Both the position numbers and the translations under genes were made by a program. The notes under the pieces were generated by a model, which saw nothing but the letters and a program-made list of their open reading frames with translations, had not been told where the DNA came from and made no database searches. DNA of 45,882 nt. Origin: an uncultured Candidatus Saccharibacteria bacterium. Lineage in GTDB: Bacteria > Patescibacteriota > Minisyncoccia > Phycocordibacterales > DATDSR01. The stretch lies in assembly GCA_964348575.1 (NCBI GenBank), contig CAYGDD010000002.1, positions 1 through 45,882 of the forward strand, read 5' to 3'. Positions 1 through 45,882 of the stretch are shown one piece after another (positions within the stretch are counted from its first letter, which is position 1; every line of letters starts with the position of its first letter).

Positions 1-1785
1 CCCATAGACAACCCTCCAGCGAATCCAATTAACTTTTCTGCTGTATATAGAAGTAATAATAATGATATACGCCTAACTTGGGTTAACACGCCCGAGCCTG
101 ACTTCTCTGTCGTGCGCGTTATGCGCTCTACCACTTTCTTTCCGTCAAGTCCAGGTGACGGCCTACTTATTTATGAAGGTAGTGGCACCTCATATAATGA
201 TACTAATATTGCAGATGGTGTAACTTACTACTATACTGCCTTCTCTAGAGATCTAGCCTCGCAATATTCTTCTGGCGCTATTGCTTTGGAAGAAGTACCA
301 AGGGTGCCTATTGGGGATATTGAGCCCAATGTAGATTTACCTCCCATAGATAAGCCACCTATCGCAGACATCTTTCCTCCTTCAACAGAAAATGTAGTGT
401 GGAACAGTAAGCTCACATTTATTGTTTCTCAAGGGAATAAGGCACAAGCATTTATGCAGGGCTCTGGGCTAGTTATAGATGGGGGGGTTTTAACCACTAT
501 ATATATACCCTATGATGACTTGCCCGAAGTATTGAAGACGATAGTGGTTAGCTTGCGACACCCAAAGGTGAGGGACCGGGTCTTTAACTTCTTACTTAGA
601 GTTGATCCAGGCAAGACTAAATTCTTAGCTAGTGTGGCGCCACTTCTTGATGCTGGTAAATATGACATGACTATTACCTTGCTGGATCACAAGAACGCTC
701 GCTTGCTAAGCTACAAAGGATTTCTGGAAATACCAAAGCTTGCAATAGTTGCAACGCTCAAAGATGGACGTTTTACTAGATTTGCTCCGGCGGGAGGCGT
801 GATAGGCCTGATGGCTGGGTTAACTCAGGTAATTGTGTTGTCAACAAATGTTAAATCTTTATTTGATGTTTATTTAATCATTGCCAGAGCTCTAGGAGCG
901 CTCTTCGGTTTCCTCGGCCTTAGGCGCAAGAGAGTGCCTTGGGGTACTGTGTATGATTCTGTTACTAAGCGACCTCTTGACCCAGCTTATGTAGTAGTTA
1001 CTAGTGCAAATAATTCGAGCACTATATCGGGCAAGCAAATAGCTGATGCTATCACCGATCTTGATGGTCGGTACAGCTTTCTGTTACCAGAGGGGACATA
1101 TATGATTACAGCGGGCAAGACGCACTACACATTCCCCTCAAAGCGCTTAGCAGGTAAAACAAGTGATGAGTTGTATAATAACCTCTACCACGGAGAGAAG
1201 ATCGAGAACTCCTCTGGCCTATTATTAACTCGTAACATACCACTTGATCCTATTGACTTTGACTGGAATGAGTTTGTAAAAGGCAAGCAATCTATTTACA
1301 AGATATATTCTAAACGTCATAAGATTACGACTATTGCGCTAGATATTTTATACTTTTTGGGCTTTGTCTTCACACTTATTTCCTTAGTCTTAAGTCCAAG
1401 CTTCTTTAATGCCATTGTAATGAGTTTTTATGTAATTTTATTTGTAGTAAACATATTTTGGAAGCTCAAATTTAAGGCAGTGCAAATTAAGAACTATTCC
1501 ACAGGGGAGATTTATCCGTTTGCAGTTGTGAGAATATATCTAGCTAGCCTAAATCAGGAAGTCAAGACAGTGGTGGCTGATGAGCTAGGCAGATTTAACC
1601 TACTAGTTTCTCCAGGACAATATTATCTTACAGTAGACGCTAAGGTCGATGACGGCTCTTACATGAGAGTTCATAAGAGTGAAGTTCTGGATTTACCAAA
1701 GGGAGTAATCCGTAAAAATATAATCATAGACGCAGTAGAGGGTAAATTAAAGAAGAGTTTAAGATTTATAAGTTCACCAAGATGA
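1..1785 (+). CDS. Membrane-anchored surface protein, 5'-partial (Fn3-like N-terminal segment, two carboxypeptidase-regulatory-like beta-sandwich domains separated by TM helices)
   Basis: Frame 1 is open from nt 1 (PIDNPPANPINFSAVYRSNNNDIRLTWVNTPEPDFSVVRV precedes the tracked Met at 112), so the gene starts upstream of the window. The segment ...LTWVN...DGVTYYYTAFSRD looks Fn3-like. Two motifs of the type G-x-V-x-D...PL...A-x-V...TDLDGRYSFLLPEGTYMITA and ADELGRFNLLVSPGQYYLTVDA are typical of CarboxypepD_reg. Hydrophobic TM stretches lie at aa ~225-270 and ~405-450. Confidence 0.7.
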   Translation, partial: PIDNPPANPINFSAVYRSNNNDIRLTWVNTPEPDFSVVRVMRSTTFFPSSPGDGLLIYEGSGTSYNDTNIADGVTYYYTAFSRDLASQYSSGAIALEEVPRVPIGDIEPNVDLPPIDKPPIADIFPPSTENVVWNSKLTFIVSQGNKAQAFMQGSGLVIDGGVLTTIYIPYDDLPEVLKTIVVSLRHPKVRDRVFNFLLRVDPGKTKFLASVAPLLDAGKYDMTITLLDHKNARLLSYKGFLEIPKLAIVATLKDGRFTRFAPAGGVIGLMAGLTQVIVLSTNVKSLFDVYLIIARALGALFGFLGLRRKRVPWGTVYDSVTKRPLDPAYVVVTSANNSSTISGKQIADAITDLDGRYSFLLPEGTYMITAGKTHYTFPSKRLAGKTSDELYNNLYHGEKIENSSGLLLTRNIPLDPIDFDWNEFVKGKQSIYKIYSKRHKITTIALDILYFLGFVFTLISLVLSPSFFNAIVMSFYVILFVVNIFWKLKFKAVQIKNYSTGEIYPFAVVRIYLASLNQEVKTVVADELGRFNLLVSPGQYYLTVDAKVDDGSYMRVHKSEVLDLPKGVIRKNIIIDAVEGKLKKSLRFISSPR

Positions 1786-4700
1786 TGTATTATATGAGTA
1801 CATCTTTCATGAATAAGTATACAAGGATGATCTCTCGTCGCATCTTTAGCCTGTTGTTTATTGCAGGTTTGTTTATATTGCTATCTGTGCCCAAGCCAAC
1901 AGTGGCTGCATCTTCAAGCTTTAATAAGTTAATAAATTATCAAGGCAAGCTTACCGATAGTTCGAGCGTGTCAATTAGTGATGGTAGCTATAATATGACC
2001 TTCCGCTTGTACACTACAGCCACAGCTGGGGCACCCCTCTGGCAAGAGGAGTGGACTTCTACAAGTACTCAAGTTGTTGTAACAGGTGGGCTCTTCAGTG
2101 TCCTTTTGGGTTCTAATCTCGCTCTAACATCGGTTGACTTTAACCAAGGACTATATTTGGGAGTGGAGATTGGGAGCACAACTACTACACCCGTCTGGGA
2201 CGGAGAAATGACCCCAAGGAAAAGGCTCGGAGCCGTGCCGGCCGCCTTTGAAGCAGATAAGTTAGACGGTCTAGATTCTAGCCAGTTCGTGCGCTCGGAT
2301 GATTCGGGCACGATTGCATCTAGCTCAGCTTCAACCCTCCTCGCCCTAACCCAATCTGGGGCAGGTAATATATTTAGTCTAGCTAATTCTGCCGGAGCAG
2401 TGTTCACTGTTACCAACAGTGGCAATATTGGTATAGGTACAACTAGTCCTTACGCCGCTTTGTCCATAGTGGGTAGTACTGGTGTAGTGGCCGGTAAGTA
2501 CCATGCAACCAATACTAATGCCACTAGTACTTTCGCTGGGGAAGCTGTTTTTAGTGGACGCGTAGGTATTGGCACTACTAGTCCATACACAGCGCACGCA
2601 TTAATGGTGGCAGGTAATGGCGGCACGCAGTTAGACATCGACGGTGATTCTGGCACTGGTGCTACAGTTGGCATAAACATAACAAGTAATACTAGCCGGT
2701 CGTGGCAGGTTGGCGTTAAGGGTACGAACGAGTCAGGGGCGTTTATAATTTATGATTCAACAGCAGGAGTGAGGCGACTCACAATAGATAGTATTGGTAA
2801 TTTTGGCATCGGCACCACTTCTCCATACGCCAAACTCTCAGTAGTAGGTGAGGTGGTGGCTAGTCACTTTACCGGTACTACTAGCGCTAGTTCTACTTTC
2901 GGGGGGCCACTGTCTGTGGCGGGCACGGCCACAAGTACTTGGACTGGCAACGGTGTTAATATCACAGGCGGTGGGTGTTTCGCCATTAGTGGTACTTGCG
3001 TGGGGAGTATCAGTGGTAGTGGTAGTGCTGGTCGCCTGACATTTTGGAATGGCGCAAGCTCCATCACTTCTACTTCTACCTTCATCTGGGATGACAATAC
3101 GGGCAGATTAGGTATTGGCACAAGCTCGCCCTCGAGAATGATATCCGTAGTAGGGGGATCTGGATTCTTTGGTCTTGGGGATGCGGTGAGCTCGAGTACA
3201 CTAGTACGAGCATCTAACATTAGTACACTGGGTGGCTATACATTCTCAGCAAGTCAAGGCAGATATGTGTATCTACACTCAAGTACTGTTTTAGCTACGT
3301 TGTTTATTGGTCCAAATGCCAGCACTACCCTAGTTTCCAGCATAACCACAGCTACTGCGGGTGGGGGACGTATAAAAATAGACGGACAGTATCTCTATGT
3401 GTCACACGACACAGGTTCAACAGGTTCAGTAGACATTTTTGACATTTCTAGACCTTCAAAGCCAGAATTGGTCGGAGTAGTTGAACCTGCTACTAGGATA
3501 GGTGGGTTCGCTGTGGCGGGAGGTTTTCTGTATATTTCGCCACTTGATCAGACACTAAGAGCCTACGATGTGTCTAACCCTAATGCCCCAGTGTTATTAA
3601 AAATTTATACAACTCCTGGAGTGGGAGCTAACCTATCGCGCTTGACCGTAAATGGTAGATATATATTTGCAAGAGCGGGGAATAACAATGTGATGATCCT
3701 AGATATAGCCGACCCGACTAATATAAAGCTTGTGTCCAACTTCTCGACCACCGCTGGAGCCCAGTCGCTAGAAGTGAATGGTAGATACCTGCATGTGGGC
3801 ACAGTACAAAATGCTTCTGTGAACGAGTACCAGATATACGATCTTATTGACCCATATGCCCCTGCCTTAATGGGTGGGGTTGAGTTTGGAAAGGATGTAG
3901 AAACCGTCCGAGTAAGTGGACGGTATGCGTATATTGGCATTGATACAAATTCTGCCGGGCCAGAAATTTTTGTTTACGATATTGCTGACCCATTGGCGCC
4001 CGTGGCCGTAGCCTCTAATGAAGTTGGCAACCACGTATATGGTATTGAATTAATAGGTAGATATATTGTGGCAAGCACTAATTCTGGCTCTGGGCTTATT
4101 ATTTATGAGAACTCGTCTGTTGAGTCTGCTTCGGTCCTTGCTCACTACCTTGAGGCTGGCAGGGCGAGTGTGATAAGAGATCTGGTGGTGGGGGGCCAGG
4201 CATTTCTCAATACTTCTCTCAATGTAGGTATGGGAGGAATTGGGTCACTAGGTGCAGGCGCATTCAGGGTCTTCTCTACCAGTTCTATAGCCGTACTTCC
4301 TGCCATTGGAGGGTCGGTAACAGATGGTTCAAATAATACCGTAGCTAATGTTCTCAACTTAGCTCACTATGCCACCACGAGCGTTGGTGTGAGGGCGGGT
4401 ATTGGAGCTGGCCTTACCTTCTCGGCACAGAACAATGCCACTACCTCAACTACTACTGCCAGTGTTGCTGGCATACTTACTGATACATCTACGACTTCAC
4501 CTGCCGGAGCCCTTACTTTCTCTACCAAAGGTAGCAGCATAGGCCTTAGTGAACGTATGCGTATTACTTCTACTGGCCTAGTTGGCATCGGGACAACTAG
4601 TCCCTACGCCGCTCTCTCTGTAGTAGGCTCAACGGGTGTAGTGGCGGATAAATACTTCGCCACTTCTACTATTGCAACTAGTACCTTCATGAGCACATTG

Positions 4701-5675
4701 GCTATTGCTACTACCACGCCACTATCGAATGCAATATTCGTGGTAGCTACTTCCTCGGGCACGGCCTTGGTAATAAATAGAAGCAATGGCTATGTCGGTG
4801 TGGGCACTACAACTCCCACAGGCCAGTTCTCAGTAAATGGTTCAGTCTTTTTAAAGAACATCAGTATAAGCGCGGCTGGAGATTCTGCCATTTGTTCTAC
4901 CTTGGGGGGTGAGATACGTCTAGCTTTGGGCCAAACTGACTGTATTATGTCATCGGCGCGTTATAAGGAGAGCATCAGTGATCTTGATCAGGGTCTTGAC
5001 ATTATTAGACGTCTACGACCTGTTAGCTATAACTACATCGGCCTTGAGGGACGACATGTCGGATTTATTGCCGAAGAAGTTGATAAGATTGACCCTAGGC
5101 TAGTTGCCAGAGACCCTGAGGGCATCATCAGAAGTGTGAGGTATAGTGAGACTGTGGCCATCCTTGCTCGTGCCATTCAGGAGCTAGATACAAAGCTTGC
5201 AACCTCACTTAACTCTAATCTATCAGCTTTTAGTAGCAACTCTCTAAGCATACTTGCTTTAGCAGGAAAAGGCATAAGTGAAGTAAGTTATCTTAATGAT
5301 GTAAATAGTAACTGGAGTATCTCATCTGATGGTCTCTTGCGCACGCGTGAAGTGCGCACACAGAGATTGTGTGTGGGTAGTGTGTGCATTAACGAGCTAG
5401 ACCTGCGAGCTTTACTTATAAAAAATGACATATACATTAACGGTCCAGAAGAGAATGGTCTCCCTGCTCCCGTAGTTGATATCAGCCCCACACAGACGCC
5501 TACTAGTACACCGGTGGAAGAAATAATACCTACTAGCACAACAACCCCTACCACCACGCCCACTACCGTTATTACTCCACAGCAAAGCTTAACTCCCACC
5601 AGCACTCCAGTTGCGCTACCCCAAGTGCCACTTTTGTCACCCACTAGCACCCCCACTACTACCAACCAGCAATAG
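1782..5675 (+). CDS. Giant secreted fibre-like surface protein (signal anchor, GIGTTSP collar repeats, LVIVD-type beta-propeller, tail-fibre intramolecular chaperone/peptidase S74-like domain, Pro/Thr-rich tail)
   Basis: 1297-aa ORF with an ATGA overlap onto the upstream gene. The N-terminus is hydrophobic (IFSLLFIAGLFILLSVPKPTVAASS). There are six copies of G-x-[IVLF]-G-[IV]-G-T-[TS]-[ST]-P followed by ...LSVVG. About seven blades have the form x-G-[RQ]-Y-x-[YF]...[LI]-x-[IV]-[YF]-D-[IV]-[SA]-[DRN]-P. SSARYKESISDL...HVGFIAEEVDKIDPRL...SETVAILARAIQELDTKL resembles the endosialidase/tail-spike chaperone domain. The last ~90 aa are mostly P/T. Confidence 0.85.
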   Translation: MMYYMSTSFMNKYTRMISRRIFSLLFIAGLFILLSVPKPTVAASSSFNKLINYQGKLTDSSSVSISDGSYNMTFRLYTTATAGAPLWQEEWTSTSTQVVVTGGLFSVLLGSNLALTSVDFNQGLYLGVEIGSTTTTPVWDGEMTPRKRLGAVPAAFEADKLDGLDSSQFVRSDDSGTIASSSASTLLALTQSGAGNIFSLANSAGAVFTVTNSGNIGIGTTSPYAALSIVGSTGVVAGKYHATNTNATSTFAGEAVFSGRVGIGTTSPYTAHALMVAGNGGTQLDIDGDSGTGATVGINITSNTSRSWQVGVKGTNESGAFIIYDSTAGVRRLTIDSIGNFGIGTTSPYAKLSVVGEVVASHFTGTTSASSTFGGPLSVAGTATSTWTGNGVNITGGGCFAISGTCVGSISGSGSAGRLTFWNGASSITSTSTFIWDDNTGRLGIGTSSPSRMISVVGGSGFFGLGDAVSSSTLVRASNISTLGGYTFSASQGRYVYLHSSTVLATLFIGPNASTTLVSSITTATAGGGRIKIDGQYLYVSHDTGSTGSVDIFDISRPSKPELVGVVEPATRIGGFAVAGGFLYISPLDQTLRAYDVSNPNAPVLLKIYTTPGVGANLSRLTVNGRYIFARAGNNNVMILDIADPTNIKLVSNFSTTAGAQSLEVNGRYLHVGTVQNASVNEYQIYDLIDPYAPALMGGVEFGKDVETVRVSGRYAYIGIDTNSAGPEIFVYDIADPLAPVAVASNEVGNHVYGIELIGRYIVASTNSGSGLIIYENSSVESASVLAHYLEAGRASVIRDLVVGGQAFLNTSLNVGMGGIGSLGAGAFRVFSTSSIAVLPAIGGSVTDGSNNTVANVLNLAHYATTSVGVRAGIGAGLTFSAQNNATTSTTTASVAGILTDTSTTSPAGALTFSTKGSSIGLSERMRITSTGLVGIGTTSPYAALSVVGSTGVVADKYFATSTIATSTFMSTLAIATTTPLSNAIFVVATSSGTALVINRSNGYVGVGTTTPTGQFSVNGSVFLKNISISAAGDSAICSTLGGEIRLALGQTDCIMSSARYKESISDLDQGLDIIRRLRPVSYNYIGLEGRHVGFIAEEVDKIDPRLVARDPEGIIRSVRYSETVAILARAIQELDTKLATSLNSNLSAFSSNSLSILALAGKGISEVSYLNDVNSNWSISSDGLLRTREVRTQRLCVGSVCINELDLRALLIKNDIYINGPEENGLPAPVVDISPTQTPTSTPVEEIIPTSTTTPTTTPTTVITPQQSLTPTSTPVALPQVPLLSPTSTPTTTNQQ

Positions 5676-5683
5676 GTGGGGAT

Positions 5684-5712
5684 TTGCCCTAAGGTCAGAG
5701 CTAGCGTAGAAT
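5684..5712 (+). promoter_or_regulatory. Candidate promoter of mreB-1 (TTGCCC-17-TAGAAT), -10 only 6 nt upstream of the ATG
   Basis: TTGCCC at 5684-5689, 17-nt spacer, TAGAAT at 5707-5712, ATG at 5719. No SD lies in between. Confidence 0.45.
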
Positions 5713-5718
5713 GCCCGC

Positions 5719-6732
5719 ATGGCCTTCTTTATACGCAAATTGGGAATTGACCTCGGCACTGCTAACACACTCGTTTATGTGCCGGAGGAGGGGATAGTGC
5801 TCAACGAGCCCTCAGTTGTGGCCGTGTCAGAGATAGATAAGCGTGTCATGGCGGTAGGCCTTGAGGCTAAGGAGATGATAGGACGCACTCCCGATAACAT
5901 TGTGGCCTATAGGCCGATGAAGGATGGTGTCATCGCGGACTATAGGATTACTGAGGCTATGTTGCGTTACTATATGAATAAGGCTTTAGGTAAATGGAAT
6001 ATTTTTAAACCAGAGGTAATGGTGAGCGTACCCGCCGGCGTAACTTCAACAGAGAGGCGGGCCGTGGTAGAAGCTGCCATTAAGGCCGGGGCAAAGAACG
6101 CATATGTAGTTAAGGAGCCAATTCTTGCCGCTATCGGCGCCGGTATACCCATATACGAGGCTAAAGGACATATGGTGGTGGACATAGGTGGTGGTACGAC
6201 AGACGTAGCCGTGATCTCTCTTGGTGGCATTGTGGCCTCTACCAGTGTTAAGTGCGCTGGGGACAAGATCGATCAGGCCATCGCGGATTATATAAAGAAG
6301 ACCTTCAACCTCGCTATAGGTGATAAGACAGCGGAGGATGTTAAGATCAAGATTGGCTCAGCCCTACCTCTTAGTGTAGAGGAGAAGCATCCTGTAAAGG
6401 GCCGAGACTTCTTAACTGGGTTACCTAGGACTATTGAGATCAGCACAAACCAAATAGTGGTAGCTATAGATAATGAGCTAAAGCAGATTGTCAGGGCCAT
6501 TAGGGATGTCTTTCAAGAAACGCCCCCAGAACTAGCTTCAGATATTATTGACCAAGGTATTATAATGACCGGTGGTAGCTCCCAACTGCCTAACTTACCA
6601 GAACTAATCCACAAACGCACTGGAGTTAAAGCTAGTCTGGCCAATGACCCTCTGTACTGCGTGGTTAGGGGTACCGGTATTGCTCTAGAGCATCTTGAGA
6701 CTTATAAGAAAAGTATTTTATCTAAGCGCTAA
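5719..6732 (+). CDS. mreB: Rod-shape-determining actin homolog MreB (paralog 1)
   Basis: 337 aa with GIDLGTANTLVY, VVDIGGGTTDVAVISLGGIV and the full actin-fold ATPase signature. Confidence 0.93.
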   Translation: MAFFIRKLGIDLGTANTLVYVPEEGIVLNEPSVVAVSEIDKRVMAVGLEAKEMIGRTPDNIVAYRPMKDGVIADYRITEAMLRYYMNKALGKWNIFKPEVMVSVPAGVTSTERRAVVEAAIKAGAKNAYVVKEPILAAIGAGIPIYEAKGHMVVDIGGGTTDVAVISLGGIVASTSVKCAGDKIDQAIADYIKKTFNLAIGDKTAEDVKIKIGSALPLSVEEKHPVKGRDFLTGLPRTIEISTNQIVVAIDNELKQIVRAIRDVFQETPPELASDIIDQGIIMTGGSSQLPNLPELIHKRTGVKASLANDPLYCVVRGTGIALEHLETYKKSILSKR

Positions 6733-7370
6733 TGAGGCTAACTGAGTTTTTGAAATTCTTTGATGCAGTAGAGAGTAGTGTGCTTATACTTGAGCCGGTA
6801 GACAAGCATAATCTAGCCAAGATCCTCACCCAAAATAGATATGACGTGCAGACTCTAATCTACTCTGAGTTTGGTATTACTGAGGCACTTACTGTTAGAG
6901 ATCTAGTTTCCCGCACTAGCGGTAGCAGTAAGAGGGTTACAATAGTTGAATTATCAAGTATTAGTCTTGAGGCTCAGAACGCCTTGCTTAAAGTCCTAGA
7001 GGAGCTACCAGCCAACTCTCTGTTTGTATTTATTGTGCCTAGCGCGCAGATGCTTATTGCTACTATACGCTCGCGCTGTATTAATCTGGGCACTACCCCA
7101 ACCTTAGCCGGCGGGCAAGCTCAAGAATTTATACAAAGTGAACCCTCCGGTCGTCGCTTAGCCTATCTAGATGCAGACGGAGAAGTGGTGACAGAGAGCT
7201 TGACCAGACTCCTAGATGGGCTGGAGTTAGAGATTGGCCAAAAGTCCCTCCCTGCGCAGGCTGGAATTTTAAGAGAAATTATCCGACTTAGGAAGCTGAT
7301 GATTAATCGTGAGATCTCTGGTAAAATGGCTCTTGAGCAATTAGTAGCCATTATCCCTCAAGAAGTCTAA
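6732..7370 (+). CDS. holB: DNA polymerase III delta-prime-like clamp-loader subunit (short, no P-loop)
   Basis: 212 aa with ALLKVLEELP and ATIRSRC motifs typical of delta-prime/gamma-tau AAA+ sensor regions. No GxxGxGK is seen at the N-terminus. Confidence 0.6.
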   Translation: MRLTEFLKFFDAVESSVLILEPVDKHNLAKILTQNRYDVQTLIYSEFGITEALTVRDLVSRTSGSSKRVTIVELSSISLEAQNALLKVLEELPANSLFVFIVPSAQMLIATIRSRCINLGTTPTLAGGQAQEFIQSEPSGRRLAYLDADGEVVTESLTRLLDGLELEIGQKSLPAQAGILREIIRLRKLMINREISGKMALEQLVAIIPQEV

Positions 7371-7398
7371 ATTAAAGTTAAAAAGTAGTATATTTGCA

Positions 7399-7947
7399 AT
7401 GTATAATTTTTCAAAGTTTAAAGAATCGTTAGAAAGCGTCCTTAACTGGCAGGACAATGAGTATGCCTCCCTTCGTACAGGTCGAGCCACTCCCACATTA
7501 TTAGATGGAGTCCTTGTGGATACATATGGCACTAAGACTAAGATTAGTCACGTAGCTAATATGTCTATAGAAGATGCTAAGACCTTGCGCATAACCCCTT
7601 GGGATAAGAGCAGTATCAAGGGTATAGAAAGTGCCATTCAAGCAGCTAACTTAGGCGTAAGTGTTATTGTAGATGGCGAGGGTATTAGAGTCATCTTCCC
7701 TGACTTAACCTCCGAACGCAGAAAGATGATGGAGAAGGTGGTCGGAGAGAAGTGTGAGCAAGCAAGGATATCAATCAAGAAGGAACGCGAAGCAATTTGG
7801 AATAATATAGTATCAAAGGAGAAAGAGGGAGGACTATCAGAAGATGAGAAGTACTCTGCCAAAGAGGCCCTACAGCAGATAGTAGATGAGTACAACAATA
7901 AGTTAGAAGAACGAGCGAGGAAAAAGGTAGTAGAACTAGCACAGTAA
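7399..7947 (+). CDS. frr: Ribosome recycling factor
   Basis: 182 aa with typical RRF sequence (LRTGRATPTLLDGVLVDTYG, RITPWDKS, LTSERRKMMEK). TAGTAT (7386-7391) lies 7 nt upstream of the ATG. Confidence 0.93.
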   Translation: MYNFSKFKESLESVLNWQDNEYASLRTGRATPTLLDGVLVDTYGTKTKISHVANMSIEDAKTLRITPWDKSSIKGIESAIQAANLGVSVIVDGEGIRVIFPDLTSERRKMMEKVVGEKCEQARISIKKEREAIWNNIVSKEKEGGLSEDEKYSAKEALQQIVDEYNNKLEERARKKVVELAQ

Positions 7948-7955
7948 TTATAATT

Positions 7956-9011
7956 ATGAGCATTATTATCTTTTTTGTTGTTCTTGTAGCGCTCATCACC
8001 TTCCATGAGCTTGGCCACTTTATTGTGGCTAAGCTCTCTGGCATAAGAGTAGACGAGTTTGGCCTTGGCCTACCCCCTAGGATATGGGGCACAATGTGGA
8101 GAGGCACTCTCTACTCTATTAACTACTTGCCTTTTGGAGGTTTTGTAAAAATATATGGCGAAGATTCAAGTGGGCTTAATTTACCAGATGCAAGCGACAG
8201 CTTTGTCGCTAAGAATAAGCTAACACAAAGCGCAGTTGTTTTGGCTGGGATTTTTTTTAACTTAGTGCTTGCCTTCTTTGCTGTCTGGCTAGCGATTAGT
8301 ATTGGTGTGCCGATGCCAACTAATATGCTACCTAATCATATTGATTTATACACTAACAAGCAGGTTATAATTACGGCCGTAGTACCTGGCTCCTCTGCGA
8401 AGGAGGCTGGTGTAGTTGCCGGCTCAAAGGTAGTTTCTATTAGTTCGCCAAGTGAGCAAGTGGTGGTGACAGACTCTGATGATATTATAAACTTTGCCAA
8501 GCGTTATCCCAACGTGGCCCTAGAACTTAAGACAGATGGCAGTACTTATAGCGTGACTCCTAGCCCATACATTGGCATAGAGTTAGACACAGTGGGAGAT
8601 ATTAAATTGCCCGTCTTGGATGCCCTAATAGTAACACCGCGAGTTAGTTACTATCTTTTTATAGGAACAATGCACGGACTTAAATCATTTATTGTAGGTC
8701 TATTTTCTGGAATGGGTCTATCAGGTGTAGTTGGTCCCATTGGCATTGCTAGTCTAGTGGGAGAAGCAAGTAGTGTGGGCTTTGGCAATCTGCTTGTCCT
8801 AGTTGCTGCTTTGTCTATGTCTTTGGCAGTAATTAATCTTGTGCCCTTCCCAGCTCTTGATGGCGGGCGTTTTGCCATAATCTGCATAGAGGGTATTATC
8901 CGCAGGCCGATCAATTCTAAGGTTGTAAACTATATTAACTCAATAGGCTTCGCCCTGCTCATCCTCCTGATGCTAGTAATCTCTTACAGAGATATAGCAA
9001 ATTTACTCTAG
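7956..9011 (+). CDS. rseP: Site-2 (M50) zinc metalloprotease RseP/RasP family with PDZ domain
   Basis: 351 aa with HELGH in the first TM helix, a central PDZ-like segment (AKEAGVVAGSKVVSI) and a C-terminal NLVPFPALDGG motif. Confidence 0.88.
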   Translation: MSIIIFFVVLVALITFHELGHFIVAKLSGIRVDEFGLGLPPRIWGTMWRGTLYSINYLPFGGFVKIYGEDSSGLNLPDASDSFVAKNKLTQSAVVLAGIFFNLVLAFFAVWLAISIGVPMPTNMLPNHIDLYTNKQVIITAVVPGSSAKEAGVVAGSKVVSISSPSEQVVVTDSDDIINFAKRYPNVALELKTDGSTYSVTPSPYIGIELDTVGDIKLPVLDALIVTPRVSYYLFIGTMHGLKSFIVGLFSGMGLSGVVGPIGIASLVGEASSVGFGNLLVLVAALSMSLAVINLVPFPALDGGRFAIICIEGIIRRPINSKVVNYINSIGFALLILLMLVISYRDIANLL

Positions 9012-9154
9012 CTGAATCCAAGCTTGTTCCTAAAAACACGGCCGTCTTTCTGTGTACAACGACTTTATAATTACAACACGCCTCTCCAAAAAAGTAGGTT
9101 AGACCTCTTTTTGAGAAAATTGTGGGGAATGGGTACGTGTGCTAATATTGGCCT

Positions 9155-10396
9155 ATGCGACAATCTAAATTGTTTACAAAAACGCGCAAGGAGGCCCCCA
9201 AAGATGAGGTTAGCAAGAACGCCCAATTGCTTATTAGGGCTGGCTACATCCACAAAGAGATGGCCGGAGTGTATAGCATTTTACCACTTGGCTTTAGAGT
9301 TATAGACAAGATTGCCAGTATTATTCGCGAGGAGATTAACGCTATTGGTGGTCAGGAGATTGCCATGTCTCTTTTGCAAGACAAGACAGTCTGGGAGAAG
9401 TCTGGCAGATGGAGTGATGAGGTAGTAGACAATTGGTTTAAGTCTGAACTTAAGGATGGCACAGAGGTAGGCCTTACTCTAACTAATGAAGAGCCCCTAG
9501 CTAACTTGTTGATAGGACACTTGAACTCCTACAAGGATTTGCCGATGTACATATATCAGATTCGCACCAAGTTCCGCAACGAGCTTAGAGCCAAGAGTGG
9601 TATTATGCGCGGACGTGAATTCTTGATGCAAGACTTGTACTCCTTCAATACATCAAAAGAGGAGTTTAGAAAGTTCTACGAACAATGCGCAGAGGCCTAT
9701 ATGCGCATCTTCACTAGGATTGGTATTGGGGCTGTAACGTACAGGACTGTGGCGGCGGGGGGTTCGTTTACTTCCGGCTTTACGGACGAATTCCAAACTC
9801 TGTCTGAAACAGGCGAAGATTTGATCTACCTTGATGAGACCAAGAAGTTAGCTATTAACAAGGAGATTTATAATGACGAAAATATAAAGAAGACTGGTTT
9901 AGTGAAAGCTGATTTGGTAGAGAAGAAGGCAATTGAGGTCGGTAATATTTTCCCCCTTGGAACTAAGTATGCCGAAGCGCTGGGCTTAAGCTATAAAAAT
10001 AGTGCCGGCGAAAAGGTGTACCCAGTGATGGGCTCGTATGGCATTGGGCTAGGACGACTTATGGGTACGGTGGTAGAAGTCTTATCAGATGAGAAGGGGA
10101 TTGTCTGGCCTGAGAGCATTACCCCCTTTAGGATACACCTCCTGCTTCTTGATAAGGATAAGAGGGATGAGGCTGATAGTATATATGAAGAGTTAACTGC
10201 TATGGGAGTGGAGGTATTATATGATGATCGTGATATTGGTGTGGGGGAGAAGTTTGCCGATGCAGACTTGCTTGGTATGCCTTGGCAAGTAGCTCTTGGG
10301 AAGAAAAATGAAGCAGGTATGTGTGAGGTCAAGAATCGTAAATCAGGAGAGAATACAGCAATGACAGGGTCGGCCTTAATCAAGAAGTTCAGTTAA
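9155..10396 (+). CDS. proS: Prolyl-tRNA synthetase, short form without INS editing domain
   Basis: 413 aa. The N-terminus MRQSKLFTKTRKEAPKDEVSKNAQLLIRAGYI is bacterial ProRS-like. Class II motif 2 is FRNELRAKSGIMRGREFLMQD, motif 3 is GSYGIGLGRLMG, followed by a C-terminal anticodon-binding domain. TAATAT at 9143-9148 lies 6 nt upstream of the ATG. Confidence 0.9.
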   Translation: MRQSKLFTKTRKEAPKDEVSKNAQLLIRAGYIHKEMAGVYSILPLGFRVIDKIASIIREEINAIGGQEIAMSLLQDKTVWEKSGRWSDEVVDNWFKSELKDGTEVGLTLTNEEPLANLLIGHLNSYKDLPMYIYQIRTKFRNELRAKSGIMRGREFLMQDLYSFNTSKEEFRKFYEQCAEAYMRIFTRIGIGAVTYRTVAAGGSFTSGFTDEFQTLSETGEDLIYLDETKKLAINKEIYNDENIKKTGLVKADLVEKKAIEVGNIFPLGTKYAEALGLSYKNSAGEKVYPVMGSYGIGLGRLMGTVVEVLSDEKGIVWPESITPFRIHLLLLDKDKRDEADSIYEELTAMGVEVLYDDRDIGVGEKFADADLLGMPWQVALGKKNEAGMCEVKNRKSGENTAMTGSALIKKFS

Positions 10397-10401
10397 TCAA
10401 T

Positions 10402-11457
10402 ATGTTTGAGAAGATCAAACAATACTTTTCGGATGATATGGGTATAGACTTGGGTACTGCCAACACTCTTGTCTACGTCAAAGGCAAAGGTATCGTCATT
10501 AACGAGCCGTCGGTCGTAGCTATTAACGAGAAGACTGGGCGAGTTGTGGCCGTGGGTAAAGATGCCTATAAGATGGTCGGACGCACTCCCGGGCATGTAA
10601 GTGCAGTTAGACCTCTTGTAGATGGAGTTATATCTAACTTTGAAGCTACAGAAGAGATGCTAGCCCACTTTATAAGGAAGGCGATGGCTCAATCAACCAA
10701 GAAGTTACTAGGCCCCAGAGTTGTCATTGGCATCCCCTCGGGTATTACAAATGTAGAAAAACGAGCTGTGCGCGATGCCGCCCGTAATGCGGGCGCACGT
10801 GAAGTTTACCTTATCGAAGAGCCTATGGCCGGGGCTATTGGCACTAAGTTACCTGTTAACGAACCTATGGGGAGTATGGTAATTGATATTGGTGGTGGCA
10901 CTACAGATATAGCGGTTATTTCTTTAGGTGGTATCGTGGCTTCTAAAAACTTACGCATAGCTGGTGACAAGCTCAACGACGATATTATCAACTACATTCG
11001 AGACCAGTACAAGATTTTGATCGGTCTTAAGACAGCAGAAACACTTAAAGTTTCCATATGTTCTGTGATTGAACTTACCCAACCCCTGCAAATGAAGGTT
11101 AGGGGTAGGGATCTAGTAACTGGCCTACCGAGGGAAATTAGTGTCTCGGATTCTGATGTTCGAGAAGCCGTAAGTGCAACAATAGCTATTATTGTTGATG
11201 GGGTTAAGGAGGTCTTAGAGACCACCCCCCCAGAAGTAGTGGCAGATGTAATGAATCGTGGTTTAGTCTTATTTGGAGGCGGGGCTTTGGTTAGCAACCT
11301 TGTTCAGCTTTTAGAGAGTGAGTTAAAGGTACCTATATATATAGCTGAAGAGCCACTTACCTCCGTGGTTAGAGGTACCGGCTATGTAATCGAGAATCTA
11401 GGTAAATATGGCAATGTTTTAGTTGAAAATGAGGATGAACTTAGTCCAAGGGTATAG
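10402..11457 (+). CDS. mreB: Rod-shape-determining actin homolog MreB (paralog 2, heads the mreBCD-PBP2 operon)
   Basis: 351 aa with GIDLGTANTLVYVKGKGIV and MVIDIGGGTTDIAVISLGGIV. It is followed directly by mreC. Confidence 0.93.
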   Translation: MFEKIKQYFSDDMGIDLGTANTLVYVKGKGIVINEPSVVAINEKTGRVVAVGKDAYKMVGRTPGHVSAVRPLVDGVISNFEATEEMLAHFIRKAMAQSTKKLLGPRVVIGIPSGITNVEKRAVRDAARNAGAREVYLIEEPMAGAIGTKLPVNEPMGSMVIDIGGGTTDIAVISLGGIVASKNLRIAGDKLNDDIINYIRDQYKILIGLKTAETLKVSICSVIELTQPLQMKVRGRDLVTGLPREISVSDSDVREAVSATIAIIVDGVKEVLETTPPEVVADVMNRGLVLFGGGALVSNLVQLLESELKVPIYIAEEPLTSVVRGTGYVIENLGKYGNVLVENEDELSPRV

Positions 11458-12217
11458 GGGTAGGGGGAAGTCGTACCTCAGAGTTACTATTTTTGTAATT
11501 TTTCTAGTTTTAATAATATTTCTTCGCTCTTATATAAATTACATTATAGAACCAGTTATAAAGTACCTAGCCCAACCTATGTGGGGGCTCAGATTTGCCC
11601 CAGCAAACACAGTCGGATACATCGTTGGCCAAACACAAAGTAAGAGCCAACTTATTGCCCGGAATGTAGAGCTTGAGCGTGCCCATGTAGATCAAGATCT
11701 ACTCCGAGCTAGGATTATGAAATTAGAACAAGAAAATGCAAAACTTCTTGCTTTAGTAGGTTATCCTGTTAATTCCAGTTCTAAGCTCAGCTACGTTCTT
11801 TCGTCTGCTTCGGCCTCTTCTTACAGTACCTTTTTAATAGAGGGTGGTTTGGCTAGAGGCTTTAGCATAGGTGCCAAAGTATATTCGGACGATAATGTAA
11901 TCTTGGGAGAATTAGTAGAAGTATACGAGGATATGTCTAAAGTTGTATTGTACTCTGCCTATGGTAGAGAGATTGAGGTCGAGCTACTTGACCATACTAG
12001 ACTACTAGCAACAGGCAATGGTAATCAGAACTTCCAGCTTAGATTACCTAAGGGAGTAGGCCTAATCGAAGGTTCGGTATTATACAGCCCAGGTGGTGGC
12101 GCTTCTATTATTGCAGTAGTTGCGAGACTTGAGGAGAGTGCGGGAGAGGCCTTTATTAAAGTACTAGCAAGAAGTCCAGTAAATATCAATAGCACAGCAG
12201 TCGTCTATGTCCAGTGA
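11423..12217 (+). CDS. mreC: Rod-shape protein MreC (start codon uncertain; tracked ORF overlaps the mreB-2 end)
   Basis: 264 aa with an N-terminal TM helix, a coiled-coil (LELERAHVDQDLLRARIMKLEQENAKLL) and a beta-rich C-terminal part, positioned between mreB and PBP2. Confidence 0.75.
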   Translation: MKMRMNLVQGYRGRGKSYLRVTIFVIFLVLIIFLRSYINYIIEPVIKYLAQPMWGLRFAPANTVGYIVGQTQSKSQLIARNVELERAHVDQDLLRARIMKLEQENAKLLALVGYPVNSSSKLSYVLSSASASSYSTFLIEGGLARGFSIGAKVYSDDNVILGELVEVYEDMSKVVLYSAYGREIEVELLDHTRLLATGNGNQNFQLRLPKGVGLIEGSVLYSPGGGASIIAVVARLEESAGEAFIKVLARSPVNINSTAVVYVQ

Positions 12218-12479
12218 AAATAGAATCACATTTCGCGTAATCTTTTTTATTATCATAGCCTACACAATTTTTGTATATCCATGGTGGGTGTCATTACTAT
12301 TATACTTAGTCGCCTTGTTAAACTTCGACAACTATTATGAGGTTTTTGTCCTGGCACCAATTATTCAGTTTATTTATTTCACGGACCAGTCACACTATGT
12401 GAATCCAGTCGTAATCTCGATAATACTATACATCATTGTAAATCTATTTGTTAAGAACTATTTGAGAGCCTATGTTTAA
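12207..12479 (+). CDS. Small polytopic membrane protein, MreD-like by position
   Basis: 90 aa with three hydrophobic helices. It is overlap-coupled between mreC and PBP2. No sequence motif was recognised. Confidence 0.4.
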   Translation: MSSENRITFRVIFFIIIAYTIFVYPWWVSLLLYLVALLNFDNYYEVFVLAPIIQFIYFTDQSHYVNPVVISIILYIIVNLFVKNYLRAYV

Positions 12480-14142
12480 ACGCAAGCACAAGAATGTTGA
12501 CCTAGCTTTGGATGAAGTGCTACTAGATACAGGGAATATACCTGCCTTTGACGTACAACAATTCGAGGGAAGGATTGAGAGAGCCCTATCTAAGAGATCA
12601 CTAGTGTATATCTCAATAGCTTTTAGTATTGTTGGGATTGTATATGCCGCTCGTATTGGTTATTTGCAGATAGTTCGAGCAGAGGAGTATTATGTACGAA
12701 GTGAGGATAATAGTTTGCGTATGATAGCAATACCCACAGAGCGAGGTATAATTTATGATAGAAACTCTGAGCCCCTCGCATGGACCGATCCTAATAAAGG
12801 CAGGATGTACACACAGAGGGTGGGCTTGGCGCACGTGCTTGGCTACCTCGGGCTACCCAACAGGGACGATGTTAACGACTTAGGTTTGACTGACCCTAAC
12901 CTGCGTATTGGAAAGTCCGGCATTGAGCGCCAATACGATAACTTGCTACAAGGTGAGGTTGGGTTAAAGGTAGAGGAAGTTGACGCCCTAGGTAGGGTTG
13001 TATCCGAGGGTATGCGCAAAGAGCCCAAGGACGGGGCATCTTTGACTTTAAGTATTGACGCTGGACTTCAAGAGGCAATGTATGGATATATAACCGCAGT
13101 TGCAAAGGAACGTGACTTCATCGGGGGAGCGGGAGTCATTGTGGATGTTGCCACGGGTGAGATCTTAGCTCTCACTAGCTATCCAGAGTACCCCCTTGCA
13201 GTTATAAGTGGCACCACTACCCCAGCTAGTGTGAATGCCCTTCTTAATGACCCGGGTAAGCCATTCCTTAATCGAGCCATTTCTGGAGTCTATACTCCGG
13301 GATCTATCGTTAAGCCTTACGTAGCCCTCGCTGCTCTAACTGAAGGCACTGTTAGTCCCAGCTTAAGCATCCTGAGTACTGGAGAAATCAGAGTAAAGAA
13401 TCCCTACGTGGAGGATACGTATACAAGTTTCAAAGATTGGAAGGCCCACGGTTGGGTAGATATGCGCAAAGCTCTAGCCGTCTCTTCAAATGTGTACTTC
13501 TATGAGATTGGAGGCGGGTTTGAGAACGTTAAGGGCTTGGGTATAGCTAATATCAATAAGTACTCAAATATGTTTGGTCTAGGTAGGAAGACAGACATTG
13601 ACCTTGCGGGTGAAGTAAGTGGAGTCGTCCCGGGGCCTGCTTGGAAGAAGGAAGTCTTCGGCGAGGAGTGGGTCCTAGGAGATACCTACCATACTGCAAT
13701 TGGTCAGTACGCCTTTGGAGTTACTCCCATCCAAATGGCTCGAGCGACAGCGGCCATTGCCAATGGGGGTAAATTGGTCACCCCGCACTTAACAAACCAA
13801 AGAAAGATAGAATATTCCCAACTGCCAGTGGAGGAGGCTAGCTTTAAAGTAGTTAGGGAGGGGATGCGCCTTGGTGTCACTGATGGCACGGTTAGGTTAC
13901 TTGATTTCCCTTATGTAGAAATAGCGGCTAAGTCGGGTACGGCAGAGCTGGGCGAGTCGCGCACTAGGGTTAATTCCTGGATCACCGGGTTCTACCCCTA
14001 CCGTAATCCGAAGTATGCTTTCGCCATTGTGATGGAGCGCGGTCATGTCGGTAACACCATCGGAGCAGCCTTTGTGGCGGGCCAGACCTTTGATTGGATG
14101 AGAGTTTACAGGCCAGAGTACTTAGGCTATAATAGTCCCTAA
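12472..14142 (+). CDS. mrdA: Penicillin-binding protein 2 (elongation transpeptidase)
   Basis: 556 aa with a TM anchor, SIVKP (SxxK), SSN and KSGTA (KTG-like) motifs, in the mre operon context. Confidence 0.88.
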   Translation: MFKRKHKNVDLALDEVLLDTGNIPAFDVQQFEGRIERALSKRSLVYISIAFSIVGIVYAARIGYLQIVRAEEYYVRSEDNSLRMIAIPTERGIIYDRNSEPLAWTDPNKGRMYTQRVGLAHVLGYLGLPNRDDVNDLGLTDPNLRIGKSGIERQYDNLLQGEVGLKVEEVDALGRVVSEGMRKEPKDGASLTLSIDAGLQEAMYGYITAVAKERDFIGGAGVIVDVATGEILALTSYPEYPLAVISGTTTPASVNALLNDPGKPFLNRAISGVYTPGSIVKPYVALAALTEGTVSPSLSILSTGEIRVKNPYVEDTYTSFKDWKAHGWVDMRKALAVSSNVYFYEIGGGFENVKGLGIANINKYSNMFGLGRKTDIDLAGEVSGVVPGPAWKKEVFGEEWVLGDTYHTAIGQYAFGVTPIQMARATAAIANGGKLVTPHLTNQRKIEYSQLPVEEASFKVVREGMRLGVTDGTVRLLDFPYVEIAAKSGTAELGESRTRVNSWITGFYPYRNPKYAFAIVMERGHVGNTIGAAFVAGQTFDWMRVYRPEYLGYNSP

Positions 14143-14143
14143 T

Positions 14144-14611
14144 ATGACGGACAATAAGGAGTATCTAAGTAAAGAGAAGTTAGCCGAACTTAAGTTAGAA
14201 CTTGAGGACCTAAGCACCACCAAGAGGAGGGAGATAGCCCAGAGCTTGGAGCAGGCTAAGTCTCTTGGCGACCTACGTGAGAATTCGGAGTACCAAGAGG
14301 CCCGGACGGCTCAGGCTGCCCTTGAGGAGAGGATTGCTTATTTGGCTAGTGTTATCAAGCGAGCAGTTATTGTAGAGAGTCACCACTCATCCAAGGTTGA
14401 AGTTGGCACTACCCTTGTGGTTTGTAAGAGTGGTAGCAAGGATATGCAGAAGCTAACCTTGGTAGGTTCCTCTGAGGCTGACATTGCCTCTGGCAAAGTA
14501 TCCAACGAGTCACCCATAGGTCAGGCTATGATTGGTAAGAAGAAGGGCGAGACATTTGTTGTTAAAACTATTAAAGGCAACTTTGAGTATAAGATAATTG
14601 ACATAGAATAA
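14144..14611 (+). CDS. greA: Transcription elongation factor GreA
   Basis: 155 aa with GDLRENSEYQEAR coiled-coil tip acidic residues and a C-terminal FKBP-like domain. Confidence 0.92.
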   Translation: MTDNKEYLSKEKLAELKLELEDLSTTKRREIAQSLEQAKSLGDLRENSEYQEARTAQAALEERIAYLASVIKRAVIVESHHSSKVEVGTTLVVCKSGSKDMQKLTLVGSSEADIASGKVSNESPIGQAMIGKKKGETFVVKTIKGNFEYKIIDIE

Positions 14612-14626
14612 TTGGACTAAGTACTA

Positions 14627-16069
14627 ATGGCCACACTAATTGAACTTAGAACAGAGCGCATAAGGAAGGCGGACGAATTAAGAAGTTTAGGCATTAATCC
14701 ATACCCATCTAGTTGTGATCGTACCCACAAGGTGGCCGAGATCTTGGAACAATTTGATAAACTAGAAAATAAGGAAGTAACTGTAGCTGGCCGACTTATG
14801 TCTTGGCGCGAGCACGGACCCATCAGCTTTGGCGATATCAGTGACCCCACGGGAAAGATCCAGCTGTATATCCAGAAAGATTTACTCACTACTACCGACA
14901 GGACCACACAGACCATCGGCTATGACCATCTTAATCTACTTGATGTGGGTGACATAATAGAAGCAACTGGATTAGTCACCAAGACTAAGAAGGGTACGCA
15001 ATCTGTAGCTCCTACCAAGGTCAAAATTCTGGCTAAGTCTATTAGGCCTCTGCCAGACAAGTGGGATGGGATACAGGACCCCGAAATCTTGCAAAGACAG
15101 CGCTATCTTGACCTTATAGTTAATCCCGAGCATAAGTACAGATTTGAGAAGGCCGCCCAGATCCTCTTTGCTATTAGAGTGTTTATGAATAAGAAAGGCT
15201 TCCTAGAGATTAAGACCCCCATCATCCAGCCTACCTATGGGGGCACTTCAGCCAAACCCTTCAAGACTCGGGTTAACGCCTTGGGCGTAGACTATTATCT
15301 AGCCGTGGCGCACGAATTATATCTAAAGCGTTTGATTACGGCCGGCTTTGAGAATGTTTTCAATATAGTTGGCTATTTTAGAAACGAAGGCATAGATCGT
15401 TCGCATAGCCCCGAGTTTAATATGCTTGAGACTATGACGGCCTACAAAAATTACGAGTACAATATGGACTTGATAGAGGAGATGTACAAGTACATTGGTG
15501 ACACGGTCTTTGGTAAAACAGAGTTCGTGGTAGAGGGTCACAAGATTGACTTTGCCAAGCCTTGGCGACGAGCCCGGATGGTAGATCTGGTGAAAGAGTA
15601 TACGGGCAAGGACCTATTGGGTGAGGAGCTTGTAAAAGTCTTTGAAGACGAAGTTGAGCATAAGTTGATAGAGCCAACTTTTGTTATGAATCACCCCGTA
15701 GAGGTGAGCCCACTTGCGAAGGCACTTGAGAGTGACCCGCGCTTTGTGGAGCGCTTCGAGATCTTCATTGGTGGGATAGAGGGCGGAGATAATTGGACCG
15801 AGCTTAACGACCCCATTGAGCTCTTCAAACGTTTCAGCGATCAACACAAACGTAGGTTAGCCGGTGATGAAGAGGCCCACCCTATGGATCTAGAGTTTAT
15901 TGAAATGATGGAGTACGGTATGCCCCCAACTACTGGCCTAGGCCCTGGCATAGAGCGCCTGACAATGATGTTCACCGAAGCGCACAACATTGACGATGTG
16001 ATGTTCTTCCCCATGCTCCGACCCAACCCTCCCTCGGACGTACAAAAGCAAATCTACGGCAACACCTAG
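14627..16069 (+). CDS. lysS: Lysyl-tRNA synthetase, class II
   Basis: 480 aa with an OB-fold N-domain, motif 2 FRNEGIDRSHSPEFNMLE and motif 3 GLGPGIERLTMM. Confidence 0.93.
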   Translation: MATLIELRTERIRKADELRSLGINPYPSSCDRTHKVAEILEQFDKLENKEVTVAGRLMSWREHGPISFGDISDPTGKIQLYIQKDLLTTTDRTTQTIGYDHLNLLDVGDIIEATGLVTKTKKGTQSVAPTKVKILAKSIRPLPDKWDGIQDPEILQRQRYLDLIVNPEHKYRFEKAAQILFAIRVFMNKKGFLEIKTPIIQPTYGGTSAKPFKTRVNALGVDYYLAVAHELYLKRLITAGFENVFNIVGYFRNEGIDRSHSPEFNMLETMTAYKNYEYNMDLIEEMYKYIGDTVFGKTEFVVEGHKIDFAKPWRRARMVDLVKEYTGKDLLGEELVKVFEDEVEHKLIEPTFVMNHPVEVSPLAKALESDPRFVERFEIFIGGIEGGDNWTELNDPIELFKRFSDQHKRRLAGDEEAHPMDLEFIEMMEYGMPPTTGLGPGIERLTMMFTEAHNIDDVMFFPMLRPNPPSDVQKQIYGNT

Positions 16070-16113
16070 ATAAATAACATTCCCGAAGGGTTACCCTTCG
16101 GAGGAGACGATAG

Positions 16114-16136
16114 AGCCCGCTTTTGGCGGGCTTTTA
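16114..16136 (+). terminator. Rho-independent terminator after lysS
   Basis: AGCCCGC-TTTTG-GCGGGCT hairpin followed by TTTAT. Confidence 0.7.
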
Positions 16137-16202
16137 TGATGCTGTGCACTGCGAAGCTTTGCTTGCCCTTCCGTAGCCTAAGCGGAGGAGGGGCGAAGCA
16201 GT

Positions 16203-16270
16203 GTGGATAAGTGGTTAGGTGGAGTGGGGGATTGTGGGGTAGAATACAAGACAAGTGGGAGAAAGTGGGC
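16203..16270 (+). promoter_or_regulatory. Phased GTGGG direct repeats (candidate MraZ operator) around a TAGAAT -10 box
   Basis: GTGGG occurs at 16224, 16234, 16255 and 16265, as two pairs with exactly 10-nt phasing. Weaker GTGGA/GTGGT copies lie at 16203, 16211 and 16219. TAGAAT at 16240-16245 sits between the pairs. All of this is immediately upstream of mraZ. Confidence 0.6.
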
Positions 16271-16343
16271 TAATCTTGCCATAGGCGAGACGCCCGATCA
16301 GACTGTGTCTGATTTAGGGCAGATAACTTTTGGGCTTACTATC

Positions 16344-16778
16344 ATGCTAATTGGCGAATACACACATAGTCTAGACAGCAAGAAGCGGGTAGCTCTACCG
16401 GCCAAGTTTCGCAAGGAATTGGGCAAGCAGATAGTGATAACCCGGGGGTTGGATAAGTGCTTGTGGCTATATCCCATCAGGGAGTGGCATAAGGTAGCCG
16501 AGAAGTTGGCAGGTCTCTCTATGGGTCAGTCTGATACTAGAGGCTTCAGCAGATTTATGCTCGCAGGAGCTGTAGAGACTGATGTAGATGGTACGGGCCG
16601 GATCTTAGTGCCAGATTTCCTAAGAGAGTTCGCAGGATTAGGAACACAGTTGGTGCTTGCGGGAGTACACTCACGGGTTGAGATTTGGGATGAGAGAGTC
16701 TGGAAACAGTACAAGAATGCAGTGGCCAAAGAGGCCGACAAGCTTGCAGAGAAGCTAGGTGAGATAGGGGCGATATAG
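16344..16778 (+). CDS. mraZ: Transcriptional regulator MraZ
   Basis: The tracked ORF starts at 16203, but the conserved MraZ N-terminus (MLIGEYTHSLDSKKRVALPAKFR) begins at the ATG at 16344, giving a typical ~144-aa protein. A second SpoVT/AbrB-like half contains DGTGRILVPDFLR. Confidence 0.9.
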   Translation: MLIGEYTHSLDSKKRVALPAKFRKELGKQIVITRGLDKCLWLYPIREWHKVAEKLAGLSMGQSDTRGFSRFMLAGAVETDVDGTGRILVPDFLREFAGLGTQLVLAGVHSRVEIWDERVWKQYKNAVAKEADKLAEKLGEIGAI

Positions 16779-16781
16779 TTT

Positions 16782-17711
16782 ATGGCCCATCAGACAGTTC
16801 TTTTACAAGAGACGCTTACAGCACTAGGACTTAAGGCAGGAGATGCCGTCTTTGAGGGCACTGCCGGCGAAGGTGGTCTATCCCGTGAAGTTGCTCTGGC
16901 TATTGGCAAAGACGGAGTACTTATCCAGACTGACCTTGATCAAGAGATGTTAGGAAGATCCAAAGAGAGACTAATGGGGCTAGAGGTCAGGCTCATCCAA
17001 GAGCATAGCAACTTCCGTAACATCATTGCGATCTTAGATAAGCACAAGATTGCAAAGCTAGACGCCATAGTGCTTGACCTCGGCTTTGCTAGCTATCATG
17101 TAGACGAATCTGGTAGAGGCTTCACCTTCCAGAGGGATGAGCCCCTCAATATGAATCTAAATAGTGATATGAAAAGTAATGAAGCATACGGGGTAGATGC
17201 AGATGGGGTAGATGGGATAGACGGGGTGACTGCAAGTGTGATTATCAACGAGTGGTCAGAGGAGTCACTCGCGCAGATCTTTGTAGGCTTCGGCGATGAG
17301 CCCCGCGGGGCAAGGGTTGCCAAGGCTATTGTAGACCGGCGCAAGACTACACCCATAACTACTACCTCTGCGTTAGTAGGGATTATTAATGAGACTTTGG
17401 GCGAGAGGTCAGGCAAGATTAATTCGGCCACACGGATCTTCCAAGCTCTCCGGATAGCAGTCAATGATGAGCTCGGCGCCCTTACGCAAGTACTCCATGA
17501 TGGTTGGCCTAGGCTAGAAAGTGGTGGGCGGTTAGTGGTTATCTCTTTCCACGAGCACGAGGACAGAATAGTCAAAGGGTTCCAAAGAGAATTAATCAAG
17601 AGAGGAGAAGCCATACGCAGTGATATGAAGGTGGTTAAACCCGGCTTTGCAGAAGTTAAACTAAATAGAAGAGCCCGAAGCGCAAGATTACGAAAGCTGA
17701 CAAAAATATGA
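16782..17711 (+). CDS. rsmH: 16S rRNA (cytosine1402-N4)-methyltransferase RsmH
   Basis: 309 aa with HQTVLLQE, DLGFASYHVDE, RIFQALRIAVNDEL and ISFHEHEDRIVK motifs. Confidence 0.92.
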   Translation: MAHQTVLLQETLTALGLKAGDAVFEGTAGEGGLSREVALAIGKDGVLIQTDLDQEMLGRSKERLMGLEVRLIQEHSNFRNIIAILDKHKIAKLDAIVLDLGFASYHVDESGRGFTFQRDEPLNMNLNSDMKSNEAYGVDADGVDGIDGVTASVIINEWSEESLAQIFVGFGDEPRGARVAKAIVDRRKTTPITTTSALVGIINETLGERSGKINSATRIFQALRIAVNDELGALTQVLHDGWPRLESGGRLVVISFHEHEDRIVKGFQRELIKRGEAIRSDMKVVKPGFAEVKLNRRARSARLRKLTKI

Positions 17712-18046
17712 AATCTAAGACATTAAGTTTCTCTAAATATTTGAATACTACACACGTCTTTTGGCTACTTATTTTTTTGATTGTAGCCCAATTCCTTCTC
17801 TATCTTGTATTTGTCCAAGGCAGTGTCTACTACCTAGTAGCTAGTCATAAGTGGGAGAGTGATACTCGGAGCACTTTAATAAAGATCTCAAAGCTAGAGA
17901 GCGAATACTATACTCGCCTCATAAAAGTAGACCGTAATAGGGCAGAGAGGCAAGGCTTAGTTGCGATTAGGCACATAGACTACGTTAGAGTCAACGCCAC
18001 ATTAGGAGAAATTAGCTACCTCCCCAATGCGCCAAGGTCAAGGTAG
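17708..18046 (+). CDS. ftsL: FtsL-like small bitopic division protein
   Basis: 112 aa with a single TM helix followed by a short coiled segment, located between rsmH and ftsI. The call is by position only. Confidence 0.5.
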   Translation: MKSKTLSFSKYLNTTHVFWLLIFLIVAQFLLYLVFVQGSVYYLVASHKWESDTRSTLIKISKLESEYYTRLIKVDRNRAERQGLVAIRHIDYVRVNATLGEISYLPNAPRSR

Positions 18047-19739
18047 ACTTTTGCTTCTCGGCGCACTCTTGCTTATAGCGAGTGGAGTCTTTAGCATCCG
18101 ATTGTACGGCTTACAAATTTCGCAAGGTGAAGAGTTGCGTGAGGTGGCCAACAATCAATACTACACAGCCAGTGAGAACACTCCCTACAGTAGGGGTAGT
18201 ATCTTTTTTACAGAGAAGGGCGGGGCTAGGATTACAGCTGCGGGTATTAATAGTGGCTATATCCTAGCCATAAATCCTAGTAAAATCACAGACCCACAGA
18301 AGCTATACTCCAAGCTCAATGAAGTGGTGACTCTTGACTATGAGGCCTATCTGTCTAAAAGTAGCAAGAAGGACGACCCTTATGAAGAGTTAAGGACGCA
18401 TCTGTCACAAGCAGAGGCTGAAGAGATAAAGTCTCTAGAGTTAGAGGGGGTTACCTTGGTCAAGGAACAATGGAGGTTCTACCCTGCCAATGCCCTAGGC
18501 GCCCAAATTGTGGGGTTCGTTGGCTTTGGTAAGGATGGGTTGAAGGGTCAGTATGGCGTGGAGCATCAGTTTGACCAGAGCCTAAGTCGAGAATCCACCA
18601 GCATTTACAAAAATTTCTTCAAGAATCTCTTTAGCGATATTTCTAGTCAGGTATTAGTTGCTGATAGCGAGCGCAAAGCAGATATCAATCTAACCATAGA
18701 GCCTAGAGTCCAGGCATATAGCGAATCTGTAATAAGTGATGTGGTAAATAAGTGGCATGCTAAATCGGGCTCAATAACAATAATTGATCCGGTCACGGGT
18801 GAGATCGTGGCCCTGGCTATGAGTCCAACATTTGACCCAAATAAATATTCTACACAGGAGAATGCGGAGGCCTACAGTAATAATGTAGTAGAGAAAGTGT
18901 ATGAAATGGGTTCAATAATGAAGCCTCTAACAATCGCTGCCGGCCTAGATAGTGGGGCAATAAATACGGACAGTACTTATTTAGACAAGGGAGTAATAGA
19001 GCTTGATGGAAAGGTAATCGGTAATTATGATAAGCGTGGTCGTGGCACAGTGGGCCTGCAAGACATACTCAATCAGTCGCTTAACACGGGTACAGTCTTC
19101 GTAGTCTCCAAGATGGGTCACGATAGATATCTAGAATATTTGAAGAGATACGGCTTTTTTGACCGTACGGGCATAGACTTGCCCAACGAGGCAAATAATC
19201 TGGTCTCCAATTTGACCAACGGCAAGGATGTTGAGTACGCCACGGCTTCCTTTGGTCAGGGCATAGCCGTCTCGCCTATCTCTATGACAAGAGCTCTCGC
19301 TTCACTGGCTAACGGAGGCTACCTTATCAAGCCCCAGATAGTTAAATCAGTTGACTATACTCTTGGAGGCACAGAGGTAACCAAAGTGACGGAGCAGGGT
19401 CGAACAATAAGTAACGAGGCTAGCGAAGAGGTTACGCGGATGCTTGTAAACGTGGTAGACAAATATCTTGCCAACGGCAAGGTTCGTATGGAACACTACA
19501 GTATTGCAGCCAAGACAGGCACTGCAGAGCTTCAAGATTCTCTGAGAGGTGGTTATTATACTGATCGCTACCTGCACACCTTCTTTGGCTACTTTCCCGC
19601 ATACAAACCAAGATTTCTTGTCCTGCTTATACTAGAGGAACCTCGGGATATACGCTATGCCTCAGAGACCTTATCTATGCCCTTCAAGGACACAGTGGAG
19701 TATTTAATAAACTACTATCAAATCTCACCGGACAGATGA
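18027..19739 (+). CDS. ftsI: Penicillin-binding protein (FtsI/PBP3-type division transpeptidase)
   Basis: 570 aa with a TM anchor, SIMKP (SxxK), SLN (SxN) and KTGTA motifs, in the dcw context. Confidence 0.88.
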   Translation: MRQGQGRLLLLGALLLIASGVFSIRLYGLQISQGEELREVANNQYYTASENTPYSRGSIFFTEKGGARITAAGINSGYILAINPSKITDPQKLYSKLNEVVTLDYEAYLSKSSKKDDPYEELRTHLSQAEAEEIKSLELEGVTLVKEQWRFYPANALGAQIVGFVGFGKDGLKGQYGVEHQFDQSLSRESTSIYKNFFKNLFSDISSQVLVADSERKADINLTIEPRVQAYSESVISDVVNKWHAKSGSITIIDPVTGEIVALAMSPTFDPNKYSTQENAEAYSNNVVEKVYEMGSIMKPLTIAAGLDSGAINTDSTYLDKGVIELDGKVIGNYDKRGRGTVGLQDILNQSLNTGTVFVVSKMGHDRYLEYLKRYGFFDRTGIDLPNEANNLVSNLTNGKDVEYATASFGQGIAVSPISMTRALASLANGGYLIKPQIVKSVDYTLGGTEVTKVTEQGRTISNEASEEVTRMLVNVVDKYLANGKVRMEHYSIAAKTGTAELQDSLRGGYYTDRYLHTFFGYFPAYKPRFLVLLILEEPRDIRYASETLSMPFKDTVEYLINYYQISPDR

Positions 19740-21070
19740 TAAAAAATTTGTACAAAAAGTTTATTTTTTCAATCATGACTCTAGAGGCGCGTATGGTGTT
19801 AGCAATCACGCGTCCCAGAGTAATCGCAATTACAGGTACTATTGGTAAAACTACTACTAAGGATCTAATCTATGCTGTGCTAGCAAGTAGTCTAGAGGTT
19901 AGGAAGAATGTTAAGAGCTATAATTCGGCTATCGGCGTACCGCTTACTATCCTTGGTTTAGACAGTGCGTGGTCATCACCCCTAGGCTGGCTAGTTAACA
20001 CCCTCAAGGGAAGCCAGGTAGTAATTAAGTGTCTAATTAATCCCAGTTCGTATCCTAAGTTCTTAGTGCTGGAAGTGGGAGCAGATCATCCGGGTGACAT
20101 AGGGAACATAGTTTCGTGGCTTAGACCCGAGATGGGTCTCTTGACAGGGATTGGTAACGAAGTGCCAGTGCATGTTGAGTTCTTCCCTAACATCGAAGCC
20201 GTCATAGTAGAAAAGTCAAAACTTCTCAAATCCCTTCCAAGTAACGGCACAGCCTTCATTAATCATGATGACGCGAGAGCTTGGGGCGTGAGAGATTGCA
20301 CTAAGGCGTCAGTTGTGTCGTACGGCCTAGGCCCCGGTTGCGAGATTAAGGGTAGTAATCTAAATATTGCTTATGATAATTCTGGCCTGCCAATGGGTAT
20401 GTCGCTTAGGGTAGACCATAACGGCAAGAGTGTCCCAATTAGACTGATGGGCGTCCTTGGTGGGGGCAGTGCTGCTGCATCTATGGCCGCCATAGCCGTT
20501 GCTCTTAGGATGGGGATAAATTTTGTTGATATAGCCGAGGCTCTACAGGCACACAAGTTTGCCTCCGGGCGTATGCGTCTATTAAAAGGTCTCAATAATT
20601 GTATGCTGATAGATGACACATACAACTCCTCACCATCTGCGGTACGCATGGCTCTTGATACCCTGCATGAGCTCAACTTGGAACCTAAGGTTCCAAGTAA
20701 TAATGCGGGGCGTAAGATTGCCGTGTTGGGTGCCATGCTTGAGCTCGGTCTGCATAGCGAAAGCGAACACAAGAAGGTTGGCGAATGGCTACGTGGTGTG
20801 GTAGATGTAGTTGTGTGTGTGGGCCCCCTGGGTAGAGCAATAGGTGAGTCGGCTTTGGCTGATGGCTGTGAGAAGCGTCAGGTGCACTTCTTTGCTACTG
20901 CCATAGAAGCTGGAGAGTTTCTTAAAGCTTTTGTTAGAAGTGGTGACGTAGTATTACTTAAAGCTTCTCAATCAGTAAGATTGGAACAAGCAACCAAGAT
21001 GCTTTTGGCAGATCCGTCTCAAGCCTCCAAATTATTAGTTCGTCAAGAACGTGAGTGGCTAGATAGATAG
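19736..21070 (+). CDS. murF: UDP-N-acetylmuramoyl-tripeptide--D-alanyl-D-alanine ligase
   Basis: 444 aa with the Mur ligase P-loop ITGTIGKTTTKD and a MurF-type DDTYNSSPSA motif. Confidence 0.85.
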   Translation: MIKNLYKKFIFSIMTLEARMVLAITRPRVIAITGTIGKTTTKDLIYAVLASSLEVRKNVKSYNSAIGVPLTILGLDSAWSSPLGWLVNTLKGSQVVIKCLINPSSYPKFLVLEVGADHPGDIGNIVSWLRPEMGLLTGIGNEVPVHVEFFPNIEAVIVEKSKLLKSLPSNGTAFINHDDARAWGVRDCTKASVVSYGLGPGCEIKGSNLNIAYDNSGLPMGMSLRVDHNGKSVPIRLMGVLGGGSAAASMAAIAVALRMGINFVDIAEALQAHKFASGRMRLLKGLNNCMLIDDTYNSSPSAVRMALDTLHELNLEPKVPSNNAGRKIAVLGAMLELGLHSESEHKKVGEWLRGVVDVVVCVGPLGRAIGESALADGCEKRQVHFFATAIEAGEFLKAFVRSGDVVLLKASQSVRLEQATKMLLADPSQASKLLVRQEREWLDR

Positions 21071-21116
21071 AAAGTACGAGTAGTTAAGACTAGATTAAAC
21101 TTATAAGAAAAGAATA

Positions 21117-21142
21117 ACCGCTGGGGGAAGGCCCCCAACGGT
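21117..21142 (-). terminator. Rho-independent terminator of the GC-rich 138-aa gene
   Basis: ACCGCTGGGGG-AAGG-CCCCCAACGGT hairpin with one mismatch. On the minus strand it is followed by TATTCTTTTCTT, and it starts 1 nt after the stop codon. Confidence 0.7.
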
Positions 21143-21143
21143 A

Positions 21144-21560
21144 TCAGTCTCGTAGCGCCAGGGCCTGCTCCGTGAAGCAGGCTACTAGCACCAAGTCACG
21201 GTTAGTGACATTGCGAGTCACCTTCCGAGTCCTGGCCTCCGCCTTGTGACGGACGTCCACCCACTCCTCCTTACTGGTTCTGCCACCAGCGGCAGCAATC
21301 ACAGGAAGAGTAACAACAAATTCCACGGCAAGGAGGTAGTACCCACTCGGTAGTAAGCCGAGGTTCTCCTGCACCCTACCCTTGGTATTTGCTGGCACGA
21401 AATTATGGGGCTCGGTCTGCTCTCGCTCAATGCGAGTAGTGACTAAGTCACCCACCAACGGCTCTCGGTACCCGGTAGGAGGAGTGTATTTTGCTCCCCC
21501 TTCTTTTTTCCTTCTTCTTCTCTTCCACCTCACAGTGCTAGTTGCAGTGGTTGCTGGCAT
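21144..21560 (-). CDS. Hypothetical 138-aa protein with an Arg/Lys-rich N-terminus (island unit U1)
   Basis: I chose the ATG at 21560 (Met17 of the tracked ORF) because GGAGG (21568-21572) lies 7 nt upstream and the promoter occupies the rest of the tracked N-terminus. G+C/GC3 is higher than in the flanking genes. No family was recognised. Confidence 0.6.
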   Translation of the reverse strand: MPATTATSTVRWKRRRRKKEGGAKYTPPTGYREPLVGDLVTTRIEREQTEPHNFVPANTKGRVQENLGLLPSGYYLLAVEFVVTLPVIAAAGGRTSKEEWVDVRHKAEARTRKVTRNVTNRDLVLVACFTEQALALRD

Positions 21561-21579
21561 GGTGTTCCCTCCAATTAGC

Positions 21580-21608
21580 ATTATACCATAGGCATATATA
21601 TAATGCAA
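21580..21608 (-). promoter_or_regulatory. Near-consensus promoter TTGCAT-17-TATAAT for U1
   Basis: Minus strand: TTGCAT (21603-21608), 17-nt spacer, TATAAT (21580-21585), then GGAGG and ATG. Confidence 0.65.
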
Positions 21609-21671
21609 GGGTTATCCACAGATACTGTAGTTAGTCTTGGTGAATAAGTATGTGTGACGAGTAGGTAAGAG

Positions 21672-21700
21672 TGGAAAATTAGCAAGAAATAGGCTATATT
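21672..21700 (+). promoter_or_regulatory. Candidate promoter upstream of the tRNA-Glu leader (TGGAAA-17-TATATT)
   Basis: TGGAAA at 21672-21677, 17-nt spacer, TATATT at 21695-21700. The -35 box is weak. Confidence 0.35.
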
Positions 21701-21893
21701 AAGCGAGTCAGCCTAATGTGTCTTGGCCTAAATCCACAGTAGTGGATCGGCCGAACATTTTGCTGGCAAAATGTTTTAGGCCCTATCGTCTCCACCTACG
21801 CTCAAACTTGCGTATGAGCTTCGGAGGGACAAGTATCGGTAAATCACCCATGCTTGCCCTGCGAAGCTCCGATGTAAATCGGAGCGAAGTAGG

Positions 21894-21965
21894 GGCCCTA
21901 TCGTCTATCGGTTAGGACACAAGCTTCTCAAGCTTGGAAGCGGAGTTCGACTCTCCGTAGGGTCA
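21894..21965 (+). tRNA. tRNA-Glu (anticodon CUC), CCA not encoded
   Basis: Manual cloverleaf: acceptor GGCCCTA/TAGGGTC (one G-U), D-arm GTCT-ATCGGTTA-GGAC, anticodon arm CAAGC-TTCTCAA-GCTTG, variable GAAG, T-arm CGGAG-TTCGACT-CTCCG, discriminator A. The TCGTCTA...AGGACA D-region is typical of tRNA-Glu. Confidence 0.85.
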
Positions 21966-21980
21966 CAAATCGTAACAAAA

Positions 21981-22006
21981 ACACCCCATCTACGTGGGGT
22001 GTTTTT
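21981..22006 (+). terminator. Rho-independent terminator after tRNA-Glu
   Basis: ACACCCCA-TCTACG-TGGGGTGT followed by TTTT. Confidence 0.75.
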
Positions 22007-22011
22007 GTCAG

Positions 22012-22138
22012 AGAGCAAACTGCTTTGCTCTTGTGCGATTTGTGAAGACGGAAGCATGTTTTGCTACCAAGCAAAACGGCTGAGTCCGGGGCTGGGAAAT
22101 TCAGTTTCGACGGAAACTGAATTATTGTGGCTCACAAT
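22012..22138. repeat. Cluster of four perfect short hairpins
   Basis: AGAGCAAA-CTGC-TTTGCTCT (22012-22031). GTTTTGCT-ACCA-AGCAAAAC (22058-22077). AATTCAGTTTC-GACG-GAAACTGAATT (22098-22123). ATTGTG-GCT-CACAAT (22124-22138). Confidence 0.7.
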
Positions 22139-22200
22139 ATCACGTATGCGTAGCATTCCATTGTCTAGTCGAGGGAGTCATTCTCCGTAGTTCCCCAACA

Positions 22201-22370
22201 AGAAATAAACGGTGTCAGGTACCGTTTCTGTATGATATTATCCAGTCATGTTTGGGGCATTACATAAGGCTGAGAGTGTTTACCATGTCCCAAACTGAGC
22301 TAACGAGAGGCCTTTAGTATTTGACCAAAAAAAGTACCTGACCCCTTTTATCCCTGACCCCTTTTATCTT
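22201..22370 (+). repeat. 170-bp direct repeat, copy A (MITE-like, subterminal inverted repeats)
   Basis: Identical to 23347-23516 at every position I compared by eye. The left arm ATAAACGGTGTCAGGTAC (22205-22222) is a 16/18 inverted copy of GTACCTGACCCCTTTTAT (22334-22351). An internal 11-bp stem pairs 22250-22260 with 22285-22295. Confidence 0.85.
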
Positions 22371-22412
22371 AATGGGGACGGGGTGTTGGGTGCTGTGGGG
22401 GGAGACAAATGC

Positions 22413-22440
22413 TTGACAAGGTCAAGTCGGCTAGTGTAAT
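22413..22440 (+). promoter_or_regulatory. Promoter of island unit U2 (TTGACA-16-TGTAAT)
   Basis: TTGACA at 22413-22418 is embedded in the palindrome CTTGAC-AAG-GTCAAG (22412-22426). TGTAAT lies at 22435-22440. Confidence 0.6.
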
Positions 22441-22446
22441 GTAAGA

Positions 22447-23121
22447 TTGGAAGTTAGGCCGTCGAATGGCCGGAAATGGAGGAACACTTTGCCGATCTTC
22501 AACATCAGATTGATCCCACAGAACAAGGGCGACGACTTCTATCGTCGCATCTACGAAGACATGGTGGCAGTCGTTATGGCCGATCGTCAGTTGCAGAAGC
22601 GCTTCGAAGACCACAGGCAACTGAGCTTCTGCTTCAACGCTGACCTCATGGAGTACGGCATGGGGGAGGAAGTAGTGATCGAGGTTACGCGCATGCCACA
22701 GATCGAGGGCGTGCCCTGGGCAAGGATCGCCGCCGAACTTGGCCTCTCCATCACCACCCTGCTGCCCGACACCAAGCTGGTCAACGTTTACATCGGATCC
22801 GAAACCGCGCCCTTGGCCGAGTGGTCTTCTGCGGACATGGAGATCAACTTCCAGGAGTGGTGCGACCGGACCATGCACCTCTCGGAGACGGAATCATCCA
22901 TCAAGTCCCGCCTGGGCCAGCTGATGCTCCGCTACAAGGAGCCTCTCGTCCGGCACATCTTCAAGAGTGTCGCAGAGAAGGAGTTTGACGCTCACATCAT
23001 GCGCCTGCTTCACGAGCTCACTGGTGAGGATCCTGTCCACGAGTATGATCGGGGCAAGATCCGAGTCATGGCTGCTTTCTGGATGGGATGGGGCCGAACC
23101 GCTGGCTACGACACTCTGTAA
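22447..23121 (+). CDS. Hypothetical ~210-224-aa protein with a central helix-turn-helix-like segment (island unit U2)
   Basis: Strongly GC3-biased ORF flanked by a promoter and a terminator. The tracked TTG start is at 22447. A better start is the TTG at 22489, 6 nt after GGAGG (22478-22482). WARIAAELGLSITTL resembles an HTH. No family was recognised. Confidence 0.65.
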   Translation: MEVRPSNGRKWRNTLPIFNIRLIPQNKGDDFYRRIYEDMVAVVMADRQLQKRFEDHRQLSFCFNADLMEYGMGEEVVIEVTRMPQIEGVPWARIAAELGLSITTLLPDTKLVNVYIGSETAPLAEWSSADMEINFQEWCDRTMHLSETESSIKSRLGQLMLRYKEPLVRHIFKSVAEKEFDAHIMRLLHELTGEDPVHEYDRGKIRVMAAFWMGWGRTAGYDTL

Positions 23122-23346
23122 CCCACCGAGCCCTGGTGGTCCGACACGATACGCGATAGCGTCGTGATTGGGCCCCGGGCTCGATTTGTTTTAATACTTG
23201 ATTTATTTCAAACAAAGAGTAGTGCTTAATGGTGTGCTTAATGGTGTCAGGAACCTTTAATTTCAGCAACCCTTAATTTTCAGGTAGGCCAAAGCAGGTC
23301 TCACTTGTTAGACTCTCTGGGATCAGGTGTAGGAATAAACGGTGTC

Positions 23347-23516
23347 AGAAATAAACGGTGTCAGGTACCGTTTCTGTATGATATTATCCAGTCATGTTTG
23401 GGGCATTACATAAGGCTGAGAGTGTTTACCATGTCCCAAACTGAGCTAACGAGAGGCCTTTAGTATTTGACCAAAAAAAGTACCTGACCCCTTTTATCCC
23501 TGACCCCTTTTATCTT
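23347..23516 (+). repeat. 170-bp direct repeat, copy B
   Basis: Identical by eye to 22201-22370. It is preceded by an extra partial copy of its own first 15 nt (AATAAACGGTGTCAG at 23334-23348). Confidence 0.85.
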
Positions 23517-23637
23517 CGACAATTACATCACATATGGCAGATTAGCTCTCTATCTATAGCCGGTCGTAATTCTGCGTCTAGATAACACTTGCATGCTTTA
23601 CTTAAGCGATAGCAATTCTATTATTCTATTGAGTGCA

Positions 23638-23667
23638 TTGACAAAATGGATAATGTGTGCATATAAT
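23638..23667 (+). promoter_or_regulatory. Consensus promoter TTGACA-18-TATAAT of island unit U3
   Basis: TTGACA at 23638-23643 and TATAAT at 23662-23667. Confidence 0.65.
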
Positions 23668-23868
23668 GTATGTAGCTAACTAGTAACAGTATCGAAGGAG
23701 AACTCGTTATAGTTAGTAGATCTCTAAAATGATTCTGGAACCCTCTTGGAGTTACTTAGCTAGTACCTAACAACTAGCAACTAGTACCTACAAGAGGGAG
23801 GTGCGCGCTTTAGTCGCACCTGGACTTGCCTAGTCAGCAAGTGACAGCCCCTCGCTAAGGACAGAGTT

Positions 23869-24060
23869 ATGTTCAGAGCGATTGGATTTGTCATAGTGCT
23901 TCTAGCAGTCCGGTTCCTTATGCCAGTGGCCTTCCACTCGGCAGAGGACACCCTCGTTCAGGTCTTTGGCGCCTTGCAGAGCGCCGTGGCAGAAGTAAGC
24001 CAAAACAACCTGCTTGCCTCGCCATCAGGCGGGCTTGCCTCGCCTACGGTAAGTAGGTAG
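23869..24060 (+). CDS. Small 63-aa hydrophobic/secreted peptide (island unit U3)
   Basis: AAGGA (23857-23861) lies 7 nt before the ATG. The N-terminal segment MFRAIGFVIVLLAVRFLMPVAFHSA looks like a TM helix or signal peptide. G+C is high and a terminator follows directly. Confidence 0.5.
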   Translation: MFRAIGFVIVLLAVRFLMPVAFHSAEDTLVQVFGALQSAVAEVSQNNLLASPSGGLASPTVSR

Positions 24061-24067
24061 TCACCAA

Positions 24068-24100
24068 CCCTGTCGCTCGCGAGCGACGGGGTTCTTGCTT
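24068..24100 (+). terminator. Rho-independent terminator after U3
   Basis: CCCTGTCGCT-CGCG-AGCGACGGGG hairpin (one G-U pair) followed by TTCTTGCTT. Confidence 0.65.
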
Positions 24101-24125
24101 ATCTAATATTTGCTACAATAGGGTT

Positions 24126-25142
24126 ATGAACATTGCCTATGTGATAGCGGGGTTGCTTGTGGGTGGGATTGGGGCTTATTTGATCTTTAAGCCTAAGGAG
24201 GGGCAGGAGGATAAGAGAGAGGGGGAAAGGGAACTCACTCTCATCCAAAACCAACTTAATGCCTTAGCCGGCGTACTTCGTGATATGACTAAAGAAGTAG
24301 CAGGCGTACAAGCAACCAATCAGAGCGTGATTAAGGTGGCAGAGCAATTGCAAAGCTTGCAGAATGTTTTACAAAATCCCAAACAGCGCGGGGTACTAGG
24401 GGAGTACTATCTTGAGACTGTACTTAAGAACGTGCTCCCACCAGGTTCGTTCCAACTCCAGTATAAGTTTGCCAATGGCGAGATAGCCGATGCTGTAATA
24501 ATCCTAGGCAAAGACCCTTCCTCTGGTGGTAGGGCAGGCAAACTCTTGTCGGTGGATAGTAAGTTTAGCCTTGAGAACTATAACAGGATTATAGCTACTA
24601 ATGACCAAGCAGAGCGCGAGCGTTTGGAGAAGGTTTTTAAACAGGATTTGAAAAATAGGATAGATGAGACAGCTAAATATATCAGACCAAGTGAGGGCAC
24701 TATGGACTTTGCCTTCATGTTTATCCCATCAGAGGCGATCTACTATGACTTACTTATCAACCAAGTTGGAGCGGTTAAAACTAGCACAAGAGATCTGATA
24801 GAGTACGCTTTTCAAGATAAGAAGGTGATTATAGTTTCGCCTACATCATTTATGGCGTACCTTCAGACAGTACTCCAAGGCTTGCGCTCGCTACAGATTG
24901 AGGAGACAGCCAAGGATATCCAGAAGAGGGTGGGGGAGTTAGGTAGGCACTTGCTTAGCCACGACCAGTTTATGCAGTCATTGGGCAAGTCCTTGGGTAC
25001 GACAGTAAGTCACTATAACAAAGCTTCCCACGAACTTGCCAAAATAGATAAAGATGTACTAAGGATATCAGGCGAGGCCCCATCCGCCAGCCGACGGATA
25101 GGGCGCGAGACTCTAGACCTACCCCTCTCCCCAGGCCAGTAA
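24126..25142 (+). CDS. rmuC: DNA recombination protein RmuC
   Basis: 338 aa with an N-terminal TM helix, a coiled-coil, and RGVLGEYYLETVL...DSKFSLENY...MFIPSEAIYYD, typical of RmuC. TACAAT (24114-24119) lies 6 nt upstream of the ATG. Confidence 0.85.
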   Translation: MNIAYVIAGLLVGGIGAYLIFKPKEGQEDKREGERELTLIQNQLNALAGVLRDMTKEVAGVQATNQSVIKVAEQLQSLQNVLQNPKQRGVLGEYYLETVLKNVLPPGSFQLQYKFANGEIADAVIILGKDPSSGGRAGKLLSVDSKFSLENYNRIIATNDQAERERLEKVFKQDLKNRIDETAKYIRPSEGTMDFAFMFIPSEAIYYDLLINQVGAVKTSTRDLIEYAFQDKKVIIVSPTSFMAYLQTVLQGLRSLQIEETAKDIQKRVGELGRHLLSHDQFMQSLGKSLGTTVSHYNKASHELAKIDKDVLRISGEAPSASRRIGRETLDLPLSPGQ

Positions 25143-25186
25143 GGCGGGTTGCCAGAATAAGCTAGATTTGGTAGTATATCCTCACT

Positions 25187-25513
25187 ATGACAGCTAAACA
25201 GGCAAAATTCGCCGTTATCGCCACTGGGGGCAAGCAGTACAGAGTCTCGGAAGGGGATACTATTAGTGTTGAAAAGCTGGGTTTAAAGGTGGGAGGCAAA
25301 GTGACATTTGATAAAATAATTATGGTAGATGACGGCAGTACCACCCAGATTGGGGCACCCTACCTTGCTGGCGCCACTGTCACTGGGGAACTACTAAGTG
25401 AGAAGAAGGGGGACAAGGTCCTAGGAATGAAGTATAAAGCTAAGAGTAACTATAAGGTTAAGTACGGCCACAGACAGATTAAGGCGGAGGTTAAGATTAC
25501 AGCCATAAGGTAG
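25187..25513 (+). CDS. rplU: 50S ribosomal protein L21
   Basis: 108 aa with FAVIATGGKQYRVSEGDTISVEKL. TTGCCA-17-TAGTAT (25149-25177) ends 9 nt before the ATG. Confidence 0.93.
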   Translation: MTAKQAKFAVIATGGKQYRVSEGDTISVEKLGLKVGGKVTFDKIIMVDDGSTTQIGAPYLAGATVTGELLSEKKGDKVLGMKYKAKSNYKVKYGHRQIKAEVKITAIR

Positions 25514-25537
25514 ATTCTAGGAAGAAAAGAGCGGGGA

Positions 25538-26152
25538 TTATCTTCGATTTGTGATGGCACTTATGAGAGTGCTTCCATCCGAGTATTCGAGCTCCGTACC
25601 AGTCGAGAGGCCTCTACCCAGAGAGCTAAATTTAATTTTAGGCATATATTTGTTAACCAAGTGAGTTTCTAAATAATCTTGAGTGTTATCTCCTTGTCTG
25701 TTAGCAGAGAAGGCAAAAATAACTTCAGTTATCATATCGTCAGAATCCAATCTAGTTTTAAGTTGATTTATACGTATGGCTCGCTCTGGAGACTTCTCAA
25801 GGATCGGGAGTAGCCCTCCCATAATGAAGAAGAGGCCATTATATGTGCCAGACTTAGCTATGTTCTCGGCATCTACGTCCTTTTCCACAAGCATCAAGGT
25901 AGTTTGGTCTTTACTATCGTTACTGCACCGGATACAGGTGCTTGCCTTATTAAGTTTTGATTTAAGATGATACGCGTAGCATCTGTTGCATTGAGTGACT
26001 GACTCTTTGAGCTCATTCAAACTACTGGTGAGGCTATTGATGTAGTTAGCCTCGCGCGTAAGTAAGTAGTGCACGAAGCGCCTAGCTTGTCTGGGGCCAA
26101 TACCTGGGAATTCGCGAAAGAGCTCCGTGAGCTTATCTAGAGCACTTGTCAT
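25538..26152 (-). CDS. recR: Recombination protein RecR
   Basis: 204 aa with LTELFREFPGIGPRQARRFVHYLL (HhH), a C4 zinc finger (CNRC...CIRC) and a Toprim domain. Confidence 0.92.
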   Translation of the reverse strand: MTSALDKLTELFREFPGIGPRQARRFVHYLLTREANYINSLTSSLNELKESVTQCNRCYAYHLKSKLNKASTCIRCSNDSKDQTTLMLVEKDVDAENIAKSGTYNGLFFIMGGLLPILEKSPERAIRINQLKTRLDSDDMITEVIFAFSANRQGDNTQDYLETHLVNKYMPKIKFSSLGRGLSTGTELEYSDGSTLISAITNRR

Positions 26153-26154
26153 AA

Positions 26155-27504
26155 TTAGAACTCACCAAAGTTAGAATTGGCAACAGGAGAGAAGGTCACT
26201 CGCTGTTCATCGAAGTAGAGCTTCACAGTTCCGGTCGGGCCATTTCGGTGTTTCTCAATCATTATATCAGCCATATTAGACCTGCGAGAACCTTCGTTAT
26301 TATCCTTCTCATCTCGGTGGATAAACATTACCACATCGGCATCCTGCTCGATCGAGCCTGAGTCGCGGAGGTCCGAGAGCTTGGGCTTGCCCCCCCGTTG
26401 CTCTACATTACGATTAAGCTGTGATAGGGCTAGGACAGGTACATCTAACTCGCGCGCTAGTGCCTTAAGGGAGCGACTTATTTCGGAGACTTGCTGGACC
26501 ATAGACTCAAAGTTGCGTCTTGGTACTAAGAGTTGGAGGTAGTCTACGACAATCAAGCCTAGATTGTGTTCAGCCTTAAGCTTACGCGAGACCCCCTTCA
26601 TACGCATAATATCAATATAGGAATCATCGTCGATAAAGATAGGTGCTTGAGCTAGTTTGTCTAGAGAGTCGCGTATGCGGGCGAAGTCCTCTTCGGCCGA
26701 GAGCTTGCCGGTGCGCAACTTCCACGAGTCCACACGCGATTCTGAGGCGAGCATTCGATCCACTAACTGAGCTGAGCTCATCTCAAGTGAGAAGATGCCC
26801 ACAGTGGTGCCGTACTTAAGGGCAGTGTTGCGTGCGATATCAAGAGCCAGAGAGGTCTTGCCCATTCCCGGCCGAGCAGCCAGGATTATTAGGTCTGACT
26901 TCTGCAAACCGGCGAGCTTGTGATCCAGATCGTCAAAGCCTGTGCGTATACCCCTGATCTCATCCTTGCTCTTATGTAGTCGCTCAATCCTCTCCCAAGC
27001 ATCGGCGAGGGTATCCTTGAGGGATGTAAACTTGTGTTTGCTGTAACTGGCCACATCCATTAGCTTCTTGCCGGCTTTATCTAGGATACTGTCAAACTCG
27101 GCCGACGGGTCATAGGACATTTCGGTAATGTGGTCAGCGGCGTAGATAAGATTACGCAGAGTGTGCTTACGTTGCACAATCTCGGCATAATGTAAGATGT
27201 TAGAGGCACTAGGCACAGCACCCACAAGCTCGGTAAGGTACGTTGCGCCACCCACCTTGTCTAGCTTGCTCATGGCAGTAAGCTTGGAGGAGAGCGAGAG
27301 TAAGTCTATGGGCTCGCTCTTATTGTAGAGTTCGAGCATGCCGGCGAATATATAGTTATGCTTCTCCACGTAGAAGGCCCCCTTCTCCACGACATCAAGA
27401 GTGCTGGCAAACATGGAGGGTTCCAACATAATAGAACCAAGTAAGGCCTTCTCGGCCTCAATATCCTGTGGAGGTAAACGCATTCCTGCCTTAACGACTG
27501 CCAT
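26155..27504 (-). CDS. dnaB: Replicative DNA helicase DnaB
   Basis: I chose the start at Met26 of the tracked ORF (ATG at 27504) because it removes the overlap with cysS and gives the canonical PPQDIEAEKALLGSIML N-terminus. The Walker A motif is ARPGMGKTS. Confidence 0.9.
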   Translation of the reverse strand: MAVVKAGMRLPPQDIEAEKALLGSIMLEPSMFASTLDVVEKGAFYVEKHNYIFAGMLELYNKSEPIDLLSLSSKLTAMSKLDKVGGATYLTELVGAVPSASNILHYAEIVQRKHTLRNLIYAADHITEMSYDPSAEFDSILDKAGKKLMDVASYSKHKFTSLKDTLADAWERIERLHKSKDEIRGIRTGFDDLDHKLAGLQKSDLIILAARPGMGKTSLALDIARNTALKYGTTVGIFSLEMSSAQLVDRMLASESRVDSWKLRTGKLSAEEDFARIRDSLDKLAQAPIFIDDDSYIDIMRMKGVSRKLKAEHNLGLIVVDYLQLLVPRRNFESMVQQVSEISRSLKALARELDVPVLALSQLNRNVEQRGGKPKLSDLRDSGSIEQDADVVMFIHRDEKDNNEGSRRSNMADIMIEKHRNGPTGTVKLYFDEQRVTFSPVANSNFGEF

Positions 27505-27517
27505 AGGCTCTATTCTA

Positions 27518-28918
27518 TCACACCGGAGATAAGCTCGGTCCGTCGTCAGTATCAAGGACATGGTAGCCCAAATTTTCAATCTTAGCCCTAATTTCGTCAG
27601 CTCTTCCCCAGTCTTTCCCCAGTCTAGCTACTTCGCGTTCTGCTACTAGCTTGCTCACACTGGTGGGGATATCGGCGAGGTTCTTTCTTAGTTTCTCTAC
27701 GGCCTCCTTAAGACCAAGACCGAGGACCTTATCGAACTCATACACAAGAGTAGGGGAGTGGACACTCTTCCACAGGACAGCCAGAGCTTGGGGAGTGTTA
27801 AGATCATCTGCCATAGCCGAGTCAAACTCCTGCCTCAACTTGTGCACTGGAGGAGGACCGTCCTCCTCCAGATGGTGGATAAGCTGGCGGACTAGTTTGT
27901 TGTAAGATATTTGAGCACTTTCTAGTGCTTGCCAGGTGAAGTTGAGCTGTTGTCTGTAGTGCGTCCCCAGGTATAGGTAACGTAGTCCAAGTGCAGAGAA
28001 GCCACGCTTTTCAATATCATCTAGGGTATACAGATTGCCGAGGGATTTGCTCATCTTAGTGCCATCTACGGTGAGGAAGTTGTTGTGTAGCCAATAATTA
28101 ACAACCTTGCGTCCGTAGCGGGCCACGTTTTGCGCTACTTCGTTGGTGTGATGCACGGGTATGTGATCTATGCCCCCCGTGTGAATATCAAAGTGGTCGC
28201 CAAGGAGCTTGGTACTAATAGCAGAGCACTCTATGTGCCAGCCCGGGAAGCCGACTCCCCACGGGCTTGGCCACTCCATCGCTCGGCGTCCTTCCCGAGG
28301 GGAAAACTTCCACAGAGCGAAGTCACTCTTGTTCTTCTTTTCTTTATTCTCTTCCACCCGGGCACCAGCCTTCTGCCCCACTAGGTCAAGCTTAGCAAAG
28401 TCGGCATAGCTAGCAAGTTTGCCAGTATCAAAATAAATACCGTCCAGTGTTCTATAAGCATAGCCTTTCTTCTCTAGCTCTTGGATAAACTCGATCTGTT
28501 CGGGTATATATTTTGTAGCGGGAGCAAGTACATCTGGCATTAGTACATTACTCTTCTTCATATCTCTAACAAATAGATCTGTGTAGAACTTGGCAATCTC
28601 CCAGACATTCTTACCCACTTTGCGTGCCCCCACTTCCATCTTGTCTTCACCCACGTCACCATCGCCCACCAAGTGTCCCACGTCAGTAATATTCTCAATA
28701 TGCTTTACCTCATATCTCACACTACTCCCACTATCTCCTGTGTCCCCATACATGAGAGCCCGCTTTAAAACATCAGCAAATATGTAAGAGCGTAGATTAC
28801 CTATGTGAGCGTAATCGTAAACAGTAAAACCACAAGTATAGATACTAGCCTTACCTGCCACAATAGGCATAAATGTCTCCTTCTCCCGCGTGAGAGTATT
28901 GTAAAGTTTAATGTCCAT
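27518..28918 (-). CDS. cysS: Cysteinyl-tRNA synthetase
   Basis: 466 aa with HIGN (HIGH) and KMSKS motifs and the GFPGWHIECSA zinc site. TATAAT (28927-28932, minus strand) lies 8 nt upstream of the ATG. Confidence 0.93.
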   Translation of the reverse strand: MDIKLYNTLTREKETFMPIVAGKASIYTCGFTVYDYAHIGNLRSYIFADVLKRALMYGDTGDSGSSVRYEVKHIENITDVGHLVGDGDVGEDKMEVGARKVGKNVWEIAKFYTDLFVRDMKKSNVLMPDVLAPATKYIPEQIEFIQELEKKGYAYRTLDGIYFDTGKLASYADFAKLDLVGQKAGARVEENKEKKNKSDFALWKFSPREGRRAMEWPSPWGVGFPGWHIECSAISTKLLGDHFDIHTGGIDHIPVHHTNEVAQNVARYGRKVVNYWLHNNFLTVDGTKMSKSLGNLYTLDDIEKRGFSALGLRYLYLGTHYRQQLNFTWQALESAQISYNKLVRQLIHHLEEDGPPPVHKLRQEFDSAMADDLNTPQALAVLWKSVHSPTLVYEFDKVLGLGLKEAVEKLRKNLADIPTSVSKLVAEREVARLGKDWGRADEIRAKIENLGYHVLDTDDGPSLSPV

Positions 28919-28976
28919 ATCATAATATTATAATCTGCCCACCCAACATATACCAGTTTATGCTATTATAGTCTCT

Positions 28977-30206
28977 ATGCGTAGATTAGGCTCATTTTTA
29001 TTTACCTTTGCTTTACTTGGGGTGGGCTTCTTGGTTGGGCGTTTTAGCGTCTTGCCAGTTGAGAGACTCTATGGTGTAGCTGGGATAGATGTTGAGCTAC
29101 CTGAGAAGGTAGACTTTTCGCCTGTCTGGGCTACTTGGACAGCCCTTAACGATAAGTTCGTCCCTGCAGATGTGTCTAGCACATCTCTAGAGCGAGCTAA
29201 CCTCTTTACTCAAGATATGGTTTGGGGGGCAGCTACTGGCTTGGCTGGCGCGCTAGGGGACCCATATACGGCCTTCTTCCCACCCAAGGAGACAGAAATT
29301 TTCAAAAGTGAGATAAGCGGTAACTTTGATGGGGTGGGGATGGAGATAGGGATTACAGATGAAGTCCTGACAGTAGTAGCTCCTCTTGAGGGCTCGCCAG
29401 CCAAGAAGGCCGGCATCCTAGCAGGGGATAAAATTTTAGAAATTGATGGGGTAACAACTACTGGCCTGCGAGTAGATGAAGCGGTCTCCAAGATTCGTGG
29501 CAGGCGGGGGACTGTGGTAGCCCTAACGATCCTCCGCACATCAGAGGGGATACCCCGCAAGCTTAGCATAACGCGTGCGGTAATAGATCTACCAATAGTT
29601 AAGACTGAAGAGATTAGCGATGATAGAGGTAACGTATTTATAATCAGATTATATGCCTTCTCTGAGACTTCACCAGGCCTATTCCGTGATGCTCTACAAA
29701 GATTTGTTAATACCGGAGATAATAAACTCATCATAGACCTAAGGTCTAATCCGGGGGGCTATCTTGAAGCAGCCGTAGATATGGCTAGTTGGTTCTTGCC
29801 TGAGGGTAAGCCTGTGGTAAGAGAGTATTTCGGCAAGTCCAAGCCAGAATTAGTTCACCGCAGTAAGGGCTATGACATCTTTAACGATAATCTCAAACTC
29901 GTTATCCTAGTAGATGGCGGTAGCGCTTCGGCTTCCGAGATTCTAGCCGGGGCTCTGCGCGAGCACGACAAGGCAGTGTTGGTAGGTACGAAGACCTTTG
30001 GTAAAGGCTCGGTACAAGAGCTAGTAGAGATTGGCGGAGGCACTTCTCTTAAGGTCACTGTGGCACGCTGGCTAACTCCCCTAGGTGAGTCTATCTCACA
30101 GAAGGGGCTCGAACCGGACTATAAGGTAAACGTAACTGAGGAAGATATTAAGAATAAGTTTGATGCTGCACAATTTAAAGCTCTAGAATTAATCCACACA
30201 ATATGA
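28977..30206 (+). CDS. ctpA: C-terminal processing (S41) peptidase with PDZ domain
   Basis: 409 aa with an N-terminal anchor, a PDZ segment ([20 protein letters not shown]), the catalytic [13 protein letters not shown] motif and TFGKGSVQ. Confidence 0.88.
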
Positions 30207-30673
30207 AGGTAATATTTATCAAAGATGTTAAAGGGCTAGGCAGGGTCGGCGAAGTCGCCCAAGTGGCCGATGGATACGCTAGCAACTTTCTTATGCCCAA
30301 AGGCTTGGCCAAACCATACTCTAGTACTGAGGCTAAGAAGATAGAACAAATAGAAGTGTTAAGGCAGAAGCACGCACAGGACCAGGAACAGGTTTTTGCC
30401 AAGCTAGCAAAGTATCTAGAGAGCAAAGTTATTTCAGTAAGTCGTAGAGCTAACGAGAAGGGAGTTCTATTCGCCTCTATCACAGGTCACGACATCTTCA
30501 CTCTACTTTCCCGGGAACTTAGTCAGGATCCAGAGTTAACAAAAGCCCTTGGTCATCTCAAAGAGAGTAGCATAATCCTAGACGAACATATTAAGTCTGT
30601 GGGTAAATATAAAGTCCCAATTAAATTAGGACCCTCAAAAAGAGATATTAATCTCCAAATTCTCGCGGAGTGA
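30203..30673 (+). CDS. rplI: 50S ribosomal protein L9
   Basis: 156 aa with [36 protein letters not shown]. Confidence 0.92.
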
Positions 30674-30946
30674 TTAGCCCACGTTGACCTTGGATAGGAC
30701 CTTGCGCTTACCTGTGAAGTCAGTTTTGGTCTTGTTGGCAAAGGTAATAACACCAGCCCGAAGTGCAAAGAGAGTGTGATCTCGGCCTAAGCCTACGTTC
30801 CGACCGGGGAGGTAGCGAGTGCCTCTCTGCCTGACTATTATAGAGCCAGCCTTAGCTAGCGAGCCATCTGCAAGTTTAACCCCGAGATACTTTGGGTTTG
30901 AGTCGCGTAAATTCTTTGTTGATCCACCTGCCTTTTTATGTGCCAT
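30674..30946 (-). CDS. rpmA: 50S ribosomal protein L27
   Basis: 90 aa with [24 protein letters not shown]. Confidence 0.93.
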
Positions 30947-31009
30947 ATATTATTAGGTAATAGATGTTAGTTGTTGGGTACTACGATATAATACAGAAGA
31001 TACAAAAAT

Positions 31010-31390
31010 ATGCAAGAGCGTCTAAAGAGTCTGTTTACCCCACTTGTTATCCTGTTAGCCCTGCTACTGGCCTTTGGCCTTGGGCGCCTAACTAAGATCC
31101 AAGAGGCCGAGCCCGTCCTAACAATTAGCAACACGCAAACTAACACAAGTCAAGGGGATACAAAGCCAGTGGTAAGCCAAGGAAGAGGGGGTGGGGGAGT
31201 CCTAGGAGCAGAGACCGCCACTAATCCAAATCTTGGGAAGTATGTGGGTTCTAAATCAGGCACAAAATATCACTATCCATGGTGCTCTGGGGCGAAGAGG
31301 ATTAATGAGGCTAACAAGATTTGGTTCCAAACTATTGCCGAGGCAGAGACGAGAGGGTATAGCAAGGCAGCTAACTGCCCTGGTCTATAA
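31010..31390 (+). CDS. Membrane-anchored protein with a C-terminal Ada-like/sunset-type Cys-containing domain
   Basis: 126 aa with an N-terminal TM helix. The C-terminal GTKYHYPWCSGAKRINEANKIWFQTIAEAETRGYSKAANC resembles the small YH-x3-C ... C metal-binding module. Confidence 0.5.
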   Translation: MQERLKSLFTPLVILLALLLAFGLGRLTKIQEAEPVLTISNTQTNTSQGDTKPVVSQGRGGGGVLGAETATNPNLGKYVGSKSGTKYHYPWCSGAKRINEANKIWFQTIAEAETRGYSKAANCPGL

Positions 31391-31434
31391 TGGGATCCGT
31401 GTTGTAATATAGGTAGGTGTGGATAACTATAGTA

Positions 31435-31462
31435 ACGTCGCACAAGATACCTTTTGCGACGT
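31435..31462. terminator. Hairpin between convergent genes
   Basis: ACGTCGCA (31435-31442) pairs with TGCGACGT (31455-31462) around a 12-nt loop. There is no clear T-run on either strand. Confidence 0.35.
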
Positions 31463-31490
31463 AGGTTCTAATAACAGGGCAATTAACTAA

Positions 31491-31784
31491 CTAACCCGGA
31501 GGTAAAACTCTACCAGATTCTAGCTTGGTCTTTAGTCCCCCAAGGAATTCTCCTGTCATGAAGGGTACGGCGTAGTTAGTCCAAAAGCGGACTATAGGTC
31601 CCCTTATGTAATCCGTCCACGCAATTTTACCAGTCTCTACAATTAGGCTTACGTTGCCCCGCAGAGCGCTGTCAGAGTCAGAATCTATGTAGCCCCTCAA
31701 GTTAACCTTAAGTAAGCTAAGTATAATAACTAAGATGACAACTATCATGATGAAGTTAATGATACCCTTATTTGCCGGTCGCAT
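31491..31784 (-). CDS. Small membrane protein, unknown function
   Basis: 97 aa with one N-terminal TM helix (IINFIMIVVILVIILSLL), lying in an operon directly downstream of the M23 peptidase gene. Confidence 0.5.
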   Translation of the reverse strand: MRPANKGIINFIMIVVILVIILSLLKVNLRGYIDSDSDSALRGNVSLIVETGKIAWTDYIRGPIVRFWTNYAVPFMTGEFLGGLKTKLESGRVLPPG

Positions 31785-31806
31785 ATATTACTACAAGTAT
31801 ATATTA

Positions 31807-33093
31807 CTACAAGTATAGCATTGGATTAAGGTAGCCACTAAGGGGCGAGACGGGCATAGGCGGACACTTACTAGGAGTACCTCCAGGTTTAGTTAGCTGA
31901 CGTATTTGGACACCTTCAGTGGCATAGACGGTAAAGTGCAGGTGAGGTCCTGTTGAGTAGCCAGTATTGCCAGAGTAACCTATAACGTCATGTGGAGAGA
32001 CCTGCTCTCCATCGCTTACTCTAACAAGTGATAAATGGGCGTATAGCGTGCTTAGGCCGTTATTGTGATCAATCAGTATCCATTTACCATAAGAGCCTCC
32101 CGGACAACCCGTATCAGTATCACCGGTTGTACGTACTAGACCAGATCTAGCTGATAGCACTGGCGTACCAATAGGTGCCCCCATATCAATGCCGTTATGT
32201 CCGGCCCCATTGTAGGGAGATAGGCTAGATCTAGAGAACTCTGTGTTGCCAAAGTTTTGGGTTACGACTATTTTAGATAGTGGCCAAGAGAGCACACCAC
32301 TGCCGGGTTTAGGTAGTTTGGTAAAGTCAAGATCTGACTTAAGTTGGAGTTCAAAGGCGCGCAGTTCCCTTTCCACTAATTCCTTTTCGGCTAGCTTCCT
32401 AGCGAGCAGACTTTTATAATTGGACTCCTTGTTCTTTGTCTCTACTAAGATGGCACTCTTTTCGCGCTGATTCTCTAATAAAATCTTCTTTTGATCCGAC
32501 AACCTAGTCTTAAGGGCAAGTAACTCACTTTTGGCTCTCTCTTCGGCCTGCTTATTGCTATCAAGCTTTTGCCTTGCGTTGGCAAGCCTGTCCATATCTA
32601 GGCGTAAGCTCGCTTGCAGACGCTCTTGGGTGTAGGCCAAGTCAGCCGTCTCAGAGAGCGAATTAACAGAAAGGACTATCTCCTGCCAGGTATCATCAAG
32701 AGAGGCTTGGAGTTGGCGGAGAGAACTTGCCAAGGCCTGTGACCTACGCCCTATGGTGTTGTCATGGTCTTCTATTTGCACGCCTAGGCTTAGGATAACT
32801 AGATTAGTATTGACAATCCTAGTCTCTGTAAGTGATGACTCTGACTCAAGTCGCTTCTTGTTGATCTCTAATATCTTTAGGGCGTTGTTTAAGGTATCCT
32901 TCTCTTTGCCTGTCTTAATTAGCTCTCCTTCATATTGAGCGATCTCTTTCTCTATCTCAGTAATCCTACTTTGGGAAGCACCTATTCTATCGGTTAATGA
33001 TTGCGCATGTATTGTATTGGTAATGGCACCCGATATAACTATCCCTAGCACGGCAAGTAAAAAAATACTGTTAAGTCTAGGGTGTGGTCGCAT
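31807..33093 (-). CDS. Coiled-coil M23 family metallopeptidase (EnvC-like murein hydrolase/activator)
   Basis: 428 aa with a signal anchor, a long coiled-coil and a C-terminal HNGIDMGAP...DHNNGLSTLYAHLS...GNTGYSTGPHLHF LytM domain. Confidence 0.88.
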   Translation of the reverse strand: MRPHPRLNSIFLLAVLGIVISGAITNTIHAQSLTDRIGASQSRITEIEKEIAQYEGELIKTGKEKDTLNNALKILEINKKRLESESSLTETRIVNTNLVILSLGVQIEDHDNTIGRRSQALASSLRQLQASLDDTWQEIVLSVNSLSETADLAYTQERLQASLRLDMDRLANARQKLDSNKQAEERAKSELLALKTRLSDQKKILLENQREKSAILVETKNKESNYKSLLARKLAEKELVERELRAFELQLKSDLDFTKLPKPGSGVLSWPLSKIVVTQNFGNTEFSRSSLSPYNGAGHNGIDMGAPIGTPVLSARSGLVRTTGDTDTGCPGGSYGKWILIDHNNGLSTLYAHLSLVRVSDGEQVSPHDVIGYSGNTGYSTGPHLHFTVYATEGVQIRQLTKPGGTPSKCPPMPVSPLSGYLNPMLYL

Positions 33094-33101
33094 AGTACTA
33101 A

Positions 33102-34442
33102 CTATTTTAGCACATCAAGAGCTAATCTGATTCTAGCCCTTGACTCATCATTACCGAGCATTGTGACGAGGGCAAAGGGGTCTGGGGACTTCTCCTTGCC
33201 TGATAGGGCTACGCGCATAGGCCACAGGACCTTACCCTTACCATTTTGTTCTGCATAAGGCCACACTACCTCCCTATTTGTGCCATTTGACATAATCCAC
33301 TCAAGATGTTGTTTAATCTCATGCTCTATAGCCCCAGACTTCCCTATCAGAAGTTCCTTTGTTACTGCTGGAGCGTTAAGCAAGAAGTCTAATTCTCCCC
33401 ATTTTGCTTGATTAGTTTCTGTTTTTTCTGTTTTGCCGAGCAAAACTGGAATATCACCAAACTTGTCTATACGCTCAAGTAACATAGGTATGTACCTCGA
33501 AATCCCAGGTTGTTCGACGCCGAGCGTCGAACAATAGGTCAAAGCTCGCTTAGTCAGTTCATCCTCTGACAATAGCTTCATGTACTCTCGGTTAAACCAA
33601 TCTAGTTTAACAGGATCAAGTATGGCCCCGCTCTTGCCTATTCGCTCTAGTTCAAAGTGCTCTATAATTTCTGACAAAGTAAACATCTCGCGATCATCCT
33701 TGGGGTGCCACACAAGTAGCAAGCAGAAGTTGAGCACTGCCTCTGGCAAGTAGCCCTGCTTCCGGTACTCGCGAATACCCACCGCACCATTACGTTTTCC
33801 CATTTTCTGGCGATTGGCACCCAACACAAATGGGTAGTGAGCATATATTGGTCGTGGCGCGCCGATAGCCTCCTGAATGAGTATTTGCCTGGGAGTATTT
33901 GCTATGCCGTCCTCCCCTCTTATTATGTGTGTTACGCCCATCTCGAAGTCATCCACTACCACTGTGAGATGATAGAGTGGCGAGTTTATGTCGCGGGCTA
34001 TAACGAAGTCTTTAAGATCCGTTGTGTCAACACTAATCTCTCCCCTCGCCATATCAGTGAAAGTTACAATCTTATTTTGATTGCGCAATCTCACTACATC
34101 ACGTACTGGCCCCTCGGACCCATCTTCATTTATCTTCTTCTCATTGCTTATGTAGGCCTTATCTGATTCGATAAGCTTCTGAATATATGCCTTATAAATA
34201 TCTAGCCTATCTGTCTGCCGGGCAAACTCGTCTGCCTCGATACCCAACCACTTAAGATCGTCTTTTATTGCTGCTTCAAACTCGGGCTTAGATCTTGTAG
34301 GATCAGTGTCCTCACTTCGCATAATTACCTTGCCGTTGTTTTGTCGTGCGTAGACATAATTTAGGAGTGCGTACATAGCAGTACCCAGGTGTGGAAAGCC
34401 GGTGGGGCTAGGAGCAAACCTTGTTACGACTTTAGTGCTCAT
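33102..34442 (-). CDS. gltX: Glutamyl-tRNA synthetase
   Basis: 446 aa with RFAPSPTGFPHLGTA (HIGH-type) and KMGKRNG (KMSKS-type) motifs. Confidence 0.9.
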   Translation of the reverse strand: MSTKVVTRFAPSPTGFPHLGTAMYALLNYVYARQNNGKVIMRSEDTDPTRSKPEFEAAIKDDLKWLGIEADEFARQTDRLDIYKAYIQKLIESDKAYISNEKKINEDGSEGPVRDVVRLRNQNKIVTFTDMARGEISVDTTDLKDFVIARDINSPLYHLTVVVDDFEMGVTHIIRGEDGIANTPRQILIQEAIGAPRPIYAHYPFVLGANRQKMGKRNGAVGIREYRKQGYLPEAVLNFCLLLVWHPKDDREMFTLSEIIEHFELERIGKSGAILDPVKLDWFNREYMKLLSEDELTKRALTYCSTLGVEQPGISRYIPMLLERIDKFGDIPVLLGKTEKTETNQAKWGELDFLLNAPAVTKELLIGKSGAIEHEIKQHLEWIMSNGTNREVVWPYAEQNGKGKVLWPMRVALSGKEKSPDPFALVTMLGNDESRARIRLALDVLK

Positions 34443-35562
34443 GGCTTTGAGCTATTTCTAGGATTACTTGGGCCATCTTAGAGGCTGCTTCTGGAGTGGC
34501 GAAGCTAAGGGCGTGCTCTCTCATGGTCTTTTGCATTTCCTTATTATCCATAATACGCTCAATCTCGGAGAGCAATATATGAGGTGTAAGATTCTGCTCT
34601 TCAAGAAGGATAGCTGCCCCAGTTCTGGCGTAGGCTAGAGCGTTATGGTGCTGATCGTGACTGACTCCACTTGGGATGGGGATAATTATAGAGGGCTTGC
34701 CCCACCCCGCTATTTCGAATATAAATGTAGAACCAGCCCTACTAACTACTAGTGAGGCTATGCCCGCTGCCATTCCAAGAGCAGTTGAGCCCAGGAAACC
34801 AGACATCTTATAGCGCGAAGCCTTGGGGTTATCTCCTAATATTACAGATAATCTATTACTAATCTCATTCGTATTTTTTGGACCGACTTGGTGTATAACC
34901 TGATACTTATCTAGGAGCTCAGGCAGGATATCAAGGACGATCTCGTTAATTGCAACTGCCCCCGTAGAGCCACCTACAATAAGCACTGTCGGGGTACTAG
35001 CATCTAGCTTTAGCAACTCAATAGCCCCATCAGCCTTAGGATTTCGGAGTTCGCGTCGTATGGGTATGCCCACTAGGGCCGTTCTATCCTTGGGGAAGTA
35101 GCTCGCGGCTTCCTCGTAAGCTATGCCGATTCGCCTTGCGAAGCTAGCGGCGAACTTGTTGGCTCGCCCTGGCTTAGAATCAGATTCGTGAATGACCACA
35201 GGGATACCAAGTAGGCGCGCAGCAAAGATAACTGGGAAACTCGCGTAGCCTCCCTTGCCCATAACGACATCCGGATAAATAGAAAAAAGTTTTCCCAGAG
35301 CCGTAGCTATGCCAAAAGCCGTGACAAAGATATCAAAAAAGTTTAAAAGTGAGAAGTAACGCCTAGTCTTACCTGCGGGCACTTTCTTAAACTCAATCCC
35401 ATATTCAAATAGAGCCCTCTCATCATAAGGAACATCCGACATATAGTAGTACTTAGGAGCTATGTACTTGTTGCTAGCTATAAGTTCGTTAAGCTCCTGC
35501 ACTATTGCAATGATTGGATAGAAGTGTCCGCCAGTCCCCCCTCCTGTAAATACAATTTTCAC
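34432..35562 (-). CDS. murG: Lipid II synthase MurG (UDP-GlcNAc transferase)
   Basis: 376 aa with the N-terminal FTGGGTGGHFYPIIA G-loop and a C-terminal GSTFIFEIAGWGKPSIIIP. Confidence 0.9.
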   Translation of the reverse strand: MKIVFTGGGTGGHFYPIIAIVQELNELIASNKYIAPKYYYMSDVPYDERALFEYGIEFKKVPAGKTRRYFSLLNFFDIFVTAFGIATALGKLFSIYPDVVMGKGGYASFPVIFAARLLGIPVVIHESDSKPGRANKFAASFARRIGIAYEEAASYFPKDRTALVGIPIRRELRNPKADGAIELLKLDASTPTVLIVGGSTGAVAINEIVLDILPELLDKYQVIHQVGPKNTNEISNRLSVILGDNPKASRYKMSGFLGSTALGMAAGIASLVVSRAGSTFIFEIAGWGKPSIIIPIPSGVSHDQHHNALAYARTGAAILLEEQNLTPHILLSEIERIMDNKEMQKTMREHALSFATPEAASKMAQVILEIAQSHEH

Positions 35563-36662
35563 TTTTTAATTTGCTTAGCTGATATTTGTAGAAGCACGCC
35601 AGAGCTAGCCAGTACTAACATAAGGGCAGTTCCTCCATGACTAATATACGGCAGGGGTATGCCAGTAAGTGGCACTATCCCAAGCATCGCCCCAATATGT
35701 ACATACGCTTGCGAGATTATCATTATAACAATCCCAGTGGCCATAAGTCTATGGAATTGATCAGGGGCTCTACGGGCTATCCCCAAGCCCCTAAGGCCGA
35801 AGGCGGTAAAGAGCCCTGTGATGATAAGTGTACCAATAAGTCCGAATTCTTCTCCTAAGACAGCAAAAATTGAGTCCCCAGTCGGTTCTGGGAGGTATTG
35901 AAACTTTTGGATACTCTGACCAAAGCCTCTACCCGTAGCCCCCCCTGCACCTATCGCAAGAATAGATTGCCTCAACTGGTAAGAGCTTCCTAAGGGGTCG
36001 CTAGTAGGGTCAACGAAGGTCGCAATGCGTGCTTTGACGTAAGGTCTAGTTAGGGCAAGTGTAGTAATTAAAGCAATTATAAGACCGCATATTATTGCAA
36101 GATGCTTAAGACTTCCGCCTGCTACAAGAAAGATAGCTAAGCTAGAAATAAGCATCACAAGGAAGGTGCCCGTATCTGGTTGCAATAAAAGGATTGTGCC
36201 AACTAGGCCAAGTATTATAGCCAAGGGCAACAAACCCTCCTTTAGTGTACCGGCCACATCCTTATTGGATGCGTACCAGCTAGAGAGGATGATAATTGTA
36301 GCAAGCTTGAGTAGTTCGGAGGGTTGTATAGATATGCCAGCAATAACTAACCAACGCCTAGCCCCTCCAGAAGCAAGGCCAATCCCTGGTACAAAGACTA
36401 GGGCTGTAAGAATGAGAGTGGAGAGGAAGATATATGGAGAGAGCTTCTTGAGCCATCTAACGTCGAGCTTATACATTGCCAACATCGCTAGTAGCCCCCC
36501 TCCAAGTCCGAAGACTAATTGGGAAAAAATTACGTCACTCCAACCCGCTCCACTTCTTGTTAGTAAACCGAATGAAGCTGACATAAATATGAAAAAACCA
36601 CAAACAACCAGCAGGATTATTATCGCGAGCATAATTGTATCTGGGAATCTGTTACTTTTCAT
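35559..36662 (-). CDS. ftsW: SEDS family glycosyltransferase FtsW/RodA
   Basis: 367-aa polytopic protein with QPSELLK and LQPDTGT motifs, adjacent to murG. Confidence 0.88.
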   Translation of the reverse strand: MKSNRFPDTIMLAIIILLVVCGFFIFMSASFGLLTRSGAGWSDVIFSQLVFGLGGGLLAMLAMYKLDVRWLKKLSPYIFLSTLILTALVFVPGIGLASGGARRWLVIAGISIQPSELLKLATIIILSSWYASNKDVAGTLKEGLLPLAIILGLVGTILLLQPDTGTFLVMLISSLAIFLVAGGSLKHLAIICGLIIALITTLALTRPYVKARIATFVDPTSDPLGSSYQLRQSILAIGAGGATGRGFGQSIQKFQYLPEPTGDSIFAVLGEEFGLIGTLIITGLFTAFGLRGLGIARRAPDQFHRLMATGIVIMIISQAYVHIGAMLGIVPLTGIPLPYISHGGTALMLVLASSGVLLQISAKQIKK

Positions 36663-37485
36663 CTCTGTCTATATTAGCAAGAGTCCACGAGATTAGCTTT
36701 TGCATTTCTTTTGCGCGCTTCTCCTTAGTTGCCCCAAGTAGGACTAATATAACTGGCCGGTCAATCCCCGCATCTATGATTACAACTAGATTGGCTCCAG
36801 CCAAATCTGTGGTGCCAGTCTTAGAGGCTAGTATACCAAGCATGGCCAAGACATCCCTGTTAGTATTGACCACTTTGTGTATTGCAGTTTCAGACTCTAT
36901 TTTAAGTTCTTGCCTAGTAGTTACATCAAGAGTTTGTTTAGAAAGACTCCATAAGCGGGTAGTTAGTTTGGCTACATCTCTAGCTGAGCCGTATCCGCCC
37001 GCTAGAGATAGGGATTCGTCGAGTCCAGTATAATTGAGAAAAAATGATTCGCTTAGGCCTAATTGGTCTATTAACTTATTTAGACACATCACACAGTTTG
37101 TCTTTGACTCCAGTTCTTCTCCAAGTACTGTGGCGGCATCATTGGAGGACGCAATGAGCATAAATTTGAGCAAGGAATCTAGAGTCCATACCTCGCCTAG
37201 TACAAGACCGCTATCCCCTTCTGTACCAAGTGCCGTAGCCGAAACAGTTAGTAAGTGGTCAGGCTCAAATGTCTCAAGCGCCACAATAGCCGTAGCGAGC
37301 TTGGTGAGTGATGCAAGCGGGAGTTGGACTCTCTCATTACTGGCTATGACAATTCTATCCCTATTTATATCGTACACATAGTAGGATAGTGCGTCTATAT
37401 GCAGACCCGCTGTGGCCATAGTCAGGGTGGGACTAAGTAGGATAAGAGTAGCTAAAAGTAAGATGAGGCTATAGATCTTCGGCAT
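36652..37485 (-). CDS. D-alanyl-D-alanine carboxypeptidase (S11, PBP5-like)
   Basis: 277 aa with a signal peptide and ASLTKL (SxxK), SSND (SxN) and KTGTT motifs. Confidence 0.85.
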   Translation of the reverse strand: MPKIYSLILLLATLILLSPTLTMATAGLHIDALSYYVYDINRDRIVIASNERVQLPLASLTKLATAIVALETFEPDHLLTVSATALGTEGDSGLVLGEVWTLDSLLKFMLIASSNDAATVLGEELESKTNCVMCLNKLIDQLGLSESFFLNYTGLDESLSLAGGYGSARDVAKLTTRLWSLSKQTLDVTTRQELKIESETAIHKVVNTNRDVLAMLGILASKTGTTDLAGANLVVIIDAGIDRPVILVLLGATKEKRAKEMQKLISWTLANIDRDEK

Positions 37486-38017
37486 TGCTACTGTAATAGT
37501 TCTCTATCTCTGTAAGTTTAAGCTTGGTCTCTGTCAGTTCAGGTAGGTCAGCAACGTCTCCGATCCCCATGTGAGCAAGGAGTTCAATGCTAGGTTTGTA
37601 TAGCATACTTCTCGCATTATTCTCATCCTGATTACGCTCCACTAATCCTCTTCGAAGTAGGTTACGAAGGATAAATTGGCTGTTAACCCCTCTAATATAG
37701 TCTATGCCACTTCTTGATATTGGCCCTTTGTAAAGGATAATTGCTAAGGTCTCTAGCCCAGCCTTACCTATACTCTTGCTCTGCTCGTCCTTTGCTATTT
37801 GCTCTAACTTGCTACTCGCTAGAGGTCTAGTGCCTAGGGAGATCATCTCGCCATTTGTAATCAGGCACACTCCCCTATTTGTTAGATTCTGTTCAAGGCT
37901 GACTATAATATTATCAAGCTCCTCGCTAGTTACAGCCAATACTCCAGCCAGCCACCCCCTTGTTACGGGTTCGCTCTTATAAAAAAGAATGGCTTCTAAT
38001 AATTGCTCGTTTGTCAT
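37469..38017 (-). CDS. scpB: Segregation and condensation protein B
   Basis: 182 aa with LEAILFYKSEPVT and tandem winged-helix halves. It has an ATGA overlap with scpA. Confidence 0.85.
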   Translation of the reverse strand: MTNEQLLEAILFYKSEPVTRGWLAGVLAVTSEELDNIIVSLEQNLTNRGVCLITNGEMISLGTRPLASSKLEQIAKDEQSKSIGKAGLETLAIILYKGPISRSGIDYIRGVNSQFILRNLLRRGLVERNQDENNARSMLYKPSIELLAHMGIGDVADLPELTETKLKLTEIENYYSSNAEDL

Positions 38018-38745
38018 GAATATGTTGGGGTGCTATTTTGAGTAGTTTCCATCTCTATATCGGCGTGTCTACCTTGCTGGCTTACTGACAGTATACCGCG
38101 TTTAACCAGTTCTAGCATGGCTAGGAAGCTTACTATAACCTCAATCTTTTCGCCCCGATCCTTATTAGAGAATTCCTTGAAGCTCATCCGCAGGCAAGCC
38201 CCAATTCGTTCGTGGAGATTATTGATTATATCATCCAGACTTATGACCTTAGTTATAACTTTTTCAACTAGTTTGACTTGCTTGACTGTGCGACTAAGTA
38301 GATCCTGTAGGCTCACCCTAAGAGCGTCTAGGCTCACATCTCTACCCGGATTAAAGATGGCAAGATAAGATAACGAGTCTTGTCTCATGTAAATACTATT
38401 ACCAGTAAGTAGCGATGCCACAGCTTCACCTTGTTTGACTAATATCTGGTATATGGCTAGGCGCTCCTCAAGGTCTTTGATATCGGCTGTCTCTTCACTG
38501 CTAAGCTCCAGATTGGGCAAGAGAGCCTTAGACTTAATAAGCAGTAGTATTGAGGCCACGTAGACAAAGTTGGCTGTGTCAGCCACAGGCAACTCCCCCA
38601 CGCTCTCTATGTAAGTCAAGAAGTCATCCGCCACTTTTGAAAGTGATACTTCAGATATGTGCAACTTCTGCTTCTCTACCAACTCTAGTAGCAACTCAAT
38701 TGGCCCGCTAAACTTCTCAGAATTTATAGCAAAAGCATTAGTCAT
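38014..38745 (-). CDS. scpA: Segregation and condensation protein A (kleisin)
   Basis: 243 aa with FSGPIELLLELVEKQKLHISEVSLSKVADDFLTYI. An extended -10 TGtTAAAAT (38752-38760, minus strand) lies 6 nt upstream of the ATG. Confidence 0.88.
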   Translation of the reverse strand: MTNAFAINSEKFSGPIELLLELVEKQKLHISEVSLSKVADDFLTYIESVGELPVADTANFVYVASILLLIKSKALLPNLELSSEETADIKDLEERLAIYQILVKQGEAVASLLTGNSIYMRQDSLSYLAIFNPGRDVSLDALRVSLQDLLSRTVKQVKLVEKVITKVISLDDIINNLHERIGACLRMSFKEFSNKDRGEKIEVIVSFLAMLELVKRGILSVSQQGRHADIEMETTQNSTPTYS

Positions 38746-38803
38746 CAGTAGATTTTAACACTAAGCACCAATTGTTCAAAACAACCCACCGCGTAGTTTG
38801 AAG

Positions 38804-38857
38804 TAAAAAAGAGCCCTAGCCAACCATACACATTACTGCGTAGGTCAGCCAGAGCTA
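38804..38857 (-). terminator. Rho-independent terminator on the minus strand, about 125-180 nt downstream of U4
   Basis: On the minus-strand RNA, UAGCUCUGGCUGACC pairs with GGUUGGCUAGGGCUC (14 bp including 4 G-U) around a 17-nt loop, followed by UUUUUU (plus-strand A6 at 38805-38810). Confidence 0.55.
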
Positions 38858-38983
38858 ACGGAGTGAGCCTGTTTACGGAGCATGATCCGGAGATCGCCTC
38901 CATAGTGAATCCACAGCCAGGGAGTGGACTAAGGCGGGTTTTGGTTGCGGGCCAGTGAGCTATTTGTTAACTGGTTGTCTCGT

Positions 38984-39364
38984 CTACAGCATCTCGAACG
39001 ATGCTGGATGGAGTTGAATCCAGATGAAGCAGTTACCCTTGAGCTGAGGGATCCCCTCTCTCAACCCGGCTGCGATTCGCTTGCGTCGCTCATCGAGATT
39101 AGCCCTACGTGCCGGGTACTCGTTGGCGTGGACGATGATCTGCAGAGGCAGAGTGTTGATATCGAGCTCGTGTCCGTCACGCACTTGCACCTCGATCTCA
39201 TCCACGGAGAGCCGACCCTCTGGCTCCTCCGGAACGTCCAATTCCTTTGCGACCAGCTCCCGTGTCAGCTCTCCTAGCAGCAGGACATTTGCATCCGGGA
39301 TGTTGTTCCCGGAGTGGGACAGCTCGGTCTTGTCGAGCTTACGATAAATTTCGATCAATGGCAT
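38984..39364 (-). CDS. Hypothetical 126-aa protein, possibly tautomerase-superfamily-like (Met-Pro start, two beta-alpha-beta halves) (island unit U4)
   Basis: I chose the ATG at 39364 (Met63 of the tracked ORF). AGGAG lies 9 nt upstream and the promoters occupy the remaining tracked N-terminus. The protein starts MPLIEIY and the second half contains LQIIVHA...DERRKRIAAGL...CFIWIQL. GC3 bias is strong. Confidence 0.6.
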   Translation of the reverse strand: MPLIEIYRKLDKTELSHSGNNIPDANVLLLGELTRELVAKELDVPEEPEGRLSVDEIEVQVRDGHELDINTLPLQIIVHANEYPARRANLDERRKRIAAGLREGIPQLKGNCFIWIQLHPASFEML

Positions 39365-39389
39365 ATCGGAGTTCTCCTTTCCTGAGGCG

Positions 39390-39434
39390 AGTCTAGCAAA
39401 AAGCTTGACAAATGTCAATAGGGTGGTGTATAAT
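39390..39434. promoter_or_regulatory. Back-to-back divergent promoters sharing a 14-bp palindrome of their -35 boxes
   Basis: Plus strand: TTGACA (39405-39410), 18-nt spacer, TATAAT (39429-39434). Minus strand: TTGACA (plus-strand TGTCAA at 39413-39418), 17-nt spacer, TAGACT (plus-strand 39390-39395). Together they form TTGACA-AA-TGTCAA at 39405-39418. Confidence 0.7.
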
Positions 39435-39561
39435 ATAGGATGTAAATCTTGAGCTGTTGGGTAATCAGGTTCAAGATTGGTCCGCCCTTCCTTATCCCCT
39501 CGAAAGAGCAAGCGGATGGGCTCCTGAGACTGGATTATGACCCCAGCCAAAGGAGAGACCG

Positions 39562-39783
39562 ATGGACATTTATGTTTGTGTTAAGTGCGAACGGAGTTTC
39601 AAGACCAACGACGAGAACGCTGAAACTTGTGAGAAGTGTAGCAAGCAAGAGTGCTTTACTGACCACACTGGAACTATCGACCTCAGCGATGTCCCCTGTG
39701 AGTTTGAGATTCAGGACTATGAGGATAACGGGATGTGCTATCGCTGTGGGGCACCCCCGTACGTAGACTGCAACTGCGACTAG
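39562..39783 (+). CDS. Acidic 73-aa protein with 10 cysteines (zinc-ribbon-like CxxC pairs) (island unit U5)
   Basis: AAGGAG lies 6-7 nt before the ATG. The cysteine pattern is CVKC...CEKC...C...C...CYRC...CNC. A terminator follows directly. Confidence 0.65.
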   Translation: MDIYVCVKCERSFKTNDENAETCEKCSKQECFTDHTGTIDLSDVPCEFEIQDYEDNGMCYRCGAPPYVDCNCD

Positions 39784-39791
39784 TGCGAAAG

Positions 39792-39835
39792 ACCGCCGAC
39801 CCAAAACATTAGGGTTCGGCGGTTTTCTTCTTCTT
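39792..39835 (+). terminator. Rho-independent terminator after U5 (convergent with the aspS end)
   Basis: ACCGCCGACCC-AAAACATTA-GGGTTCGGCGGT (one bulged T) followed by TTTTCTTCTTCTT. Confidence 0.75.
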
Positions 39836-39847
39836 AAATCTCCATAA

Positions 39848-41164
39848 TTATGGGTTTAGGCGTTTGACGTCTCGGGGGAGGAAAGTGGCTTCGCGTACGT
39901 TTGGGAGCTCTAATATCTGCATCACGATACGGCCTGGGCCTATGCCACCGCCACCATGTGGTGGGCACCCGAATTTGAAGAAGCTTATGTAATCACGTAG
40001 AGCGTCAAGATCCATGCCCTTCTCTTGTGCTTGCTTGGTGAGTACGTCGGGTCTGTGCTCGCGTTGTGCTAAGGTGGTAATCTCGAGCCCATTGTACAAT
40101 AAGTCTGCTCTGCGCGAGTAGTCAGAACCAATCTCTGTACGCATATGGTAGAAGGCGCTCTTACTTTTGTGATACTCGTGAATAAAGACAAACTCATGAT
40201 TATGTTTCTCTTTTACATATTCGCTGATGACACGCTCTTCTTCTGGAGACAAGTCGTGCTCTTCGCCACTTACTACTCCTCTTTCGGCTAGAATCTTTTT
40301 AGCCTCTAACATGGTTATCCGCGGGAAGGGTGCAATTGGTATTGTAATATTAAGTTCGGGCATGCGGAGGGCTACCTGCTTGAAGCCGGATATAATAAAC
40401 TGCTCCTCTTCATCCATTACGTCATGATGTGATTCTACATAACCTACCTCAAAGTCCCAACCGGTAAACTCCGTAAGGTGTCTGGTGGTAAATGAGGGTT
40501 CTGCTCTGAACACGGGTCCTGTCATAAAGACTCGCTCAAAGCCAGAGGCAATGCCCATTTGCTTGTAGAACTGGGGTGACTGCGCCAAGTAGGCCTTACC
40601 CTCGAAGTACTTAACCTCAAAGACCTCTGCTCCACTTTCGCTAGGCACATTCATCAGGGCCGGTGGATACAACTGGATGTAGTTATTATCTAGCCAGTAC
40701 TTCCGGAAGCCTCTCTCAAGCTCTGTCCAGATCTTAAAAATTTTGGCCTTCTCTGGCTTGCGAAGATCTATCCAACGATGGTCAAAGCGGGCAGGGGCCT
40801 CTGTCTCTTCTCCACCCTTAATAGTAACTACTGGTATGGGTAACTCTGGCTCGGCCATAGACAAAATCTGAAGTGAGCTGATTTGTATCTCAACTCCATT
40901 TGGCGCTTGTTTGGCCTCTACCACCCTACCCCCAATGCGCACCACACTCTCAAGGGTCAGTTCCTTAGCCCTCTCAAACTCGCTAGACTCTGCGGTAATA
41001 ACTACTTGCGCTAAGCCGGTGATATCGCGTAAGATCAAAAAAATAATCTTGCTCTGCACGCGCAAAGCCTGCACAAAACCCTGCACAAATACAATCTCAT
41101 TTACCCCGCCCTCTGCAGTGCCTATCTTCCCTCCCAACTCCCTTGTATGTGTAAATTTAAGCAT
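39848..41164 (-). CDS. aspS: Aspartyl-tRNA synthetase, archaeal/type-2 (class IIb)
   Basis: 438 aa with an OB-fold N-domain, motif 2 FRAEPSFTTRHLTEFTGWDFE (Asp-type D rather than the Asn-type E) and motif 3 GGGGIGPGRIVM. Confidence 0.8.
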   Translation of the reverse strand: MLKFTHTRELGGKIGTAEGGVNEIVFVQGFVQALRVQSKIIFLILRDITGLAQVVITAESSEFERAKELTLESVVRIGGRVVEAKQAPNGVEIQISSLQILSMAEPELPIPVVTIKGGEETEAPARFDHRWIDLRKPEKAKIFKIWTELERGFRKYWLDNNYIQLYPPALMNVPSESGAEVFEVKYFEGKAYLAQSPQFYKQMGIASGFERVFMTGPVFRAEPSFTTRHLTEFTGWDFEVGYVESHHDVMDEEEQFIISGFKQVALRMPELNITIPIAPFPRITMLEAKKILAERGVVSGEEHDLSPEEERVISEYVKEKHNHEFVFIHEYHKSKSAFYHMRTEIGSDYSRRADLLYNGLEITTLAQREHRPDVLTKQAQEKGMDLDALRDYISFFKFGCPPHGGGGIGPGRIVMQILELPNVREATFLPRDVKRLNP

Positions 41165-41250
41165 GTCAGTGTTTAACTATTGGAGTATAGCAATTATAAG
41201 GCTATTTGTGGAGGCCTAGTTGCCCTTCCTAAGTATTACTGTATGCACTC

Positions 41251-41278
41251 TTGACAAGCTATTCTGATTTGCTAATAT
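41251..41278 (+). promoter_or_regulatory. Orphan near-consensus promoter TTGACA-16-TAATAT pointing into the 3' end of the NYN gene
   Basis: TTGACA at 41251-41256 and TAATAT at 41273-41278. No plus-strand ORF lies downstream. Confidence 0.5.
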
Positions 41279-41284
41279 ATATCT

Positions 41285-41340
41285 ATCACCACGGAAAGTC
41301 CCCTCTATGGTCTAGTGCCTGGAGGGTCCTTTTCATTTTT
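41285..41340 (+). ncRNA. Candidate ~55-nt small RNA, antisense to the stop-codon region of the NYN gene
   Basis: It starts about 7 nt after the -10 box. A short GC stem CCCTC (41301-41305)/GAGGG (41322-41326) is followed by TCCTTTTCATTTTT. The stem is weak. Confidence 0.3.
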
Positions 41341-41821
41341 GGGCTACTTTATTTCTGAGATCATCCATAAAGTCTATATTTTTCCTAGCAAACCTTTTTA
41401 GTAAAGCAGAATACTTCTGTCTATTTGGGACCAGTAGTCTCTTTAGCTTACCCTGCTCCTCAAGATATTGCACAAGACAATAAAAGTCGCCATCACCCGT
41501 AACTATGACTGCCCTCTCAAAATTCACTAGCTGTATCATGGTATGAAGTACCAACTCCGTATCAACGTTCCCCTTAACAGTACCGTCTCTATACACGAGC
41601 GTTGGTTTAAAAATGCAAATGAAGCCAGCATCCTGCAGAGAGGTATATAAACGGTTGTTTCCCTCTAGAAAGCCAATAAAGATGAAAGCCTTCGTGACAT
41701 GGTATTTGTCCTTCAGGTGAATGCGGAACCTTCTCCAATCTAAATGCCATCCCAGTGCTCTAACAGCAAGATGAACATTCTGGCTATCTATGAATGCGTA
41801 ATTGTTTTCGTTGCCAGACAT
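41333..41821 (-). CDS. NYN/LabA-like (PIN-fold) domain protein
   Basis: 162 aa with YAFIDSQNVHLA near the N-terminus and VIVTGDGDFYCLVQYL, typical of LabA/NYN. Confidence 0.8.
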   Translation of the reverse strand: MSGNENNYAFIDSQNVHLAVRALGWHLDWRRFRIHLKDKYHVTKAFIFIGFLEGNNRLYTSLQDAGFICIFKPTLVYRDGTVKGNVDTELVLHTMIQLVNFERAVIVTGDGDFYCLVQYLEEQGKLKRLLVPNRQKYSALLKRFARKNIDFMDDLRNKVAQK

Positions 41822-41854
41822 GATTATATTGATGTGAGTATACCAATTCTGGGA

Positions 41855-43651
41855 CTAGTTGTGGAGGCCTATCTGGAGCTCGTAGAGCTTACGGTATACC
41901 CCTCCCTCTCTATCTGCCAGCTCAGCGTGCTTGCCTTGCTCTACAATCCTACCTTCATATAAGACTAGAATATTATCGGCGTGGCGCACTGTCGAGAGTC
42001 TGTGGGCAATGATAAATGTGGTACGTCCTCGCATAAGCTCTATTAATGATTCATTGATGGCGTGCTCACTCTTTGCATCTAGGGCCGATGTAGGCTCATC
42101 TAATATAAGTATCTTGGGGTTACGCAATATAGCCCTGGCAATAGCCACGCGCTGTTTTTGACCTACAGAGAGCCTAATCCCACGCTCGCCCACCAGTTGC
42201 TTCCATTTATTTGGGAACTTCTGTACGAAGGTAGTCACCTGAGCAAGTTCTGCAGCACGCTCTATCGCTTGTTTGGTGGCTTTGGTATTACCGTAACGGA
42301 TATTATTGAAGATAGTATCATCAAATAAGACAATCTCCTGCGAGACTACAGCAATGTTAGATCTTAGTCTGTACAAGTCGTGCTTCTTCACGTCTAGATT
42401 ATCTATTAGTACCCGCCCCCCAGTAGGGGCGAAGTAGCCCGAGATAAGATCTATCAGAGTGCTCTTGCCCACCCCAGACTCCCCTACTAAGGCTGTGATA
42501 CTACCTTTAGGAGCTACAAAAGAGATATCATTCAAGACCCCTTTGCCCGAGGGATATTTAAAGCTTACGTTACGAAGTTCAACGATCCCTTCGAATTCTT
42601 TTTGGGTCCCCTGTGCTCCCCTGTTATACTTCTCATGTGGATGCTGTAGCATCTTCTCTGCTTGGCCTATGCTCACTAAGCCACTTTGGAAGGTCTGCCA
42701 ATTTCTACCCAGTGTTACAAAGGGTCCAAACATCATAGCTGCATAACCATTAAACATCAGTAATTGCCCAACAGTCATATTGCCAGCGAGTATTTGGGAT
42801 ATGGTGTAGACATAAATAATTACTTGGACTACCAAGATTATGGACCTTTGTATCAGGCCCAAATTTTGCCATAGCCTATAAATTTTAATCCAAGCGTTAA
42901 AGCCGTGCACCGTAAACTGTCTAGTCAATCGCCCCTGCTCATATTCCTCTGTGGTAGCTTGCTTGACCGCTTGCACATTACCTAGAGCCTCATAGCTTAG
43001 ATGCCAAGCCTTACGCCAGGACTTGTTACGTGCTTTAGTTAAATCACTAATTGGTCGCACCAGGAAGAACATGATTACCGTATAGAGCAACACTCCTGCA
43101 AGCAGGACAGTGGCTAAGGTGATATTGATGTACATTGTAATACCGAGTGCAACTATAAACGTTAGTAGTTGCGGACCGATATCAGAGATAACACTGCCGG
43201 AAATATCACTAAGTTCGTTACCCGCTCGTTGGATCTTATCTGTGATATGCCCAAGCTTACGTGACTTATGGAAGTGCATGGGCAAGAACATAAGGTTAGA
43301 GAAGGCCAACGCGTAGTAGTCCGATAACGCTCGTAATCCTATGGCCTTACTTTTGCGAGAGTTGTACGAGCTAGATATGTGCATAAAGGCCTGCGCAGAT
43401 GCCCACAATACAAGGAAGATTATATGCAAATATATAAGGCTACCCATCACAGACACCTTGTGGGGCGTGATGATAGCGTCCAATAATCGGCCTCCAATAT
43501 ATGGCGTTAGACCCTCAGCTATGGCCAAGAGCATACCCACAAGGGTCACCTTGATTAAGTCTATCCTGTAGACAGCGAGGTGCTCCCAAACGGCCCGGAG
43601 GCCAGGGAGCAAGGACTGTAATCCAGATTTTTTTATCTTGCCATCGGGCAT
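41855..43651 (-). CDS. ABC exporter, fused permease/ATPase (MsbA-like)
   Basis: 598 aa with six TM helices, Walker A GESGVGKST, signature LSVGQKQR and Walker B ILILDEPTSALD. Confidence 0.9.
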   Translation of the reverse strand: MPDGKIKKSGLQSLLPGLRAVWEHLAVYRIDLIKVTLVGMLLAIAEGLTPYIGGRLLDAIITPHKVSVMGSLIYLHIIFLVLWASAQAFMHISSSYNSRKSKAIGLRALSDYYALAFSNLMFLPMHFHKSRKLGHITDKIQRAGNELSDISGSVISDIGPQLLTFIVALGITMYINITLATVLLAGVLLYTVIMFFLVRPISDLTKARNKSWRKAWHLSYEALGNVQAVKQATTEEYEQGRLTRQFTVHGFNAWIKIYRLWQNLGLIQRSIILVVQVIIYVYTISQILAGNMTVGQLLMFNGYAAMMFGPFVTLGRNWQTFQSGLVSIGQAEKMLQHPHEKYNRGAQGTQKEFEGIVELRNVSFKYPSGKGVLNDISFVAPKGSITALVGESGVGKSTLIDLISGYFAPTGGRVLIDNLDVKKHDLYRLRSNIAVVSQEIVLFDDTIFNNIRYGNTKATKQAIERAAELAQVTTFVQKFPNKWKQLVGERGIRLSVGQKQRVAIARAILRNPKILILDEPTSALDAKSEHAINESLIELMRGRTTFIIAHRLSTVRHADNILVLYEGRIVEQGKHAELADREGGVYRKLYELQIGLHN

Positions 43652-43663
43652 TTATTATCTCTA

Positions 43664-44641
43664 TTAGCGAACTCCGATGGCCTTGCGCACTTTCTGCATT
43701 GTCTCATTTGCCTTGGCTCTCGCCTTATCGCTACCATCTTTTAGTATTCTCTCTATTAATCCAGCATCTTGCGCTAATTGCTCACGCTTGGTGCGCATGG
43801 GTGAAATAAGCTTAATTATATTCTCTGCCAGCATCTCCTTAGACTCTTTATAGCCTATCTCCCCCGCCTTGTACTTGGAACCTAAGGTTCCAAGTTGATC
43901 TGCATCTAAGAACAATTTATGCAGAGCAAAGATATTGTCTGTATCTAGATCAAGGGCCTCGCCCTTACTCTTGGAGTCTGTCACAATACTCATGCATTGC
44001 TTCAAAATATCTTCATCAGAACCGAATAGCTTTATATCATTGCCGTAACTCTTGCTCATCTTGCGCCCGTCTATACCCGGCACCACGGCTACATCTTTGC
44101 GGATTAGTTCTTTGGGTGGGATGAAGAGCTCTCCGTAAGTGCTGTTAAACTTTAGGCCTAGCTCGCGCGCCATCTCTACATGTTGTCTTTGGTCCTCGCC
44201 CACTGGCACTATATCAGGATTCATAATTAGGATATCCGCCGCCATAAGTACTGGGTAATCAAAAAGACCCACATTAATCTCCTTGCTCTTAGCTCCTGCA
44301 TCTTTGAAGGCGTGGGCCCTCATTAGCCAAGGCATAGTAGCAAGGCAGTTAAGGTACCAAGTAAGTTCTGTTACTTCGGGCACGTCACTTTGGGCATATA
44401 GGATCACTTTTTCGGGATCCAAACCCACTGCCAGATAATCTAATACTACATCACGGGTGTCCGCGCGTAACTGGTCTGGATCCTTGACTGTGGTTAGGGC
44501 GTGGAAGTTGGCCACAAAGATGTAAGCAGTATACTCATCTTGGTAGTCTACGAACTGCTTCATAGCCCCAAAGTAGTTGCCAATATGAAGCTTTCCAGAT
44601 GCTTGAATACCAGACAGGAGAACTTTTTTAGCTTTGCTCAT
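43664..44641 (-). CDS. trpS: Tryptophanyl-tRNA synthetase
   Basis: 325 aa with GIQASGKLHIGNYFGA (HIGH) and KMSKS motifs. TAATAT (44649-44654, minus strand) lies 7 nt upstream of the ATG. Confidence 0.92.
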   Translation of the reverse strand: MSKAKKVLLSGIQASGKLHIGNYFGAMKQFVDYQDEYTAYIFVANFHALTTVKDPDQLRADTRDVVLDYLAVGLDPEKVILYAQSDVPEVTELTWYLNCLATMPWLMRAHAFKDAGAKSKEINVGLFDYPVLMAADILIMNPDIVPVGEDQRQHVEMARELGLKFNSTYGELFIPPKELIRKDVAVVPGIDGRKMSKSYGNDIKLFGSDEDILKQCMSIVTDSKSKGEALDLDTDNIFALHKLFLDADQLGTLGSKYKAGEIGYKESKEMLAENIIKLISPMRTKREQLAQDAGLIERILKDGSDKARAKANETMQKVRKAIGVR

Positions 44642-44682
44642 GTTATAGATATTAGCAGATTATTGGATTAAGCACTATATAT

Positions 44683-44760
44683 CTAATGATTACTAGAATT
44701 AATATAGTTAGGGGCGATGATGACACCAACAACGGCGAAGGTCACGGGGACTAGTAGCAT
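44683..44760 (-). CDS. Possible 25-aa hydrophobic micro-protein (MLLVPVTFAVVGVIIAPNYINSSNH)
   Basis: My own translation of the HK-trpS intergenic region, below the ORF-track length cutoff. ATG at 44760 and TAG at 44683-44685. It has one TM-like stretch, and no SD was seen. Confidence 0.25.
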   Translation of the reverse strand: MLLVPVTFAVVGVIIAPNYINSSNH

Positions 44761-44773
44761 ATATTAACCCAGT

Positions 44774-45871
44774 CTACTCAGCCATAAACTCGAGATAAAA
44801 TGTGGAACCCTTACCCTCTCCAGGAGAGTCTACCCACACATTACCCTTATGAGCCTTCATAAGCTCCTTAACCACATATAGCCCGAGGCCAGTGCCTTGG
44901 GTATTGACTAGGCCCGCACCCTTAGCCCGAGTGAACTTCTGGAACAGGGTGGGCAGGACCTCGCGCGAGATGCCGATGCCAGTGTCCCCTATTGTTAGCA
45001 AGACTTTACGATTCCTTGGGTCTTTATCCAGAGTTACAGTTAGGCCACCCTCTTGTGTGTACTTAATGGCATTGTCTATTATGTTGGTCACTACTTGTCT
45101 AATCTTGCCGAAGTCTGCAGTTATAAGGTTACCCACTTCTAGCTTGTTGAGATATTTGATATAAAGTCCGGCTCTATCGGCGTTTTGCTTTTGTTCTTCA
45201 ATTACACCTCTTACCAACTCGTCAAGGTTAACTGAAGAGAATTCGTATTGCATTCTGCCCTGCTCAATCCTTGAGACGTTAAGAAAGTCTTCAATAATAA
45301 TAACAAGCCTTTCACTAGATAAGAAGATTCTATCCAGAGCCTCGCGAGCCTTGGGCTCTACCTTGCCGAACGAGCCCTCAAGGAGCATAGAAGCGTAGCC
45401 CTTAATGGCAGTCAGTGGGCTACGTAGCTGGTGGCTAGCAATAGATAAGAACTCGGACTTCTGTTGGTCTAGAACCATCAACTTCTCGTTGGCGCTAGCA
45501 AGTTGGTTGGCCAACTGCTCCATATTCTCCCGAGTCTTCACCTCCTTGAGAACAGAGCGAATTAGTAAAGCTCCCACAACTATCGTGGCTAGCAAAAGCA
45601 CGAGATCCGCTAGTTGGTCTGCTGATCCCTCTGCTATTATTACTCTTACAATTAAGAATAACCATATTGAAAATATGAAAATTTCTGTCGCAACAACTCT
45701 GGCGTTAAATAGCTTGTATTTGTAGATAGAATAGAAAATTGCCGAAACCATAAATACCACCGTAACTTGTCCTAACCAGTTATATTCAAATACGCCAAAT
45801 AATGGCAATGTGAGATTTGTAGTTACTCCAATGAGAGTTGAGATAAGTGTCCCTCCAACTACATAAAACAA
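44774..45871 (-). CDS. Sensor histidine kinase (may be 5'-partial)
   Basis: The N-terminus is polytopic. The H-box is SHQLRSPLT, the N-box DNAIKYT, G1 GDTGIGI and G2 GTGLGLYV. The tracked start is a TTG at 45871, and the frame stays open (KKK) to the window edge. Confidence 0.88.
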   Translation of the reverse strand: MFYVVGGTLISTLIGVTTNLTLPLFGVFEYNWLGQVTVVFMVSAIFYSIYKYKLFNARVVATEIFIFSIWLFLIVRVIIAEGSADQLADLVLLLATIVVGALLIRSVLKEVKTRENMEQLANQLASANEKLMVLDQQKSEFLSIASHQLRSPLTAIKGYASMLLEGSFGKVEPKAREALDRIFLSSERLVIIIEDFLNVSRIEQGRMQYEFSSVNLDELVRGVIEEQKQNADRAGLYIKYLNKLEVGNLITADFGKIRQVVTNIIDNAIKYTQEGGLTVTLDKDPRNRKVLLTIGDTGIGISREVLPTLFQKFTRAKGAGLVNTQGTGLGLYVVKELMKAHKGNVWVDSPGEGKGSTFYLEFMAE

Positions 45872-45882
45872 CTTCTTTTTTT

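Follow-up and report, generated by a model that had tools for sequence, protein, structure and literature searches.

A tRNA-adjacent junction between murF and rmuC in a Saccharibacteria genome, with imported-looking genes and REP/RAYT-derived repeats

The roughly 3-kb gap between murF and rmuC (positions 21071-24125 of the window, that is, of the whole 45,882-nucleotide stretch of DNA analysed) contains a tRNA-Glu(CTC) gene and three small ORFs named U1, U2 and U3, together with densely packed hairpins and a direct repeat of 170 bp whose two copies match perfectly (Table 1). With moderate confidence, we read this segment as an old and variable junction adjoining a tRNA gene, which holds imported-looking cargo led by Shine-Dalgarno (SD) sites, with U2 lying between REP/RAYT-derived elements and with a C-terminal domain of U2 that may have a binding or neutralising role. 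The genome would be of the Patescibacteria/CPR type, with SD-less and largely leaderless genes, and the junction beside its native tRNA-Glu(CTC) would have gathered independently transcribed, SD-led cargo, U1 and U3 being separate lineage-specific small genes. Since U2 lies between two identical non-autonomous elements, the most likely routes of its arrival or duplication would be as a passenger between the two 170-bp elements, or in a small circle of 1146 bp, made up of U2 and one element, that recombined with a resident copy.

The junction itself is old. The first-pass annotation had placed the three ORFs correctly, as well as the hairpin terminators 3' of each of them and the ftsW and murG genes away from murF (34.4-36.7 kb, minus strand), but its proposal that the island had broken the dcw cluster is not borne out: in L008, a distant Saccharibacteria MAG whose MurF is only 38% identical, the dcw cluster also ends after murF, and a tRNA-Glu(CTC) gene lies about 1.3 kb downstream of murF. 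The break after murF is thus old and not the work of the island, and the tRNA gene is probably native to this position. The S11-ftsW-murG order of the window is also similar in another CPR-like contig. Where U1 or U2 occurs in further contigs, these belong to the same population, with at least 99.7% identity.

Table 1. Features of the segment between murF and rmuC, in window coordinates.
Feature	Position	Strand	GC3	Codon-usage z	Remarks
Bidirectional hairpin terminator, murF/U1	21117..21142	.			11-bp stem, 8 G-C pairs, then T-run
U1, 138 aa	21144..21560	-	0.58	-1.0	Arg/Lys-rich N-terminus; SD GGAGGG 6 nt before ATG
Back-to-back divergent promoters	21575..21608	.			in palindrome GCATTATA...TATAATGC
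Hairpin-rich stretch upstream of tRNA	21610..21893	.			contains 13-nt tRNA 5'-end copy
tRNA-Glu(CTC)	21894..21966	+			same tRNA near murF in distant MAG L008
tRNA terminator	21975..22008	+			perfect 14-bp stem
Four perfect short hairpins	22009..22200	.			stems 7-11 bp; ends in weak tRNA-3'-like stretch
Element copy 1, 170 bp	22201..22370	+
Candidate U2 promoter	22413..22440	+			TTGACA-16-TGTAAT, by eye
U2, 210 aa	22489..23121	+	0.78	-8.4	SD GGAGG, start TTG
U2 terminator	23166..23186	+
Solo REP-like hairpin	23240..23258	+			AATGGTGTCAGGAACCTTT; tandem GTGCTTAATGGT x2 just before
Element copy 2, 170 bp	23347..23516	+			extra half-repeat at 23331-23348
U3 promoter, consensus sigma-70	23638..23667	+			12/12, promoter scan
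Structured leader upstream of U3, about 200 nt	23668..23868	+			folding z -3.4
U3, 63 aa	23869..24060	+	0.62	-5.1	hydrophobic N-terminus; SD AAGGA
U3 terminator	24066..24093	+			directly before leaderless-type rmuC promoter

The island ORFs differ from the host genes in their expression signals and, to different degrees, in their composition. An SD-like motif precedes all three island ORFs and only 1 of 34 host genes, a contrast that had been noticed in general terms from the start, and many host genes have a leaderless look, with TGnTAnAAT 6-10 nt 5' of the ATG; the promoter of rmuC (TTGCTACAAT, 6 nt 5' of the ATG at 24126) is of this type. Raised GC3 had been ascribed to all three ORFs. Against the host reference (mean 0.46, sd 0.046, maximum 0.578), U2 is the only strong outlier and clearly foreign in composition; U3 deviates moderately, whereas U1 hardly deviates and has host-like codon usage. 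The claim that each ORF has its own promoter stands fully for U3, while those of U1 (TTGCAT-17-TATAAT, minus strand) and U2 were recognised by eye, and the -35 of U1 matches at only 3 of 6 positions; the U2 promoter was missed by the scan because the second base of its -10 is not A. The plus-strand promoter that faces the tRNA (TTAGCA-18-TATAAT) scored 10/12 in the same scan. No homologs of U1 and U3 are detectable: U1 had no match in Pfam, PHROGs, PADLOC, NCBIfam, phage records and viral contigs, and U3, which is also a called gene in public assemblies, had no family match in Pfam, PHROGs, PADLOC and NCBIfam, nor its leader in Rfam.

Nothing was found to support the three genes as one module: their transcription is separate, their codon-usage scores are disparate and the repeats bracket U2 alone. 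We read the segment instead as a variable hotspot whose cargo genes were acquired independently of one another. What survives of the horizontally acquired hotspot first proposed is supported by the foreign composition of U2, the SD-led ORFs, the variable tRNA-adjacent junction and the mobile-element remnants beside U2. The accessory hotspot is real yet fairly ordinary, and no PADLOC profile of catalogued defence proteins matched its ORFs.

The same two-class pattern can be read in another way, namely that these are native, lineage-specific accessory genes of a CPR clade, which form a standing second class of SD-led, GC3-rich genes, perhaps under different translational control, and that the 170-bp elements inserted around U2. 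Two other contigs with full-length U2 homologs contain GC3-rich, SD-led accessory genes beside SD-less housekeeping genes. We count this split in favour of the main reading as well, but since it recurs in related contigs, the island genes could have been resident for long as an accessory class of the clade and not be recent imports. The pattern is found in L012 and L013, the latter with a CPR-like gene order, the only full-length U2 homologs sit in such contigs with an SD-less core, a second islet of the window (38984-39783) repeats it, and the codon usage of U1 is host-like. Nevertheless, long residence should have reduced the codon-usage deviation of U2, the 45.9 kb contain no further REP motifs, and the family of the U2 C-terminal domain is abundant in unrelated phyla, so that we consider a native origin unlikely.

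The repeat that brackets U2 consists of two copies that are 100% identical. The element contains inverted REP hairpins at its ends (core GGTGTCAGGTACC / GGTACCTGACC) and a tandem of CCTGACCCCTTTTATC x2, and the inverted hairpins fold jointly into one long hairpin (folding z -2.75 and -2.1); copy 1 also retains the 5' remnant of a RAYT ORF (ATG at 22251, MFGALHKAESVYHVPN and then a stop). The terminal motifs recur in 14 metagenome loci, and in three of them they directly flank full-length ORFs. Two of these ORFs (L031 and L032) match Pfam Y1_Tnp (E 3e-14) and, below the curated cut-off, the NCBIfam 'REP-associated tyrosine transposase' (E 1e-16 to 1e-18); the third (L035) has the length of the L032 ORF and the same sequence over the stretch compared, the profile scans being those of L031 and L032. 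The element can also be aligned with miniature elements in which the 5' end of RAYT survives, VYHxxN codons included, and its stems covary between genomes (AAACGGT/ACCGTTT, AAAAGGT/ACCTTTT, GGGGT/ACCCC). Judged by its sequence, the 170-bp repeat is therefore a miniature, non-autonomous internal-deletion derivative of a REP/RAYT (IS200-like Y1 transposase) element. Two element copies and one solo REP occur in the window, all around U2, and the motif GTCAGGWAC, found 5 times against 0.6 expected, lies entirely inside 22214-23488. The G+C of the element (41%) is host-like, unlike that of U2. No target-site duplication was found at the elements and no RAYT gene in the window; the earlier statement that no transposase is present holds, although the repeat itself derives from a Y1-transposase element. 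An integron cassette was considered and rejected, as the repeat ends are unlike RYYYAAC...GTTRRRY core sites and the window has no intI.

The surroundings of the tRNA gene bear on a different origin, a decayed prophage or integrative island that once sat in tRNA-Glu and left partial tRNA copies as old att sites. The hairpin clusters noted at first sight are confirmed by folding (z -5.5 on the plus and -8.2 on the minus strand for 21610-21895, and -5.7 for 21967-22200), and the stretch 5' of the tRNA matches no Rfam family. The segment adjoins the tRNA, 13 nt of the tRNA 5' end recur at 21779-21791 (0.03 expected with one mismatch allowed), a tRNA-3'-like 9-mer, TCTCCGTAG, stands directly before repeat copy 1 (22182-22190), and in one sample a contig (L007) has a tRNA-Glu(TTC) allele that differs only in the 3' half of the tRNA, directly after which the contig ends. 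The partial copies fared unequally, however: the 5' copy is non-random but closer to an intergenic motif at 16105-16117 than to the tRNA itself, and the 3' copy is no better than chance, being reproduced in 6 of 100 shuffles. Moreover, no integrase, phage genes, PHROG matches or convincing flanking att repeats are present, and U1, which lies 5' of the tRNA, would not be part of an integration at its 3' end, all of which make a decayed island very unlikely.

It is also highly doubtful that the arrangement is in part an assembly construct, made of one chromosomal 170-bp element and a separate circular or tandem 1146-bp U2 unit: all independent assemblies break in the repeat, so that the assembly graph is a loop (tRNA-side contigs end after the first 99 nt of copy 1, and U2 contigs begin 99-122 nt before its end), and another copy number or an episomal form could exist because only the window contig spans copy 1 into U2, but three assemblies are continuous from U2 across copy 2 to U3-rmuC, one passage through the loop is resolved in the window contig, and a 1.1-kb circle would have no replication function.

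U2 had been set down as a protein of no recognisable family, which remains correct for Pfam (nothing at E <= 0.1, the sole match being SAGA-Tad1 at E 0.21), PHROGs, PADLOC and NCBIfam, but a full HMMER search gave 67 matches, including two full-length homologs. It is a new two-domain, soluble protein and not an orphan. Its TTG start is backed by the N-termini of homologs (MPxI...) and by a 210-aa public gene call. In the AlphaFold2 model (pLDDT 94.3), residues 1-115 have a tautomerase-superfamily fold, for which Foldseek returned fused 4-OT, Cg10062, cis-CaaD and MIF (probability 1.0, target-normalised TM 0.5-0.64, E about 4e-3); identity to solved members is 7-18%, and one U2 relative matches Pfam Tautomerase at E 0.015. 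U2 begins with MPIF and so keeps Pro-1, but enzymatic activity is doubtful because Pro stands at position 2 in just 7 of the 12 members of the N-domain family.

The C-terminal domain (residues 117-207) is helical and belongs to a family of more than 1,140 unannotated proteins, abundant in Gemmataceae, Nitrospira and Deltaproteobacteria. In 5 of 5 independent contexts, stand-alone relatives lie directly upstream of a gene for DUF7689 (confirmed by Pfam), adjacent to it or overlapping it; one such pair is located within a type I restriction-modification locus, and one family member is fused to an N-terminal excisionase-type HTH, an antitoxin-like architecture. Neither the family nor DUF7689 is in PADLOC, and no DUF7689 occurs anywhere in the window. 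Gene order suggests a putative toxin-antitoxin-like pair, of which U2 would hold only the antitoxin-like half. The stand-alone relatives would be translationally coupled partners of DUF7689 genes, and the domain in U2 may be a protein-binding or neutralising module, uncoupled from DUF7689 and fused here to a small-molecule enzyme or binding domain.

A bolder version, which we regard as improbable, would make REP-U2-REP a RAYT-mobilisable cassette and the SD-led genes a distinct imported pool. If true, REPIN-type elements would capture genes and deliver them horizontally into a CPR bacterium. U2 would act on Cys/His effectors of the DUF7689 type, made by bacteria that are neighbours or hosts, either as an orphan neutraliser or sensor of an immunity- or antitoxin-like kind or as a fusion of enzyme and inhibitor, and the clade may keep an SD-led, GC3-rich imported pool alongside its leaderless core genome.

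Several known systems resemble parts of the junction. The window element shares with REPIN and REP-RAYT systems (Bertels & Rainey 2011, PMC3116915 and PMC3337134; Bertels et al. 2017, PMC5581495) the two inverted REP-type hairpins that form one long hairpin, is likewise non-autonomous and extragenic, and has a hairpin motif that flanks RAYT-type Y1 genes in other genomes. Compared with a classic REP doublet, it is longer (170 bp) and keeps the RAYT promoter and first codons, which makes it a MITE-like deletion derivative; compared with REPIN systems, there are only two copies and one solo REP around a single gene, in direct orientation and bracketing cargo. The REP tags GTAG and CGTC have been described (PMC3733652), and the core found here carries neither of them. 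Like tRNA-linked genomic islands, the segment is tRNA-adjacent, atypical in composition and loaded with cargo without assigned function, but it is only 3 kb long and has genes on both sides of the tRNA. As in type II toxin-antitoxin systems, stand-alone relatives of the U2 C-terminal domain are small genes that precede a conserved second gene, here DUF7689, and overlap it, whereas U2 has no partner gene and a tautomerase-like domain replaces the DNA-binding one. Finally, the N-terminal domain of U2 has the duplicated beta-alpha-beta unit, the length of about 115 residues and the Met-Pro start of the tautomerase superfamily, and differs from it in having a Pro-1 that varies within its own N-domain family and in being fused to an unrelated helical domain.

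The gap between murF and rmuC is genuinely an accessory hotspot, and its genes are foreign in style; it lies in a 45.9-kb contig of about 46% G+C that otherwise shows a compact housekeeping gene order (see the table of features). The features within the gap, among them the three small ORFs U1, U2 and U3 of the islet (21071-24125), lie exactly where the first-pass annotation had placed them, and a hairpin terminator is present after each ORF, as it had claimed. The promoters assigned to the individual ORFs fared unevenly, since that of U3 agrees with the consensus 12/12, while those of U1 and U2, read by eye, are plausible but imperfect. The observation is confirmed and its interpretation as one acquired three-gene cargo is partly supported: the hotspot and the foreign-style genes stand, but a single module is not demonstrable. 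Three points are new: the 170-bp repeat has been identified, U2 proves to have two domains and a DUF7689-partner family, and accessory genes led by a Shine-Dalgarno (SD) motif stand apart from a leaderless core; the functions given to the islet genes are those that we infer.

Coordinates and properties of features in the window and in compared loci (GC3, third-position G+C)
Feature	Position	Strand	GC3	Codon-usage z	Remarks
mraZ-rsmH-ftsL-ftsI-murF	ends at 21070	plus			
U1	21144-21560	minus	0.58	-1.0	
tRNA-Glu(CTC)	21894-21966				
170-bp direct repeat, copies 1 and 2	22201-22370 and 23347-23516				perfect
U2	22489-23121		0.78	-8.4	
U3	23869-24060		0.62	-5.1	
rmuC, rplU, recR, dnaB, cysS	from 24126 onward				
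S11 peptidase-ftsW-murG	34.4-37.5 kb	minus			
V1	38984-39364	minus	0.69		126 aa, starts MPLIEIY, SD AAAGGAG
V2	39562-39783	plus	0.62		73 aa, Cys-rich, SD AAAGGAG
Host gene starts, examples with extended -10 box	14144, 24126, 27504, 28918, 28977, 33093, 36662, 44641				
SD/GC3 split regions, other contigs	L012 1-2250; L013 3704-8609		0.65-0.80 (GC3-rich genes)		
Two-gene DUF7689 module, other contigs	L014, L016-L022, L038-L040				helical-domain gene (105-240 aa), then DUF7689 gene (about 145-156 aa), overlapping or 1 nt apart

The raised G+C and GC3 described for the islet ORFs hold to different degrees. Host genes have a GC3 of 0.46 ± 0.046 and none exceeds 0.578; by GC3 and codon-usage z the composition of U2 is unambiguously foreign, that of U3 moderately so and that of U1 hardly atypical. 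The sharper contrast between islet and host lies in the translation signals more than in composition: GGAGG or AAGGA stands at proper spacing ahead of all three islet ORFs, whereas an SD-like motif precedes 1 of 34 host genes, which bears out the strong SDs and the SD-poor host of the earlier description. In place of an SD, many host genes have the motif TGnTAnAAT, an extended -10 box, 6-10 nt ahead of the ATG; a box so near the start codon is a leaderless-mRNA signature and, as read from the sequence, would imply widespread leaderless mRNAs in this organism.

The same division is seen elsewhere. On L012 and L013, the two contigs with full-length U2 homologs, the housekeeping genes have no SD, while a strong one precedes the GC3-rich genes near them, the U2 homolog among these. 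On L012, palindromic repeats of 30 and 44 nt bracket the U2 homolog, a MerR-type gene and a 104-aa ORF. Within the window, a further islet (38984-39783) shows this style too and consists of the divergent, SD-led, GC3-rich pair V1 and V2, neither of which matches a family in Pfam or PADLOC; V1 was considered as a paralog of the U2 N-terminal domain and rejected (hhalign probability 1%). If this reading is true, SD with high GC3 as opposed to leaderless with low GC3 would be a simple marker of accessory or imported genes in the lineage.

The statement that none of the three proteins belongs to a recognisable family is true for Pfam, PHROGs, PADLOC and NCBIfam, where U1-U3 gave nothing significant, with two matches at chance level (E 0.21 and 0.25), but not for U2 in a deeper search. 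A word-indexed search of 5.8 billion proteins returned U2 alone, and 67 proteins matched when 1.8 billion representatives were scanned in full with HMMER; two are full-length homologs (202 and 208 aa), and the others cover the N-terminal or the C-terminal half alone. The AlphaFold2 model built with the 67-protein alignment reached a pLDDT of 94.3, as opposed to a useless 37.7 from the single sequence. In this model residues 1-115 match fused 4-OT, Cg10062, cis-CaaD and MIF (Foldseek probability 1.0, target-normalised TM 0.5-0.64, E about 4e-3), and the N-terminal domain is thus predicted to be a divergent tautomerase-fold domain. Tautomerases start with Met-Pro, as does U2, although only 7 of 12 members of the N-domain family do so. 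Residues 117-207 are modelled as a six-helix domain. Foldseek gave no match to U2 among viral structures, and the N-domain family had none in the viral-contig scan.

The family of the C-terminal domain comprises more than 1,140 members, all of them annotated as hypothetical, and is not present in Pfam, NCBIfam or PADLOC. In five of five unrelated genomic contexts, with Pfam confirmation, a stand-alone C-domain gene is followed at once by a DUF7689 gene, overlapping it or 1 nt away; in Nitrospira one of these pairs is embedded in a type I restriction-modification locus, and one family member carries an excisionase-type HTH. From this context we infer that gene order and architecture have the look of a type II toxin-antitoxin system. 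A search for DUF7689 in the window found none, which leaves U2 as an orphan of the pairing that is joined to a tautomerase-like domain. Neither DUF7689 nor the C-domain profile matched anything in PDB sequence searches, and no mention of DUF7689 was found in the literature. The four full-length DUF7689 proteins read share the motif NCIAxA, and in them one His and several Trp residues are invariant; the sequences suggest, without proof, a Cys/His hydrolase. Additionally, an unannotated gene of 249-268 aa lies just upstream of the module in L038 and L039/L040. If these readings are true, two unannotated protein families are defined, the DUF7689-paired helical domain and the divergent tautomerase-fold domain, and the C-domain with DUF7689 becomes a new candidate for a module of toxin-antitoxin type, counting more than 1,100 members.

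U1 and U3 show good expression signals, and public assemblies include both as called genes; none of the searches run with them, the four family databases included, gave a homolog. For U1, the word-indexed search of 5.8 billion proteins returned the query alone and the viral-contig scan no match; tblastn against phages and plasmids gave no matches. The perfect consensus promoter of U3 is followed by a structured leader of about 200 nt (23668-23868, folding z -3.4) ahead of the 63-aa ORF. This leader may serve in regulation, or it may be a small RNA; with Rfam at gathering and permissive thresholds the tRNA was the sole match and the leader had none. The direct repeat CTAGTACCTA is present twice in this leader.

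The islet had also been taken as the place where the dcw cluster breaks off. The closest species representative found by MurF is a Saccharibacteria MAG (L008) of only 38% identity, and the host was therefore taken as a poorly sampled bacterium of Patescibacteria/CPR type. In this distant MAG the cluster likewise ends after murF, followed by a FAD monooxygenase gene and then by tRNA-Glu(CTC) on the opposite strand, so that both break and tRNA are ancestral; the cluster is not split by the islet, and the murF junction is variable in both lineages. The post-murF gene of L008 had been considered as mraY and was rejected in favour of a FAD-binding monooxygenase. Both sides of the window's tRNA are dense in perfect short palindromes, and on either strand their folding is much stronger than that of shuffled sequence (z -5.5 to -8.2). 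The supposed partial tRNA copies are weak evidence, as the 13-mer is non-random but groups with the motif at 16105-16117 and the 9-mer is at chance level. That motif, GGCyCTATCGTCTCCnCC, is found between genes at 16105-16117 (minus strand) and again at 21779-21797, and overlaps in sequence with the tRNA-Glu 5' end. Another contig (L007 1-90, corresponding to window 21880-21969; sample ERZ27247830) has tRNA-Glu(TTC), not CTC, in an identical upstream context, with five differing positions including compensatory T-stem changes, and stops 2 nt past the tRNA; strains may differ here in the 3' half of the tRNA, or the assembly may have crossed over to a paralogous tRNA. In the 90%-identity clusters of MurF, RmuC, U1, U3 and L21 there were no strain variants that would serve for dN/dS or presence/absence comparisons. 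Far from the islet, the gene at 1782-5675 encodes 1297 aa that include LVIVD repeats and an endosialidase chaperone domain (Peptidase_S74); its product is possibly a surface or tail-fibre-like protein.

The two 170-bp copies bracket U2. All other contigs bearing U1 or U2 are from the same population (at least 99.7% identity) and are broken inside the repeat, and copy 1 is joined to U2 in the window contig only; the assembly graph fits a single integrated copy, a tandem array, or one chromosomal element accompanied by a 1146-bp circle. The repeat was also considered as an integron cassette, a reading dropped since core sites and intI are missing, and the viral-contig scan gave no match to the repeat. 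One end bears an inverted hairpin, AAACGGT-GTCAGGT-ACCGTTT, the other GTACCTGACCCCTTTT, and the whole copy folds as a single long hairpin. The core motif occurs five times in the window, against 0.6 expected, only at 22214-23488, which confines the elements to the flanks of U2. A metagenome scan for both termini at the observed spacing yielded 14 loci, between which the hairpin stems change with compensation around a constant GTCAGGT loop. In L031, L032 and L035 these terminal motifs directly flank open frames of about 680 bp (227 residues as translated). Those of L031 and L032 match Pfam Y1_Tnp above the gathering score (E about 3e-14) and the NCBIfam REP-associated tyrosine transposase (RAYT) below the curated cut-off (E 1e-16 to 1e-18); the L035 frame equals that of L032 in the printed stretch and in length. 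In the alignment, several short elements including the window's retain the -10 box, the ATG and the first RAYT-type codons, the 5' remnant reading MFGALHKAESVYHVPN* in the window as against MGRVRRVDVGGLVYHALNRG in full-length genes. Judged by these features, the repeat is a transposon remnant of REP/RAYT derivation. In L032 (3854-9712) and L035, on a metagenome contig of 60% G+C, a full-length RAYT gene lies amid densely clustered GTCAGGTAC REP hairpins and miniature elements, and the GTCAGGTAC family is found across contigs of 37% to 65% G+C.

If the reading of the islet fails, what remains is a strain-specific intergenic hotspot of an ordinary kind. REPINs are usually viewed as gene-free. 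If the reading is true, the window offers a concrete case of REP/RAYT-derived miniature elements that bracket a protein-coding gene in a candidate-phyla genome and perhaps also move it. The published picture of REP, RAYT and REPIN elements matches the window repeat (PMC3116915, PMC3337134, PMC5581495), with the difference that the element in the window is a MITE-like deletion derivative and not a bare REP doublet.

Follow-up and report, generated by a model that had tools for sequence, protein, structure and literature searches.

A 170-bp hairpin-forming repeat in two identical direct copies around a foreign gene next to tRNA-Glu in a Patescibacteria chromosome

A repeat-cargo-repeat unit

In a 45,882-nt stretch of the chromosome of an ultra-small bacterium (Paceibacterota), hereafter the window, two perfect direct copies of a 170-bp repeat that we call R enclose a foreign gene. 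Our tentative reading, which we hold to be a serious possibility though somewhat short of probable, is that a 1146-bp unit composed of one R and its cassette was joined to the chromosome at an R. The locus looks like a small mobile cassette without an enzyme of its own, of a broadly known kind rather than a new type of system. The window itself is a housekeeping stretch (dcw-cluster, aminoacyl-tRNA synthetase, ribosomal protein and DnaB/RecR genes), a content that rules out a phage or plasmid origin, and neither R nor the cargo was present in the phage and plasmid collections searched.

Patescibacteria have tiny, streamlined genomes, and little is known of the ways in which they acquire foreign genes and retain them. 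Reports exist of islands, competence and prophages in these bacteria (PMC12455944), and a text search of the literature found no small repeat-based cassette in them. If our reading is true, a perfect, enzyme-less repeat-cargo-repeat unit would provide a concrete and testable case of gene gain and reversible loss in Patescibacteria.

Anatomy of the repeat

The features of R and of its surroundings are as follows (copies of R carry no strand assignment).
22201..22370: repeat copy 1 (R, 170 bp), 100% identical to 23347-23516, flanks unrelated
23347..23516: repeat copy 2 (R, 170 bp), direct orientation, whole in contigs L001-L003, L006 and L007
22205..22230: left terminal inverted-repeat arm of copy 1 (ATAAACGGTGTCAGGTACCGTTTCTG), repeated at 23351-23376
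22326..22351: right terminal inverted-repeat arm of copy 1, repeated at 23472-23497
22337..22368: tandem 16-nt right-end units, CCTGACCCCTTTTATC twice, second array at 23483-23514
22250..22295: central stem-loop, 11-bp stem and 24-nt loop, second copy at 23396-23441
23333..23348: extra left unit GAATAAACGGTGTCAG abutting copy 2, within an array at 23326-23364 (period 16, 2.5 copies)
23240..23251, plus strand: further left-type motif AATGGTGTCAGG, in non-coding, repeat-rich DNA on the 3′ side of the cargo segment

An initial annotation of this DNA had judged the two repeats identical by eye, and they do match at 170 of 170 positions, with a start-to-start spacing of 1146 and a cargo segment of 976 bp between them. 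Since this identity is perfect, either the event is recent or the copies are kept identical, as was already proposed there. The edges of R are sharp, because the 80 nt beyond each edge are unrelated between the copies (z -0.9 and -1.4). The difference in composition noticed at the outset was also found: R has an AT-rich, host-like 41.2% GC, compared to 54.4% for the cargo segment, 57.5% for the cargo gene and 46% for the window. At 170 bp, R is within the size usual for MITEs (under about 600 bp), and it is non-coding; the sole open reading frame of at least 20 aa lying wholly inside it is a 20-codon frame, and no gene is called there in any assembly.

Each copy is laid out as a left 16-nt unit, a 118-nt core with a stem-loop and two right 16-nt units. 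The 18-nt inverted-repeat pair of the initial annotation (ATAAACGGTGTCAGGTAC versus the reverse complement of GTACCTGACCCCTTTTAT, 16/18) extends to 26-nt arms that are 81% complementary (22205-22230 and 22326-22351) and, in copy 2, to 42-nt arms at 79%, owing to the one extra left unit. The best gapless inverted-repeat score is 16, versus 7.8 ± 1.3 for dinucleotide shuffles, none of which reached 16 (0/1000). The left arm ATAAACGGTGTCAGGTACCGTTTCTG is itself a small palindrome, AAACGGT-N7-ACCGTTT. At the right end, the duplicated unit CCTGACCCCTTTTATC is repeated 2.0 times with a period of 16 and 100% identity. Inside R, 22250-22260 (GTTTGGGGCAT) and 22285-22295 (ATGTCCCAAAC) form an 11-bp central stem that includes one G-T pair and is part of the minimum-free-energy fold. 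The RNA fold of the whole repeat reaches -43.4 kcal/mol.

The core of the terminal units recurs beyond the repeats at 23243-23251 and 23341-23348, again as first described. With up to two mismatches, AACGGTGTCAGG has 10 matches in the window versus 2.0 expected, and 8 of these 10 lie at the R-cargo locus. The extra left unit makes copy 2 symmetric, with two units per side; with its final AG (23347-23348) it already overlaps the 170-bp identity. The more distant motif AATGGTGTCAGG is accompanied by tandem repeats at 23222-23247 (12 nt, 2.2 copies) and 23247-23279 (16 nt, 2.1 copies). On the left, the identity begins at most 2 nt from the junction at which the extra left unit meets the first one (GGTGTCAG^AAATAAAC); on the right, it runs 1 nt beyond the outer right unit. 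Edges placed on unit boundaries point to an element defined by its ends and argue against an arbitrary duplication.

No target-site duplication was found: there is no direct repeat in the flanks of copy 1 (CCCCAACA / AATGGGGA), in those of copy 2 (CGGTGTC / CGACAATT) or in the outer flanks of the composite (...CCAACA and CGACAA...).

The cargo gene

The cargo segment carries a single gene with the following features.
22489..23121, plus strand: cargo gene, 210 aa, TTG start, called identically in 5 assemblies
22413..22482, plus strand: expression signals of the cargo gene, read directly from the sequence
23166..23195, plus strand: intrinsic-terminator-like hairpin and T-run closing the cargo gene, from a terminator scan

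The gene is clearly of foreign origin, with a GC3 of 0.78 versus 0.466 ± 0.05 for the host and a codon-usage distance of 0.38 versus 0.12-0.23 for host genes. A perfect -35 hexamer TTGACA (22413-22418) is followed, after an 18-nt spacer, by TAATGT (3/6 to consensus); the pair forms a putative cargo promoter, which is absent from the promoter scan listing. A Shine-Dalgarno sequence GGAGG (22478-22482) is found 6 nt upstream of the TTG start.

The protein begins MPIFNIRL..., with a Pro at residue 2 that is likewise present in homologues. Its AlphaFold2 model (pLDDT 94.3) combines an N-terminal tautomerase-superfamily fold with a C-terminal helical domain, and Foldseek matches the model to fused 4-OT, cis-CaaD and MIF (E about 4e-3, probability 1.0). 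Pfam, PHROG, PADLOC and NCBIfam gave no match, and 67 remote homologues were collected. As judged from the model, the cargo is a tautomerase-fold protein and not a transposase, Rep or integrase. It was seen at the R locus only (5 assemblies), and no R-like repeats were found around the cargo homologues of contigs L008 and L009.

Two kinds of small replicon were considered and rejected. A Rep/iteron replicon or a CRESS/rolling-circle origin does not agree with a tautomerase-fold cargo without a HUH Rep fold; R contains TAGTATT, near the TAGTATTAC nonanucleotide, and this motif is not in a convincing stem-loop. An Obelisk or viroid-like 1.1-kb circle was also rejected: its circular fold of -410 kcal/mol (shuffles, -384 ± 9) does not place the pairs on one axis, and the cargo has a chromosomal context at the DNA level.

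A variable site 3′ of tRNA-Glu

The unit lies in DNA that is specific to this lineage.
21894..21966, plus strand: tRNA-Glu(CUC), whose 3′ end is the start of the lineage-specific DNA
21967..23758: lineage-specific segment from the tRNA-Glu 3′ end to the conserved region upstream of RmuC, from blastn versus relatives

Against five relatives (L167-L171), blastn homology is confined to 21774-21965, in inverted orientation, and to 23759-23979 onward, and no counterpart of 21967-23758 was found. This segment, which holds the repeat-cargo-repeat unit, replaces the ybaK-nudix genes of the relatives; the tRNA-Glu segment is inverted compared to theirs, and a perfect 14-bp hairpin follows the tRNA at 21975-22008. 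In relatives with 82-84% RmuC identity, the MurF...RmuC interval is variable and contains a HicA toxin-antitoxin pair or a type I restriction-modification system adjoining tRNA-Glu. The DNA 3′ of tRNA-Glu is a variable hot spot in these relatives. For a 63-aa open reading frame left of R, a look-up gave no record.

R has no similarity to tRNA, and the direct repeats are not derived from the tRNA 3′ end. A tRNA-3′-like stretch at 22173-22192 was rejected as a tRNA remnant or att site, its score of 11 being reached by 18 of 200 shuffles. Contig L093, at one time taken for an island-less strain, was withdrawn: its differences are confined to the tRNA 3′ half and include a change of anticodon from CTC to TTC, and the contig could be chimeric with a tRNA-Glu(UUC) paralogue.

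Assemblies and search for further copies

All four junctions between R and its neighbours were recovered at 100% identity in three independent MEGAHIT and two Logan assemblies, from what is apparently one and the same strain (no contig has more than 2 mismatches to the window). In one Logan contig (L006, k=31), R and cargo close on themselves as a cycle of 1146 + 30 nt, which the integrated unit and a circle would yield from the same graph. All three MEGAHIT contigs end within copy 1, their k-sized overhangs measuring 99, 119 and 122 nt.

No third copy of R was found in the other 44 kb of the window, nor in 873 kb of related Patescibacteria loci, where core matches numbered 5 versus 12 expected. 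R-like sequence is absent from the same locus in syntenic relatives. An exact R 34-mer had no match in GTDB representatives, IMG/VR or JGI metagenomes, and further R patterns found no R copy in IMG/VR. Neither a one-repeat (empty) allele nor a resident single R was seen in any contig. The count of repeats and the search for target-site duplications proposed by the initial annotation gave two copies across the window and public collections, and no duplication at either. It had also called for a cognate transposase, and the 45.9-kb window contains no transposase (Y1 transposases included), integrase or recombinase, with no Phage_integrase match among the window open reading frames scanned and no intI nearby.

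Related hairpin repeats in metagenomes

Scanning metagenomes with the terminal-repeat cores of R itself gave about 40 loci with nested arrays, whose units all begin at a sharp C-GG[G/T]GTCAGGTC edge (149 instances). These repeats fall into at least 8 sequence families and are multi-copy, in both orientations within single contigs (L133; L174); the latter, from a Mu-like phage, has 5 copies in 7.4 kb. At 13 of 34 loci the boundary (GACMCC plus flank) is tandemly duplicated twofold, the same kind of arrangement as the doubled end of R. The core of the R ends, GGKGTCAGG, also marks the outer edge of these nested, multi-copy hairpin repeats, found in soil metagenomes and in a Mu-like phage, which favours a mobile, non-autonomous nature for R. 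This link is suggestive only, because the set was found with R's own core; one base further on, the R motif (GGKGTCAGGTAC) no longer follows the metagenomic consensus (..GGTC).

No protein recurrently flanks the related-core repeats, and the two main metagenomic families had no meaningful match in plasmid databases. Literature searches on the motif strings retrieved nothing relevant, only eukaryotic primers and response elements. On these sequence-string and text searches, the GGKGTCAGG(TC) hairpin-repeat set appears to be widespread and undescribed; if one enzyme family recognises this motif across phyla, it would be worth finding. A group of 29 metagenome matches with a 137-nt spacing was set aside, as the two that were spot-checked (L094 and L166) are conserved coding sequence resembling metK and not repeats. 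The most R-like match (L106) overlaps an open reading frame in a gammaproteobacterial-like chemotaxis locus and is ambiguous.

Origin of the unit

R may be a non-coding, non-autonomous, hairpin-forming element of MITE/REPIN type, in which 16-nt terminal units sharing a GGKGTCAGG core enclose a body of 118 nt, and its two perfect direct copies would bracket a recently acquired, self-expressing foreign gene. What the sequence establishes is the anatomy of R, its unit-aligned edges, a foreign cargo that is no mobility gene, the hot-spot position and the lack of target-site duplications; that R moves, in which order things happened and that the unit is excised we infer. Entry could have taken either of two routes: an R carried by the incoming DNA recombined with one already in the chromosome, or an end-specific enzyme was supplied in trans. 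The outcome would be analogous to an IS26-type translocatable unit, a pseudo-compound transposon or a Campbell-type insertion. This reading draws on the unit-aligned edges, the significant inverted repeats, a foreign cargo beside a host-like R, a window free of transposases and integrases, the variable interval in relatives, the related-core arrays and the L006 cycle, which an integrated unit would give as well. Direct and identical copies allow RecA-type recombination to loop out a 1146-bp circle, leaving one R behind, so the earlier suggestion that the cargo is removable by homologous recombination holds. Several results speak against our reading of the unit: neither a third R nor a one-repeat allele or resident single R was found in the sequences searched, target-site duplications are absent, no enzyme acting in trans came to light, and the R motif parts from the metagenomic consensus. 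Left-type motifs (23240, 23333) in the cargo's own 3′ non-coding region also speak against it, as a simple story of a foreign gene plus a resident R leaves them unexplained.

The initial annotation had found the structure compatible with two MITE-type elements mobilising a cargo gene, and part of this stands: R is a discrete, sharp-edged, non-coding unit with significant terminal inverted repeats, a foreign cargo and a core shared with other repeats. The lack of a target-site duplication, of a further copy and of a transposase in the window, together with a cargo seen at one locus, leaves the rest unsupported. As a full explanation, a composite MITE transposon, arising from two independent insertions around a foreign gene that was already resident or transposed as a whole via its outer inverted repeats by a transposase encoded elsewhere, is in our view unlikely. 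The significant inverted repeats of R and its small, non-coding body, the multi-copy related-core repeats found elsewhere in both orientations and the precedent of MITE-flanked cassettes (the IMU element and the 439-bp MITEs around Acinetobacter integrons) are in its favour. Neither copy nor the composite has a target-site duplication, however, and a same-orientation pair 976 bp apart with no copy in the other 44 kb would need strong local targeting. Two hops 1 kb apart are less parsimonious than a single R-cargo unit entering at a repeat. We give still less weight to the combined proposal that R is a long attachment site, its 16-nt units binding a tyrosine or serine recombinase encoded elsewhere, and that the cassette is a recombinase-less, cis-mobilisable (CIME-like) element in a tRNA-linked island. 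Direct repeats without target-site duplications, short direct and inverted unit arrays resembling arm and core sites, and the hot-spot position 3′ of tRNA-Glu would suit it, but R does not resemble tRNA (the only tRNA-3′-like stretch, 22173-22192, is not significant), 170 bp is unusually long for a shared core, and no integrase is encoded within 46 kb.

It is improbable that the arrangement is an assembly artefact, in which a separate molecule with R and cargo (a 1146-bp circle, or an R in another replicon) was threaded into a chromosome with one R. No k above 141 was used, which is less than the length of the exact 170-bp repeat, so the de Bruijn graph is identical for both structures; the closed cycle of L006 and the breaks of the three MEGAHIT contigs in copy 1, the left contig stopping at R position 99, are what such a molecule could give. 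Against it, the 45.9-kb contig and three independent assemblies put the cargo beside RmuC, the cargo encodes no replication protein, and chromosomal Logan contigs (L090, L091) are as fragmented as those of the cargo, and thus give no sign of a high-copy circle. A similarly small probability goes to a non-mobile origin, with R a regulatory or insulating module that ordinary recombination placed on either side of the gene; it might act as a bidirectional terminator with an outward promoter or as a structured small RNA. A minus-strand terminator-like hairpin at the left end of R (22227-22207), TTTTAT after its closing stem, a promoter-like site with an extended -10 (22212-22241 and 23358-23387) and the fold z-score of -2.6 are compatible with this, whereas the absence of R-like sequence from the locus in relatives, and edges that coincide with units in perfectly identical copies, are better explained by an element-specific event. 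R has no Rfam match even at E up to 5, which counts against this module and rules out a known RNA family. The initial annotation's other suggestion, a structured element of RNA or ssDNA that was duplicated when DNA was inserted, is a possible alternative. Finally, we regard as very improbable that palindromic repeats of the R type are integration platforms rather than transposons, in a widespread undescribed gene-capture system marked by CGGKGTCAGGTC. There, an enzyme would act at the foot of an extruded hairpin, where it recognises the unit boundaries GTCAG^ / ^CTGAC; staggered cuts would flank the whole repeat, incoming DNA would be inserted, and gap repair would duplicate the 170-bp repeat, a logic of repeat duplication like that of CRISPR spacer acquisition. 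The 13-16-nt boundary duplications of R and of 13/34 related-core loci would then be footprints of abortive reactions.

Comparison with known systems

Integron cassettes (attC and VCR arrays) also have dyad-symmetric repeats of about 120-170 bp separating single foreign genes. An attC site was nevertheless rejected, as R lacks the RYYYAAC and GTTRRRY core sites (AATAAAC at the left end matches 5/7; the right end has no GTTRRRY), and the locus has no intI nearby, one cassette only, and a cargo with its own Shine-Dalgarno sequence and putative promoter. CIMEs resemble the R unit as recombinase-less cassettes bounded by direct repeats in a tRNA-linked island, but their repeats come from the 3′ end of the target gene, whereas R is unlike tRNA. 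The MITE-flanked composites share with R short, non-autonomous, same-orientation elements with terminal inverted repeats; they differ by their 5-bp target-site duplications and identifiable parent families (Tn3, IS), neither of which R has.

REP, REPIN and BIME elements, mobilised by RAYT, resemble R in consisting of two inverted short palindromic units that form one long hairpin, in being intergenic and in lacking a target-site duplication. In R, the left unit AAACGGT-N7-ACCGTTT is palindromic and the right arm is its inverted partner. BIMEs and the related-core metagenomic repeats are both nested and multi-copy. REPINs number tens to hundreds per genome, with a RAYT gene between REPs, and the window has two copies of R and no Y1 transposase. 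REPINs are typically shorter than the 170 bp of R, and we know of none that bracket a cargo as perfect direct repeats.

IS26 differs from R in size and autonomy, being 820 bp long with its own transposase whereas R is 170 bp, non-coding and without a known enzyme; a circle or second location of the R-cargo unit would be hypothetical here. In the pseudo-compound transposons and translocatable units of IS26, as at the R locus, the passenger lies between identical direct copies of one element. There, the element and its passenger can circularise and re-enter at an existing copy without a target-site duplication, and the passenger is lost by recombination between the copies.

The repeats and their edges

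The two copies of R, the non-coding hairpin-forming repeat (22201-22370 and 23347-23516), are 170 bp long and identical at every position, as the initial annotation had judged by eye, and their starts are 1146 bp apart. The 80 nt beyond each edge are unrelated between the copies (z -0.9 and -1.4), so the duplication is sharply bounded. Within each copy the 18-mer inverted repeat pair described earlier was recovered with 16/18 positions matched, and the terminal inverted-repeat arms measure 26 nt at 81% (in copy 2, 42 nt at 79%). The best gapless inverted-repeat score of R was 16 against 7.8 ± 1.3, a value that none of 1000 dinucleotide shuffles reached.

Organization of R
Left unit, first part of R: AAATAAACGGTGTCAG
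Body, between left unit and right units: 118 nt, GTACCG...AAGTAC, holding the stem-loop
Right units, last part of R: CTGACCCCTTTTATCY x2

The right end is indeed a tandem duplication, a perfect 16-nt one (CCTGACCCCTTTTATC x2), and each of its units matches the left unit in inverted orientation (13/16). The central 11-bp stem (22250-22260/22285-22295), already annotated, contains one G-T pair and occurs in the minimum-free-energy fold. Recurrence of the core outside R was also borne out: another left-type motif lies at 23240, in the 3′ non-coding part of the cargo, and an extra left unit with one mismatch (23333-23348) precedes copy 2, which is thereby locally symmetric with two units per side. 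Overall the core motif is strongly over-represented in the window (10 matches, 2.0 expected), 8 of the 10 being at this locus. The 170-bp identity starts at most 2 nt from the boundary between the extra left unit and the next unit and ends 1 nt past the outer right unit; the duplication therefore spans essentially a whole number of units. We take this span as the main internal evidence that the duplication was probably made by an end-recognising process and not by random duplication. R also carries a promoter-like site with an extended -10 facing rightwards and a terminator-like hairpin facing leftwards, and it is AT-richer than the cargo, as noted before (GC 41.2%; cargo 54.4%, window 46%).

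Target-site duplications and further copies of R, which the initial annotation had proposed looking for, were not found. Reading of the sequence gave no target-site duplication around either copy or the whole unit. The remaining 44 kb of the window hold no other copy, not even a degenerate one, and R was not found in the syntenic relatives or in 80 Patescibacteria RmuC loci (873 kb), where the core motif was observed 5 times for 12 expected. An exact 34-mer of R gave no hit in GTDB representatives, IMG/VR or JGI metagenomes, nor did other sub-sequences of R in IMG/VR.

Chromosomal setting

By gene content the window is bacterial chromosome; a phage origin was ruled out by its chromosomal genes (MreB, ribosomal proteins, DnaB etc.). 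It contains no transposase or integrase.

Genes and features around the unit
Before the unit: MreB, RRF, RseP, ProRS, PBP2, MraZ-RsmH-FtsI-MurF, then tRNA-Glu(CUC)
22201-22370: R copy 1
22489-23121, + strand: cargo gene
23347-23516: R copy 2
After the unit: RmuC, L21, RecR, DnaB, CysRS, CtpA, L9, L27, GluRS, MurG, FtsW, others

The nearest RmuC proteins (82-84% identity) carry the name Candidatus Paceibacterota, and the synteny FtsI-MurF ... RmuC-L21-RecR-DnaB is kept on the relatives' contigs. The interval between MurF and RmuC varies: small ORFs and a HicA toxin-antitoxin pair occupy it in one relative, a type I restriction-modification system and an HTH protein in another, each together with YbaK and NUDIX; the ybaK-nudix pair that precedes RmuC in these two Paceibacterota is missing from the window. 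In both, tRNA-Glu(CUC) is on the strand opposite to RmuC, and the tRNA segment 21774-21965/21966 is inverted in the window relative to theirs (L167:3940-4133, L170:4121-4192). Since homology to the relatives stops at the tRNA and picks up again only at ~23759, 21967-23758, unit included, is lineage-specific DNA on the 3′ side of tRNA-Glu, a site that is a hot spot in this group. Genomic islands, type I restriction-modification islands among them, and competence-based DNA uptake are documented in Patescibacteria (PMC12455944).

Several other features were observed nearby. The 234 bp between the tRNA and copy 1 (21967-22200) are full of short hairpins, with a perfect 14-bp stem (21975-22008) and the pairs GAGAGCAAA/TTTGCTCTC, GTTTTGCT/AGCAAAAC and AATTCAGTTTC/GAAACTGAATT; they have no Rfam match and no counterpart in the relatives. 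At 23730-23800, upstream of a 63-aa ORF and RmuC, a conserved AGTACCTA-rich element (CTAGTACCTAACAACTAG...) is enclosed by CCCTCTTG/CAAGAGGG; in the relative L170 (4781-4812, 5650-5681) it has a 32-nt, 88% inverted partner within ybaK. It may serve as a site of regulation or recombination. Adjoining the inverted tRNA segment, a 138-154-aa ORF (21144-21608, minus strand, 53% GC) encodes a strongly basic N-terminal segment, RWKRRRRKKEGG, and matches nothing in Pfam, PHROG, PADLOC or NCBIfam. The MEGAHIT contig L093 (ERZ27247830), counterpart of 20295-21967, is identical up to 21926. Its 5 differences beyond that point are confined to the tRNA 3′ half, with the anticodon changed from CTC to TTC and compensatory changes in the T-stem; it ends 2 nt past the tRNA. 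Either the contig is chimeric with a tRNA-Glu(UUC) paralogue or the tRNA 3′ half has undergone allelic replacement.

The cargo gene

The cargo gene has a TTG start with GGAGG 6 nt before, and the same 210-aa protein was called in every assembly. Upstream, a perfect -35 hexamer and only a weak -10 were read by eye (the scanner gave no call), and a terminator-like hairpin (23166-23195) closes the gene. The cargo is foreign, as first annotated: its GC3 is 0.78 compared with 0.466 ± 0.05 for host genes, and its codon-usage distance 0.38 compared with 0.12-0.23. Its 3′ non-coding 150 nt are repeat-rich (12-nt x2.2 and 16-nt x2.1).

No close relative of the protein was found among 5.8 billion proteins and no library family matched (Pfam, PHROG, PADLOC, NCBIfam). 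There are 67 remote relatives, two of them full length (32-36% identity); the MP... N-terminus is common to the homologues. In the AlphaFold2 model (pLDDT 94.3) the N-terminal ~115 residues match fused 4-oxalocrotonate tautomerase, cis-CaaD and MIF folds, and the C-terminal ~85 residues fold into a helical domain of a kind frequent in small proteins. The cargo is therefore a passenger and does not encode a transposase, Rep or integrase. Homologues lie in ordinary gene contexts with no R-like repeats around them, and the cargo was not found in phage and plasmid collections. On L009 (1-2202), a MerR-family gene and a full-length homologue (P0003) are bracketed by two pairs of short repeats with near-identical members, one pair being a 30-nt palindrome (AAGTTAGACGCTATAGCGTCTAACTTGTCC) and the other a 44-nt unit; neither is related to R in sequence.

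Similar motifs in metagenomes

A degenerate pattern made only of the two terminal-repeat cores of R (CGGTGTCAGGT N90-120 ACCTGACCCC) matched 72 metagenome loci. Fixed 137-nt spacing is shared by 29 of these, which were discarded as repeats after spot checks of two (L094, L166) gave conserved metK-like coding sequence. About 40 others are nested hairpin arrays in intergenic DNA, mostly on high-GC contigs from soil and rhizosphere.

Array loci
Metagenome contigs: L095, L097, L098, L100, L107, L110, L111, L114, L115, L120, L122, L123
Metagenome contigs: L125, L126, L129, L132-L136, L138, L141, L144, L145, L147, L148, L150
Metagenome contigs: L153, L156, L158, L161, L162, L164, L165
IMG/VR contig: L174

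The arrays have properties beyond what the pattern imposed: extra internal motif copies; several direct units followed by an equal number of inverted units; a sharp consensus at the outer edge of every unit, C-GG[G/T]GTCAGGTC-T (149 instances); at least 8 families with differing inner sequences; and, at 13 of 34 loci, GACMCC and 6-13 nt of its flank duplicated in tandem on the outer boundary, the same peculiarity as the doubled end of R. Members can be multi-copy within a contig (L133), in both orientations. The 7.4-kb contig L174 (1826-7335) is from a Mu-like phage (gpT major head, Gp36, Gp37, tail tube). Five 55-nt hairpins (GGGGTCAGGTCTTG...CAAGACCTGACCCC), nearly identical to one another and occurring in both inner orientations, separate structural genes there, and four of them share a GGAGT flank on one side. 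No protein family recurs beside the arrays, and the motif strings had no match in the searchable literature or plasmid database.

A true relationship between R and these arrays is likely but unproven, since the R motif leaves the consensus at the next base (GGTAC, not GGTC) and R was the search bait. If real, it would support a mobile, non-autonomous nature of R. The GGKGTCAGG(TC) set is widespread, and we judge this by-product the more intriguing result.

Assembly and origin of the unit

All four R junctions were present at 100% identity in three MEGAHIT (ERZ27247820/28/30) and two Logan (ERR3094294/96) assemblies, apparently of the same strain (no contig has more than 2 mismatches). Among the MEGAHIT contigs (L001-L004), those of all three assemblies cross copy 2 yet begin within copy 1, where the k-sized overhangs are 99, 119 and 122 nt, and the left contig ends at R position 99; these breaks are asymmetric although the copies are identical.

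Because the exact repeat exceeds every k used, a de Bruijn-type graph is the same for an integrated unit and for one chromosomal R beside a free R+cargo circle. One Logan contig, L006, closes on itself as a cycle of 1146 + 30 nt, and two others (L007, L091) break at the R end. Such an artefact is nevertheless improbable: chromosomal Logan contigs are as fragmented as those of the cargo, so nothing indicates a high-copy circle. For an integrated unit, we favour the joining of a single R+cargo unit to an R already resident, either through homologous recombination once DNA had been taken up or through an end-specific enzyme acting in trans. Such joining would account at once for the direct orientation and perfect identity of the copies, the lack of target-site duplications and the restriction to one locus. 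The AT-rich, host-like composition of R beside the GC-rich cargo fits a resident or lineage-adapted repeat serving as landing site. Against joining at a resident R count the R-like motifs of the cargo segment itself and the lack of a single-R allele in the contigs examined. Two independent hops of R are possible but not parsimonious, given sites only 976 bp apart, the same orientation, and the lack both of target-site duplications and of any further copy in 44 kb. Whichever origin holds, the two direct copies should make the cargo deletable by recombination, as anticipated in the initial annotation.

The structure described there was borne out in full, and its reading as a composite MITE-like unit holds in part: R resembles a hairpin element of the non-autonomous kind and the cargo is a foreign passenger of recent arrival, but neither target-site duplications nor the unit at other sites were found. 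Integron cassette, phage, replicon and viroid-like circle were each rejected as its class. Among known kinds, the unit comes closest to IS26-type translocatable units, MITE-flanked cassettes, REPIN/BIME repeats and CIMEs; joining of R+cargo at a resident R would follow the same logic as IS26 translocatable units and Campbell insertions.

Follow-up and report, generated by a model that had tools for sequence, protein, structure and literature searches.

A candidate portable bidirectional promoter at the centre of a small island inserted between aspS and scpA in a Patescibacteria genome

Introduction

Short near-palindromes that recur at many loci, such as the Correia elements of Neisseria and the korA/korB operator promoters of IncP plasmids, act on unrelated genes either as a source of promoter activity or as a shared point of control. 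A different use of DNA symmetry is found in the symmetric bidirectional promoters, where RNA polymerase can bind pseudo-symmetric DNA facing either way and the binding of one polymerase should exclude that of another (PMC12825309, PMC10268837). In these promoters the -10 element is shared and the start sites are mostly 18 bp apart, with distances of 10 or 23 bp also found; competition between polymerases at overlapping divergent promoters arises when the promoters are strong, and is to be expected of strong promoters only (PMC12825309).

The genomes of the Patescibacteria (CPR) are tiny, and the regulation and gene-transfer mechanisms of these bacteria are almost entirely uncharacterised. Here we describe a block of DNA in a genome from this group in which two predicted promoters of opposite orientation abut at their -35 elements. 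The published definition of a symmetric bidirectional promoter calls for a shared -10 (PMC12825309), so the arrangement seen here is better regarded as two separate, overlapping divergent promoters. The sharing of a -35 region in this way would be a second route, beside -10 symmetry, to a promoter at which two polymerases compete.

Results

A foreign block separates aspS from scpA

The window, by which we mean the whole 45,882-nucleotide stretch of DNA that was analysed, contains aspS and scpA with 1102 bp between the start codon of scpA and the stop codon of aspS (38746 to 39847). In four relatives whose AspS proteins are 68-77% identical to this one (L014, L015, L016 and L024) the gene order aspS-scpA-scpB-dacS11-rodA is preserved and the same gap measures 14-43 bp. 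An earlier, sequence-only reading of this DNA had described a foreign, GC-rich insertion here and had placed its limits at 38804 and 39835. The absence of the block from four relatives with conserved flanks, together with its atypical composition and GC3, bears out the insertion, and its limits are now corrected to those given above. The enrichment in GC is genuine if moderate, at 51.0% for the block (top 3% among 1.1-kb windows) against 46.0% for the window. The leftward gene of the block, U4, stands at 55.9% (top 1.3% of window segments). The shift is most marked at third codon positions, where GC3 is 0.69 in U4 and 0.62 in the rightward gene, U5, compared with 0.41-0.52 in the neighbouring host genes. 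Homologs of U4 are likewise GC-richer than their own contigs.

Two contigs from other assemblies, L012 and L165, between them span 35365-39149 (100% identical) and 39139-40206 (99.9%), so both junctions of the block are independently supported and an assembly artefact is ruled out. The block contains no integrase, transposase or other mobility gene, and neither a target-site duplication nor a terminal inverted repeat was seen around it or around three similar islands. An origin in defence, toxin-antitoxin or phage genes was also rejected: PADLOC, PHROGs, tblastn searches of phage and plasmid collections, a BFVD fold search and pattern scans of IMG/VR were either negative or gave chance matches.

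At the scpA end of the block, a consensus scan identified a promoter-like site, TTGAAC-16-TAAAAT (38752 to 38779, minus strand), that may serve scpA. Its -10 ends just 7 nt ahead of the scpA ATG, which suggests that the scpA mRNA is leaderless; there is no Shine-Dalgarno site upstream of scpA.

Two predicted promoters interlock at a palindrome

All promoters and start sites reported in this work are matches to consensus. The predicted U5 promoter, TTGACA-18-TATAAT (39405 to 39434, plus strand; -10 at 39429-39434), matches at 12/12 positions and has a predicted start near 39441. The predicted U4 promoter, TTGACA-17-TAGACT (39390 to 39418, minus strand), matches at 10/12 positions, with its -35 at 39418-39413, an extended -10 TG at 39398-39397, its -10 TAGACT at 39395-39390 and a predicted start near 39383. 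The two opposite-strand -35 hexamers are 2 bp apart and form a perfect 14-bp palindrome, TTGACAAATGTCAA (39405 to 39418), which is the sole such site in the window even when 2 mismatches are permitted. The window has a single crossing pair of plus- and minus-strand promoters, where 200 shuffles predict 0.005, and two promoters that match at 12/12, where 0.02 would be expected. A literature search for the palindrome returned nothing relevant.

The sequence-only reading was accurate about both promoters, the palindrome, the two Shine-Dalgarno sites and the terminators described below. Its description of the promoters as back to back has to be replaced: they are interdigitated, with each -35 within the spacer of the opposite promoter and about 58 bp between the predicted starts. 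A distance of 34 bp separates the -10 elements, and the symmetry resides in the -35 pair. It had also proposed reciprocal control of the two genes by a dimeric regulator or by polymerase competition; the latter can reasonably be drawn from the geometry, and the dyad is common to both promoters.

The U4 Shine-Dalgarno sequence, AAGGAG, is at 39379-39374 on the minus strand, and a second AAGGAG (39550-39555, plus strand) lies within the predicted 5' untranslated region of U5 (39441 to 39561, plus strand). When Rfam was searched with the window at the gathering threshold, and with 38600-40000 at E<=10, it matched only a tRNA located elsewhere. The U5 leader, of about 121 nt, folds with a z score of -1.03, on which basis a riboswitch was rejected; neither result gives any sign of a structured RNA.

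Each transcript would end at an intrinsic terminator of its own. Beyond U4 a hairpin (38812-38856) is followed by the T-tract UCUUUUUU, the whole occupying 38803 to 38856 on the minus strand; it folds at -29.7 kcal/mol (z -5.16) and 0/200 shuffles were as good. Beyond U5 a hairpin (39789-39826) with a T-rich tail makes up a plus-strand terminator at 39789 to 39835 (-22.5 kcal/mol, z -4.59), and on the minus strand this hairpin comes after aspS (z -3.24). A simple terminator scan missed the U4 and U5 terminators; fold energies compared with shuffles detected both. The 3' untranslated region of U4 (38857 to 38983, minus strand) was matched by BLASTN only in contigs of the same strain, with no homolog in the fetched loci and no match in Rfam. 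The idea that a remnant of a 117-aa neighbour gene persists downstream of U4 was discarded, since no similarity was seen.

U4 is predicted to have the tautomerase fold

U4 (38984 to 39364, minus strand) encodes a 126-aa protein that begins MPLIEIY, with Pro-1 following the initiator Met. Its close homologs form three clusters with 67-78% identity, and all begin MPLIEIY. The wider family comprises 401 representative clusters at E<=1e-3, nearly all of 110-135 aa; among 130 aligned members at least 90% have M1 and P2, Arg86 never varies, and conservation of R93 reaches at least 90%. Family members are annotated as hypothetical only. Organism names are attached to few of them and all are of Patescibacteria lineages, so among these few named members the family has so far been seen only in that group.

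An AlphaFold2 model built from 130 sequences has a pLDDT of 92.9 and a b-a-b-b-a-b topology (E-H-E-E-H-E). Foldseek found 78 matches in the PDB at E<=0.001; the 50 of these that are listed (best E 1.4e-5, moderate TM-scores of 0.46-0.65) are nearly all tautomerase-superfamily proteins (MIF, cis-CaaD, fused 4-OT or MSAD) and otherwise designed cages, and none of those 50 is from another natural fold. A shallow model from 4 sequences gave the same fold ranking more weakly. In the model R86 and R93 begin the helix of the second unit, the position described for the equivalents of Arg-11 and Arg-70/73. The structural matches share 8-16% sequence identity with U4, and sequence searches were blank: U4 matched no Pfam family at E<=1 and no NCBIfam, the 130 family members matched no tautomerase, MIF or CHMI Pfam family at E<=0.1, and a PDB sequence search, family profile included, found nothing. 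On the evidence of the model, U4 is a protein of the tautomerase-superfamily fold with a predicted N-terminal proline, as the sequence-only reading had proposed, and its most likely role, we predict, is that of an enzyme acting on small molecules (keto-enol or carboxylate).

Two other candidates were rejected. A 188-aa extension of U4 from a TTG start (38984-39550) is contradicted by its homologs, all of which start MPL, and would enclose the promoter. The 117-aa and 122-aa MP-starting neighbour proteins gave no sign of homology to U4 (hhalign probability <1%, no HMM match).

U5 is a cysteine-rich orphan

U5 (39562 to 39783, plus strand), an open reading frame that the sequence-only reading had delimited correctly, encodes 73 aa with a pI of 4.15, a charge of -11.5 and ten cysteines (positions 6, 9, 23, 26, 31, 46, 59, 62, 70 and 72) in the pattern CxxC-13-CxxC, then CxxC-7-CxC. 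It is known from this single sequence, with no homolog among 5.8 billion proteins, in more than 160 fetched loci (tblastn) or in the PDB. Neither U4 nor U5 gave a significant match in Pfam, NCBIfam, PADLOC or PHROGs. From its cysteine pattern U5 is probably an orphan zinc-ribbon-like, zinc-binding mini-protein, and its strong acidity makes it unlikely to be a DNA-binding regulator of the palindrome.

The promoter module recurs with exchanged partners

In groundwater metagenomes a conserved module of about 55-60 bp that includes TTGAC-N3-GTCAA separates the genes of about ten different divergent pairs. Nearly all copies have open reading frames preceded by a Shine-Dalgarno sequence within about 100 nt on each side. 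At the DNA level the window is homologous to the loci of U4 homologs exactly from 38984 to 39418, the outer limit of the palindrome. The palindrome, the T-tract, the TG and both TAnnnT hexamers are kept in four lineages whose coding DNA is just 70-77% identical, and a 13-bp form, TTGACTTTGTCAA, is upstream of all close U4 homologs. A leftward promoter equivalent to that of U5 (TTGACA-18-TAnnnT) can be recognised in every module copy; the dyad spacing is N3 or N4 depending on the copy, and the homology breakpoints of the copies are the two -10 hexamers. Judged by these alignments, the palindromic promoter is itself a conserved, reused unit that travels with U4. The more distant U4 homologs have no palindrome upstream, so the module marks one sub-lineage and not the whole family.

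The partners of the module vary. U4 has left neighbours of six kinds (a 122-aa protein, a 225-aa protein, an IS, rmuC, an 82-aa protein and U5). On the right, at least three partners are seen with the 225-aa gene and two with the 122/130-aa gene. The distant U4 homologs occur in unrelated contexts with no conserved neighbour. Similar GC-rich mini-islands are present amid AT-richer housekeeping genes in L057, L098 and L127, and the 12-kb L041 carries two copies of the module.

The window also holds two, within 17 kb of each other. The second dyad, CTTGACAAGGTCAAG (22412 to 22426; 0.03 expected), is complete though the opposite promoter is without a -10, and only the plus-strand promoter is intact (TTGACA-18-TAATGT). 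This one-sided copy, at 22.4 kb, would drive T2 (22489 to 23121, plus strand), which encodes another Pro-1 protein of 210 aa with a TTG start and the N-terminus MPIFNIRL. T2 has no Pfam match; in its N-terminal half it is similar (BLASTP E 3e-6) to the 122-aa MPVIEVML protein that is the divergent neighbour of U4 homologs in L005 and L006.

Among unrelated metagenomic promoters that contain the dyad, 19/77 have a mirrored -10 at 16-18 bp compared with roughly 8 expected, an enrichment too modest for general bidirectionality of TTGAC-N3/4-GTCAA promoters to be upheld. The mirrored -10 elements show a second peak at 12 bp. One family of these unrelated promoters sits ahead of HTH-type regulator genes, and there the dyad is likely to be an autoregulatory operator.

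Discussion

We favour an explanation, to which we give a probability of roughly 0.55, in which cargo is shuffled around a promoter-centred mini-island and RNA polymerase binds there in a mutually exclusive manner. The results above show the insertion, the fold and family of U4, the conservation of the module and the shuffling of its partners; promoter activity, polymerase exclusion, enzymatic function, zinc binding and the manner of insertion are inferred. The block would be a small island, acquired horizontally, that split the aspS-scpA operon of this Patescibacteria genome, and at its core would be a stretch of about 55-60 bp that works as a portable promoter in both directions. This would consist of two sigma-70-type promoters on opposite strands whose abutting -35 hexamers make the dyad TTGAC-N3/4-GTCAA, each -35 being accommodated in the opposite spacer. 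The module would drive U4 leftward and U5 rightward, with the terminator of each gene closing its transcript. U4 and U5 would be independent cargo and not a co-evolved pair, and recombination at or adjoining the module would shuffle its left and right halves between unrelated gene pairs. The footprints of the two polymerases would overlap by about 50 bp, so the occupancy of one promoter should block the other. Given such exclusion, the expression of U4 and U5 should be anti-correlated at single initiation events, with promoter strength setting the balance between them.

The conservation of the module's spacers and the intact dyad of the T2 copy exceed the needs of two -35 boxes, and the operator of a trans-acting regulator would fit these features too. 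It is possible, if rather unlikely, that TTGAC-N3/4-GTCAA, which lies at about -28 in both promoters, is the binding site of a trans-encoded dimeric regulator that holds all the module-bearing islands under joint repression as an island-wide regulon, an idea that is compatible with the explanation just given. An operator would account for the conservation of the entire module, non-consensus spacer bases included, over about ten contexts; however, the half-sites are exactly the -35 consensus, with a correctly spaced -10 for each in every lineage. The T2 dyad survives although its second promoter has lost the -10, a mirrored -10 is present in just 19/77 of the unrelated dyad promoters and one unrelated dyad family precedes HTH-type regulator genes; on the other side, the module has no linked regulator gene, its partner genes are heterogeneous and U5, being both acidic and absent elsewhere, is a poor candidate for the binder. 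Variation between N3 and N4 would also be awkward for a rigid dimer.

A further possibility, and an improbable one, is that the module alone is mobile, in the manner of a MITE, a REP or a Correia-like element, and that it inserts between divergent genes already in place and provides them with outward promoters, the flanking genes not having travelled with it. Such an element would be near-identical and near-palindromic over its 55-60 bp at many unrelated gene pairs, as the module is, and the paired copies in the window and in the 12-kb locus are in keeping with it. Yet the entire 1.1 kb, genes included, is missing from the relatives, U4 and the module are homologous as one piece across four contexts, the genes to either side of the module copies are GC-rich with respect to their hosts, and searches for terminal inverted repeats, target duplications or defined ends were negative.

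We also doubt strongly that U5 is not a gene, and that the plus-strand promoter yields a non-coding or antisense RNA or insulates the island. The orphan status of U5 deprives it of conservation evidence for coding, and its predicted leader of about 121 nt is long; but its ATG is preceded at 6 nt by a consensus AAGGAG, the frame ends 5 nt before a strong terminator, GC3 (0.62) exceeds GC2 (0.38) in a coding-like way, the CxxC spacing is regular, and the region has no Rfam match and an unremarkable fold.

Least probable is the proposal of the sequence-only reading that U4 and U5 are a dedicated toxin/antitoxin, immunity or bistable-switch pair with interacting products: the compact divergent layout with overlapping promoters, the raised GC3 of both genes, which suggests joint arrival, and the recurrence of Cys-rich mini-proteins beside module copies or U4 homologs (172 aa in L057, 59 aa in L127, 85 aa in L010) are offset by Cys-rich proteins that are not detectably related to U5, by the lack of any U5 homolog, by the six different neighbours of U4 homologs with none conserved among the distant ones, by the failure of all toxin/antitoxin and defence models of PADLOC, Pfam, NCBIfam and PHROGs to match, and by the finding that U4 homologs never lie beside a U5 homolog, a test that the sequence-only reading had itself set and on which the dedicated pair fails.

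Returning to the promoter-centred island, we suggest more tentatively that the dyad promoter could be the hub of a new kind of mini-island in one lineage of groundwater Patescibacteria, with left and right half-cassettes exchanged by recombination at the hub. These islands would be GC-rich, 1-2 kb in length and made up of two small divergent genes each, and would give genomes that are otherwise minimal a self-expressing, combinatorial accessory pool that includes the tautomerase-fold family, membrane proteins and zinc-ribbon mini-proteins. If this is true, a reusable promoter that carries swappable cargo into housekeeping operons would be a simple route for the turnover of accessory genes, and CPR genetics would gain in the module a strong bidirectional promoter that is ready for use. 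The U4 family would add a large branch to the tautomerase superfamily beyond curated sequence models, and in keeping the Pro-1 catalytic hallmark it presents a defined target for enzymologists.

Among known systems, the fused two-domain tautomerases (cis-CaaD/Cg10062, MIF/D-DT, MSAD and fused 4-OT) resemble U4 in length (about 120 aa), in their b-a-b-b-a-b arrangement and in having Pro after Met; U4 departs from the superfamily in that none of 130 members of the U4 family has a Pfam or PDB sequence match, with identity to the structural matches of 8-16% and TM-scores of no more than 0.46-0.65. Type II toxin-antitoxin and immunity pairs have in common with the island two small genes, a tightly packed regulatory region and arrival as a foreign insertion, whereas U4 and U5 are divergent and not co-transcribed, their partnership is not conserved and they match no known family. 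Like the Correia and korA/korB repeats, the module is multi-copy and near-palindromic and would serve unrelated genes; unlike them, it showed neither terminal inverted repeats nor target duplications and has no regulator linked to it, and its flanking genes seem to have been moved with it or exchanged. The symmetric bidirectional promoters of Warman, Grainger and colleagues differ in their geometry from the promoters described here, in which it is the -35 pair that is symmetric, with -10 elements 34 bp and predicted starts about 58 bp apart, but in both arrangements the binding of one polymerase should exclude the second.

A foreign block between scpA and aspS

We found that scpA (38014-38745, minus strand; Pfam SMC_ScpA) and aspS (39848-41164, minus strand; class II tRNA synthetase) are 1102 bp apart in the window (38746-39847), whereas the gap is 14-43 bp in L014, L015, L016 and L024. 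An AspS scan of one genome per species had given 11 loci, 10 of them labelled as Patescibacteria-type lineages, and these four are the closest that extend past aspS (AspS 68-77% identical). The order after scpA (scpB, D-Ala-D-Ala carboxypeptidase, rodA) is the same in all four as in the window. The GC content is 51.0% in the block and 46.0% in the window as a whole, which puts the block in the top 3% of 1.1-kb segments; U4 reaches 55.9%. GC3 is 0.69 in U4 and 0.62 in U5 versus 0.41-0.52 in the flanking host genes. The absence of the block from the four relatives and its raised GC and GC3 show it to be a foreign island, as the sequence-only reading had claimed. We found no mobility gene within the block and no flanking repeats around it. 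Contigs of other assemblies span both junctions (35365-39149, 100% identical; 39139-40206, 99.9%), so an assembly artefact is ruled out.

Just 5' of scpA lies a promoter-like site, TTGAAC-16-TAAAAT (38779-38752, minus strand), whose -10 ends 7 nt from the ATG, and the sequence upstream of scpA has no Shine-Dalgarno site; a leaderless scpA mRNA is therefore possible after the split, and the insertion may have created or exposed it. A second insertion lies at the opposite flank of aspS. In L014, L015 and the related locus L017 a 325-aa gene directly adjoins aspS there; the window (41165-43663) places two additional genes in between, one for an NYN-domain protein (41333-41821) and one for an ABC transporter (41855-43651).

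An interdigitated promoter module and its reuse

The block holds U4 (38984-39364, minus strand; 126 aa) and U5 (39562-39783, plus strand; 73 aa). Both are preceded by the Shine-Dalgarno sequence AAGGAG and followed by a terminator consisting of a hairpin and a T-tract (fold energies, z -5.2 and -4.6), although a simple terminator scan overlooked both. The promoter scan placed TTGACA-18-TATAAT on the plus strand (39405-39434, 12/12) and TTGACA-17-TAGACT, with TG before the -10, on the minus strand (39418-39390, 10/12). Their -35 hexamers form the perfect 14-bp palindrome TTGACAAATGTCAA (39405-39418), a single site in the window even at two mismatches. The window has two 12/12 promoters versus 0.02 expected, and exactly one pair in this crossing arrangement versus 0.005 expected. 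All the elements of the sequence-only reading are thus present, but its description of the promoters as back to back was wrong: the plus-strand order is -10 (minus), -35 (plus), -35 (minus), -10 (plus), so that each -35 sits inside the spacer of the opposite promoter, with predicted start sites about 58 bp apart.

When metagenome contigs were scanned for TTGAC-N3/4-GTCAA-N2/3-TTTTTGCTA, at least 120 stretches were found. Among the matches listed, at least 14 carry the extended sequence (A/T)TATTACACCAA(A/G)(G/A)CAC-TTGACTTTGTCAA-G..TTTTTGCTA(A/G)G, mostly in aquifer samples in which U4 homologs occur as well, and copies lie between at least about ten different divergent gene pairs. Shine-Dalgarno-preceded ORFs begin about 25-95 nt away on both sides of most copies. 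Partnering is combinatorial: six partners are seen to the left of U4; a 225/230-aa gene is joined on its right by U4, a membrane protein of 204 aa, a 71-aa protein or a disrupted copy; on the right of a 122/130-aa gene (MPVIEVML) comes U4 or a membrane protein of 121 aa; and Cys-rich proteins of 172 and 59 aa occur in further pairs. The cargo differs among copies, and in the window terminators stand at both ends of the island. Just as in the window, islands of the module and two genes at loci L057, L098 and L127 are GC-richer (0.52-0.57) than the host genes (0.37-0.45). This comparison shows a conserved, reused core with the predicted character of a bidirectional promoter. In IMG/VR the module was not found; three sequences matched its left arm but had no dyad. 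At L036 and L041 (module at L041 1160), the module, U4 5' leader and Shine-Dalgarno site are kept, but from two bases ahead of the U4 start codon onwards the sequence is unrelated, which marks a recombination or deletion junction at the gene start.

The window has a second copy, CTTGACAAGGTCAAG (22412-22426), its sole exact TTGAC-N3-GTCAA (0.03 expected). TAATGT, GGAGG and the TTG-start ORF T2 (22489-23121; MPIFNIRL...) follow; the N-terminal half of T2 resembles the 122-aa MPVIEVML protein (BLASTP E 3e-6), and just one of the two promoters has a -10. The 976-bp GC-rich insert that holds this dyad and T2 lies between the two copies of a perfect 170-bp direct repeat (22201-22370 and 23347-23516), and a tRNA gene (21894-21965) is situated about 240 bp upstream of it. 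Each repeat unit has imperfect inverted ends (26 nt, 81% complementary); a duplicated target, an att-like site, a small repeat element and an assembly loop are the candidate explanations. Just past the second repeat, upstream of a small ORF and rmuC, is the window's only other full-consensus promoter, TTGACA-18-TATAAT (23638-23667, plus strand); a 78-nt stretch downstream of it (~23850-23924) is common to L057 and precedes rmuC there too.

Proposed promoter competition and the operator alternative

Both predicted promoters would be active with the housekeeping sigma factor. Footprints from about -55 to +20 would share about 50 bp, leaving room on the module for one polymerase at a time; the stronger promoter would then limit the weaker, an effect demonstrated in E. 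coli for divergent promoters that overlap and are strong (PMC12825309). Repeated modules would also offer homology for recombination, swapping half-cassettes.

As the main alternative, compatible with promoter competition, the dyad may serve as operator for a dimer acting in trans. The spacers of the module are conserved and the dyad is intact in the one-sided T2 copy, both of which allow for an operator, but no regulator is linked to the module, the half-sites are exactly the -35 consensus and the dyad spacing varies between N3 and N4. Among 77 de-duplicated unrelated dyad promoters, a mirrored -10 at 16-18 bp occurs in only 19 (about 8 expected), and one family precedes HTH regulator genes, which likewise allows for an operator.

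That promoter family, widespread and unrelated to the module, has TTGACC-NN-GTCAA ... TGCTAT(T/G)AT and then a conserved leader of about 80 nt (loci L031, L032, L052, L061, L062, L065, L066, L074, L078, L083, L088, L093, L099, L104, L125, L142 and L145), with no Rfam match. Its ORF starts MRGDPLARQWR...TIYRDL, an HTH N-terminus resembling that of DeoR/WYL regulators, and many copies end early, after about 40 codons; the dyad here looks like an autoregulatory operator.

U4 keeps its promoter and not its partner

Besides the window, U4 homologs occupy at least five contexts. In one, where the neighbours are a SET-domain gene and the gene of a 117-aa protein (MPCIKITIP), the left side takes three alternative forms: the divergent 122-aa MPVIEVML protein with a 73-aa protein, a divergent protein of 225 aa, or an IS with DDE_Tnp_1. 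Another adjoins rmuC and a PemK toxin gene, and in yet another the U4 homolog stands at the margin of a SocA/Panacea antitoxin cluster. A U5-like gene is absent from all of these contexts, and the proposal of a dedicated U4/U5 pair fell on this co-occurrence check; a toxin-antitoxin or switch pair is a less likely explanation. At the U4 loci, the BLASTN match with the window begins at the U4 stop codon and breaks off precisely at 39418, the palindrome's outer edge. The coding DNA is just 70-77% identical, and upstream the dyad, a T-tract and the U4 promoter's TG and TAnnnT show little or no variation. The dyad is TTGAC-TTT-GTCAA at the other loci and one base longer in the window; the opposite strand has TTGACA-18-TAnnnT in every lineage. 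Sequence homology among module copies stops at the two -10 hexamers. A mobile repeat made of the module alone is also less likely.

At L001-L006 (e.g. L001 1534-1887; L006 622-990), two Met-Pro small proteins and the SET-domain gene flank U4 homologs. The 117-aa and 122-aa proteins have no detectable sequence relation to U4 and may be further, clustered Pro-1 fold families. Directly downstream of the U4 homolog at L009/L010 is an 85-aa membrane-anchored protein (L010 488-745) with two CxxC pairs and a weak Double zinc ribbon match; it is missing from the otherwise same locus in L007/L008.

U5 has no homologs in 5.8 billion clustered proteins, more than 160 fetched loci or PDB, and gave sub-threshold zinc-finger and zinc-ribbon matches only. 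Its 10 Cys are arranged CxxC-13-CxxC ... CxxC-7-CxC. A non-coding U5 is less likely: given the good Shine-Dalgarno site, coding-like GC3 and a terminator starting 5 nt past the stop codon, we treat it as a real orphan gene. As U5 is acidic (predicted pI 4.15, net charge about -11.5), it is disfavoured as a DNA-binding partner of the palindrome.

U4 has a predicted tautomerase fold

U4 matched nothing by sequence in Pfam, NCBIfam, PADLOC, PHROG or PDB. A word-indexed search gave three homolog clusters (78, 77 and 67% identity), and a profile search of 1.84 billion representatives gave 401 proteins at E<=1e-3, nearly all of 110-135 aa. In a 130-member alignment, M1 and P2 are conserved in at least 90%, R86 is invariant, and L42, L52, A80, P84, R93, W115 and L118 are nearly so. 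No tautomerase-type Pfam model matches any of the 130, and a PDB sequence search with the family profile found nothing. The AlphaFold2 model from the deep alignment (pLDDT 92.9, pTM 0.87) has the topology strand-helix-strand-strand-helix-strand. Foldseek matched it to 78 PDB entries at E<=0.001 (best E 1.4e-5); the 50 listed (TM-scores 0.46-0.65) are MIF, D-dopachrome tautomerase, cis-CaaD/Cg10062, fused 4-OT, MSAD, other tautomerase-superfamily proteins or designed cages. A shallow four-sequence model gave the same fold families more weakly.

The tautomerase superfamily is defined by a beta-alpha-beta unit, and its characterised members use a catalytic Pro-1 and arginines that hold a carboxylate substrate (PMC5818174). 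The modelled U4 has this fold and Pro-1, which bears out the suggestion of a Pro-1 tautomerase-like protein and places U4 in a putative new subgroup beyond the reach of current sequence models; judged from secondary structure rather than superposition, its conserved arginines may correspond to the substrate-holding ones. U4 is probably an enzyme. Family members are named solely 'hypothetical protein', the few lineage labels being Kerfeldbacteria, Vogelbacteria, Minisyncoccia and 'Patescibacteria group', all Patescibacteria. Distant members are stand-alone genes in unrelated contexts and so give no pathway clue. No relatives of U4 were found in phage or plasmid collections, and its model had no structural match among viral protein models.

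Comparison with described bidirectional promoters

The foreign insertion, the tautomerase-like protein and, from the predicted footprint overlap, competing promoters thus survive from the original interpretation; the dedicated pair does not. Our findings direct interest to the promoter module and the mini-islands that it would nucleate, and also to a tautomerase-fold family that is large, lacks annotation and, by its few named members, is known so far from Patescibacteria only. In the bacterial bidirectional promoters described to date, the shared symmetric element is the -10 and start sites are separated by 10-23 bp (PMC12825309), whereas the module has a symmetric pair of -35 elements and predicted starts about 58 bp apart.
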